Shown here in pieces: positions 1 to 64,000 of a stretch of 64,000 nt of DNA (positions within the stretch are counted from its first letter, which is position 1; every line of letters begins with the position of its first letter). Origin of the DNA: Octopus vulgaris (lineage: Eukaryota); the NCBI GenBank assembly GCA_951406725.2, contig OX597814.1, positions 51,026,001 through 51,090,000 on the forward strand, read 5' to 3'. The translations under genes and the position numbers were made by a program. The notes below the pieces were generated by a model, which was not told where the DNA came from, searched no databases, and was given only the letters and a program-made list of their open reading frames with translations.

Positions 1-1412
1 ATCTGTGATATCTACTTCATGTAGTGAGGCTGACTTCAGCTTGAACAAAATAACTGTCACAGTGAATTTCTGCTGATAATCAAAATCCTATTTTGCTTGA
101 CACTATTGTTGATATACTGTGTTAAAACTAAATGTTTGTTATTTCTGTTGCATCACTAAGAATAGGAATGTATATTTGATAAAACAGTTAAAATAAAAAT
201 AGGAACCCACTTTTCCTACTACCATGTCTTGATGTTCTATTCCTTCCCTGTTGGAAGATATGTAAAAAAAAATTGTAAATAAAACTGGGAGGTCTATTTT
301 ATATTTATTTTCCTCTCTTCTGGCAAATATCATAAGATAGAAATGAGATAGTAATGTGTGTCAGCTAAAGCAATAGGTGGTCTTAAATGATACCTCCTGG
401 GTAGGCTTGCATGAAAACTGGCCTGAAACTCTATATCCACTGGGAAAAAGATCTAGATCCCTGGTTTGCAATATGAGCTTTATCTGAACTGATGCATAAA
501 TCAGGCATCCAAGCCAGCTCACTGGGTGGCCATCTTTCTTGTCCAGAGGGATTCAGCTTGTGAGAAATCTTTTCTTCTCCTCAATACTTCTTCCCCTGAA
601 AATACTTTACTATTTAACCATTACATTTTATAACACCTGTCAGCTTGGGTTCATTCTAAAAATAATTATATTTTGAATAGGTTTCTTTCTCTTTAACTGT
701 CAAGAATATGAATCTAAAGTGAATGAAGTCACTCCTGTTGAAAAGTTATGTCTTTACGATGCAAAGTATATATAGTGATATATATAGCAATATATACAAA
801 GACATATTTTATAATAGTTATATCAATTGATATCTCAATTAGTTATTCCCACTAGTAAATAGCAAATTTTATCTAAAAATTGGTCTAATGAGTTCTACTT
901 TTTTTCTTTGTTTTTCTGTATTTGAAATTTTTACCTATTTTGTTCATATACTTCAATTATATTTTTATATACATGAAAATTATATTCTTTATTCATACCA
1001 GTTTCCTAGGTTTTCACTAGAAATAATTCTGAATTTGTGAATGCTTGGCACCTTGGACAAGTTTCTTAAACTATAGCCCCAAATCAATCAAAGTCTGAGT
1101 GGATTGATAGACAAACTGAAGAGAGAGAGAGAGAGAGAGAGAAGTGTGTATGTGTGAGTGTATCTCTGTATTTCCCTGTCATCTAATCAGTATCAATCAT
1201 TTCTAATATTCTGTGAGAACATTTCTGGCCAAGGAGAAATATTACCTTCAATTGAAGATATGGAAAAGTGGACATTAGAATGATAAAGTTATATATATAT
1301 ATATATATACAGAGAGAGAGAGAGAGAGATGTATATATATATATATATAGATATATATATTTATATATAGATATAGATAGATATATGTATATATAGACAG
1401 ATATATATGTAT

Positions 1413-1692
1413 GTCATCATCATCATCATCATCATTTAGCGTCCGCTTTCCATGCTAGCATGGGTTGGACGGGTCAACTGGGGTCTGGGAAGCTGGAAGG
1501 CTTCGTCAGGCCCAGTCAGATCTGGCAGTGTTTCTACAGCTGGATGCCCTTCCTAACGCCAACCACTCCGCGAGTGTAGTGGGTGTTTTTTACGTGCCAC
1601 CTGCACAGGTGCCAGACAGAGCTGGCGAACGGCCACGAACGGATGGTGCTTTTACGTGTCACCGACACGGGGCCAGACAGAGCTGGCAACAG
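1413..1692 (-). mobile_element. Young 3'-end copy of the RTE LINE family with (TGA)n tail
   Basis: (ATC)n then ttagcgtccgctttccatgctagcatgggttggac; about 4 differences in ~215 bp from the copy at 30770-31007. Confidence 0.85.
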
Positions 1693-1965
1693 TTGCTCTG
1701 AATTTGCTTCAGAAAGGGGTCTACGTTTGTGATGATGGGGGTGCTAGGGATGTGGCCAAGATGTCAAGGGGGCAGCAGCCCCAAAAAGTTTGGGAATCAC
1801 TGAACTAGATTATGACTAGGAGATAACAGTTTACTCAGAGTAGCTGCCCTCAGCTTCCACCATGGCGTATACATATATATATATATAAATATATGTATGT
1901 ATATATACATATATATAGATAGATATATGTATGTGTATATATATATGTGTATGTATATATGTTTG

Positions 1966-2013
<48 letters not shown>

Positions 2014-2021
2014 TATACGTA

Positions 2022-2424
2022 TGTGGCCGACGAAAGTACCGCCTGATTGGCACCTGTGCCAGTGGAACATTAAAAGCATCGTTCGAGCATGATCACTGCC
2101 AGGGCCGCTGGCTGGTTCCCATACCGGTGGCATGTAAAAAGCACCATTCGAGCATGGTCATTGCCAGTGCCACCAGACTGGTTCCTGTGCATGTTGCATG
2201 TAAAAAAGCACAATTTGAGCATGGCCATTGCCAGTACCGCCTGACTGTGGCACGTAAAATCACCCACTACACTCTTGGAGTGGTTGACATTAGGAAGGGC
2301 ATCAAGCTGTAGAAACTCTGCCAGATCAGATTGGGGCCTGGTGTAGCTTTCTTGCTCGCCAGTCCTCAGTCAAACCGTCCAACCCATGCCAGCATGGAAA
2401 GTGGACGTTAAATGATGATGATGA
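2022..2424 (+). mobile_element. RTE LINE 3'-UTR copy with ~64-bp internal subrepeats
   Basis: Same terminal sequence ...caacccatgccagcatggaaagtggacgttaaatgatgatg. Confidence 0.8.
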
Positions 2425-3766
2425 GGAAATATATATATGTATGTATGTGTGTGTATACATATACATATATATACAAATGAGATATTGTTCATAAAATGCT
2501 TATAGATATTCTCAAAAAGCAAACAATTAGAGATGCTATCCAACTCATTGTCTATGTAAAACATTGTTCCACAACAGAGCTCTCTTAACTCCTGTGTTTT
2601 ACCATTCTGCCCAGTGAATATTCATTGGAAAATTTTAATGATATTTAATTTAATCAAACTTCATCCTACAGAAAAAGTGTTAAAAATATGCCCAATAAAA
2701 TCAACATGTTAGGAAAAACTTACTATTTCATTGAGTTTCACTATTTCCATTTGAAACAAATTTTATTTTTAAAAAATATTCTTTTAATGACCTTAGCTTA
2801 AAAAGATATAGTTTTATGAAATCAGCATGAAAACAAGATTTGCATCAAACATCATTATTGTAACAAACACAATTACTAATTCCCAAAGTGACAGCCCCCT
2901 CTACTCAATCAGCACATTGATTGCTTATATCATAACATATAATATCTGTGGTGGTAACTACTTATTAGAATTTTTTTGTTTTGTGGGACTTGTAATACCA
3001 TTTTTGGAAATATAATTAGAAAATTTTTTATTTCATATAAAATTAAAATTAGCTGTCATTCAATTAGAACTTATTTGATTTATGACCTTTGTAATTTTGG
3101 CTAACTTGGTTGTAACTCAGGCAGCATTCATATTTTTCTAAATATATCTTCTATAAAGTGGAAATTTGTTAACCTGAAAACAAAGAACTATTCGATCCAT
3201 AGCAATCCATAGAGATTGTGATTGTTAAAAACATTTCTAATCAATCACCTTCACTCCCTTCTCTTTGGCAGGATTTTTTTTTTCTTAATATTTTGGCAAA
3301 TGTTTTAAATTTATCAGTTCACCAACATCCAAAATTTCATACTGTTTCCTTTAGTTAAATATGCAAACTTGACATCTTTGTTTTCATCTTCACATATTTA
3401 TCATGTCCTTCAAATTTTGCATCCATTTCATGAAGATAATTTTCCTGTTTCTTTTGATTTTCCTCTTTCATTTACCATTTATAAGGTCTAATTTTGTGTT
3501 GACTTTGCTCAGTAGCTGGTGTGATTAAAATTTCTAAGGTCCTATGTTTATACTTCATAAAACCCCAAAATATTTTGTAGCTGGATTTTATACAAAATAT
3601 ATTATTGTTTTCTTATATTTTTTAAAGTTTCTGGGAGCATTTTTGCAGCTTTAACTTGGGAATCTGTGTATCAGGAGTTTTATATTCTCTTTATTTTCTC
3701 AAACCTTATTAAAATTATAAATTTTGTATTTTAGACGTTTAAGTGACTTAGCTTGTTCTTTTGCAG

Positions 3767-4023
3767 AACACTCCGATGATTTAGTTTGTGATATGGACCT
3801 GAGTGAGCCCAGTGGCTCTGCTACACCATCATCATCTTGTTCATTAGATCATGGTGGTCAGAGTCCAAGTGGCATGAGTGAATCTCCAGCTTCTCCAGGA
3901 GTTGAAAATATCTCTCCAGACCAGCTCCCTTTCAGCATTGGAATTTCTGAAACAAATCCTTATGGTTGTCCACATTGTGACAAAGCATTTCCTCGTCATA
4001 GTTACCTGAAGCTACATGAACAA
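3767..4023 (+). CDS. ZNF423: ZNF423/ZNF521 (Oaz) ortholog, first exon visible in window (phase 1 to 0); Ser/Pro-rich segment plus most of a C2H2 finger
   Basis: Acceptor ttttgcag ends at 3766 and donor gtaagt starts at 4024. Encodes EHSDD...PYGCPHCDKAFPRHSYLKLHEQ, and the finger is completed by the next exon (EH). No start codon or MSRRKQ-type N-terminus seen upstream. Confidence 0.85.
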
Positions 4024-5257
4024 GTAAGTCCACAACTGATGTAATTTATTCTACAATATGATATCCTTCTAGAAATAATTTCATGATATATATATATACA
4101 CATATAATATATAAAATTAGCTGTTTTGTGTAAGTACAAAGTAAACAACAGGTTTGAGTTTTACTTTACAATATGCGACTTGAAGTGTCATTCTTTCTTA
4201 CATCGTGGCCTCAATTCTACTTATTTTCTCTAAAGTATAGTTCATAATCACTTTCTTGTTTATACTCCACTCTCTAAGTCCAAATCCTGCAAAAAGCAGC
4301 TTTTCATTTCATCTTTTTTTGAGGTCAATTAAAAAGTACCAATCCAGAGCAGTAGAGTAATAGAAATGTGAGAGGGTTGGGTAAGATGATTTGTGATATC
4401 TCTTCCAACTTTTTACATTTTAACAAGAACAGCCATGATAACACTGGCGATAGACTGTATTGGCTCTAGGCCCGCACATACATGTATAGAAGAATGGTTA
4501 ACCTTGAACATTGGTGGTGGTGGTGTGTGTGTGTGTGTGTATCATTTAACATCCATGTTTCGTGCTGGCATGAGTTGGACACTTTGCCAGGATCTGATGG
4601 GTCCAAGGACTGCATTCTGCCCCATGTCACTTTGGCATGGTTTCTATGGCTGGATGTCCTTCATAACACCAACCACTTTACAGCATGTACTGGGTGTTTT
4701 TTTGTGCTCCCAGCATTATTTAGATTGTCGTGCAGCTTGCAAGACTGTGAAATCCAAGGAAGGGTGGACAGCTTTATACTAGCAGAAGAGGAGTTAAATT
4801 AGGAGAGGTGGGACAGAGCAGTTTCTAGTTGAGAAACTGCTTGGCTACTCATATATATATATATATACACACATACACACGCACATACACACATACACAC
4901 ACACACACATATATATATTCTTTTACTTACTTATATAAAAAAATTTTATTAGTAGGTTTCATTCAAAGTCTTATAGTAAATAATCATATCTTATCCTGTT
5001 AATTTTAATGACTCCCCTTTGCTACAGTTATTTAATCAGAGTACTAGAGAATTATGTTGAGGATATCCTGTTGTTCCATATTCAATCCAAGTCAGTAAAC
5101 CCTGATACTCAATGCCTATTAAAGGGTTCCAAGAAATAAGGATTTCACAAAGAAAGTATGCTACTTAGATAGGAAGAAATACAAACCTGAGTGTACCACA
5201 TATTGAATGTTGTGCAAACCTGTTAATACTATATTCCCAATCCTAAAAATTTTTTTT

Positions 5258-5457
5258 TTTTACTTGTTTCAGTCATTAGATTGTGGCCATGCTGGGGTAC
5301 TACTTGAAGGGTTTAGTCAAACAAATTGACCCCATAACTTATTTTTAAGTCTGGTACTTATTCTACTGGTTTCTTTTGCCAAACTACTAAATTATAGAGA
5401 TGAAAACACACCATCACCAGTTGTTAAGTAGTGGTGGAGCACAAATACAGACACATA

Positions 5458-5512
<55 letters not shown>

Positions 5513-5702
5513 GTGTGTATGTATATATATTTCATATATTACATATGTACAACAGGCTTCTTTCAGTTTGTCTACCAAATCCTCTCATAAGGCTTTGGTC
5601 AGCCCAAGGCTATAGTAGAAGGCACTTACCCAAGGTGCCACACAATGGAACAAAACTTGGAACCATGTGGTTAGGATGCAGGCTTCTTACCATACAGCCT
5701 TA
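5258..5702 (-). mobile_element. tRNA-derived SINE with internal (TA)n
   Basis: Head ggctgtatggtaagaag, body caccttgggtaagtg, tail atgactgaaacaagtaaaa; plus-strand relatives at about 31305-31655 and 44035-44420. Confidence 0.75.
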
Positions 5703-6230
5703 CCATTTCCATCAACCAAACTCACTCACAAGGCACTGATCAGCTCAGGGGTATAGTAGAAGACAACTTACCCAAGGTGTTGTGCACTAGACTGAACCCG
5801 AAACCACATGATTTGCAAAACAGGATTCTTAACCACATAGCAAAAAGAGAAAAGAAAAAAACAAGCCACACTTATCTGTAGAATTATTTACAGTTTTTCA
5901 TAGACATATTCTGAGTCACATATTTAAACCAGTTCATGCAAACATCAAGAACACAATTTATCTAATTTACTCCCAATAATATACCAAACCTGTATACTCT
6001 AGATGGGATAAGGAAAATTTACTATTTCTTACTTAACTAGAAGCATGTGTGGTTGCTTGGTCTGCTAGAAATAGTACCCCAAATTTCCCTCAAAATTTAT
6101 CTGTTGCCTTCACAAAAAAAGATCATGTTTTATTTTATAATTTGGAATGTATTTTGTCTGGAGAAAAGATGGGGTGATTACAGTTGGAATTCTGTTGATC
6201 CTAGGTCAGTTCATTCAGTGCTGATCTATG

Positions 6231-6453
6231 TTAACCCTTTCGTTACTGTATTTATTTTGAGATGCTCCGTATTTCTTTCAATTACTTTAAATATAACATT
6301 TAGTACAATAACTTAGTTATCATTCAGCTAGTGTTAGGAACATAAATTGTGACTAAGGTTTGGTGGAAGATTTTAATTCAAAACTTATGAAAACAAGATA
6401 TTTGTACTCAGAGCCAGGGCCGGTTTCGGCTGGGTTGGTAACGGAAGGGTAAA
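6231..6453. mobile_element. piggyBac-like MITE
   Basis: TTAA-CCCTTTCGTTAC ... GTAACGGAAGGG-TAAA; related decayed copies at about 6600-6820, 25920-26140 and (split) 49321-50408. Confidence 0.65.
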
Positions 6454-7675
6454 ATTACTATGAGTGAAAGTTTCCTTCTTTTTAACTTTACCTCTTTCTA
6501 TATTTTCTAATCACATCCAATTTATTGATCACATCACTGACCAAAATCACTACAAAAAGACAAATTGTGACAAATGTACATACTGCCCAGCACTTTTAAC
6601 AGTTTTGTTACCATATTTCTGTCGAAACTCACAGCCTTTATTTCATTTAAATTTTAAAATAATGGAGAATTTAGTAAAATAACTTTGTCATTATGAAGCT
6701 AGTATTTGGGACACAAATTAATATGGAATTTTGATAGAAAGTTTTAAGCTCAGTTTAAAATCAGAGGTTTGTATCATAGAACCAGAGGCAGTATCAGCAG
6801 GTTGTTATCAAAAGGGTTAATATTTTTAATCGTCTCTGTTAGCTCCACTTGTAATAATTTCTAAACTGTATTGATCTTGTTATATCCATTTACTACTGTT
6901 AATGCTCTATCCCATCCAATTTTGCAGGAGCCTATATGTGATCACTCAATCTGCTAGAAATACCAGCCAACTCTCCCTCAAATAACACCCTTCTCCCTTT
7001 AATAAAAAATTAACACATTCAATATAGCTGAATAAAAGATGGGATGATCAATGCTTGAGCATCTTTAGATTTGCTTCATTGGAGTTGACAGAGCTAAATA
7101 ACAGCAATGACTCTCAATACTGTCCCTTTTCTTCACTAACTACATTCAAAATGTCCTTCATATTCAGTATAAATTCTAAATTAATTTATGGAAATTTTTT
7201 AATGCCTGTCTAGATAGCTTTCTTACTTTCTTTCTATCTCTATTTATTTATTTATCCCTTCCCTTTACAAGTAAGATCATGTTATTGCCAGCATAGTGCA
7301 AGAAAAGCTATAACAGTCCCTGTCCATTTGATGCGCTGTGTTGGAGTAGTAGGTAGAGGTAGGGTATGGGCTCTTTACTTCTGACTGAAGGGTTGATGCT
7401 TCACTCAGTCTAGCTATAGTGATATGTAACAAAACATGTTTCTTTAAGTAATTCTAAGATGCAACTTTGTTTGTAAATAACCAGCTTGTACCTATTTATT
7501 ATTTGTTTATATATATATATATGTTTGCAAGTGTTATCATTTTTGTCCTTTAGTGGTGAAGAAGAAATCATTTTTTTAAACAATTAATTTTTACAATATT
7601 TACATACATACATGCATGCGCGCACACACACACACACAACATGGATAAGGTAACAAATTTATCTTACCTTCGTGC

Positions 7676-7750
<75 letters not shown>

Positions 7751-9560
7751 GTAACTACTGCCTCTATCACAAATCCTTTGAGCTTTTCTGTCATCTGTCA
7801 GTTCCTTATCTGCTGCTAATACCAAATTACTTCTCACTGCAAGTCAGTTGTCAAAAATGATATCTATTTACTCACCTGAGATCAATCTAGATAACTGTAG
7901 TGTTCAAATATCTTCAAACTTACTGGCAAGTGAATGGTGGGGAGCACTAACACATTGATTCAATTTTTCTTTTTATCTTTATTTTGTAGTTCCTATAACA
8001 TGACAATTACACAAATTTTTAACCAAATCATCACCTTAAAATGTTCTCTCTTTATTTTGTTTTGTTCTTTCTATATTTTTTTTGATCTTTGTTTTTTTTT
8101 TTGTGTGGTGATGGAGGTGTCATTGATTGTGTGTGGATGACTGTTGTTACAAGTGGAATGATGCCTTTGTATTGAATATTTACTGCTATTGTTGCTGTTG
8201 TTCTTGCAGTCTTGTACTAGTTACATTTCAGAACATTCAGTGTTAAAACCGTTTCAAAATTTCTGGTAACCATTTTAAGAATATTTAAGAAAAGTGTCCT
8301 TATGTTGCTTAGTAAACCTTTATGTGACATGTGTACTGCCACAACTTTGATCAGAGAAAATACACTGCAAAACAGAATGCACGTGCGTGTGTGTGTGTGT
8401 GTCATCATCATCATCATTTAACGTCTACTTTCCATACCAGCATGGGTTATGTATGTGTGTGTGTGTGTATTTCGTTATCATCATTCCATTTTTCCATGCT
8501 GGCATGAGTTGAACAATTTTACAGGACCCAGTTAACCACAGGGCTGGATGTACTTCCTAATACCATCCACCTTACTGCATGTACTGGGTGTTTTTTCATA
8601 CCGCCTGCTTTTTCCTTGCCATATTTGCATGCATCCACACACACACACACATAGATAGGGAGAAAGTTTGGGAGTAAGTTATCAGCAAGAGGAATTAGAT
8701 AAATTGCTTTTGTTGAGATTATTTACACAGCTAATCCTCTCAGAAAAGGTGCAACTATCACAACCTATTCCATTTTACCTCTCTCTAAAGTTTACCACTT
8801 ATTGATAGGTACAGATAACCCTGGTTGAAATTAAACATTTGATGTTTGAGATTATGGAAAAAGCTATGCTGCAAGTGCATACATGCATGTAGAAATACTT
8901 GTGCTTTAAGGAAGATGAGTCAATTGGCCTTCAAATTCAAGTTATGGAAGTAAATGTAATTTAAAGTATCTGGTTGATAAGTTATGAGTTAATATTGAGT
9001 ACTGAATACAGTATTTAGCATATATTGTTCCCTATTACTTAACTTAGATATTTTAAAATGATAATGTGGAAATTATCAGGGAAACTAAGATCAGGGGTCT
9101 TCGTTTTATTTTTTGAATTGTCACTTAGTTCTTTGTGGTGTTGTTTTCATGTTCACTTTTCTCAGCAAATCTTATAAAGCATACTATATTTGTGTATCAC
9201 ATAACATTATCGCTGCAGTTCATTGTTGTGGTGCAACTGGTTTCTAAATAAATCCTCCAACATGACACTGTTTTTGACAATCGTACCAATCTTATCACAA
9301 ATTCTACAATGAAATTTCTTCGATTAAAGTTTAATAGATTTGTAGTTCCAAATACTCTGACATTAATTGACATTTAACTGAGTTGTTTCATTAGCTGTTG
9401 AAATTGAGTTTGGTCCCTTAATAATAAAGGCTGCTTTTGTTCAACTTCTACATTGTCCTATTATACCCTTATTGTCCATTAACAAATTCGTCACATATGT
9501 ACTTGTTTATGCATGTAAGCCAAAATCTCATACAGGTTACAATTACAATGTATTGATAAA

Positions 9561-9657
<97 letters not shown>

Positions 9658-9905
9658 CATGTAGGTAACTTATTACTTATATTTACCATGTCCCAATAAG
9701 ATGTTCATCTAAACTCAACTTTCATATTTCTTTCATGTGTACTCACATACATGTATATACATGTGCATTACATAAACTTATGCAGTCTCACAACATTGCC
9801 ATATGCACATTTGCTTGTATACAAAGAAACTTTATATTTTCATTTTGGAATATTGTTTTGTATACTCAGAGAATCGTTACCTTCCTGTGTTTCCATAACC
9901 TGGTA

Positions 9906-10120
9906 TGTCTTGGGAGTCATTTTCTTTTTGTGCCTTTAATGTAACACACTGACTGGTAAAATTTCCACTTCTTTCTTTTTTTTTTTTTCATAAAATTTTC
10001 GTTGCGTCTTGCAAGACGCAACAAAAATTTTAGGAAAGTAAAAAGAAGAAATAAGTGGAAATTTTATCGGTGAGTGTGTTACATTATAAGGCACAAAAAG
10101 AAAATGACTCTCCCCAGACA
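9906..10120. repeat. Imperfect ~215-bp palindrome (foldback/MITE-like) in a ZNF423 intron
   Basis: Loopless 22-bp core gttgcgtcttg/caagacgcaac (10001-10022); outer arms gagtcattttctttttgtgcctt / aaggcacaaaaagaaaatgactc. Confidence 0.85.
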
Positions 10121-11728
10121 CAGCAAATTATGCTTCAACACACGAACTCATATAAAGAATCTTGCAAACCAAATCCAAAAACGAAACATAACCTGGTAGT
10201 TTGACAAAAACAAAAAGGGGATGATAGAATAAGCACCAGACTTAAAAATATTAGTAGTGGGATCAATTTAATTGACAAATCTCTTCACGGTGATGCTCCA
10301 GCATGGCCACATTTCAGTAACTGAAATGAGTAAAAGTATATACATGTATGTGTGTAAAATTTAGAAAAATATTACAGGAGATATGAAATCAAAACCAACA
10401 GTCAAGAAGCTTCAAAACAAATTTAACAACAAAGACTAAAAATTTTAGTAAATGAGAAAGAATACAAGATCATGATTTCTGATCAGGGAAATACCTGTGC
10501 ATGATATACAGAAAAGGAGTAGGCAGAAATTCCATGAGGTGTACCGACCCTAAATACACACAATGGGTGTGATAGAATTACAGGAGTGTTAGCTGAGAAG
10601 AAACACATCATATGTGACAGATGCACAGGAGTAACTAGCAGTAAACTTATACAATTGAGAAATCTCAAAAAGTTGAACCTCATGAAAGAGGTGTCAAAGA
10701 ATAAGTGATGGCACCTTCCAGAGAAGACCTGCCCACAAAAGCAAGCAATACAAACGGTCATTGAAATGGTGATAGTGGTATTGGTGGTGATGGAGGTTGG
10801 GGTATATTGTCAATCTACACACTTGTTCTTTCACCCATTGTATTCCTTTTTAAGTCTTCTTTTTCTGTCCCATTTATCCCTCCTATTTATCCCTAACCCT
10901 CTCTCAAATCCATTCTACCATATTTCTTGTGTAATGTGGAACAGGATTTGATCTGTTTGTGTACAATCTCTCTACTATCACCCTTTATCATTCTACTTCT
11001 CTTCCACCAGTACCACCACCACCTCTCTATTACTTTTCCCTTTCATTCTCCCTCATCCATCACAATGCCTGTGTAATGAAGGATATCACTGAACCTATCC
11101 AATGCCCTGTCCCAGCACTCATCTTTACTGTTAACCATCTTTCTTTCTTTCTTCTCTTATGCAACTGTTCACTCTCACCATCACCATCTCTGTTGCTCAT
11201 TACCACTTACTCTCCCTTATCACCAACATGTAGCTATCATCATCTCTCTTCCATTATTTTTTATCCAACCAACTTCCCACTCCAGTCACTCTCCTCCACC
11301 ACACTTATACTTTCTCTCCTTTCACACTATTAGGATTTAATTTCTCTTCTATTTACCCCAACCCCCACCTCTTCCACACGTGGTTGCCTTGAACGAATGG
11401 AGACTGCTTAGAGAAGACTTCTGTAATCTGGCAGGAGACCTGGCAACTTCTCTGGTGCTAGTGTCACAATAAAAGTAAACTCCTAGCCATAGAAACCATA
11501 TAAAACACTGAAACATATAAGCAAGTCATGGCCTTTCAACCCATCTACTTGCACATAACTTCAAATAAGAGCTGACACTATGACAAAACTGAAACACAAA
11601 GCAGATATAAAATGATGGGGAGCAAGAGGCCTGTAATGGTAACACTCATGACCGGATGTATATTACTACTGTACAAACATTAAAGATATTATCTTGTACT
11701 CAGCAAGATGTGAGTCCTTTCTACTTAC

Positions 11729-12190
11729 AATAATAATGATAATAATAATAATGAAATTATTGTATGCAGTGCTCAGGTGCACCACAACTTGTCAAAAGTG
11801 CGTATAAAGCATATGCAGTAATGTACAAATGTCTGGAAAGTGAACAGTGTATGAGTTAGATACATGCTTGCATGTGTATGGAGGGGAGAAAATCAGCTGT
11901 AGTATTGGCGAATCTCAGGAAGCATGGAAGTTTTGAAGGATGCAGTGCTCCAACAACTAACAACAGATGCCAGCAGTTTGTTCCATACTTCAGCAACTCT
12001 TAGTGTGAAAAAGTGTTTCCTAAAGTCATGGGAGCTGTGCTGTTTTCTGACTTTGTAAACATGTCCACGGGTGTTAGACAGGTGGAGTTTGAAAAGGTGC
12101 TTAGAGTTATTGTTAGTAAGATGGTTAATAATTTTATGGGTGTCTGCCAAGTCAGCTGCCAGTCATCAGAGTTTCAATGTATCCATGCCC
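11729..12190 (-). mobile_element. CR1-clade LINE 3' fragment with (ATT)n tail
   Basis: NTRGHVYKVRKQHSSHDFRKHFFTLRVAEVWNKL...TASFK, the typical CR1 ORF2 C-terminus. Confidence 0.85.
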
Positions 12191-13266
12191 AGAGAAGTAA
12201 GGTGTTCAGAATATGGCAAATGCCTGAAATGTTTCTGTTTATTCACCAACCACTTTGCAGTACACTGGATGCCTTTTATCCCAGCACCAGTACTAAGAGG
12301 TTTTCTTTTCAGTATGACTTAAAGAGACTTTCCTATCTTACATTGATTCTGTTTATTCACTAATCAGTTTACAATTTACTTGGTGCACATTATCGTGGCC
12401 ACAATATGTTTCCTACTCTTTCACAAAACTAAAGAGTTCTCTCTTCCTTACTAGCTTGTTCCTGTCCAATTTGTTTGCTATCACTAGGGACTTAACTCAC
12501 CCCAGCAGATAAAAGAAAAAGTGATGAAAGAGAATGAGAGTGAGTAAGTGTTAGAAGAGGAAATAATTCAGGAGAACCTTGTCAAAGGCCTTCTACAGAT
12601 CAACAAAAGCTAATAGAGTAGCTTACTCTTAGTTAAATTATGTATTAAAGTTATTGGCTGTAGATAACATTTGTTGGGAAACTATCAGGTGGAATGTAAG
12701 TCATACTGTCGGGAAAGATTACTCAGTATATGCTCACCTTCAGGTACAGGGACAAGGAAACTCTCCCTCCCTATCCTATTTCATCTGGAAGTTCCAGGAC
12801 CAAGAAATTGGCTTCACAAGTATAACAGGGCTCCATTATATTCACCTGTATCATGCAACTGCCATCTTTATGTCTATGACAAATTGCAGATATTGCACCA
12901 TCCCACTGAACTGTCATACTGTTACCACCAGTTTAGCTTTCAGTTAGCTACTTTTGAGCTATTGGCTATTTATACAATCTCATAAATTCTCACCCAGTTT
13001 ACATTTTGACAGGAATGGCTAAGAAAGGGAGACTACTTCTATGTATTGGGTCAGATTTGCCTCTCATTCACCAGCGATAGCACAGTTACCAATTCCACCA
13101 TGTAATCCTAAAAAGCCAAAAAGAGAACGCCTTACTCTCCCAATGATAATCTGCTTTGTTCAGTATTAAAGCATCCAAACAGTGGAGAGCACTTCTTATA
13201 TCTGTAAAACATTCACTAATGCAAAACAGAATAAAACTATTAACATAAATGTATTTGATGTTAATG

Positions 13267-13305
13267 ATATATGTGTGTGTGTGTGTATGCATGTACATAC
13301 AAACA

Positions 13306-13341
<36 letters not shown>

Positions 13342-13454
13342 CACACACACACAAACATATTTACGTGAAGATATGTGTAAATACATATATTTATATATGC
13401 ATACACATTGACTATTACATACATATATATCATGTGTATGTGTTTGTACATATG

Positions 13455-13541
<87 letters not shown>

Positions 13542-13623
13542 TATATATATATATATGCATATATATATATATATGCATATATATATATGCATATATATAT
13601 ATATACATATGCATATATATATA

Positions 13624-13702
<79 letters not shown>

Positions 13703-13843
13703 GCATACAGGTACATATGCACACATATATTAATGTTTACGTATACATGTATATATATATATGTTTATATGTGCACATATGCATGTGTGTATATATTCAT
13801 ATATATATAAATATATATACACACACACACGTGTGTGTATTAT
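13267..13843. repeat. Compound (AT)n/(ATGC)/(AC)n microsatellite field
   Basis: Directly visible; source of several spurious Tyr/Ile ORFs. Confidence 0.95.
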
Positions 13844-14436
13844 AGCATTTGAGTTTGGAGAATATCAGACTTGTAACAATGATGCTGGTAATGAGGCATG
13901 GTAACGTTTGGGCACTCAGTGATTGGCAATGGCAAAAAATTGTGATGTTTTTGTCTTGATTTGTTCTTTTTTAGCTTCTTTTTGTTGTTGTTGTCTCTGA
14001 TGACAACGATGATGATGATGATGATGATAGGGAGTGAAGCTGATGGTGCTAAAGTGTAATTGGGTTGTTAAGTATAATGTTTCAGTGAAGTTAACAAAAT
14101 TACTATCTCAAGTGGTGTGTACTAAATGTTTTTAATGTCAGCTGTCTGTGTAAAACTAACCATACAGTTTATCAACCTGAGTTTTTATCATTATTGCCTC
14201 TGTCAAACTACACCACTGTAGAATGTGTTTGCTGTAGGTTTTAAATCTGCTTGCCTTCTCTCACTGTGTTTGTTGTTGCCACAGTGAAGAACATCATTAT
14301 ATCTTGTTTTACTCCAGTCGCCCATTATTAGTGGCAAACTGGTAAATATTTTTCATCTCCTACATCCAGAATTGATTTTCCTTTTTGCTTTTTTTTTTTT
14401 TTTTTTTCTATAATGTTTCTTTCTTTGACACTTCAG

Positions 14437-14576
14437 GAGCATGGAGAACTGATGCCATTCCGCTGCAGCTACTGCAGTCGCCTATTCCGACACAAACGCA
14501 GTCGTGACCGTCATGTCAAACTGCACACAGGGGACAAGAAGTATAAATGTTCCCAGTGTGATGCTGCATTTGCAAG
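14437..14576 (+). CDS. ZNF423: ZNF423/521 ortholog internal exon (phase 0 to 2), absent from the ORF track
   Basis: cttcag acceptor, gtgaga donor. Translates [47 protein letters not shown], closely matching the ZNF423/521 [30 protein letters not shown] segment as I recall it. Confidence 0.95.
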
Positions 14577-16688
14577 GTGAGAGCACTAATTCTTTCTTTT
14601 AAATTACAACCTTTACGTTGAACTCTCTTACTAGCACTCTCATTACATCTCTCCTCCCACTGCTACCACTCTTATCACTACTCCTCCGATGCTTTCTCTT
14701 CACTTCCTACACCACCGCTCCTTCAATACTCACTCTTACTTTTTCCTATCTAATTTTCTCAGTAATCTCTTTATCTCCATCCTGTAAATTCTCTTTCTCT
14801 TCTTTACAGTTGTCTCCAACAAAATAGAGTTTTCTTTTTCTCTTTTCTCTTTCCTCTAATAATCTTATTCTTACCTTTAGATATTTCCACCACTCCCTTT
14901 TGTCCTTCTATCCATAATAATTCTTTATAATCTAATTCAGTTTGTTGCTATTTCCCTTCACTTTGCTTCTTTCTTTTCTTTTTCCTTATTTCCTCCTTTT
15001 ATCCTACACCTATAATCCAATGAATACTTTGGAACCCTGTCCCTCCTTGATATTCCTACTGTTACTGCTTTTCTCAGAAAATGAGATATATTCTTGTTAA
15101 ATGCCAATTTATTCTGTAGTAGGCAGAAATAAAATCTGTTTTGTTGAAATATTTTTGTCAAAGGGTTAAATACTTTATATTTTATGGTGATGATGGTATT
15201 CTCCAATTTCTAACTTTGTTTCTTCTTTCTCTCTTTCTCTCTCTTAAAAGAGCGAGAGAGAGGGGGGAATCATCTAAATGCCTCTATTTGTTTAAAAAGA
15301 AGATATTCAGAGATTCTTTTTACTCTTACATTATTTATATCACAGTTTCTGCTATAATCTTTAAATCTGAACCATTAGTCTCGCATGCTGAGAATGGAAT
15401 ACAGTTGTATTAGTCTTTATATATTGGGAATAGTAATTTTACTAAAATTTAGATTTCCTTGTTTAATTTTTTTCTTACTATTCTCACTTTCTTTGTCATC
15501 CCCCTCCCCACACAAAAAAAATGTGCTTGGAAATTAATAATTCCTGTAAACTATTTATGTACTTTCAAGAATGTAAATAAATAATATCTTTGAATATGAA
15601 TATATCTCAGTTATCAAGACTTCACAATCAGATTACATTCAACAAAACAAGACAAATATCAAGGTTTCAATCTCAGTTTACAGCTAAAATTTCATTTTTT
15701 TCATCTTACTCTCCTTGTTAATATATCTTATCAGTAATTCTTGGATTTATCATTGATTAAAAGGACAACTCCAAGCATTCAGTATAGCTTATTTATTTAA
15801 TTTATTTTATATGTTTTGTTCTTTCATTATTGTTCCCTGAATAAACTGACTCCCATATCTTAATGAAGCTATATCAATTGTATCTTTCCTATCTCATAAA
15901 AATCTTATCTATTTTTTTGGATAAGTAAAGGAAAAAGAATTTAGTTGTTGTTACTTTATAATAGAATTTGAAAGAGGAGATGAATTTTCGAAATTGTTTT
16001 CTTAACAAGCAACAATTTTCACAAGATAACTTAAACTGAATTCATTGTGTGTGTGCACGCACATCATTATCATCACGCTCGTATATATGCATGTGTATTG
16101 TATGGGTATATCTTTATGCCATTTTCTCAATGCAAATACTGATACAACAATTCTATAAATTGCAAAATTATGTGAATTTTAAGCACCATTTAATCATTGG
16201 TTGCTCATTGTTAAAACAACACAGTAAACCAGAGAAATGGGAAGGATTACTATTTTCAACTTGGTAGATTTTGAGAATAAGAGAAGAGCAATAAATATTT
16301 TTAGCTGGGTAGTCTTGGATAAGGAATCTGTATTTCTTGAGAATACATATAACAAAACAACAATTACAAATTAAAATAAAATTCTTTTTTTCATTTGTTC
16401 ATATTGTTTTGATTCCATTGGAATAGTTTAGTCATACTGACATCTTTATAAAACGCTGATAGAGTGAATTAGTTTGAAATTAGATAGCTTCCTTTTTTTA
16501 ATGTGAACATTGAATACTCAGGATACCAAAAGTTGCTTTTTTTTTCTTACCTAAAACAAGTTTCTATTCAATGCTATTTATTTTATGATAAAAACATAAT
16601 GATGGGGAAATGTTATCAAATTTAAACTTTGACCATATTTTTTACTGAAATAAACTATTTTCATTTGTCTCCCTTTCTCCAATTTTAG

Positions 16689-19600
16689 GAGTGATCATTT
16701 GAAAAGTCATTTGCGTACACATGACACAGGAAAACCTTTCAAATGCACTATTTGCAACCGTGGATATACAACAGCAGCTGCTCTTTCTTCTCATATGTAT
16801 TCACATCGGAAACCAAACAGCTCTGGTCAGATGGAATATAAATGTTACCAATGTGAAGAGATTTTTTATCAGCCAAAAGACTTACAGAACCATTACAATG
16901 ATTGTCATGCTCCTGCTCCCCTTCGTGAAAAAACTCTACAATGTACTCAGTGCTCTGAAATGTTTGTTAGCCAAGAACTTCTTGATCTTCATGTTGAACA
17001 AGAGCATGTTAAAGAACAAAAGCGTAAGTTTTCAACTCCAGACAATATTTCTGATATTGACATTTTCCACAAAAAGTTGAAAACTCATAATGATATCTCT
17101 ATAAATAAGCAAATGCTATCTAACACTAGTGATTTAACTGTAAAAGAAAATGGACTAGATCTTATGCCAGAAATAATGGATTCTTCATCTGTCTCAGACC
17201 CAGCCAACCGGGAAAATGCCCTTGTTTGCCCCTACTGTTTACAAGACAATTTTGAATCTTTAGAACTGCTTGAAATTCACATGCAATGTGTGCATTCTGT
17301 AAAAGCAACTGAAGTTTATACATGCAATTACTGCAATGCACCATATCCTAACTTATATGCCCTCCATGATCATATGAAAGTTGTTCACCAAAATTTAACC
17401 TGTATGGATATCAAATATCCCTGTAGTTTATGTTCTAGACATTTTACAAGCATTGATGCATTAGCAGAGCATAAAAAACATACGCATAGCCAAGCAAGTT
17501 CCTCAAACCATTCTCTCTACTGTGCAGAATGTGCATTACTTTTTCAAAACCCTATGGAATTCCAAGAGCACATTCAGCGCTCTCACAACTGTTTGCAAGA
17601 TACACCTCGTCCTAAACCTCCAAAATCAAAGAAAGTAAGTAATGATACAAAGAAAGACATAAAACGCATGAACTCCCATAGTATTTTTAATAACACAAAA
17701 AACTCAAGCCCAGCACCTAATGAGAGAATGGTTGAAGAGAAAATGGTATGTGACCAATGTAATGCTACATTCCTTGATATTAAAAATTTTCAAACCCATC
17801 TGAAAATTCATTTGGACTCAGTGCTCACTCAATACATATGTCCCCAATGCCAAAAGCAGTTTACTACTGAAGACCAATTAGAGAGTCATTTGTCATTACA
17901 CTACCTCTGTCTTAGCACTGAGTATGGCTGCACTAGTTGCATGAAAACTTTCTCCAAACCGGATGAACTTCAGAAACACTTGATGGATATTCATGCGCAT
18001 CATCTTTATCGTTGTTCACTTTGTAAGGAAATTTTTGATTCAAAGGTCAATATTCAAGTCCACTTTGCAATAAAACATAGTAATGAGTGCAAAATTTATA
18101 AATGTACAAAATGCAACTCAGTCTTTATATCAGAGGTTGATTGGCAACTGCATGTCAGATCTGCACATCTCCAAATGCCAAAGCCACATAAATGTCTCTT
18201 TTGTAAAGAAGGTTTTACCACCGAAGTTGAATTACAATGCCATTTAACCATTCATGGCAAGCCATTTAAATGCCCAATGTGTAGTGAAGCATTCCATGTG
18301 GAATATTTGTTAGATAAACATCTCCAAAATGAGCATGACCCTGACAAAAATTCTAAACGATTGGGTAACAGCCAATCTGATATCAAAGTGGAGAAGGACA
18401 TTGGAAGTAGCTCTTTATTAAACAGTTGTGGAACTATAGATGTATCAAATTCAGTAACATCAGGAAGTGGAATTTGGAAAAGCACTGATCCACTTCATAC
18501 ATGCAACATCTGTGATATGAAGTTCAGCAATTTATCCTCTCTTCAGCTGCACAAGAAGCAAGACCACCGTGTTGCACTGGCTAATAACCACACCTCACAA
18601 GTGATGACTACTGTAGAGAGCAGTGTGATTACAAGTAAAGTCATAGGTTCAAGCAATGACAAGGTAGCATTATCATGCACATACTGTAGTCAGTCTTTCA
18701 AATCTAGAACTGAACTTGAACGTCATATGAAAATTCATCTTAATTCCAGCAGCCAGAAATGCAACATTTGTGATGAAGTATTCCCATCACCAAATACTCT
18801 AGCAGAGCACAAACTGCAGCATTGCAAAATTCCTCAGGGAAATATTTGTGTTGGTTGCAAAATTCCCTTAAAATCTGAAGATCAGTTTTATATTCATTCC
18901 CAAGAACATGGCTTTCAGGGAGCTATAATGCAATGCGTTATCTGTAGACAAACTCTGGCATCTATGATGGAACTTCAAATGCACGGAAAGCATCATTTCC
19001 AAACTAAACCCAACTTCTTCACCTGCTGTGTATGTTTGCGAGGATTTGATTCTAAAGAAAATCTTATATCAAAATTGAATAGTTCTGGTCGAACATATTT
19101 TGTTTGTAAACCTTGCTATCATGGTGAAACATCTGACTTTCATTGCAATGAATGTGGTGCCAGATTCCCAACCAATGAACAACTAGAAAGTCATGTAACA
19201 AAGCATCGGCGGACATACCAGTGCATCAAATGCCAGCAATCTTTCAGTACAGAATATGAAATTCAATTGCACGTTGCCACCCATGTTTTGCAAGAAGGAA
19301 ATATCCATGAGTGCAAACTCTGTTCACAAGTTTTTGATTCTCCAGCCAAATTACAATGCCACTTGATTGAACACACCTATGGCAATTCTGAGTACCGCTG
19401 TAGTGTCTGTTGTAAAGTATTTAGTAATGCTACAGACATACAAGCACATGCTTTTGAGCATGGCATTCATGCTCGCAAGTTTGGATGTATCCACTGTAAT
19501 CAACGGTTTTTCTTCAGTGCTGAATTAGATAACCACATGATAAACCATGTGAAACCAGAATCAGTATCAGAGCTGCAGTGCAAAGACTGTCCACAGACTT

Positions 19601-19861
19601 TCTCAAATATTGTCAGCTTCAATGCACACCGACGCATACATCAACAGCAGATGGACAATAGCACATCCACCCCTATTAAATGTACATTTTGTCATGAAGT
19701 ATTCAATGATACCAGTGAACTACAGAAACATTTCTTCACGTGTCACACTGAGCAAGACATAGAACACTCAATTAACAAGAGAAATTATCAGTGTTCCCAA
19801 TGTAATAAAGAATGTTCATCTTTAGCCAACTTGCAGAACCACATGAAGATTCATAAAATAG
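16689..19861 (+). CDS. ZNF423: ZNF423/521 ortholog giant exon (3173 nt, phase 2 to 1), about 27 C2H2 fingers plus one atypical Cys-only finger
   Basis: ttttag acceptor at 16688 gives R-SDHLKSHLRTH in frame with the previous exon. Family-diagnostic motifs FSKPDELQKHLMDIH, FDSKVNIQVHFAIKHSNE, YQCIKCQ, HECKLCSQVFDSPAKLQCHLIEH, FFFSAELDNH. Donor gtattt at 19862. Confidence 0.97.
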
Positions 19862-21345
19862 GTATTTAGCATTTCAGTTTATTTTTGTTAACAAAGTCTT
19901 GTTTTGTTTTTCATGAGAATTATTTCGTTCATTCTATAAAATGTATTTCCTACCTTTCCCCATGAAAGAAACATTGTATGTGACAACTATATACATTTAT
20001 ATGTATACATTTGCATACACTATATAAATATATATACTATACAACTTCAGATAAAGCACAATTTTAACTTTATTTTTGATAGTAAAGTGAATTTCTTTTA
20101 TACATGTTGTCAAAAGAGAGAACACTTCCAACAGAATAATTATAAAACATTCTTTATCTTAAGCTTCCATTTCATTATTCCATTTATGTTAAATGGTTAT
20201 TTATTTGAGCCAACAATAACTGTCTACTTCTGCTCAACCAACATTGGTTATATTTAGTACCCATCTATACAGTATAGCCTTGGCAACAATGAGAAATTAG
20301 CCCATTAGCTTCTTATAAACTTTATAAACTTTACGTTGTTGTTGCTTTGTCTCAGTCATCTTTGCTTCAGCACACTCACACCATAGAAGTATCTAACAGA
20401 ATGAATTGTCAAGAATATTCAATCAATATGACAATGCTATATTTTTTTCTCAGCGTGTTGGTGCATGTAATTAGAATTTTATTAATGATGGTTGAGTCTC
20501 AACTGAAATTGGGGGCTGCATTGTCCAGATTAGCAACTACATGGAACAATTTGTCATAAGTTAAATAAAAAGTAATATGTTAGATTTTTATGCTTACTCT
20601 GTTACTCTAACTGTTTCCTTACACATACCTGAGTAATTTAATTCTCATTATGTACCTACTTTTAAGCCTGGAAGGTAATAAATATTTCCATCCACTGTAT
20701 AATACCTTTTATAAATAACTATGCATATATTCAAGTTTACAAACCTATGTAGTATGAAAAATAAGTACCAGCATAGAGAGAAAAGTTGTTATGGATAACT
20801 AATTACTGTATTTAAAACATCATACGCATTAAGTCTCTATGACTAAGAGCAGATGCTAAAAATATAAACAAGCAGTATAAAGATTTCTCTTGAATATTAT
20901 CCTGCAACAACAGATGTTTATATATTTATGTCAAGTCCATGAGCAATATGTAATTCACATTATCAGCAGCTGCCCCAAACTCTCAACAATATATTTTATC
21001 TTCCATAACCCATGAAATCATATAGAAATCTAAACATAATGTCAACTGTGCGAAAGGCTTCTGTTTAAGTTGAAAACAAGGAACCATCTGATGGCAATTA
21101 GTCTTGTAGGTGATATAAACTAAAAGGATTATTGAATACTGGAGAATGAAATATACATTAATATTTCAAGTAGATCCTGCCTTTTCTGTACTGATGAAGG
21201 ATCTCTACGCTTATATAATTATAATCCAGTTATATATTTACAGTCCCAGTTTAAGTTCCCATCTAACCTATGCCAACTATTAGTAGTCTACCAATTCTAA
21301 TAACTTTCTGTTACTCATGTAAAATCATGGGAACTGATTGCTCCC

Positions 21346-21380
<35 letters not shown>

Positions 21381-22586
21381 CCACTCACATGTATACATAT
21401 TCTGTTATGAACTTTCAAGCATATTTCACTGGAAGAGACAAGTGCTACTTTGTAAATATATTTATTATTAGTCACTTGTTTTGTTTTTAAGAACTGGTTC
21501 ACTGTAAAACTTCCTTCAAATAGTTGTTATTTAGTCCCAGATCAGCTCTGAGTAAAGAGGCATATGATCAAAGGCATTCCAGCAGTAACCATCCCACCAT
21601 TTTAGGGATATCTAGGCCTACATTATCCATGTCTTTTCCTGAGTTGCTAAGATATAATCCAAGGGAGATTTGATTGTTATTTTTCGAAGATTAAGTATCT
21701 ATATAGAAGCTCCCTCTGAGTTTTTTTCAAATATCAAAAAGAAAAACAGCTCATAAAATTTCATCATAAATAATTGTACCCTCCCTTTTAATATATATAT
21801 ATATATATATATATAAAACAGTTCTTAAAACAAGTAGATTAAGTATCCAACAATAAGCAAGGCATATGGGACTGAATTGAATTCAGGGATATATGCAATT
21901 ATTCTGTGATGGTAAAGTAAATTTACTAAGAAGAAAAGTTATTCAAATATGGCCCTCTTCCTTCTTTGACCATGCCTTAGTGTAGAAAATCAAAAACCAA
22001 TTAAAAAGAGATTTATTCTATATCTTAGTTTCTGCACATCTCTCTATTTAAGAATTCATTAAACTGGTTTCCAATTAAGTAACATTATATAATTATTAAT
22101 TATTAATAATGTATATTGTTAAGTAATAATCTAATTATTACTAAGATTAATAATCATTTAAAAATTATTCCTTGTTCAAAGAAAGAACGCTATTTTTAAT
22201 TCATTAACGAAGCTGACATTGCTAAATAATGGAATTTCATTTGTAAGGGGAGATAACCGTAGTTAATTTCAATGACAATAAAATAACGGTTTGAGTTGAT
22301 TTGCGTTCGTTGCTACTCACTTTGTTTCTATTGATTTAGCATGAAGTTTTCCTTTATTTTTTCTTTTAGTTTGGATTAAGCAAATCATGCATTATAGTGC
22401 AACGAAGCTGTCTTTATCTATATTGAGCTAATTCTATAAAGATTAAAAATCACTCTGCAACAATATATTTCTTTGCACTAAAAGATCTTGTAACATCTGG
22501 TTCATGAAATATATCAGATGAATAAATGTTCATTTTTTTTTTTCTAAACAACAAATAAAATCTTTCTTCTAAGAAAGACATGTTGA

Positions 22587-23003
22587 GGATCTTTTCGGTT
22601 TGACCGGCAGTTTTTAAAAATAATTTCCACATAACTATAAACACTTTTAAACTTCGTATACTGGTAGAATGTATTTATAAAACATCTTTTTCTCTTGGCT
22701 TTATTGAGAAAATTCTATAGTTTGTAAGATATTTGTTGTTTTTTTTTCTTCAATTTCTGCAATTTCAACCAATCAATGACGTCTATTGAGGTGAAAACAT
22801 TCTGTGCCGTATGAATATGTCCCTCGTTTAAGAAACATTGGGTTTATTTACATTTCTGAAGAAAAAAGATACCCTTTCCCCCACCCCTAACCCTGACTCT
22901 AAAACAGATTGAAATACAATAGATCGATACTAGGGTTATAATTGTGAGTGACAATTTTATATGACACCGCTAGAAAAAACTGCCGTTCAAACCAAAAAGA
23001 TCC
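22587..23003. mobile_element. Full-length copy of the same MITE, opposite orientation
   Basis: ~29-bp TIRs GGATCTTTTCGGTTTGACCGGCAGTTTTT / AAAAACTGCCGTTCAAACCAAAAAGATCC; a third partial copy lies at about 37625-37866. Confidence 0.85.
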
Positions 23004-23966
23004 CAAGTTTGTACTTCCATTGTAAAGGAAAAGTACATTCGATTGTTTAGTTCTGTTTACAAATGGTCACAATCTTACATCATCCCACATGGGATGCAAC
23101 CTGGCCTCCATAGACTGTAAGGAGTTAAGGGCCAAAACACTTGCATGCATAGGAATGGCTTCTTCTCTGAAGACCTTCTGCTGTTCAGTTCTCCCTAGAG
23201 TTTCTTACTACATGCATCATCATTATTATTATTACAACAAAACAATGACAATTTCTTTGCTCAGCTCAGATTCTAAACAACAGATTAGATGAAACAAGGG
23301 TGATTGAGACATTCGATCTGTTAGAAATAGCAGCTAAATCTCCCTCAAATCATATTCTACCATCTTAAATACAAGACACATTAATGTTGCCATTAAAGTC
23401 CTTCTTGGTTGGAATGACTTTAGTACTTAACTGGAATACTTTATTTCATTGGTCTTAGAAGGGTGAAATGTAAGGTTGACGTTGGCAGGATTTGAACTGA
23501 GTATGTAAAGAAGAGGTAATTGAATATCACAAGGCATTTTGTCCACTGACCTTCTGATAGTGACATTTAACCATCCTTAATCTCACCAAGGTCAACTCTG
23601 CTTTTCGATTTCTGGGATTGATAATATAAAATATCAGTCAAAACCTGAAGTGGACATAATCACTTATACCCTTACACCCAAATGCATGGCCTGTTTCTAA
23701 TGCTAGAAACCAATACAATAAGTTATCTTGAGCCATAAAGGAAATTATTTAAAATATGCTTTAGGCTTTAGTTTTTCATTACACTCAGACAGATGCATGC
23801 CATAAGATATTAGCATTAATCTAGTGTAATATTTCATTTCTCACTTGGAAATTAAGATTATATTTCAGGACCTACCATCATTTGCTTCTCACTATATTGC
23901 ATGGATATAATAATTTACTTTTTTGGAACAATTCTTTTTTACAACTAGAGAGCCTTCCTTGTAACT

Positions 23967-24173
23967 TTGTGGTTCTCAATGATGTTTTTGCCCGTGGACA
24001 CCCTATTTTCTCTACTGGGCCCTCATCGCTATTTGACATTTAAAAAAAAAATTTTTTAATTGTTTAAATATTTTGTATATTGTAGAAAAATAACCAATTT
24101 ATTGTAGATAAATTTTAACAAAAATTTTATATGGAATTCCAAGGGTCATATGAACTCCAGTTGAGAACCACTG
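23967..24173. mobile_element. hAT/Charlie-like MITE
   Basis: GTGGTTCTCAA ... TTGAGAACCACTG terminal inverted repeats. Confidence 0.55.
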
Positions 24174-25151
24174 TTGCAACTGTTCAACCATGAAACTGCT
24201 GTTGCTATTGGTATTTAACCTCAGGTCAGCCTTGACTGAATTGAATCAAGGGGGTTCAAGTCACAATCAACTCATTTCTGTTTAAGAATGCTAGCATGAG
24301 CAACTTGCAGCACTCAGGCCACTTGTAGCCCTTTATGTCTTTTCGTATGACACTCATTATTGTCATATTTATAAAACCACAATAACATTTTCCCTTGAAT
24401 TTTAAAACATAATCTTTAGGTGCAACTTGGTTAATTGGAACTCTTACATTTTTCTATTTCTCATTCACCCATGCTTTCTCTCAATCATTTTGTTGTTTTT
24501 TTTTAATGATTTACTTAATGTAGTATACGTTTAGTAAATTATTTTTTGGACTGTGTGATCATATTTATAACGGGTGCTATCTCATAAGGTCTGCTACTAG
24601 AAAAAGGTTGCTTGTATAACGTTTGAGGTATAATACATCCAGGATTATTCCCCAATTTAGGACGTGGTGTGGTTATAAGTGATGTTTGTATATCTTTATG
24701 AGATATACTGTCATATTAATGACAGTTAGTATGATTTAACTTATCACCATAACCATATGGTCAGCAATCTCACAGTAAATGTAAACAGTACATCAAGGAG
24801 ATTTTACTGTAAAAAAATTTATTGAGGTTTTCTTAGGATAGATAATTGTTTACTTGCTTTTATAGAACAGAGTACAAACTGAATTTAAATTTAGAATGAA
24901 TGGGGAAATGTTCATTGATGAGATATATGCAAATTAATAACATAGAAACTGTGCTACACTTTTTTTTTTTTTTATTTCCAAAGAATACTTAGAGCCATTA
25001 AATCAGTGCTCTCTATACCTAGAATTGGTTAACATATTATTGGCCATAACACTGTATATGAAGTTGATTTTAATGAAACTAGATTTCTGTTAAAGAGCTG
25101 TCAGTATAGTTAATATACATACTTTTTTCTTTTTTTCTTTTTTTTTTGTAG

Positions 25152-25291
25152 AAAAAGAAAATCAAAAGTCTCAAGTTCCAAAGACTCAGATAGTTGATGT
25201 AAAGCCAGTTTTGTGTCCTGTATGTGGGCAAATATTTTCAAAGAGAAGTTTAATGAAGGAACATATGAACACTGTCCACCTCGTGCACCAG
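25152..25291 (+). CDS. ZNF423: ZNF423/521 ortholog exon with one further C2H2 finger (phase 1 to 0), absent from the ORF track
   Basis: Long poly-T tract plus gtag acceptor, donor CAG/gtaact. Encodes EKENQKSQVPKTQIVDVKPVLCPVCGQIFSKRSLMKEHMNTVHLVHQ and supplies exactly the phase change needed between flanking exons. Confidence 0.85.
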
Positions 25292-26403
25292 GTAACTGAC
25301 CTACCACCTGCAAACTAATTCTAAAAGTACTTCAGCTAAATCACTTTACATTTAGAAGAGACTTTTAAACATAAACTAAATTATTAGAAGAGGATTGATG
25401 TAATATATGCAGTTGTGCTTTGTATCATAAAACACCAGTTTCATTGCTAAAATCAACTACACTCAGTGCAGATGTTATCTAATCTCTAAAGGTATTCATT
25501 TGAATCTTTTAATGGTATTTTTTAAGTACATCCCTTTATGCATTTTGACTCCAATTGTTAAGTCAAATTGCCATTCATTTTAGTTTAGATATTTTGCTTA
25601 AATGTTGATTAATAATATATTTAACAAATTTCTTGTAAAAAATTTTCATCGCTTTTTTTTTTTTTAATGAAAAGGTTGGTTATCTTTAGACAAAAAGAAA
25701 TATAATACATTTTTTTATAATTCTCCTTCAGTTAATTCTGCCATAAGAATGAGTAAAACTTTTCAGGAATTTTGATATTTATGTGATATGATGAGCAAAT
25801 ATATAATTGAATGTAAAAGCAAGGTACATTAGGAATTTGCATTAATGATTTGATAATTGCCACCTAATTCTTGCTACCATTTGCCAAAATGAGATCTGAA
25901 ACCTTGTAGCTTCCATCTTTTGACACCAACTCACCAAAGATCCTCCTTGGTTCTATGATACAAATTTCATGATTTAAAGAGATTTAAATTAAAGCCTTCG
26001 ATCAAAATTTCAATTTAATTTATGCTCCAAACACTAGTTCCATACTAACAATGTTATTTTACTAAATTCTTCATTATTTTCAAAATTAATTTAAATAATG
26101 GTAGTGTTTTTCAACAGAAATATGGTAACAAGAGGATTAAAGTCCTGAAGTTAATTTAGAAATCAAACAATAGGCTAATCAGATATTACCCATGAAGATG
26201 ACAGGCAGTTTTATTGCTAGAAATGTTCTTTAAATGGCCTTTGTCTGAAGTAATAGCTTAATATCCAAGCAGTGAAACTTATGGAGATTTCAGTGTAGAT
26301 GTGCATGGAAGACAATTGATAGGAGATTTTGAGATCTTATAGTATTAGTAGTGCCTAATTAATATAAAGCAATTTGATTATATCTTTGTTCTGTTTGCTG
26401 CAG

Positions 26404-26709
26404 GAAAGCAAAGCAAGTACACAAGGTAACACAGCATCAACATCCACAACTGGTACAGAGTATGGTGATGTGAATGGTGATAGTCAGAGTTGTGCAAGTG
26501 ATGAAGCAAATGAAATGAACCACTCTTCTCCCCAACAGACTGCCAATTCTACATCTCCAGTGTCTGTTAGTTTGGTCAATATGAAAATGGAAATTTGTGT
26601 CCCTGAAAACCAATTACATCCTTCAAGTGAAGATGACGAAATATTTAATGATGTCAGTCATAATTCACAGATGATTACTGACTGCAAGATGGACAGCTCT
26701 GAAAACTGA
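26404..26709 (+). CDS. ZNF423: ZNF423/521 ortholog terminal coding exon; low-complexity Ser/Thr/acidic tail
   Basis: tttgctgcag acceptor ending at 26403, phase 0, ESKASTQG...MDSSEN then TGA at 26707-26709. Confidence 0.75.
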   Translation, partial: ESKASTQGNTASTSTTGTEYGDVNGDSQSCASDEANEMNHSSPQQTANSTSPVSVSLVNMKMEICVPENQLHPSSEDDEIFNDVSHNSQMITDCKMDSSEN

Positions 26710-29382
26710 AAATTGTATATTTTCATGTCAGTGACATTACAGCTCTTGTAGCATATTCATCTTCATTATCTATATTGCCAACATCATCTTCATTACATTG
26801 TTATCATTCTGAACATGAGCAACAATTACAACAAAAAAATATTCATTAGAAAACAATGACTCAAGTAACAATTTATTGAAATAACTGCTTTTTGTGAGAA
26901 ACTGAAACCAATTTTGAAGTTAATAGTCATATATTAAGCAATTACCAATATAAAAAAAAAATATTGATCTAGTCTTAATAAAAGATGGAATGATCACAGC
27001 TGGAATACTTTTGATCAGTCAAGGCTGACCTGGGGCTAAAAAATAACAACGACAACATTGGCCCCTGAAAACAAGCATAGATTCTCTCCTGTTTTTCTTC
27101 TTCCTTTTGCATCATAAAACTGTTACCATATTATTCAACAATGATTTCCTAATGTGAAATAACTACTTATTTTTTATCTGTGATACTGTGAAGTCCAAAA
27201 AAAAAATTATTTGTCAAGTCTTTTTTTTTTTCAGCTGCTACCTGAATATTTTATTTGCAATTTATAATCCTTTGTTGATTGAAAAAACATCTTTCCTGGA
27301 AATCTTTTATATTTTCATCCCTTTAATCTGCTTGTAAATATAACTTAAAGCTTGATTTTTGAAAATAACTTGGTTTACTCTCATATTATTGAGACATAAA
27401 TGAGGTGGTTACAAACTCTTGTAAATTAGAACAAAATCACAAAGTTCTAATCCTTTCCACCAAAATGAAACTGGGTTAAATAAACATTGACTAAAGTTTT
27501 ACTGTCAAATATTAATTGGAACAATACTGTTAATCTGAGAAACCTTCACTAAACCTTTCTATCACACACACACTCTCTCTCTCTCTCTCTTTCTCTCTAT
27601 CTATCCATCTCACATATACACACTTACAGGGATGTGATGTATATTCATCATAGTGTGAATAAGAAGCAAATTATGTTTCTCTGCACATGCACATACACAC
27701 ACTAGAATTTTCAATGTGTAAACAATCATACTTTGTTGGTGTTTTCTTGGACCTGTTGTAAAAGTTAAACTATGATTACTTGAGCAATGTACATTCCATG
27801 TCTTTGACAACCTTGCCAATATTTCTATTCTTTGCCCTATTAATGTTAATCATTTAAAATCAAATATTGTCATCTACAATGGAAAAGGATTCTGGCCCAG
27901 TTATTGTGTCAACAGATAAGAAAGCCTGTATTTGATAAGATTACAAAGGGAATGTTTTTAGATCATTCTTTGTTCATACCAGCATTCTCAGACAGAAGTA
28001 GCCTGTTAGGAAAATGGCTTTGTACTTAACAACAGTTAGGAAATATTTTGTAAAATATTCCAAGAAAATTATAATTGTCACACATCTTCAAAACAAGTAT
28101 TTATTAAGGAAACAAAATTGAAATTGGTTAACATGATTCCACATATCATTTTCTTTAGGATTTTCTAAATCATGTATATTTGGGAAGAAAGGAATTAATA
28201 TGAACAAAAAATTGTTTATGAAAGATTAAAGTCTAGATCCTAGAGAAAACCAGTTGATGTATTATTTGATATAAAACAAAAACACTTATTGTTTGCTTCA
28301 AAATCAAATAGTTTCCTATCTATATGTTTATTTATGACTTGAGTTTAATCAACCTTGAAACAATTTTGTGTTATTCTATGAGAAAATAATGTTTAGCAAT
28401 CATTCATTTTCTAAAAAGTCTTTTTCTTAATAATAAATGAAACTAGTTTCTTTTATTGTTTTTGATTTGTGAGAAATGGTCTGTACCTGGCTTACTTTCT
28501 GAGTGTCATTGTGGAATTCTGTGTGTGCTCTTTTAGAAATAGTTAAATGTTTTCAAATCTTTTAGATAATAATTATTGTGTAGATTATCCATCACGTTGA
28601 TATTTCAAATGTGAACAAAATTATTCCCTTTGAAGTTTATTTTTAAAGTGATTTTTTTTTAATGTTAAAGCTTGTCACAAAATATATTTTAGAAATATGT
28701 TTACAAGCTAAAAAAAAATTTTTAAAGAAGTCGCCCAACCCCACCCAAGTCTGACAACTTTCATAGTCCAGATTTTTTTTTCAAACACCAAATTTTGTCC
28801 CTCAAGCTGAGGATATCTTTTTAATGTCAGTGTGCTGCAAGTGGCTGCTATTCAAACCTGTGCTCTTTGAAACCTGCTGGCAATATGCTGCCTAAGCCAT
28901 ATTTTATTTAACCAGTTCTTTTAGCATCTACATCATCTATCTTACACCTCACTTCAAACCTTCGACTCTACTTTTTATTTTTATTATAATTGTAAATACA
29001 TCTAGTTATTAGATGTATGGGTGTATATGTGTATATAATTCACCATCTTAAATGCTAGTATGTCTATGTCCACATCTATATTTAGATGTACATGTGTATG
29101 TTTATTCATCTGTTGGTTTTATCCCACCAACTAACCACTGTCCAAACAGACCAGACATATCTAAATGGTTTAAATTCCTTGACTGGACATGTCCACAAGG
29201 GGCAAATATATCTGCCCTGGCCTTGTTCTTCACAAAAGTCAAAGTCTACTCTGTAGTTTCTGTTGCTGTTATTACAGTACTATGATATGACACAATGCCT
29301 GTACAGAATGATCTAGGTCTATAATTTGTCTGCTGATTGAATGAAAGTGTTCTGGTGTTTACTCAAACATCAAATGTATTCA

Positions 29383-29420
29383 AATAAAATGATGAAATAA
29401 ATTGTGTTTTTTTTTTTTAT
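29383..29420 (+). promoter_or_regulatory. Candidate polyadenylation site of the ZNF423-like gene (implies a ~2.7-kb 3' UTR)
   Basis: Two AATAAA (29383-29388 and 29396-29401) followed by a TGTG/poly-T downstream element. Earlier AATAAA hexamers exist, so this may not be the only site. Confidence 0.5.
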
Positions 29421-30653
29421 TTTATATTTTGCACTCTGGGAAGTTTGTGAATCCAAAATTATGAGATCCTGTTGATAGAAAAATTTAGTTAGCAGAACTT
29501 AAATCTAGTTGTCAAAAATTGTGAAAACAAAATGCTTCAACATAATTTTTTTTCCAGATATTCACTGTTTATAGGGTAATAGTAGAGAGGACGGGTTATA
29601 GAACAGCAGTTAACATGTTTGTTTACAAATGTGCAGTGTGAAGAAATAATTCATTAACAAAACAAAGAAGAACTTTCAGATAAAAATATTAACTCCTTGA
29701 CTATAATTTTAAATTAATTTTGATTGAATTATTCTTTGATAGTTTTAGTTTTGATGAAGTTTTGTCTAACATCTAATAATGAGTATACATGATGAAGGAT
29801 TAATAATATTCCATCATAAATCTGACCATAATGCATTAAATCCTAACCCTGTCAATATCAATACCTATTCAGCTACTTCTCATTTTGCTTTGAGGACTTA
29901 CATCATCATCTTGCACTGAACTCTTCCTAGCACTTTCAATTGTTCTTGTTCTGGTTCTTCTGACACAGAGGTTGAAACCTTTCCATCTTAAACTATCTAG
30001 ATCCTTTATTCTATTTACCTTTCCATATTTGTTACCAATATAGTGGTTCTCTTAAACACCTTCTACACTTTTCTTACCTGCAAACCTAACCATTATTTTG
30101 CTGTTCCAGTCTTTACATCCTTAGAATTGTTCAAACTTTACCTAATCATGTTTTCCTGTACTACATCATGCCTCTGCCTCTCTGAACATTCTAGTACTTT
30201 AAGCAGAATGGTATAAGATGTAGATGTTTTGGTGTGGTTGTTTTTAGCAATGACCTTTTTGACAATGGACAACTTTGAGCTAAAGGCATAAAGAAAGAGA
30301 GAGATGCATTGACATGGAAAATAGTTAAAATATGGTGTTTCCTCCCTTAAGATTTTTGATATATCAAAAGAAACGTAACTTTATTTAGTTTTCCATTTGA
30401 TTGTTTTCATGGTGGATGATGCCCCAAAACAAAATTTTCAAGAGTACAATGTTTCAATGCTGAAATGGTTGATACCAAATGAGTTTAAGCTTAATTAGCA
30501 GCACTGAACCTTAATTGAAGTCAACTAATTGGGCAACAATTCAACAAATACCTACAACAATTCTACACTGAAATACTTGACAGCAATTGTATTCCAACTC
30601 CAATTCATCCAAGATAGCTAAGCAAATGACTGTAACAATATTCTGCAATGTTT

Positions 30654-31112
30654 AAGGTGGCAAGCTGGCAGAAACGTTAGCACGTCGGGCGAAATGGTTA
30701 GCAGTATTTCACCTGTCTTTATGTTCTGAGTTCACATTTCGCTGAAGTCAACTTTGCCTTTCATCCTTTCATCATCATCATCATCATCATTTAGCGTCCG
30801 CTTTCCATGCTAGCATGGGTTGGACGGGTCAACTGGGGTCTGTGAAGCTGGAAGGCTTCGTCAGGCCCAGTCAGATCTGGCAGTGTTTCTACGGCTAGAT
30901 GCCCTTCCTAACGCCAACCACTCCGCGAGTGTAGTGGGTGTTTTTTACGTGCCACCTGCACAGGTGCCAGACAGAGCTGGCGAACGGCCACGAACGGACG
31001 GTGCTTTGGGTCGATAAATTAAGATCGACCCCAGTTGCATACTGGAGTCGATCTAATTGACTGCCCCCCACCTCCCCCAAAATTTCGGGTCTTATGCCTT
31101 GAATAGAAAAGA
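30654..31112 (+). mobile_element. tRNA-derived CORE-like SINE, interrupted
   Basis: aaggtggcaagctggcagaaacgttagc head and gcctttcatcctttc-gggtcgataaattaag core; an uninterrupted relative lies at about 54592-54795. Confidence 0.7.
30770..31007 (-). mobile_element. Young RTE 3'-end copy nested in a SINE
   Basis: Near-identical to 1413-1651; splits the host at cctttc / gggtcgataaatt. Confidence 0.85.
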
Positions 31113-31999
31113 ATATTCTGCAATGTTTATCCACTTCCTCACACAAGTGGTTCGTTCTCAATTGTACTGCTTAAAGATCTGGAGGAATCTCCAGTATTAG
31201 CTGCTAGAAGACATTCTCTAGTCACATCATCCCAACAAGTTAACCAGTGCTCACAGTACCTCCTATCACATTTAAACAGCGTTGGCTCATATCTTCACCA
31301 AAGTTGTGTGGCTGAGAAGCTTGCTTCCCAATCAAGTGGCCTTGGGTTCAGTCCCATTGTGTGGAACCTTGAGCAAGTGGGTTGAATAAAGTCTTGTGAT
31401 TGGACTTGGTAGGTGGCAAATGAAAGAAGTCCATCGTGTGTGTATGTGTGCAAGTTTGTTGTGCTTGTCACCCACCACTGCTTGACAACAGGTGTTGGTT
31501 TGTTTACAGCCCTGTAACTTAGTTCAGCAAAAGAGGGAACAACAGAATATATATCAAGCTGAAAAATAAGTACTGAGGTCAGTTTGTGTGACTAAACCCT
31601 TCAAGTGGTGGCCCAGCATGGCCACAATTCAATGACTAAAACAATAGATAAAGACTCTATCACAATCCATGGAAACAACCCAGCAAAAATTTGATCTATA
31701 TGTGTCCAGTTATATTTACCTCATCATGCTAGGAGCTTACAAACATTTTGAGTATTGGCAATCTTCCTTTTCTTTTTTTTTATCTTTTAAACAGAAGAGA
31801 AGGCAGTACCCATGACTCATTCAAGACTGGTGGGATACAGAAAAAAAATTATTCTCAACCCAAAATGCCAGGTGATGGTTTTAAACAAGACAGAAGTGAT
31901 GGCATAATTTGAACTCAGAACACAAGATGAACAGATTACAAGGCATCCAATCTGATATTCTTATGGTCTTGCTGATCTACTGCTCTGGATTAGTACCTC

Positions 32000-32034
<35 letters not shown>

Positions 32035-35011
32035 GATCCTGAAAGGATGAAAATCAAAATTGTCTTCGAACTCAATATGCAAAGAGGAGAACAAATGCCA
32101 GAAAGTGTTCAATCTGATGTTCTTAGAACTCTACCAGTTCACTGCCTAAATATTAATAATCACTCTGACTTATTAACTTCATTACTAATATTGCAATAAC
32201 TTAAGTATTAAATAAAACTTTTACCACCTTGGGGGTTTTCCCCCTGTTCTCATATCTCACCTGTACACATTCCAAAATCCCAGTTGGACCAAATATATAA
32301 GTTCCCACAAGCAGTATTTTGCCCTTGTGAACTTCATAAACAATGTTGCAACTGTTTGTCTTGTAGGCCCCCTCTGAAAATCTGCATACCTATTACCTTC
32401 ATTCATCTCTTTCACACCTGGATGAAAAGGTTTTTGTTAGACAACTCAATCACAGCTTGTTAACCAGTTCCTCTCTAGCTTACATTTTATTCAATCAGGT
32501 AATGTCACATACATTCTTCCTTTTTTCCTCAACAACCTACTATCTGCTAAATCCAACCAAATACACTTATACAGAGATCACCCTTCATTCATTGATAACA
32601 TATTGCAAACAGGCATCACTCAAATGCAACTTATACACCTTACACCAGACATGTACCACTTCTATGAACAGAGACTTTGGTAACATATCCCTATGAGACT
32701 TGACACATAGTCTACTGGATGTGGCATATATATATATTTACTGATTATTCATTTTAACATACAATAAAATGTTTAAGGTTTTGGTTAATGAAAGTTTACA
32801 GGTTGGTTGTTATATTTATTGACAATATCTTACAAATATTCATAATTCAAAATGGCCACGCTCACTTTCACCATAGCCCTTGATCTTTTCTCAGTTATTA
32901 TTTTGTTACCTCACAATTCTTTATATCAACCATCAATGCTACAATTTGTTCATATTTTGTCTGAGCCACCATATTTAATTAAGGGTAAACAATAAAAAAA
33001 AAAGAGGGTTAGGAAGTATTGTATAATATTTACAGCTATTTTTGTGAATAAGAATGTTTCAATTTATGTTTGAATAATAGCTAAATGTATATGCCGTACC
33101 TGGTACTTAAACAGCACCTATACATTCTCATCACATATACTGAGGTAACACAATCAAAACATTGTCATCTTTATTCATGAATAAATCAAGACTAAAACTT
33201 TCACAAACCATACATATACAAAGGCTTCATGATCTAAGTTATAACATATTTCCAAAACTGCATTGCAAAGATGATATTCCAACTTTAAAGCCAGTGAATA
33301 CTTCAGTGCTGTTTACTCTCAGATCCTCTACAAGGTTTAAGTATACACCCACACCATAAAGTAGAGCTCATGTATCTAGGATAAAGCAGCTGCAATACAC
33401 AAATAAACAAGACTGTATCTAAAGAAAAGCCTGGTTGATTGACAAACCTCCACTCACTAACATTTTACAACTATTTTAGGACCATGGGGGCTCATGTATA
33501 GGAATTGTGGAACTGCAGCACCCCTTATTTCCACTTGATATTATCAATAACATTCAATATGTGTTTTTTCTTTAATTCTTTCTTTATATTTCTACATTAT
33601 ATAATCCTTAAGCTTAATGTAAGTAACCATCATCTAGTTTATGAAAAAAATACAAAAATCCTTGTATAGAACTGTGCACTTCACAGTTCCAGTGATGTGG
33701 TGTTTGGCTGTTGTGCGCATACTCACATGTCTAAGATGGGAAGCTTCACACTAGGGAGAGAGAACACTGCGTGAATGACAGTGCCAGGTGAAAGGTAGTG
33801 TTTCTTTCTGACTCCGTGCGTGTTGTGCTTAAAAACATGTTTATATTCTTGAATGTGATAAAATGTAGAATTAGATTATTATCCTGCTTCCAGTTTCAGT
33901 GTTGCTGCCAGGATTTGAAAAATAGGGCACATTCCCACTGCCCCTTTATTTTGTGATTTAGCAGGTATTTTTGAAAAACAAGGGGAAATTTGCATCACTG
34001 TTCAGTGAACAAATTAAACAAACTACTCGGCAGTGGCTAAAATGCGAAGTGATCAAGTTTATGTATAAATTCTCTTTTTATATGTTTGTTTCCTTTTCCA
34101 CAATATTAAAACAATGGCTAAAAATTTTCTGTGCTGCATGCCTACTAATTTTACAAGATGCCACTTTTAAGGACACATAAACTAGCTTCTCTCTATTACC
34201 TGCATTGTTACTACAATAGTCCTCAATCCTATCCAAATCATCTGTAACTTGACAGTAAAAACTGGGACACTACTCTCTTCCTATTGGAATAAAATGTGAA
34301 ATATTATCCTACTCGTATGGTTATACCCTATATATATGTATCCTATAGGAAATCTATTATGAGTTAATACTTTACAGAAGCAGGTTTAGTTAGGGTATGA
34401 AAACAATTATGGTTGTGAAAACATTTATTTCCCTATCATAGAAATTTCGGTACAATTTTTTAATATCAATGTATTTATTTAACAGCAGTTGTTTACAATA
34501 AAAATGCAAGTTTTCAAGTGATGGTCTACATCTATTACAATAAAACCATGTAACTAGCATATCCTAATTCCATATTTTGGGAAATAACTTGGAAATAATC
34601 TAAACATACATATTATCCGTTCTATTTGCTTTCTCCTATCTTTTGAATTCACCAGCACTTGATGATATTTTTACCAGCATAAAATTCATATATGTCTTGT
34701 TTAAATATATTTATTTAAAACAAAACATATTTCTCTTCACATGTTGAAGGCAACAAGGATGCAGATTAAAATTATCAAAGGAACAGCAAAATCTGTTAAG
34801 ATTGGAAATAATGTGAAGCTTAAGTTCTCACTGAATCAAGATGGTATCAGTGTTTTAATGTATATTAAGCTCAAGTTATCTAACAAGAAAAATAACTTGG
34901 AAACAATACTCTAACATAGAAAATTATTTTCTATTATATGCCAAGATGAAAGTAGGGGAGTCGAGTTTTAGAAGTTAATGAAGATATCCAAGGGAAATAA
35001 CTCTTGGAACC

Positions 35012-35025
35012 GTTGCTACGACAAC
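35012..35025. promoter_or_regulatory. RFX X-box-like imperfect palindrome
   Basis: GTTGCTACGACAAC, 22 bp upstream of the ankyrin ATG; resembles the GTTGCCATGGCAAC-type X-box consensus. Confidence 0.5.
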
Positions 35026-35047
35026 ATCAAAATAAATAAATTAAAAA

Positions 35048-35557
35048 ATGAAGAAAATTAACGTGAAAAAATTCCCTCCATCTGCAAAATTTCTAGCAGA
35101 GGACTCTAGACCCCACATAATCACGGCTGTAAGTAATGGAAATATTGCAGTCGTTCGAAAGTTATTACGAGCAGGAATTGACCCTAATACCCGTGATGAG
35201 AAAAATCAGTCATTAATAAGCCTCGCCAGCCGTGCAGGAAATTTAGCAATGGTAGACGAACTTCTTCAATGGGGTGCCAAAGTCAATGCCTCGACTAGCG
35301 ATGGTTGTACTGCTTTGCATGTTGCAACTGAAGCTAAGCATGAAGATATTGTTAAAAGACTTATCGACGCTGGAGCTTCAATGACAGCAACAACTTTATC
35401 GGGTTTAAAGCCGATTGACTTAGCGAAAAATGAAACTCCAGTTTGGTATGCGCTGAGAAAGGCTGAGGAAGAAGAAAAAGCTAAAGCCGAGTCGGCTGGT
35501 TACGATCAGACAATGACCGTCAGAAAACGAAATTCTTCACTCCGTCGAAGCTCGTAG
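35048..35557 (+). CDS. Small intronless ankyrin-repeat protein (169 aa, about 3 ANK repeats, charged C-tail)
   Basis: AAAATG start. Ankyrin consensus segments AVSNGNIAVVRKLLRAGIDPN, ASRAGNLAMVDELLQWGAKVN, GCTALHVATEAKHEDIVKRLIDAGA, GLKPIDLA. Downstream AATAAA near 35747. Confidence 0.85.
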   Translation: MKKINVKKFPPSAKFLAEDSRPHIITAVSNGNIAVVRKLLRAGIDPNTRDEKNQSLISLASRAGNLAMVDELLQWGAKVNASTSDGCTALHVATEAKHEDIVKRLIDAGASMTATTLSGLKPIDLAKNETPVWYALRKAEEEEKAKAESAGYDQTMTVRKRNSSLRRSS

Positions 35558-36861
35558 AAGAAAAAAAAAAAAAAGGAAAATTTCGACAAAGAACACTTAG
35601 AAACAAAAAAGTGAATTTTCCAATCATTTTTGTCCAATATTTCGAGTAACATCGGACTAATGAGCCACAAAATATCTCGCAGTCCTTTAATTCTGAATTG
35701 GAATTCCACAGAAGTCCACATCGTCTTTCATCATACTGGGGGGATTAATAAAATGAGTATCTGTAACATACTTCATATACTTTTTTGAAAATCATTAATG
35801 ATCGGCAAAAATCGATAATAATGGTACTAATCGTAAATTTGTTTAACTGTTTTATTTCATTTCATTCTCAAATTACTATTCCCTTTCCTCCCTCTCTCTT
35901 CTCTCTTACACAGTTATACATATGGACACATAAACATACAAACACAGAAGCACTTACCTGTGTGTAGGTGCATGGAACATTCATAGAAGCTGACAATGAG
36001 CGCTTTCCTTTTACTCTCACTCGCTTCGAAAGATAAACGTTATTTCGAAAGGAAAAAAAAATGTCTTTTTCTTTAAGTTCTCTCCTGTGACCGTTGATTT
36101 ATTCTTCGTCGGCGATGATAGATGAGTTTATATATGTAGATACTTTACGATATTTTTCAGTTTGTTTGGAGTTGTCTTGTTTTGTTTGTTTTGTTTTTTT
36201 TTTTTTGTTGTTTCTTTTTGGTGATTCATTGATTCATTAAATTTACCGTAATTAACGTTGAACTGGTTTGTGTGTGTTTCACCAATCAACTTGTAAAGTT
36301 TCAGATTTTTTTTCTTTATTTGTGAAAGGGTACGACGAAGGAAGGAGTGAGAATTAAGAAATTTTTGTAAAAAAAAAATTTTTTTTAAATGAATTACAAA
36401 TGTTCCAGAGTGTGGAATAACAATAAAATGATGAAAAACAGCAAATAAATAAATAATAATGATAATTACAAACGGGATCCGTGGAAATTCCATGGTATAA
36501 GTCAGCACATTTGAAAACATTGTTAGTGCATTAAACACAAGCAAGGAGTTTCAAAAAATTCTTTTTGATATCCTGCCATTTAATAAGGTATTGCTTATTT
36601 ACCTCCTTGTAATATGTTTGACAGATATGATGTGCTTTATAGTTTAAGGAAATAAAAGATGAATGAAAAATATAAACCTTATTCATATATATTGATTGAA
36701 TGTTTATTATTTACGATTTTGTTAAATATTTGTTCTTGTGCCTTATTTATTGTCAGGGAGTAGGACATCCTTACAGGTAACTGAACTTGTTCCGAGATCA
36801 AATGAAGGTTTTAATTATTTGGAGTCATCTTCATGGGAGGTATTAAGGAAGCGCATTCCTT

Positions 36862-37253
36862 GGATCTAGCGGTGTCATATGAAATTGTCACCCATAATTA
36901 TGACCCTAGTATTGATCTATTGCATTTCAATCTGTTTTAGGGTTAGGATTAGGGGTGGGGGAAGGGTATTTTTTTTTTCTTCACAAATGTAAATAAACCC
37001 AATCTGTTTCTTAAACGAAGGACGTATTCATACGGCACAGAATGTTTTTTAACTCAATAGACGTCACTGATTGGTTGAAGTTGCAGAAATTGAAGAAAAA
37101 AACAACAAATATATCTTACAAACTATAGAATTTTCTCAATAAAGCCAAGAGAAAAAGATGCTTTATAAACACATTCTACCAGTATACGAAGTTTAAAATT
37201 TTTTAGTTACCTAGAAATTATGTTAAAAACTGCCGTTCAAACCGAAAAGATCC
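36862..37253. mobile_element. MITE with GG termini and 8-bp TSD (Merlin-like); left TIR mostly deleted
   Basis: CATTCCTT duplicated at 36854-36861 and 37254-37261; GGATC...GATCC ends. Confidence 0.8.
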
Positions 37254-37839
37254 CATTCCTTCTCTTGCACCTGCTATTTAAGTGGTTTCAATGCAATTAT
37301 TGTCGTGGCTAACTTATCCTATATGTAGTACATGTTTATTTTATGGAAAATAATCCTTTTTGTTCCTTGTCTTCTCAGCTAATGACATCTATCGTTGACC
37401 ATATCTTATAAACGACGTATTGCGATTGAGCAGACGATAAATAATTGCATTAAAGCGCATGCGTTAAGTGAGGGAATTTTAAATAAAATATAAACAAACT
37501 CCACTGTTCACTGTTCAACTGCCAACAAGGCTCAGTCCTATGTATTTACCGATAGAGAATAATTTCATTTCAACCCATCTATCTATTTGTATATCAATAT
37601 ATCTCAGTACTACTTAAGAAGATTATTTCAATCTGTTTTAGGGTTAGGATTAGGGGTGGGGGAAGGGTATCTTTTTTTCTTCAGAAATGTAAATAAACCC
37701 AATATGTTTCTTAAACGAGGGACATATTCATACGGCACAGAATGTTTTCACCTCAATAGACGTCAGTGATTGGTTGAAATTGCAGAAACTGAAGAAAAAA
37801 AAACAACAAATATCTTACAAACTATAGAATTTTCTCAAT

Positions 37840-38003
37840 AAAGCCAAGAGAAAAAGATGTTTTATAGGCACAGTCATGCCTTTGGTTGTCAGGATGAAAG
37901 TAGAAAAAGTGTGACGTCATTTTGGACGTCACACTTTTTCTACTTTCATCCTGACAACCAAAGGCATGACTGTGCCTATAAAACATCTTTTTCTCTTGGC
38001 TTT
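37840..38003. repeat. Perfect inverted repeat, 79-bp arms, 6-nt loop
   Basis: 37840-37918 is the exact reverse complement of 37925-38003. Confidence 0.95.
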
Positions 38004-38419
38004 CGTAAATACACGAAGTTGACGTCTGACGTCAGATTTTTCTACTTTCACTTCTGACACACACACACACACACACATATATATACATACACATCATCCT
38101 ATCACACACCTACAAACGCAGATATACAAGCATATGCATATCCGTATAAAAGATGTGTGCATGAAAGTTGCACTTATGCAACAGTCAGTCTTATACTCAT
38201 ATACATACACGCCTACACATATATACACACTCACACACATACACATTTAATATATACATACATATACTCACACACGTACACATTCACACAATTAAAAACG
38301 AAAAAATGAAAAAATATATATAAAACAATTAAAAAAATGTTAAAACATATGGAAAGCTTGTGCAGGAAGATAATAAAAATATGGATTCTATCGATGATTT
38401 TGGGGGGGGGGGGGCAAAA

Positions 38420-39365
38420 CTGTAACAGGTATTTTGTCTTATGTGGACATGATCCAAAAAGTTCAGTTATTGAATTTAGACATGTAGCGGGGTCAAAGAA
38501 CTTTTCCAGATGAGCCATCTTTCCATATCACAAAGACTGCACTTGCCACTACCATTGAAATAAGGTTTGCACTTGGCCAAGATCTTTCAGTAAATCCTAT
38601 AGCTGACACCTTGTTCTTTTAAGAACCATATATGACTGAATAATTTGGTAGTTTTTCGTCTGAAGCTTAAGGTGTGATTGTTAAACCTTGCTTCAAATTT
38701 TCCCTCTGTGAGACCTACATATCTCTTTGATGAAACAGTGTTATTAACATTCATAGAATTTACGGTGGCCTCATAAATAATGGCCTCGGTCATAGCAGGC
38801 ACAAGTCTTTATCCCTGCAGGAACAGCTGATTTTGTGTTGTGTGCAATTATGTTTTTAAAATTTGGGGTTCAACTAAAACTAATTTTTAGGTTATGCCTA
38901 GTAAAGAGTTTCCTAAATTTATGATTTATTGGAAAGTGTCTATCTATAAGTGACAAGAAATATTTACCTATATTTAAGGTCACTTTGGGGGACTAAGGGG
39001 GTGTGAACCAGATAATTTTCCTGTGTCTATGTTTTCTTTCCTTTATTTCTAGCCTAATAGCAGGTGTGTAAGCTATTTCCTCTTTAAATCCACTAGCTTT
39101 AAGAGCTTTGTTATACACTAGGGCAGCATTATTAAATATGTTTATATTGGAGGAGAGGCTAGAAATTCTCCTACTTATATTCTTAACTAAATACTTAAAT
39201 ACTATGGGGGGTAGCAGGAACCTACATTAATAGAACTAAGTTTATCACTGGACTTTCTATAGGGTTTGTAAATATTCTTTTGTAAATCCAGAGATACATC
39301 AAGGAAATAGACAACCATCAGGTTGGTATCTATTGTTATGCTAAGATTGAATGTTTTCATGAGGT
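38420..39365 (-). mobile_element. 5'-truncated decayed Penelope-like retroelement (RT thumb plus GIY-YIG endonuclease)
   Basis: FLDVSLDLQKNIYKPYRK...ISRRISSLSSNINIFNNAALVYNKALKASGF, then IIYEATV...YVGLTEGKFEARFNNH...CSLCDMEK...LNSITELFGSCPHKTKYLL, with stops and frameshifts. Confidence 0.85.
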
Positions 39366-39420
39366 CCTAAACTATACATACATACACATGTGACGGTGAT
39401 ATATATATATATATATATAT

Positions 39421-39822
<402 letters not shown>

Positions 39823-41069
39823 AAAACAGCTCTAGTATAGTAAATAATATAATAAATATCATTATACTAGAACTACTTTTATTTCATAAGTAAATTATCT
39901 CTAAGGTATGCAATTTCTGAGCATGCCCGCCCATGATCTTACAAGCCATGAGCATATAAGTCATGTACTGGCTAAGTGACTTACCTTCAACCCTGGCAGG
40001 TACATGATGTTGAGAAGCTGCAAAAATAGCAAAACACCTAGTGTCCATCACTCCCAAATGGGATTGAAGCTAAGTAACCTTGCCTGTCCATGACTCTAAA
40101 GTGTTTTAACACCCACTTTGAGAGTGTATATACTCCACCACACTATTGCAGCCACCAGAAAATACACAAAGCATATAGGTTAAGTATATATGGTTAATAA
40201 TATATATATATGTTAAATTTTTATTAAAAATGAAACTGAGAGTTCATCGTAACTTGAGTTTCACACCACTGCAAACATTAGATTTAGCCTGATAATTGCA
40301 GACATGAAACTCAAATTTAGGTTTGGTTTTTAGTTTTTTTAATGTATCTGTGAGTGAGTATGAGTGTGTGTATGTTTGTGTCTTGACATTGCATGATTGT
40401 TTTAAATAAAAGTTATTCATTTCCATTCTGCAAAAGTATGTTTGACCAGAGAGAAATAATACCTGCCTTGGAAACAGATAAAAGGTTAGTGACAAGAAAG
40501 GTATCATACTATAGATAATCTGTTTCAGTATACTGTCTGGCCCATGCAAGCATGAAAAAGTATATATTAAAATGATGAAGAAGAAGATTGGATTAGCCTC
40601 TTTCTTTCATTATTACTTTTTTGGTGGGAGGAGAGCTTTACATAAATCTGTCCCAAGTGAAATGGCCTCTCTTAATGGTGGGAGGAAATTATCATCAAGC
40701 CTAGAGACCTGTCCAAATGTATTTAGCGAAAGCTCTGCTAAAGACACACAATAGCTAAGTAGTAGTGTTAAAACAGGTGACATATTCATCCAGTTTTCAT
40801 CTACCAAATTCCCCTGAAAAAGATTTGGTCAATCCAAGGATCTGGTAGTAAAAAATCATAAGCAAAGTACTGTGCAGTGGTACTGAACTTGAAACATGGT
40901 TGTGAAGCAAACACTACACACCTGTACTTACAACCATCTTCAGGTACTGTAACTGACATTTATATTTCAAGAGGGTAATGGACTGGCAATGTTGGCAGTG
41001 GTGAACAAAAGGTATCATGAGTAATTTAGTTACACCTATTTTTACATTGCAAGTTCAAATCCTGTCAGG

Positions 41070-43506
41070 ACTGAAAGTTTCAGAAAAGTCGACTGATGTT
41101 TCTTGTGATAGGAAATGTTACTGGCGATATGAGATTATAGTTCCTGCTGATGTACCACTCCTCAAATTCAATTACCTACAAGGACTATGTTAAATTTACT
41201 CTGCTTGTGATTTTGGCATTCAAATAAGAAGAATGATTACAAGATTTATAAAAGACTAGTTCACAAACTTTTCGGATCTGCTGTAAAAAGGTACTGTGTT
41301 CTAAACAGTATATTCAACAAAACATTGTTTCTTTTAGACAATGCACCTAGTGAATTTCAATTATTTTTCTGATCATATGAGTGTGGAATATATCCCTAAG
41401 AACAATACTTCTTTGCTCTCACCAATAGATCATAGGGCATTAGCTAAATTCAAAGGCTATATCTCAGAAGGCTTTTGGAACAATTCCTAAAAGCAATTGA
41501 TAGAGAAAGTAAACTAAGAAATAGTGACTTCTGGAAAAAGTTCAACATTATGGATGCAATAGCCATATCATGGGATGAAGTAAAATTCTCAGCTGTGATA
41601 GGTGCTTAGCAAAATATACAGCCAGACTGTTTCCAAGTCTTTATAGATTTTCCAGCAAAAGAATGTCTACATCATGGTAAGCAAGACACAGTGAACACTG
41701 GCAAATGATATAAGATTTGAAAAAGTCATAGATAACATAGTTGTGTTGTAGCATCCCAAAGAGAAAGTTTATTTAAGAGAACAAGAGAAAGCTGTAGTGC
41801 AAGAAGAGAATATCAAATATACTGACTCCACTTCAGTAAACTGCAAAGAGTTTGAGTTAATAGCTGGTACTTATAGAGGAAGCTGTATAAGTCTTTGCTG
41901 TTTATGATCCTAATCACAAAAGTAAGTTTGAGTTAATAGCTGGTACTTATAGAGGAAGCTGTATAAGTCTTTGCTGTTTATGATCCTAATCACAAAAGTA
42001 AGTTTGAGTTAATAGCTGGTACTTATAGAGGAAGCTGTATAAATCTTTGCTGTTTAAGATCCTAATCACAAAAGTAAGTTTGAGTTAATAGCTGGTACTT
42101 ATAGAGGAAGCTGTATAAATCTTTGCTGTTTATGATCCTAATCACAAAAGTAAGTTTGAGTTAATAGCTGGTACTTATAGAGGAAGCTGTATAAATATTT
42201 GCTGTTTATGATCCTAATCACAAAAGTAAGTTTGAGTTAATAGCTGGTACTTATAGAGGAAGCTGTATAAATCTTTGCTGTTTATGATCCTAATCACAAA
42301 AGTAAGTTTGAGTTAATAGCTGGTACTTATAGAGGAAGCTGTATAAATATTTGCTGTTTATGATCCTAATCACAAAAGTAAGTTTGAGTTAATAGCTGGT
42401 ACTTATAGAGGAAGCTGTATAAATCTTTGCTGTTTAAGATCCTAATCACAAAAGTAAGTTTGAGTTAATAGCTGGTACTTATAGAGGAAGCTGTATAAAT
42501 ATTTGCTGTTTATGATCCTAATCACAAAAGTAAGTTTGAGTTAATAGCTGGTACTTATAGAGGAAGCTGTATAAATCTTTGCTGTTTAAGATCCTAATCA
42601 CAAAAGTAAGTTTGAGTTAATAGCTGGTACTTATAGAGGAAGCTGTATAAATCTTTGCTGTTTAAGATCCTAATCACAAAAGTAAGTTTGAGTTAATAGC
42701 TGGTACTTATAGAGGAAGCTGTATAAATCTTTGCTGTTTATGATCCTAATCACAAAAGTAAGTTTGAGTTAATAGCTGGTACTTATAGAGGAAGCTGTAT
42801 AAATATTTGCTGTTTATGATCCTAATCACAAAAGTAAGTTTGAGTTAATAGCTGGTACTTATAGAGGAAGCTGTATAAATCTTTGCTGTTTAAGATCCTA
42901 ATCACAAAAGTAAGTTTGAGTTAATAGCTGGTACTTATAGAGGAAGCTGTATAAATCTTTGCTGTTTATGATCCTAATCACAAAAGTAAGTTTGAGTTAA
43001 TAGCTGGTACTTATAGAGGAAGCTGTATAAATCTTTGCTGTTTAAGATCCTAATCACAAAAGTAAGTTTGAGTTAATAGCTGGTACTTATAGAGGAAGCT
43101 GTATAAATCTTTGCTGTTTATGATCCTAATCACAAAAGTAAAATAAAATGTCGAAGAGGAGTTCCTTATGATCTCAGTTCCCATACTGAGCTATGCAAAG
43201 AGATGGTGTACTGTAAATTTCAAACAACTTTGGATACGTTCTTCACTCTTGCAGCAGATGTTAATGAAGAGGATCTACTTTGACATTGCAGTAAATGGAT
43301 TTCTTCTCTTATGTATTTCTCTTCAAATGCTTTTATCTATATATTATACAGTATGCTTTTAAAAATTATATATTTTCATGATATAAATGGTTGTATTACT
43401 GAGTCCACCACCACCATTACCTGAAAAATTCCATTAGAACAGATCTCGGTTTATAACAAGGAATTAATGTAATAATATGTTGTTCACTATTGGGAATTTC
43501 ACTGTA
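41070..43506 (+). mobile_element. Decayed Tigger/pogo DNA transposon, 5' part missing
   Basis: Frameshifted DDE remnants GNVTGD, WHSNKK, LFLLDNAPS, YIPKNNTSLLSPID...FKGY, FWKKFNIMDAI..SWDEVK. C-terminal PIP-box-like QTTLDTFF at 43221-43244. TIR-like end ...gggaatttcaCTG-TA at 43504-43506. Confidence 0.8.
41850..43141. repeat. Minisatellite, 17 copies of a 76-bp unit
   Basis: Unit GTTTGAGTTAATAGCTGGTACTTATAGAGGAAGCTGTATAAATCTTTGCTGTTTATGATCCTAATCACAAAAGTAA; only three variable positions. Confidence 0.97.
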
Positions 43507-44474
43507 CAGCTAGATTTTTAACAATGTGGAATTTCATAGAATGGAAGATGTCTACATTAATTTTGTTTAAGAATTTAGCTAACTGAAGTTGTGAATATGG
43601 TTTAATTTGTATATTTCATTTTCTCTACTAATCTCCTTGATAAAGGCATGAACATCGCAACAATCATTATATCTCATCACCGACTAATACCCTCAATCAA
43701 GGTAAATTAAGCAAAAAATGATGAGTACATAAGATAAATAACCATGCATTTAATCCTCAATGAATAATTGTAATTATGATCTAGAATTACCACATCTGTT
43801 TAAATCACTGATATAACAGCTAACACATCCAGTTTAAAAGTTTGTGTTTCATCAAAATGCTTAATGTCCTCTAAACTAATATGCTGTAGACAGATTTGTT
43901 GGGAAGGTACAGATCACTAATGTAAGCAGTACAAAAACACTATATGTCTAACAAATAGTTGTTTGTAATGAGCTACACAGCAACAAAAAGAATATCAAAA
44001 CTACCTGTTATTTTTAATATAATAAACATAAGCACAGGCATGGCTGTGTGGTAAGAATTTTGCTTCCCAACCACAAGGTTTTGGGTTCAGTCACACTGCA
44101 TGGTGCCTTGGGCAAGTGTCTTTTACTACAACCTCGGAACAACCAAAACCTTGTGGGCGGATTTGGTAGATGGAAACTGAAAGAAGTTTATCATATATGT
44201 GTGTGTTTTTGTGTACCCACCACTGCTTGATGACCAGTGTTAGTGTGTTTACATCCGAATCAGAGTTAAGCAAAGGAGACTGACAAAATAAGCACAGAGC
44301 TTAACAAAATAAATAAATACTGCTGTTGATTCGCTCACCTAAAACAAATTGTTCAATGGGGTGCCCCAGCATAACCGCAGTCTAATGACTGAAACAAGTT
44401 TAAGATAAAGACAAAAGATGGATGTGATTTTAATTTTCAAATCTTAGGACATATTCATAGCAAAGATATATTCT

Positions 44475-44785
44475 CTCTTTTACTTTTTTACTTGTTTCAG
44501 TCATTTGACTGTGGCCATGCTGGAGCACCGCCTTTAAAAATAAATGTGCCCTTTTAAAGCCTAGCCAGGCTCATGGGCCCGGTTTCCATAGTGTATGTGT
44601 TCCCCAGTTGGACAGGACGTCAGTCCATCACAGCGTTACTCATTTTTGCCAGCTGAGTGAACTGGAGCAACATGAAATGAAGTGTTTTGCTCAAGAACAC
44701 AACGCGTCGCCCGGTCCAGGAATCGAAACCACAATCTTACGATCATGATACTGACACCCTAACCACTAAGCCACGCACCTCCACA
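44475..44785 (-). mobile_element. tRNA-derived SINE
   Basis: A box gtggcttagtggtt, B box ggtttcgattcc, tgtgttcttgagcaaaacactt body, same gactgaaacaagtaaaa tail. Confidence 0.75.
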
Positions 44786-45062
44786 TTTATGACATGAAAC
44801 ACCAGATGAATACTTCACTCAGTCAGATACCACCAAAATATGGATGTTGGCTTCAGGCAGCTCATACAATAGCAATATGTGAAGAACCAGTAACCTATAC
44901 AGTGTGGAAGATATGTCTCTCAGTGCACTCTACCTCTTGGTAATGGTGGTGGATAAAAAGGATAAGTAAAATAATGACAAGGAGTAGTGTCAGAACAACA
45001 GTTTAAGTAAAGTGTATTTCAATATAGAAATAGATAACAACTAGATATTCTCAAAATGAAAG

Positions 45063-45068
45063 TTTATT
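45063..45068 (-). promoter_or_regulatory. Candidate poly(A) signal of the IRF-like gene
   Basis: First minus-strand AATAAA downstream of the stop at 45667. A variant ATTAAA lies at 45374-45379. Confidence 0.45.
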
Positions 45069-45093
45069 ACATCTAAAATTATTCTACAAAATT

Positions 45094-45317
45094 TACACTA
45101 TTTATATTTGATGGATATTTGTCCCCATCTTGTTTGTTGTTAACATAACGTTTCAGCTGATATACCCTCCAGCCTTCATCAGGTGTCTTGGGGAAATTTT
45201 CAACCTGGGTTCTCATTCCTAAGGTATTTTTTGATATCATCATTATTATTATTATTATTATTATTAAGGTCACTGCCTGAAATTGAACTCGGGGGTTAGT
45301 AAGCTGTGCTCTTAACC
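45094..45317 (-). mobile_element. Inverted second copy of the same element, head partly truncated
   Basis: Reverse complement of 45337-45558 with scattered substitutions and short indels; the ORF track shows near-identical spurious peptides on opposite strands. Confidence 0.75.
45142..45187 (-). ncRNA. Minimal type I hammerhead-ribozyme-like motif, sense to the IRF-like transcript
   Basis: Minus strand GACAC CTGATGA A GGCTGG-agggtata-TCAGCT GAAAC GTT ATGTT; C-A mismatch at the base of helix I. Confidence 0.55.
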
Positions 45318-45320
45318 CAC

Positions 45321-45590
45321 AGGCATATGGTGTAGTGGTTAAGAGCGCAGGCTACTAACCCCAAGATTCCGAGTTTAATTCCAGGCAGTGACCTTAATAA
45401 TAATAATAACAACAACATCAAAAAATACCTTAGGAATGAGAACCCAGGTTCGAAATTTCCCCAAGACACCTGATGAAGGCTGGAGGGTATATCAGCTGAA
45501 ACGTTGTATTAACAACAAACAAGATGAGGACAAATATCCGTCAAATATAAATAATGTACATAATTCCTCATCTCTTAAATATAGAACTGT
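45321..45590 (+). mobile_element. tRNA-headed SINE-like / Penelope-pLTR-like element carrying a hammerhead-like motif
   Basis: A box TGGTGTAGTGG (45328-45338), B-box-like GAGTTTAATTCC (45371-45382), (AAT)n spacer, then CTGATGA...GAAAC. Confidence 0.7.
45465..45510 (+). ncRNA. Minimal type I hammerhead-ribozyme-like motif
   Basis: GACAC CTGATGA A GGCTGG-agggtata-TCAGCT GAAAC GTT GTATT. Core boxes and helix II present, helix I has one mismatch, helix III is reduced to the palindrome AACGTT. Confidence 0.55.
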
Positions 45591-45666
45591 AAAAATCATT
45601 CTGTCCCAAAATGAAAATTCATTATATTCAAATAAAGTGAAAGAAAAACATTGAAAATGGATATTT

Positions 45667-45719
45667 TCAGTTATTCTTCAAAATTTCTTCCTCAGGTTTT
45701 AACATAGACAAAAATTCCT
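45667..45719 (-). CDS. IRF-like gene, probable terminal coding exon
   Basis: Strong acceptor ctttttgtattcttttacag, phase 1, EEFLSMLKPEEEILKNN then TGA. Chosen on splice signal and phase only, with no homology support. Confidence 0.65.
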
Positions 45720-45814
45720 CTGTAAAAGAATACAAAAAGTTATATAGATATAAAGTAAATATAAAAGAAGGTGAATTAATTTTCACAGAATTATTACAGT
45801 TAAAAGGTGAGTGT

Positions 45815-46210
45815 GTCATCATAATCATCATTTAGTATCCTTTGACCATGCTGGCATGGGTTGGACGGTTTGATCAGGGCTGGCAAGCTGGAAGGTTGCA
45901 CCAGACTCCAGTCTGATTTGGCATGGTTTCTATGACTGGATGCCCTTCCTAACACCAACCATTCCAAGAGTGTAATAGGTACTTTTATGTGCCACCAGCA
46001 CAGGTGCCATTTGTGTGACACCAGTATCTGCCATGACTGTGGATTTACTTGGCTTGATGGGTCTTCTTCTCAAGCACAACATAATGCCAAAGGTGTCAGT
46101 CATTGCCTTCGTGAGGCCCAACACTCAAAAGGAGCTTTTCACATGCCACTGGCATCAACCAACGCTCAAAAGATGCATTTTATATGCCAGTTACATAACA
46201 CCAGCATCAG
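45815..46210 (-). mobile_element. RTE LINE 3'-end copy in the last intron of the IRF-like gene
   Basis: catcatttagt...ccatgctggcatgggttggacgg...ctggatgcccttcctaac. Confidence 0.75.
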
Positions 46211-47779
46211 TCATGACTACAGTTTCCCTTGGCTCTGGGTAAATAAAATAAGTATCAATCAAGTGCTTAAGTTAAATTTAATCAACTGTGCATTAACAGT
46301 TTTAGTTATGTACCAATGTTAAAAATCATATATACTTGTTTCAGAGCAACAGAAATGAAAGGAAAACAGACTAAATAGTTTCTGGTAATCAGAAACATAA
46401 TTTTAAAATCTAAGTTCAAATTCTAATAGACTTCTTTTTACTTTCATAACAAGTACCTGTATTAAGTCATTTCAAACAACTATGTGAATCTACTAAAAAT
46501 TCATAAGCTTGTAATTCAATATTGCATAATATTCATAAGCATGTAACATGAATTTTGTCTTCTTCGAGCAACTGTTATTTCCTATTTGCTTACCCCTAGA
46601 AAGTATGAAAAATAGCTAATATTTCCTTCAAGCTTTGCTTTTGTTTATTCAAATCCCATAGAATCCCCCTCAACCCACGGCTATGATGCTGCCCCACTAC
46701 TCATCATCAGAGATGCAAATATTGTCAGCCACGAAGGGACATGGTCACGTGGTTAAGGTCAAACAACTGATAAGTAAATCTGTGGTATTGAGCAGAATAT
46801 TTGCTATAATGATATTTCTATTTCAGCAACTCAGCACTGAAATGTAATGGAAAATAGGTCAGTTTGAAAACATTGATGTCCAGGTCGCAAAAGCAAAGTT
46901 TGAAGGAAATAGTAACCATTTCCTTTGATTTCTAGAGAGAAGCAAATAGGAAATAACGTTTACCGATCAAAGACAAAAAAAAGAAATTAAAATTTTGCTA
47001 TGCAGTGTAATCAATATTGAATTATTTCTAAAAAAAATACAAGTTTAAACACAATGAAATGTACTTCTAGCATATAAATATTCTTGTACAATGTTTAAGA
47101 AAACCTATGATAAATCTAAACAGTTAAATTAGTTTTAAAGCCTTTAACTGTTAAACTTTTAAACACATTAATATATTTTTTTCTTACTCTCTTCATACAC
47201 AGAAAAATAAAGGGAAATTGCCCAAACATGTTTCACAGTTCATTGACCTCTCACCTGGGAAGAAGTACCTCCTCATTCCTCAGCTCATTAAAATAACTTA
47301 TAGCAAACTGCTCTTTATATCAAACACAAACTACACATTAGGTTAGACTAATTTGTATACTGTGCATTTTTCAGTGGTGTTTTAAATAACCAATAAATAG
47401 CTATGCACAATGCAATGTGTGTTAAAGAAATTTGAAGTAGTTAAATGATAGTTTTAAAGCTATCAACAGTGTGGAACTTTAAACAGATGTGACTACACTT
47501 AGTTTCTCTCTTTGTACACAAAAATATTTTATGGAGAATATACTTGGTATCAACAGGTCTTATCAAATATTAGATATTATGATGAGAGGGTTAGAGAAAT
47601 ACAGATGGTGTTAGGGGAAAATTGAATATGGACAGATCTTTTCATTGCAAAGTTGTATTGTTTTGTGAATAAGAAAAAAGGAAGCAAATAATAGAAAGAT
47701 CAGTAGGAGGGGCAACAAATAAACTCTCTGAAAATCCAGAATGGACAAAAGGCCTAGACAGTTATATTAAATATCCTAG

Positions 47780-48790
47780 TCTTTGCCATGCTTGTACAGG
47801 TGGCTGGGTTTTCTCCAGCATTATGTCACTCATTGTCAAAATCTCTTATCCTCTCTTTCAAGGCATTCAGCAACCTGGAACATGATGGAATCAGTTTCCA
47901 CCATTTCATCTTATGTCTTTCTGGGATTCCTTCTACTGCAGGCTCTCACCACTTCGAGCACTTAACTCTTTTTCTATGCAGCTGTTATTCTCTATATGCG
48001 TAACAGTCTTCTTTCTTGCACACTGCATTGGATTCTTCTTATATTCAGTTTTTCTCTCAGTTATTTGTGATCTATTGTTCATACACACTGAAATAACATA
48101 TCCAACAGAGCATATTCACCTAAGTTCTATCTTCACAAATCCTCTGCATTCAAAGCCAACATTGCTCTACCAAGCAGCATCACAGTTTGTACACAGACAT
48201 ATTTCATGTGTATTATTGCTATTAATGATTCCTGTGCACCTATCACAGCCTATATGTGACCTCACTACTATGCTCTCTTCTCTGACAATCTGCTTGTGAT
48301 CCTCCAGTGTGGATCTTAAGCATCCTTACTTTACACTGATTTCAATACATGGAATTTCTATCTTTGCCTTTTCCTCATATCAAGTATGACCATTTCCCTG
48401 TTGGTAGCAGGGTCTTGTCTGTTTTCCTATGTACTATAAAACTTTAGTTTTTGCTAAGTCTACTTTAAGATTTTTCAGTTCTAGGTTTTGCTTCTAGATC
48501 TGGAATTTTATCTGTAAATCTCTAAGATTTACCAATAAAACCAAATCATCAGCATATAAGAGTTCACAGGGACAACCAATCTTAAACTCTTCTGTTAGAG
48601 CCAGAGATTGAGTCCTAATGGACTTCTGCCTGCATGCAAAATCTGTCACTAAACTCTTAACTGAGTCTCACTTTGCTGAATGTGCATGAGTTGTATGGCC
48701 CTCGCAAGCCATTCATCTAGTTTTCTAAGCAACCATCATATTAGAAAGTAGCACCTTATTACATGCCTTTTCTATGTTAGCAAATGTTGA
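47780..48790 (-). mobile_element. Older decayed copy of the same RTE LINE
   Basis: Minus strand PCELLYADDLV near 48540-48572 and colinear similarity to 59250-59400. Confidence 0.75.
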
Positions 48791-48817
48791 AATGGTTTTG
48801 AAACATAATTATATTAC

Positions 48818-48899
48818 CTTTAATTTTAATAATTTCAGAACATTTTCTATCAACTGAGTCAGGTTCTGACATCTGTATTGAATTATGTGCCTTCAAATT
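48818..48899 (-). CDS. IRF-like gene, C-terminal regulatory exon (phase 0 to 1)
   Basis: ttttttatgcag acceptor, AAG/gtaata donor; NLKAHNSIQMSEPDSVDRKCSEIIKIK. Confidence 0.75.
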
Positions 48900-49378
48900 C
48901 TGCATAAAAAATAAAAGGAGGATATTGTGATTAAAAAATGGAAACAAAGAAAGCAATGAATTAACAGAAAAAGTTGTAATAAACTAAATACTTCTGACAG
49001 TTTAATATTGTTATTCTGTGTTCTATGATTAAATCCTGTGAAATTATTCCTTCACATTAAATAATTATTAATAATGTAATGTTGGTGAGTCAACTAGTCA
49101 ATTATGTATACTTCACTTTATCAAACAATGGTCATGTACATGATCAAAGAAGTTGATATTTAGTAATCAGTTAAATCCTATAAGCAAGGCACACTACTAC
49201 ATTTCTTTAAATGTGCCCAGACGAAAATAACATGACAATATGTAGGCAAATGCACAAATTTGAAAAAGCATAATAGTAAGCTGCACTTAAAGTGGTTTGT
49301 TTTTATTTATGAGTTGTTTTTTAACCCTTTTGTTGCCATATTACTATTGAAATATACTACATTTGTTTCAATTAGTTT

Positions 49379-49425
<47 letters not shown>

Positions 49426-49428
<3 letters not shown>

Positions 49429-49770
49429 TGTGGCATCTCAAAGCGACTACAGTACCAGTGATTGTAGGATCTCTAGGAATGATAAAAAAAGGTACTGAAA
49501 CTTATTTGAAAATGATTCCAGGCTTACCATCCCTACAGGAAGTGCAAAAAATCGTATTAACTGGAATGGCTCATGTACTGAGAAGAGCACTATCGCTGTG
49601 AAAATAACATCCATCCATGAATTTATTTATTTATTAATTTTTAAATACATATTTTATCTGTGAATTTGAGCATGTAATCTGGGAATGCATACAATGCCCT
49701 TCTCTGCCCTAGGTGTATGGAAAACACTCAGCGAGAAATGGAAGAAAATTTGAAGAAAGAAGGAAAAAAT
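49426..49770 (+). mobile_element. Dong/R4-like non-LTR retrotransposon 3' end inserted in (TAA)n
   Basis: KMWHLKATTVPVIVGSLGMIKK...LQEVQKIVLTGMAHVLRRAL, the C-terminus of a restriction-like endonuclease; flanked by (AAT)n on both sides. Confidence 0.75.
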
Positions 49771-49786
49771 AATAATAATAATAATG

Positions 49787-49799
<13 letters not shown>

Positions 49800-49835
<36 letters not shown>

Positions 49836-50188
49836 CATCATTGTGTATAGCGCTCAGGTGCACTACAACTGATCAAAGGTGCATGTATAGCACATAGAAT
49901 TATGTACAAAAGTTAGGAAAGTAAACAGTGTATGAGACATGATATACATGTGTGCATGCGTATGGATGGGGGATATCAGGTGTAGTGTTGGTGAATTTCA
50001 GGAAGCATGGGGGATTTTAAAGATACGATGTCTCAGCAACTGACAACTGATGCAGGTAGTTTGTTCCATGCTTCAGCAACTCTGAGTGTGAACAAAATGT
50101 TTCTGAAAGTCATTGGAGCTGTACTGTTTTCTGACTTTGTTGGCATGCCCACATGTGTTAGACACATGGAGCTCAAAAGGTGTTTAAA
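49800..50188 (-). mobile_element. Second CR1 3' fragment of the same family
   Basis: Colinear with about 11755-12100. Confidence 0.8.
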
Positions 50189-50545
50189 TTGATATTTAAT
50201 AATCAGTTGAATCCTGTAAGCAAGGCCTACCGCTATAGTTTGAAAATAATGAAGAATTTGGTAAAATAATGTTGTCGTTATTAAGCTGGTGTTTGGAATA
50301 TAAATTAAAACGACATTTTGATAGAGGGTTTTAAGTTAGATCTTTTTAAAACAGAATTAACATCGTAGAACCATGGGTGGTCTTAGGTGGGTTCATCAAA
50401 AGGGTTCAAGGTTTTGTGATATTTGCAGCCCTTCCAATAATTTTTTAAAGAGTCACAAAAGTGTCAAATGTACAACACAAGTCCAGAACGAATTTTTTTT
50501 AAATAACAAAATAACTTAGCTCCAGAAGGCAAAGAACACAGAACA

Positions 50546-50740
50546 TCTCTTATATAAAATCTGTTCTGTCTGTCTGTCTGTCTGTGTGTGTGTGACTTCT
50601 AGGATCTCGGGCATCCTCCACCCAATTGCGCTCAGATTTGATATGTAGATACCGACGGTATCAGGGCGTGAATAAGTTTTGAAAAAATTACAAAAATCGA
50701 TTCCAGGTGAGAATGTGATCGATAAAACCGTGGGAAATCG
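50546..50740 (+). mobile_element. Helitron-like 5' fragment with no recognisable 3' end
   Basis: A/TCTCTTATATAAAA followed by (CTGT)n/(GT)n, the same layout as the 51470 element. Confidence 0.5.
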
Positions 50741-51090
50741 TTTTTCTTTGGAATAGAATAAAAAATGCTATCTTTATTTCTTCTTTTGCTGGTGTCTCAG
50801 ATTTAAGTTAAATCAGTGTTTCTCAAAGGGGAGAACAGTCGGACAAGTTGTTTTCAGAAAATTTGATTTAAATGCTCGTTAAGACACAGTCAAACGCCAA
50901 CACCACCACTTCACCAATATTTTAGATTGACGTCAGAGTTCTGATGTAAGGGAGACAACTTATTTCCTGTGATATATTAAACACATGACTAAACTTCGAA
51001 AAACTGTTCCACATCTGTTTTTATCATGGTAACATCTGTAAAACGAAGAAATGATTATAACATTCTAAATTGAATGTATAAATGACTTAC

Positions 51091-51352
51091 ATATTTTTTA
51101 AGATATTCCTCTGCTAAATGACTTGTGACCGTAATAGATAATAATATACCATTCTCTGAATTTAAATCCGGGTAACATCGTTGACCAACTGACATGAAAA
51201 TATCGCACTGTGGAACAAACTTAGTTAATTCGTGTAATTTCCCATTTAAGAGTTCAGTGAAAATTCGGAAATCGAATATTTTCTCAGGTTTATTTCGTTC
51301 CAGATTCTTAGATTCTTGATTTTCCATTTGACTAATATAAAAAACACGACAC
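51091..51352 (-). CDS. IRF-like gene, association-domain exon (phase 2 to 0)
   Basis: tttgtag acceptor, gtaagt donor. Splicing creates ERSCQCRVFY (cf. IRF RLCQCRVFW), then NLERNKPEKIFDF...PQCDIFMSVGQ...LLSITVTSHLA. Confidence 0.85.
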
Positions 51353-51469
51353 CTACAAATATTAAAAAGAAGTTATATAAAATCAGTTTTAAAAAAGGGA
51401 CTGTGGGTGTGTATGTGCGTGTGCACAAGCGTGACTCTGTGTGTGTGTGTGTGAATACATCTATCTATA

Positions 51470-51997
51470 TCTATATATATAAAACTGTAGTTGTGTGTGT
51501 GTCTGTCTCCTACGATTTAGATTCCTAACTCCTCCCACATTTTGCGATGCAGTTTAACCAAATTCGGGTATCTTATAGTCGTGATTCATATCGAGCCCGT
51601 CTGGCTATTAGCGCGCGTCTACGATGAGTCTACGATTTTAAAAATAATTTAACATCATTTTTTATTCCATTTTAATGCATAATTTTTCGTGTGTCGATGG
51701 CGGCGGAGTTGGCGTCCACGGTCACACCTGCACCTGTTTGCTTCTTCCCCTTCTTCCCTCCCTCGTGAAGCTGTGGGGAAGGGAGTGTAAGGAAATCAAC
51801 GTCGTAAAGCGTTGTCAAGGAGACCAGCGTTCTTTAGAACAACGACTTCATGGCTTGAAGACACTGAGTCAACGATTTAAAAAAAAATTATCATCATTTT
51901 TTATTCCATTTTTAATGCATTTTTTTGCTATAACTCTAAAAATGCTTATATAGTTATTTCCCTTACAAACCCGAGCAACGCCGGGCGATACTGCTAG
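51470..51997 (+). mobile_element. Non-autonomous Helitron
   Basis: A/TCTATATATATAAAA 5' end; hairpin CCCG-AGCAACGC-CGGG (51970-51985) then CTAG/T 3' end; internal ~55-bp duplication. Confidence 0.8.
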
Positions 51998-52519
51998 TAT
52001 ACTATAATGGAGAAAGCTGCTTATTAATTGTGTAACAATTACTAAAAGTACTAAAAGCAATTATTAGAGGGTTGACCATCTGAAAATATTTTTATAAATT
52101 CATGTTTTAAGAAATTTCCTATAATTTCGATTTCTCAAGTTTATTGAATTTTTTAACTCCAATTTCTCACAAATTTAAATATTCATTGCAATCACTGCAT
52201 CCAATTCTTCACAAGTTTATATATTCATTGCATTCAGTGGAGTATTCCATTTCCCTTTGCCAAGTCTCTTACTTTCTCTTTTAAGTTTTAATTTGCTATT
52301 TGGAGAACCGACAATTTATTCTATTAATGTATACATAATGTAAAAACATTATTTATTGAATGAAAATTTTTTAAATACCCATATAATTTTTGAACGTGGG
52401 ATAGCTGTGAGAAGGGCCTAGAAAGTTGGGTAATTACTATTAGAAGACGAGGAGAACAAAAATGTCACCGACAAGTACTCAAAATTTGTTCCTTATTCAC
52501 AGTTTCCAAACACTCTGTA

Positions 52520-52812
52520 CCACTAAGCCAACATATGTGAAACTACCACCTGTATCATCTCTTGTGAAAGGTAGGAGAGTCCAGTTTGATGGACATTGTT
52601 GTAGAGCTGAAAAAGAGGTAATTTCTACTCTCCTCCTCTGGAAGCCATCTACTCGCAATGCCAGAGGGCGCACACTCTCCTACCCTGATGTAATCTCCAG
52701 GGATACAGGCATCCAGCAACAGGACCTCCGTAATGCCATGATGGACCGTGAAGTCTGGCGTAGCGTGGTAAATTCCATTGTCTCGACCACAGTCGAACAA
52801 TGATGATGATGA
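52520..52812 (+). mobile_element. RTE-type LINE 3' end
   Basis: LPPVSSLVKGRRVQFDGHCCR...LLWKP...AMMDREVWR, stop running directly into a (TGA)n tail. Confidence 0.75.
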
Positions 52813-55186
52813 AGCCAATATATACACAAACAAGTTGTACAAGCGACTTCAAAAGTGACACACACACACACACATACCAATACACACACATAGATACACA
52901 TACACACAAATGAAAGGCAGTGTGTGTGTGTGCTGTTCACTGACAAAACTTTGTGCTGCATCACTTTGTGAAGTTTTGTCAGTGAACAGGTTGTGATTTC
53001 AAAGCAATGAAAATATTTTGGCATAAATGAAATTTGATTGTTGAAGTGAAACTAACGGTTTTTGTGTGTTCTTGAATGGCTTACAATTATCTTCCACACT
53101 GCAATTGTTTTTATTTCAGCATATGATCTCAGATCAAGTCACTTGCAATGCAGGCTCTCCAATATTTTAATTTCTAAACAAACACAATGGGGGGGGGGGG
53201 GGGCAAAAATTTCATAATTTCTCGAATTTTCTTTTTTATAGCAGATAAATGTATTTATGGGGGAAAATATTGAAAAATATGGGGGAGTGATAAAGAAAGG
53301 AGGAGAGTTGTCTTTGGATGTACTAGAAAAAACAATTACATCACCCTTAAATCACTCACTTTTCCCTCTGAAAATATCAACAATTCTTTTTTTATTTTTT
53401 TTACCAAAAATGCTCTTCCCATGGTTTTGAAGTGCAAAAAAAATTGGCCAAAAGTCAGATTGTGTGAATTTTCAATACTCCTCTCTCCACCCCCTCAGAA
53501 AAATTCTTTCTCATAAATCCCTAAATATTCTGAAGTCACAATATCTACGCAGTATTTGTAAAAAATTTTTTTTAAAGTATCCATTTTTCTGGATGTTATG
53601 AGGCAACAAAGTCAAGGCATATACATCTGTAGTAATGCTCTTTTATTTATACAATTTTTTCATTTTATGTTTATTTCATTCATTGTTTGCAATGTTCTCT
53701 CTCTCCCACTCTCTCAGTCTCCCCCACACACACACACACAGTACAAAGCTTACAGACGGACTGCTGAATCTCTATGTTGCTTTGACTTGTCACATTTTTG
53801 TACCATATCTTGTTGGTTGTGATCAGTTACCATCTATGCTCCTTCTTGTGCCTGCTCCAATTATTCTGTTTTCGCACTTCCGCACTCAGGGGAGAGCCCT
53901 TGTGGCGGCACAAGCAGTCAGCGCCATATTGGATGAGATCTCGCGGCAGCCATTGCCATCTCTGAGACTGGAGCGAGACCTCACCTGCATCCATTTGCCA
54001 TGCGCGAGATCACAACGAGGCTCACTATGGCAAACTGTATACAAGGGCAAAACAGACTGAGATTCTTCCTCTGTTTTGCCACCTCTTCTTTCCACCTCTT
54101 AGCAGCAGCGCTTGCTGAGCGCACTCCATTGGCTGAGCCTGTCTGTATGTTGTACCACCAGAGGCAATGTGCCCGCACTAATGGAGCTACTACACAATGC
54201 ACACAGCTAGCGATGGTTGCTGAGAGCAGCACACTTCACCTATCCTGTGAAACTTGTAAATAAACCAGTTGTAAATTGCATTTGTACTTGAAGTCTTCTC
54301 TCTTCGCCTGCCAGAGCCTGAACTACAAGAAGAACAAAAGAGATAATGGAAGAAAGAGATATTCTCCCGATATCGTAAACCTTGCCATCCATTATACCTT
54401 TGTCACTTTTATTCTTGACAATGAAATTCCTCACAAGCCAGTGATCAGCCATTTTGTTGGATCTGTGTTCACAAATGCATGTAATAAAAAATAATTATTA
54501 AATACTGGTGAAGTAACAGAACTGAATTTGTTTTTCATTCTTTATATATTATATTTCTTGTACTTGTTATTTTTATTATGTAATAGGATAGTAAGGCAGC
54601 AAGTTGGCAGAACCGTTAACATGCTAGGTGTTTTGTCTGTCCTAATGTTCTAAGTTCAGATTTTGTCACGGTCAACTTTGCCTTTCATCCTTTTGGGATC
54701 AAAAAAGTAAGAGCCAATTGAGCACTAGGGTCAATGTAACTGACTTACCCCTCCATCGAAATTGCTGGCCTTGTGCCAAAATTTGAAACCATTATGTAAT
54801 GAGACAATAAGTAGAGTATGAAGAGTACCAGACAAAAAATCTTATAGTACTTAATCATGTCTCTTTAGATTCAAATCTTGCTGAGAGGTACTTTGCCTTT
54901 ATTCATCCATTGTCGATAAAATAAATACCAGTGAACTACTGAAGTCAATTTAATAAACTGTGTCCTCTTCTAAAAGTTGTGGCCTTGTTTTGTCACAATG
55001 TTAGAAATTATTGTTAATATATTATATCATAGAAAGAAAAGCAAAGTACAGGAAGCAGATGGGTGTAATTTCTTAAAACAATTTTCATTCATTATCATGA
55101 AATATTTAAAGAAAAAACATCAAGAAAATGTAGAAGAAACACAAGAACAAGGAAAATGAAAATGTATCAGAACAAGATATACATAC

Positions 55187-55329
55187 TGGCAACTTCGTTC
55201 AGCAATAATATTCATTTCATTATCAATATAGATCTTAATTCCCCGTGATAAGCCATCGATTAATTTTTTTCCACGTGGATGACGTGAAAGGCTATCTAGC
55301 TGAAGGCGAAGAATGTTATCTGATGTCAA
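55187..55329 (-). CDS. IRF-like gene, association-domain exon (phase 0 to 2)
   Basis: ttctcattgaag acceptor, gtatgt donor; LTSDNILRLQLDSLSRHPRGKKLIDGLSRGIKIYIDNEMNIIAERSCQ resembles the IRF LLxxLxRGxxL...IYAxRLCQ segment. Confidence 0.8.
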
Positions 55330-55449
55330 CTTCAATGAGAAATGAAATGAAAAATGAAAGAGACAATTTAATTTAACAACAGTAAAAATAGATAAGCATA
55401 AAATAATATAATCAGTATTTAGACAAATGAAATTTATACACACATAACA

Positions 55450-56403
55450 AAGAGCCTCTCTCTCAGAGTGAAAGGCAGGTAGTTTGATGCCTGTGTGCAA
55501 ACAGCTATGCTGCATGGCAGTGAAACATGGGCTATGACAGCCGAGGAGATGCATAGGCTTGAGAGAAATGAAGCCAGTATGCTTTGCTGGATGTGCAATG
55601 TTAGTGTGCATGTTCAACGGAGTGTAAAGTGTAAGCATCTTGAGAGAAAAGTTAGGCATAAGAGGAATCAGATGTGGTATGCAAAAGAGACGACTGCACT
55701 GGTATGGTCACGTGATGTGTATGGACGAGGACCATTATGTAAAGAAGTGCTGATCTCTAACTGCGGAGGGTTGACCCAGGAAGACATGGGATGAGGTGTT
55801 GAAGCATGACCCTTGAACCTCACAGAAGCAATAATTAGTGACTAAGACCTTTGGTGATGTGCTCTGCTTAAGAGGAGCCATCAAGCCAGGTGCACCTGTG
55901 CTGTTGGCATGTAAAAGAAAGGAAATCAATCTTTGAATTTCAGGCCTCGTGGATGCAAAGTGGCTGAGTTCCTTTCAAGCACTGGGCTTCATGGAGGCAA
56001 AGTGGCTAAGTTCCTTTTGAATGTTGGGCCTCCAGAGACAAGGTGGCTGAGTTCCTTTTGAGCAATGGGCTTCATTGAGGTAAAGTACCAAGCTCCTTTT
56101 TAATGTTGGACCTCACAGGGGCAGTGACCAAGACCTTTGACATAGTGTCGAGCTTGAGAAGACCCATCAAGCCAAGCAAAATCACAATCATGGCAGATAC
56201 TGGTGTCACATAAATGGTACCCATGCCGGTGGCATGTAAAAGCATCTATTACATTCTTGGAGAGGTTGGCTTTAGGAAGAGCATCAAGCTGTAGAAAACC
56301 ATGCCAAATCAGACTAGATCCTGGTGCAGCCTTCTAACATGCCAGCCCAGTCAAACAGTCCAACCCATGGATAATGGACATTTAATGATGATGGTGATGA
56401 TGA
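55450..56403 (+). mobile_element. 5'-truncated copy of the same RTE LINE family with (TGA)n tail
   Basis: QTAMLHGSETWAMTAEEMHRLERNEASMLCWMCNV; 3' UTR with ~45-bp tandem subrepeats; TGATGATG end near 56385-56403. Confidence 0.85.
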
Positions 56404-56696
56404 TACATACACACACACACATACATATATTATATTGGTGTAATGGTAGCACAATTATCATGAGATGTGGGTTCGAGTCCCATGCATATGAAAAACCCAC
56501 TGTTTCCCTCAAGGGCTTATATATCCCAATATTAGACTATTTTCTCTAGTTGATACAGCATGATCACTTATAAGCTTTAAGCCTATAAAATATTAATATA
56601 TATATATATATATTAATAATAAAAAGAAGACATAAAAAATTGTCAAATTTATACCAGACACCTTGCATGTGTGTGTGTTTACACACACACACACAG

Positions 56697-57565
56697 AGAG
56701 GGTGTTTGGGATAAATTTGACAATTTTTTAAGTCTTTTTTCAGGAACAGTTCAATGTATTAGTGAACAGTTAACAGTGTTGGAAAGCATAAAGATTAAAG
56801 TTGTAGTTGAGATAAATTTAACTGACATGGAGGACTGGAAGCAAATCATGGTGATTGGTGCCAGGTATCAAGTTGCTGACAACATAACTGCTGCTCAATG
56901 TTCTGTGAACACTGAAGAGGCTGCAAGATGTGACAGAGACAGCTGCAAGAGACTGCACAGCTGTGATCAGCAGGAAGGGACATAACAGGCATTCTGACTG
57001 TATTCACATGCTTGTAATCATCCAACAACTGCAGTGCAAGACGATAGAAGATCCAAACAAGGGAATCCAGGCTTTAACAAAAGAGAGATGTTTGTTGGAA
57101 TCACCACTATGAAGTTGGCCCTGCATGAGGATCTTTGCTACCACTCATACAAGGGGTACAAGGAATAAATTCTGACAGCCTAACAGCTGAGGCCAAGGAG
57201 AATCACTTGATCTGGTTGTTCTGAGATGAAAAGAACTTCTATGAGACCAATTGCACAACAGGTAACTTGCCTACAATCCATGTGAAGTCCACCTATCATG
57301 AAAACCAAGTTCCTCCAAACTGTAATGGTTTTTGTGTGTCTCCAGAGAGGGTGATGTCATACTGTCCCACATCTTTGAACAAGGCCTTAGGCTCAATTTA
57401 GACAGCTATGTCAAGCTGCTGGAGACTGTGGTTAAACCCTGGTTGGAGAGGGTTGCTGCTGGAAAGCCATATGGAGGAGAATAGGATTTGGCTTCTTGAC
57501 ATACCTCCAAAAAGATTCAGAAGCAGTTGTTAGAGAATTTTTATGACTTCATCAGCCCCATAGAT
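56697..57565 (+). mobile_element. Decayed Tc1/mariner-superfamily (maT/DD37D-like) transposon
   Basis: TIR-like gagggtgtttgggataaatttgac; remnants DEKNF, KTKFLQTVMVF, YVKLLETVVKPWLERVAAGKPY, HTSKKIQKQLLENFYDF. Confidence 0.7.
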
Positions 57566-57658
57566 TGGTAACAAACCAATATTTTCATTAGATTTATGAT
57601 CCCTTAATGAGGTTTATTACCTTTACTTGATTCTATATATGTATATATGTGTGTATGG

Positions 57659-57742
<84 letters not shown>

Positions 57743-58002
57743 ATGTATATGTATGTATGTTGACAGACAGATATATTATGTATTTAAAAGCACAACACGT
57801 CTTTAAATGCTACTCATAGTTTCATATGTAGAGGAATATTTCAAACATATTCATCAGGCACAACCCACATAACATAATGAACTAAAAAAGTTGAAACTAT
57901 TAGTAGCACTTAAAGACATTAATTGTGTCCTTTAAGTAAATAATATTTATCTTTCGCCAGATGGCATACTTTTTTTGTTGAATTTTCTATCACAGAACAG
58001 TG

Positions 58003-58050
<48 letters not shown>

Positions 58051-58149
58051 TATAATTAAATAATAAGGGTAGAAATTGATATTAATCAATTAAAACTATT
58101 GGCTTAGCATATCTAAAAAACCCGAAGATTAAAAATTGTGTTACATACA

Positions 58150-58221
58150 AAATTTAGAGGAATGACCACTAAAGTGGACACCATAAAGGGTGTCCACTTT
58201 AGTGGTCATTCCTCTAAATTT
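58150..58221. repeat. Perfect inverted repeat, 33-bp arms, 6-nt loop
   Basis: aaatttagaggaatgaccactaaagtggacacc-ataaag-ggtgtccactttagtggtcattcctctaaattt. Confidence 0.95.
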
Positions 58222-58319
58222 CTATCACTGTTTGAGTTGCATAATAAGTGGTTTTATCTCTAATTTATATTTTATATATATATACACAAATACACACACA
58301 CACACACAAATATGATGGA

Positions 58320-59147
58320 TTCTCTCATCATGAATGTCAAATGAAGGTTTTAATCATGTTCTATGGACACGGATGTGTCTCAAAGCCTGCTGGTGTCTTG
58401 CAAACTTCTAGGCAAATAGAATAAGTTGACGTCTCAGTTTGCTTGCAAGTTTGTGGATCATTTACTATGTGTTTTCTTAAGTGGACAGCAAGGCCTGCTT
58501 TGCTTCATGCCACAAAACCACAATGATAGGTAAAGTTTCCATTTAGAGGAGCAGTGTTTTGCCAGCATGCCTTCATGCTTGCATGAAGTTGGTGCCAATG
58601 TTGGAGTTGACTTTGCTCAAGTCTTCGAACTGAGCAGAAGCAGGACTGGCACCAGGTCCTGCATTCTGATGTTTTGTTTTCCCAGGAAGAAAAGGGTATG
58701 TTGCATCACTTTAGGTTGTCCTTTAGTTTGTGTTTGAAGAGCAAAAGTCGCCTTCCAAATGAACTTCCAAAGAGAAGTTGTTTCGGAATTCTGATATGAC
58801 TGATATGTGAGAGATGACCTGACCATCTAAGCTGTATTTTGATGAGGATGGTTTCAATACCTGATATGTTGCATTTTGCTAGTACTTCACTGTTATGAAT
58901 ATGGTCACTCAGTTTTTATGTTGGAGATAGAATGCAAGCATTGTACATGAAAAGCATCAAGCTGGTTCACGTGATTTTGGTACAGAGTTCAAGATTCAGC
59001 ACCATAAAGCAAAGTTATCAAGACCACTGACTTATATACATCAACTTTCACCTTCTACAATATGTTGTGGCTGTTCAAAACCTGTGATAAAGCTTACCAA
59101 AAGTTGAGTTAGCCTTCCCAATTCTGGACTCAATTTCTTTATCCATC
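58320..59147 (-). mobile_element. Decayed RTE/BovB-type LINE 3' fragment
   Basis: IETILIKIQLRWSGH...RIPKQLLFG...KLKDNLK and a C-terminal CG..SKAGLAVHLRKH zinc-finger remnant. Confidence 0.7.
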
Positions 59148-59235
59148 TTATACACATATATATATATACATATACAAGAGAGAGGGGGGATGCTTTTATA
59201 TATATATATACACACACATAAATATATACAAATGC

Positions 59236-60370
59236 ATATTTAGAATTAATTTAGCAAAGACCAAAGTCCTAGTTAGTAGGAAATCTAACAAATCACAAAT
59301 CCTTTCAGGGAGATGGCCCTGCTTGATATTTAGAAAAGGCGTAGGTAGAAACTCCATAAGGTGTACCTGGTGCAAGCTATGGGCACATAAGAGGTGCAGC
59401 AGTATCAGGAGAAGGTTAACAGAGAAAGTAGTTTCTATGTGTGGTACATGTGGAGGTTTAATGAACACTAGGAATGTACGGAAAATAGATTTCGTCAAAT
59501 GCCTGGTGGGATTCTCAGAACTAGCAGAGAGCTTCTGTTACTAGGTGACCAAACCAGCAGTGGAAGAGGATGCTCTGAGAGTGTAGCTGCTGGAATAAGA
59601 ATGGGCTGGTCAAGGTTCAGAGAGCTTCTACTTTTGTAAGTAACAAAGGACTTCTCCCTCAGAATGAAAGGCAGATTGTATGATGCCTGTGTGCAAACAG
59701 CCATGCTACACGGCAGTGAAACATGAACTGTGACTGCGGAGGACAAAAGCTTAGAAGAACTAAAGCTACCATGCTCTACTAAATGTGCAATGTCAGTGTG
59801 CATGTATGACAGAGTTTAAGTGTCCTAAAAGAAAAATTGGGTATAAGAGGCATCAGATGTAGTGTGCAAGAGAGAAGACTGTGCAGGTATGGTCACGTGA
59901 TGCATATGGATGAGAACAGCTGTGTAAAGAAATGCCAATTACTTAATTGTGGAGAGAGCCTGTGAAAGAAGAAGACCCAGAAAGACGTGGCACAAGGTGG
60001 TGAAATAATAATTTTGGGCTGCTGAGTCTCACAAAAGTGATAACAAGAGACAGACTTCTGGCAATTTGCTGTGCTTGAGAAGGCATGTCAAGCTAAGTGA
60101 AGTCATGGTCATGGCCAGTACTGATAATACGTAAAGGGCACCTGTGCCAGTGATACATAAAAGGTACCCAAGCTGATGACACATAAAAGACACTCATACC
60201 AGTGACATAAAGGGTACTTAGTACATTCTGTAAAGTGGTTGGTGTTAGGAAGAGCATCTAGCTGTAGAAATCAAGCCAAAACAGATGACTGGAGTCTAGT
60301 GCAGCTCTCCAAATTACCAGCTCTTCTCAAACTGTCTAACCCATGCCAGTATGGAAAACAGACATTAGAT
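59236..60370 (+). mobile_element. 5'-truncated RTE-clade LINE (RT C-terminus with Cys-rich insert plus 3' UTR)
   Basis: INLAKTKVL, GVGRNSIRCTWCKLWAHKRCS, KGRLYDACVQTAMLHGSET, YGHVMHMDE; ends in the shared ...AACCCATGCCAGTATGGAAA tail. Confidence 0.85.
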
Positions 60371-60545
60371 TTAGGTTTATTAGATTATGACAATTAGATG
60401 GTTGTGGTGTTGTTGTTGGTGGTGGTCATGATGATGCACTAGTAATTCTTAATAACGCTCTCCTACATGTGTTGAGAAACTATGTTAGCTACAGAGTTAA
60501 AAAAATATATCTGCAAAATAAGTGAGAAAAAGGCAGCCAACTTAC

Positions 60546-60643
60546 AGACCCATCCATATAACAGCCAGTTTTAATAACACATGAAGTGAAATTTCCCTCT
60601 CGACACTCAGTTTGTGAACCAACTTTCACAGTCACAGTGAAAC
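60546..60643 (-). CDS. IRF-like gene, start of the IRF association domain (phase 1 to 0)
   Basis: gctttatag acceptor, gtaagt donor; SFTVTVKVGSQTECREGNFTSCVIKTGCYMDGS. Confidence 0.75.
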
Positions 60644-61712
60644 CTATAAAGCATAAAATATTTTGATACAACTTATGCAAACATAAATCATCATTAACAG
60701 CAACAAAATTTTTAAGTCTAGTAAATTTAGTCCATATTAGTCAGTTTTAATCCAGATTTAATAACAGGTCATGTTGGGATGGAAGCCAAAAGCATTTATA
60801 GTAGTGGCAAAAATAGTAGAGGAGAAACAGCATATCTCCAAGTATGTTTGTAACATGTTAGTGAATATAGCATGTTTGAGACTACTAATCTGTTTGATGA
60901 CCTTTTTATATGCGGTCTAGTATGTTTGTATGTGTAACAGAAGCACCATACTTGATATATGAAAGGTACTCTCTTGTGGGGTTATACCTGAACTTTGTCA
61001 GTAACAGATCAAAGTTGAAATACTTTCTTGCTCTAAAGAGGAAGCCTAGTCTATTGAATAGTTCTGGTAATCTCACATGTACAATTAATCAATAAACAGC
61101 TGGTCTTTTTGATCTCTAAACCTTTGCTCCTAATTTGATCTATTACTCCTAAGCTTCCTCTAATGCTCCCTGCATTGAGTGATTTATTTGCTTCATCAAT
61201 AGATACCTGAAGATTGGATGGTTGGTTTATTATCTAGGATAACAAAAAAGGGAGGCCTTTGAGAGTAAGGAAATTGGAGGAATATGATGTTGAGCAGCAT
61301 GGTACCAAGTGTGTTTGGTATGGTTATACTAAATTAGATTTAGATTCCATTGGAAAGTAATATTAAAGGATGCAAAAGTAGTCTCCTAGTAATCACGTGG
61401 TTGAAGTGGGCAGACATTTTTTGCTTGGGCATCTTATACAACAATACATTCGTTTCAGATAGACTTTGATAATGGCTTTCATAGATTTTGAAAAAGTATT
61501 TTCCTTTCTTTTTGTTTTTTTTTGATAGTATACATAGGATTACACATAATAAAAAAAAACTATTGGAAATAGAGAAGAATAAACTGAATGGATTTATGGA
61601 AAGTATTTGGCAGATTCAGACTATGTTGAATAAAATAATGTAGCAGGTCTTCAAAAAAATCAGTGTTATCAGATGAATGAAGCTATAATTAGTATTGTTT
61701 TAAATAACATAC

Positions 61713-61793
61713 TAGTTAAGTGATTTTCTTGTGGTTGTTCCAGCAAAGATATTTCCATTTCTTCTTCCTCTTCCTCGACTACATCATTGAATT
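61713..61793 (-). CDS. IRF-like gene, acidic linker exon (phase 1 to 1); most 5' exon found in window
   Basis: Minus strand tcttttatattttccag acceptor and gtatgt donor; EFNDVVEEEEEEMEISLLEQPQENHLT. Confidence 0.7.
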
Positions 61794-62689
61794 CTGGAAA
61801 ATATAAAAGAAAATATTATTTTTGTTTTCCATCAAGTAACATTGATAATGGCTTCAAATTCTGGCACAAGGCCAGCAATTTTAAAAGAAGGAGTAACTTG
61901 ATATCATCAAGCCCAGTGCTCAACTAGTACCTATTTTATTGACCCTGAAAGGGGTTTGAATAACACTGAACACAAAGCCAGAAGAAAGCCTCTAAGTATT
62001 TTGTTTGACATGGCAATGATTTTGCCCACTTTCCATATTAAGTAATATTAATACTAAAATTACTTTAAAAGCAGGTTTTCTAAATTATGTTCTAACACCA
62101 GCATTTTCTACAGACTACAATACTTTTAACATTCTTTTACATTCTATAAATAACTTTTGTATGTTATGCAAGAAAGGAAATCATTTCATCCCTTAAAATT
62201 GGTATAAACTTTAGATTTCATTCATTTAATATTATTACCATATTTTTCCAACAAACAGATTAAACAAGCTTACTTTTTCCATCTCATCCTAATCTCCACT
62301 GACTTCATCCATCAAACAACTGATGAATCTAGTTACATTCAGTTTACTAGTAAGAAACCAAAGGTAGTGGATGCGAGTGCTGTAAGTGATGTAACAAGCA
62401 ATTATGCACACTCTACCCTCCAGAACTGATTCCTCTTTTTTGTGTTCATCATCATCTTTAATGTAATGTGTGTGTGTGTGTGTGCGTGCATGTGTGTGTG
62501 CATGTGTGCATGTATGTGTACGTTCATGTGCGTTTATAGAGTGCATCTGTATAGTGTGGGGAAGAAAGCATATATTGTGGTTAAGAGAACTCAGAGAAAT
62601 GAGTTACTGATTTGAGCATTCATTCAGTTCAGTAGTTTCACCTGTGAGATCAGATGAATTAAGAGTTCTGATGGTGCTTGTTGATCACT

Positions 62690-64000
62690 TACAACAGTAG
62701 AAGTTGTAAGTAATCCAAGCTATTGGCAGAGCTGTATCAATAGGCAACTCAGCATACTTAGTTTTAAGTCTACGATCACTGGGTATAGATGCCAATTCCT
62801 CTTCTTCACATATTTTCAAACCAATATTAGATGGAATTTTCATGAAGGGATTTCAAACCCAATCATACTCTTCTGTATTCAATGACAGAAAAAAAAGTTC
62901 ATTTTTCCTTCCAGATTTGTCAAATGTTCAAATACAATAGGTGTTATTTCTTTTATGTATTAAGGGAAACATTTCATAGTTACTACCTTCAGCTCTATTT
63001 TGCCAAATTACAACTTTCTTCTTAAATGAAACCAGCTTATCTGTTGAATGTTTTCATTTCTACTTTGCATACTTGTGTTGACACTATTAAGTTGTGCAAA
63101 TATCTCTGTTAAATATTCCAGCTTGGAAAACCAAAATTCACATTGTAGACCTTCCAAAAAGCAGTCATGTTTTTCTTCTTTAAAAAATGCATGCAATTCC
63201 TTCTGAAGTCCATGTATGTGACATAGCACCTTACCTTTTGAGAGCCATCTGACTTTTGTGTGTAAAAGTAAGTGCTTGTACTGGGAATCCATATCAACAC
63301 AAATTTGTTCAAATAAGCAACACTTCAACGGCCTACTTTTAATATAATTAACCATTTCAACAACTTCGTTTAATACTTGCTTTAACTCAACTGGTACTGT
63401 TTCTGAAACTAGTACCTCCCAATGTATAAAGCAATGAGTAAGTATAACATTAGGATTTTGCTGTTGTATGAGAGATACAAAACCTTTAATAGAGCCATAG
63501 TTGGTGCCTCATTGGTACATATTCCAACATATGAATTCCAGGATAAATTCCATTTTCCGAGGTAGGCAGATAAAATGTCAAAAATATCTTGACTTCTTGT
63601 AGTGAGTGACATTTCTTGGCAACAAAAGAACTGATTTATGGTTTGGTTACCATCAATAAAGCGAATAACTCTAAGTAATTGTACTTTGTCACTAATGTCA
63701 GTTGATTTGTCAACTGGTAGAGCAAATTCTGAGTTCTGAAATTAGTTCTGTACATTTTCCTCTATATCAGCAGATAAATCCATAATTCTCCTATGGATTG
63801 TATTATTTGAGAGCAGAATCTTGCTTATATCTTACTCGGCTTCATCACCTAACATGGTTTTAATCATCTTTCTACAAGAAGGCAAGATAATTGACTTGGC
63901 TAAAGTATGCGATTTCGTTTGTAGTGCAATCATTTTGGCTATCTCAATAGACATGACTTGTGCCTTTTCAGAAGCATTCACCCTTTTTTTTTTCAAAATA
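62690..64000 (-). mobile_element. Decayed hAT transposase (Buster/Charlie, ZBED5/FAM200-like), runs off the window edge
   Basis: VNYIKSRPL...LLLHTKVRWLSKGKVL, LSNNTIHRRI, ALPVDKSTD (cf. ALQLDESTD), GICTNEAPTM; multiple frameshifts. Confidence 0.88.

Follow-up and report, generated by a model that had tools for sequence, protein, structure and literature searches.

A hairpin insertion of apparent Penelope-like origin behind the stop codon of an octopus IRF gene

The IRF gene and the insertion behind its stop codon

The window analyzed here, a stretch of 64,000 nucleotides from the genome of Octopus vulgaris, carries exons of a minus-strand gene that an earlier note on this DNA had called IRF-like. 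The exon at 51094-51351 encodes an IRF-3 domain (32.3 bits in a profile search, above the cut-off), and two exons encoding an IRF DNA-binding domain lie on the same strand at G000:C1:51093188-51096516, 3-6.5 kb past the window end. By these domains the gene is a true IRF. IRF DNA-binding domains were found at three loci of the genome (C10:37529530-37545193, C25:8934847-8936531, and C1:51093188-51096516, all in G000).

An insertion spans positions 45086-45591, its first base lying 75 nt past the IRF stop (Table 1). It is made up of two inverted arms (approximately 45091-45317 and 45337-45561), which are 86% alike with indels counted, and the predicted minus-strand fold of 45063-45667 is a single stem of ~220 bp (-354 kcal/mol). 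The stop codon (TGA, 45669-45667), the inverted pair with its 19-nt loop at 45318-45336, the AATAAA after the second arm, and the ATTAAA at 45379-45374 were all present where the earlier note had located them. Its description of the arms as two hammerhead-bearing elements is replaced here by a single insertion, bounded by one 11-bp target-site duplication (45075-45085 and 45592-45602, one mismatch between the copies) and extended by an extra tail of ~30 nt at 45562-45591. Both arms have the same minority letters at five of five positions, each letter being present in 16/84 to 44/112 family pieces. Given the single duplication around both arms and the letters they have in common, 45086-45591 arose in one event. 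The AATAAA at 45068-45063 is the sole AATAAA on the minus strand from 45667 down to 44700. With the insertion 45086-45591 removed, it lies 81 nt from the stop, which suggests that the element landed just ahead of the gene's own poly(A) signal.

Table 1. Features at the 3′ end of the IRF gene (window positions).
Feature	Position	Strand	Basis
IRF last exon, coding part, TGA at 45669-45667	45667-45719	-	Frame continuous with exon 48899-48818; spliced contigs in 4/4 runs; IRF domains
Target-site duplication, gene-side copy, 11 bp, one mismatch	45592-45602	.	Flank comparison of head-to-head copies
PLE tail, proximal arm only	45562-45591	+	Common to family copies, ending ~45591; loose contig ends 45588-45594; inverted arms ~30 nt shorter
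Proximal arm, read as PLE pseudo-LTR, antisense to IRF mRNA	45316-45561	+	Family comparison
Degenerate tRNA-derived head with A and B boxes spaced as in tRNAs; no tRNA gene	45321-45394	+	tRNA alignment and profile scores
Internal ATTAAA from two minority letters, antisense B box	45374-45379	-	Family column counts
Minimal hammerhead, proximal arm, antisense in mRNA; core start 45470; helix I change at 45508	45464-45510	+	Sequence and column counts
Fold-back loop, 19 nt; distal arm without first 16 nt of head	45318-45336	.	Junction unique, best 40 of 1523 candidates scored
Distal arm, read as inverted, 5′-truncated, tail-less pseudo-LTR copy, sense to mRNA	45086-45317	-	Arm comparison, duplication
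Sense minimal hammerhead; core start 45182; G>A at 45146	45142-45187	-	Family column counts (G in 95/101 pieces)
Target-site duplication, distal copy	45075-45085	.	Flank comparison
AATAAA, likely pre-insertion poly(A) signal	45063-45068	-	6 nt beyond duplication

Transcription of the locus was assessed in unstranded contigs, which give no strand, ends or levels, from runs that were taken as RNA on the basis of exon joins. In four of four such RNA-like runs (three studies, two organism labels), spliced contigs connect 51091 with 48899, connect 48818 with the last exon, and reach 45565. We rejected this shared contig end as the end of the transcript: position 45565 is a repeat boundary at which 31-mers become common to thousands of copies, so that a break in the assembly is expected there (loose ends at 45588-45594). 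Contigs from the tip of the hairpin were found in three of three RNA-like runs from three studies, i.e. (i) 45276-45351 in X2, with one difference and bridging; (ii) 45291-45361 in X7, with no differences and 24 loose letters; and (iii) 45298-45351 in X5, with no differences and below the length for bridging. Among the best 40 of 1523 candidates scored, the stretch across the junction is unique, its closest competitor being at most 90% alike. The distal junction is also bridged by a DNA run with a third organism label (X20), whose coverage excludes 45626-45720. The insertion is not a private variant, because it is common to the RNA-like run of a second organism and the DNA run of a third; this was to be expected anyway from the age of the family. 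The segment 44820-45067 was uncovered in three of three RNA-like runs and covered in X20; this carries little weight, at most that of a weak hint, since the unique sequence expected from the hairpin to the poly(A) site amounts to only ~40 bases. Together, spliced and tip contigs place the hairpin probably within the IRF 3′ UTR, where it would be a good ADAR substrate, edited like any inverted repeat. To this extent the earlier proposal of an mRNA carrying its own long dsRNA stands; the stability-switch role attached to it is not supported (see below).

Several differences between runs were detected. The window and X2 share a 7-nt deletion in the distal arm that the loose letters of the X7 contig lack. 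The X7 contig has G at two neighboring sites where the mRNA strand of the window has A, one of these sites being A in both window arms. Candidate editing is compatible with this pair and is a fair reading of it, from the contig alone. Further A>G rows in the spliced-contig comparison were discarded as editing, since they stem from other family copies. The last IRF exon (45699-45719) is 12 nt longer in X1, X2, and X5 owing to a five-codon duplication and a short deletion that keep the frame, and X7 agrees with the window; this is an in-frame length polymorphism at the IRF C-terminus.

A Penelope-like family with a tRNA-like head

With one arm as query, identities of 91-95% were obtained in the best 40 of 3751 candidates. 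A 24-nt core has 5,595 exact matches in the genome (reversed control, 0). Family copies occurred in 14 of 100 evenly spaced 10-kb stretches, from which a family size of ~39,000 loci is extrapolated (Poisson range 21,000-66,000); exact matches to the core in this 1-Mb sample numbered 0, with 2 expected. Five of the first 29 other loci run upstream into a common coding sequence. In a search with this sequence as query (2914 candidates), 30 loci were selected by their ORF, and in 27 of them arm sequence adjoins the ORF end. A single ORF contains a reverse transcriptase (RT; Pfam RVT_1, 41.7 bits in L039), followed in the translations by a visible GIY-YIG-like domain with a CCHH pattern; the Pfam GIY-YIG model gave no score in two of two stretches holding it. 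The nearest Atlas clusters score 0.97, and their members carry HTH_animal (96%) and GIY-YIG (19-24%). A PDB search returned weak RT matches only. Because the arm follows an ORF with RT and a GIY-YIG-like domain in 27/30 loci, we read it as the 3′ pseudo-LTR of a Penelope-like retroelement (PLE). The repeat library behind PMC13282606 may already contain this family.

Column counts over 118 pieces from 81 loci place the hammerhead within the pseudo-LTR; they omit L061 (self), the duplicates L031 and L075, and the (AAT/AAC)n tract. L075 was also left out of the arm-identity and duplication counts and was retained in the count of inverted partners (29 copies). In L010, L017, and L018, a second element copy lies ~1.55 kb away, with the whole fold-back repeated in L017. 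These doublets are probably local tandem duplications.

The pseudo-LTR begins ~30 nt past the ORF stop with a 74-nt tRNA-like head that has A and B boxes. Six of six heads align best to genomic tRNA-Arg(TCG), with scores of 51-63 vs. ~30 ± 4 for shuffles; the score of the window head was attained by 0 of 200 shuffles, and the tRNA profile gave E = 0.025. The parent tRNA is uncertain, since the panel of 25 tRNA sequences covers just six amino-acid types. ARAGORN reported no tRNA in the window, and Rfam none in the window or in one head; in ten family loci Rfam found neither hammerhead nor tRNA, only microsatellite look-alikes, and no hammerhead in the one head either. Three other tRNA-like heads in the window (44719-44775 and 39650-39707 on the minus strand, 31322-31361 on the plus strand) outscore the PLE head on the tRNA profile and are probably ordinary SINEs.

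Many copies start near the head: 13 of 29 begin within ~20 nt of it, six further upstream, and ten downstream, and in the even sample 7 of 14 copies start within ~20 nt. In ORF-linked copies an imperfect palindrome spans the first base of the head. This hot spot for starting and turning would be explained by Pol III transcripts from the head, by fold-back of the RT product at the palindrome, or by both. The head belongs to the 3′ end of the autonomous PLE, whereas a tRNA-derived SINE has a head that is absent from its autonomous partner and a LINE-derived 3′ end. As far as the letters go, the pseudo-LTR may be a SINE-like unit mobilized by the PLE, with putative Pol III transcription. In the literature listings and passages covered, no PLE was described whose pseudo-LTR has a tRNA head; such a unit may already be cataloged in repeat databases.

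The inverted arrangement seen behind the IRF stop is frequent in the family. Among 29 copies picked by their 3′ part, 21 have an inverted partner, which in 14 is at least 150 nt long. The corresponding number in the even sample was 6 of 14, with a seventh found in the duplication analysis; this rate is the fairer one, as the loci from similarity searches are top-ranked candidates and probably enriched for two-armed copies. Among the first 100 exact matches to the core listed, 13 pairs were minus-then-plus (head-to-head) and none plus-then-minus (tail-to-tail). A tail of ~27-33 nt occurs on one arm only, inverted arms ending at element positions 232-244 vs. 271. Duplications of 10-15 bp bound 11 of 22 head-to-head structures vs. 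1 of 462 mismatched flank pairs, and arm lengths and turning points differ between copies. Three copies that reach the ORF (L076:1262-1397, L084:1118-1345, and L088:1054-1181) have further upstream inverted or palindromic segments, i.e. inversion extends beyond the head. According to the available text of PMC8557442, the 5′ end of PLE insertions is often joined by an inverted, 5′-truncated copy, and one end often bears a tail of 30-40 bp, which the available text of PMC11167929 relates to two RT start sites. With its inverted arm and one-sided tail, the window copy follows this typical PLE pattern.

A possible course of events is as follows. The PLE RT would copy a short RNA or stall at the tRNA-like head. 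At the imperfect palindrome, the cDNA would fold back and copy itself; alternatively, a second priming would make the inverted arm. The doubled unit would then integrate directly ahead of the host AATAAA, generating the 11-bp duplication, and some IRF mRNAs would hold a ~220-bp duplex with at most a generic effect on expression. With thousands of copies that have a sharp turning point and clear duplications, the origin of inverted PLE ends becomes testable by sequence alone.

Hammerhead motifs and competing readings of the hairpin

A sense hammerhead in the distal arm and its antisense in the proximal arm, with a helix I mismatch and a loopless helix III, had been described in the earlier note. 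The two cores start at 45182 (minus) and 45470 (plus), and the family column counts agree with the remainder of that description. Both motifs show the traits of the minimal type: besides the core boxes, they have one additional base following A9, a helix III that is palindromic and lacks a loop, and a short helix I. Helix II is present in both arms. Helix I is broken in both arms; in the sense copy, this is due to the A at 45146, which removes the pair beside the cleavage site. In addition, both arms have U (T) at position 11.1, where 71 of 107 pieces have C, so that a G-U replaces G10.1-C11.1. In the window, Rfam gave no hammerhead match at gathering score. In the part of PMC4209133 available, single minimal PLE hammerheads did not cleave in vitro and dimers cleaved at a low level, and we assign the motif by its traits to this known dimer-dependent PLE type. 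Cleavage of the IRF mRNA by the sense motif appears improbable, because the helix I pair is lost, the motif is fully paired in the predicted mRNA fold, and the mRNA offers no further sense copy as a partner. That a sense hammerhead faces an antisense one is itself a by-product of the insertion mode of the PLE family.

The two arms differ at 13 of 195 columns, giving 5 G-U, 5 A-C, and 3 other mismatches on the mRNA strand, and no bias to pair-preserving changes was found among these 13. Their body identity of 95.0% is the second highest of 22 pairs (mean of the other 21, 92.6; SD 1.5), with the window serving as alignment reference; it is high but within the family range. Two minority letters at the B-box CpG (22/84 and 16/84 pieces) create the internal ATTAAA. 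We are confident in reading the locus as a single head-to-head PLE pseudo-LTR insertion, likely a neutral copy in decay, with a hammerhead that would leave the mRNA uncut. This was the caveat of the earlier note (a neutral insertion with a dimer-dependent motif), which family architecture, decay, and the mutated motif now favor.

Its main proposal was that the duplex masks an active sense hammerhead, and that editing, unwinding or use of the ATTAAA frees cleavage and destabilizes the IRF mRNA. The core nucleotides and helix II are indeed there, the antisense arm would be transcribed first and could sequester the motif, and a 3′ UTR hammerhead is known from mammalian Clec2 genes (PMC6765202, available text). 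Such a Clec2-type role presupposes an intact, foldable motif, and the copy found here has lost one helix I pair to G>A at 45146, carries the G-U at 10.1-11.1, and is buried in the predicted fold. Moreover, cleavage by minimal hammerheads requires another sense copy and stays poor even with one (as reported in the same portion of PMC4209133), the arm arrangement is the family default, pair-preserving changes are not favored, and use of the ATTAAA would delete the sense motif rather than free it. We consider the switch highly improbable. A generic dsRNA element of the same PLE origin, kept since editing, nuclear retention or dsRNA-binding proteins tune the output of the IRF mRNA in the manner of inverted Alu pairs, would make the hammerhead irrelevant. 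Its probable transcription, the high rank of its arm identity, its presence in three labeled organisms, the two A>G candidates in one contig, and the common editing of squid 3′ UTR repeats (PMC9068888, in the text available) would fit such co-option. It is nevertheless very unlikely: G-U pairs are not enriched, the 7-nt deletion of the distal arm is shared by the window and X2 but not by the X7 contig, and at 41 fold-backs per Mb many UTRs would hold one by chance.

Two further alternatives concern the mRNA end and the origin of the insertion. Transcripts could end in or before the proximal arm, at weak signals (45628, 45623, 45510) or at the ATTAAA, the tip contigs being read-through or opposite-strand RNA. 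Unstranded contigs, the stop of the spliced contigs at 45565 in 4/4 runs, and the variant hexamers upstream would agree with a hairpin outside the mature mRNA; the assembly break expected at the repeat boundary and the recovery of tip contigs in three of three RNA-like runs speak against it. We regard this as unlikely, if far from negligible; it touches the UTR only and fits a PLE origin too. A DNA transposon of the MITE kind, with its long terminal inverted repeats, or two SINEs inserted independently would account for long inverted arms, a short duplication, a high copy number, and a tRNA-like head. This explanation is largely refuted and deserves hardly any credence: longer copies extend the arms into the RT/endonuclease ORF, a single duplication bounds both arms, minority letters are common to them, and variable arm lengths and turning points with a one-sided tail are found in place of fixed terminal repeats. 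Returning to the neutral PLE insertion, the consequence for the IRF gene itself is small, as it is one among tens of thousands of decaying PLE insertions.

Fold-backs in the genome and comparison with known systems

In the 1-Mb even sample (L091-L190), 41 fold-backs with arms of at least 80 nt make up 1.9% of bases. They come from ~30 unrelated families, and many adjoin (TA)n; a 3′ UTR hairpin is ordinary in the octopus genome. As the main source of octopus dsRNA, the window PLE family was rejected, for it contributes 902 of 63,756 bases in inverted pairs and 3 of the 41 long fold-backs. A strict hammerhead descriptor matched two of the 41, both from this family (control mean 0.55). A relaxed signature (GAAA plus palindrome) occurred in the outward half of 13 and in the inward half of one (control mean 0.93, maximum 3). 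For four of these 13 the distance to the center is at most 20 nt, and palindromes are to be expected there. The 13, e.g. L100:6053-6623, L133:8470-9671, L146:7936-8763, L147:5566-6013, and L162:705-1209, are probably inverted ends of other PLE families and serve as a lead only. Within an IRF intron, a fold-back resembling the L117/L125/L147 family was seen by eye at ~58040-58270, together with a hammerhead-like core at 57790-57860 on the minus strand. A degraded coding-like stretch at ~62750-64000 (minus strand), likewise intronic, is presumably a remnant of a hAT transposase.

In the available part of PMC5625713, octopus ranks first among 19 species in dsRNA fraction and hyper-editing, unassigned to repeat families; heavy editing of Penelope repeats is described for lizard and frog (also PMC10636886, in part). 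PLE inversions offer a testable source of this unusually high dsRNA fraction. Tentatively, and as a possibility rather than a probability, this PLE family may have acquired a Pol III promoter of tRNA origin within its pseudo-LTR and thereby spawn a Penelope-mobilized SINE, whose short Pol III transcripts yield cDNA that folds back at the head and integrates as a ~230-bp hairpin; with other PLE families it would supply a sizeable share of octopus dsRNA and hyper-editing, as exemplified by the IRF UTR.

Inverted Alu pairs in 3′ UTRs likewise provide a repeat-derived long duplex in a transcript that is a likely ADAR substrate. The same holds for palindromic Harbinger repeats in Xenopus and edited Penelope repeats in lizard (PMC5625713 and PMC10636886, as far as their available text goes); the window hairpin differs from Alu pairs and Harbinger repeats in that it was made in one retrotransposition event, not by two insertions or from a palindromic consensus. 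The Clec2 hammerhead also lies between stop codon and poly(A) signal; in the accessible portion of PMC6765202 it is a discontinuous ribozyme that cleaves in vitro, whereas the window motif appears to be a mutated, duplex-buried transposon remnant.

The closest relatives are the Penelope/Poseidon PLEs, a clade assignment made by eye on seeing no Neptune-type zinc linker. With these, as described in the available sections of PMC8557442 and PMC11167929, the window family shares an RT (here with a putative GIY-YIG-like domain at its C-terminal side), truncation at the 5′ end, an inverted truncated 5′ copy, a ~30-nt tail at one end, and a pseudo-LTR hammerhead. Relative to those sections, the window family is distinguished by the 74-nt tRNA-derived head and (AAT/AAC)n tract ~30 nt past the ORF stop, by copies that are mostly pseudo-LTR only and turn at the head, and by clear 10-13-bp target-site duplications. 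With the metazoan PLE minimal hammerheads in the portion of PMC4209133 at hand, it has in common the two boxes CUGANGA and GAAA, a base left unpaired between positions 9 and 10.1, a palindromic loopless C-G at 15.2-16.2, and a short helix I. Motif pairs on opposite strands, separated by 100-700 bp, are already mentioned there; both window copies differ in their helix I change and the G-U at 10.1-11.1, one of them being sense in a host 3′ UTR.

Short non-autonomous hammerhead units are also known from Schistosoma SM-alpha/Sj-alpha and non-LTR retrozymes (PMC6765202, bioRxiv 10.64898/2026.07.22.740005, PMC7229834). In the available text of these sources, SM-alpha has a Pol III promoter and a PLE origin is proposed for retrozymes; those units are head-to-tail tandems with canonical type I motifs, while the window family is dispersed or head-to-head, has a minimal motif, and carries its head also in the 3′ end of the autonomous PLE. 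A Pol III promoter derived from a small RNA, probably from a captured SINE, is found in the terminal repeat of the TRIMs Cassandra, Helenus, and Ajax (PMC10886601, part of the text). These rely on LTR retrotransposons and have no LTR in common with the autonomous partner, whereas the window unit would be a PLE pseudo-LTR. A tRNA head in the pseudo-LTR of an autonomous PLE would be the PLE counterpart of Cassandra and Helenus. It would also offer a plausible path by which PLEs could give rise to Pol III hammerhead repeats of the SM-alpha kind.
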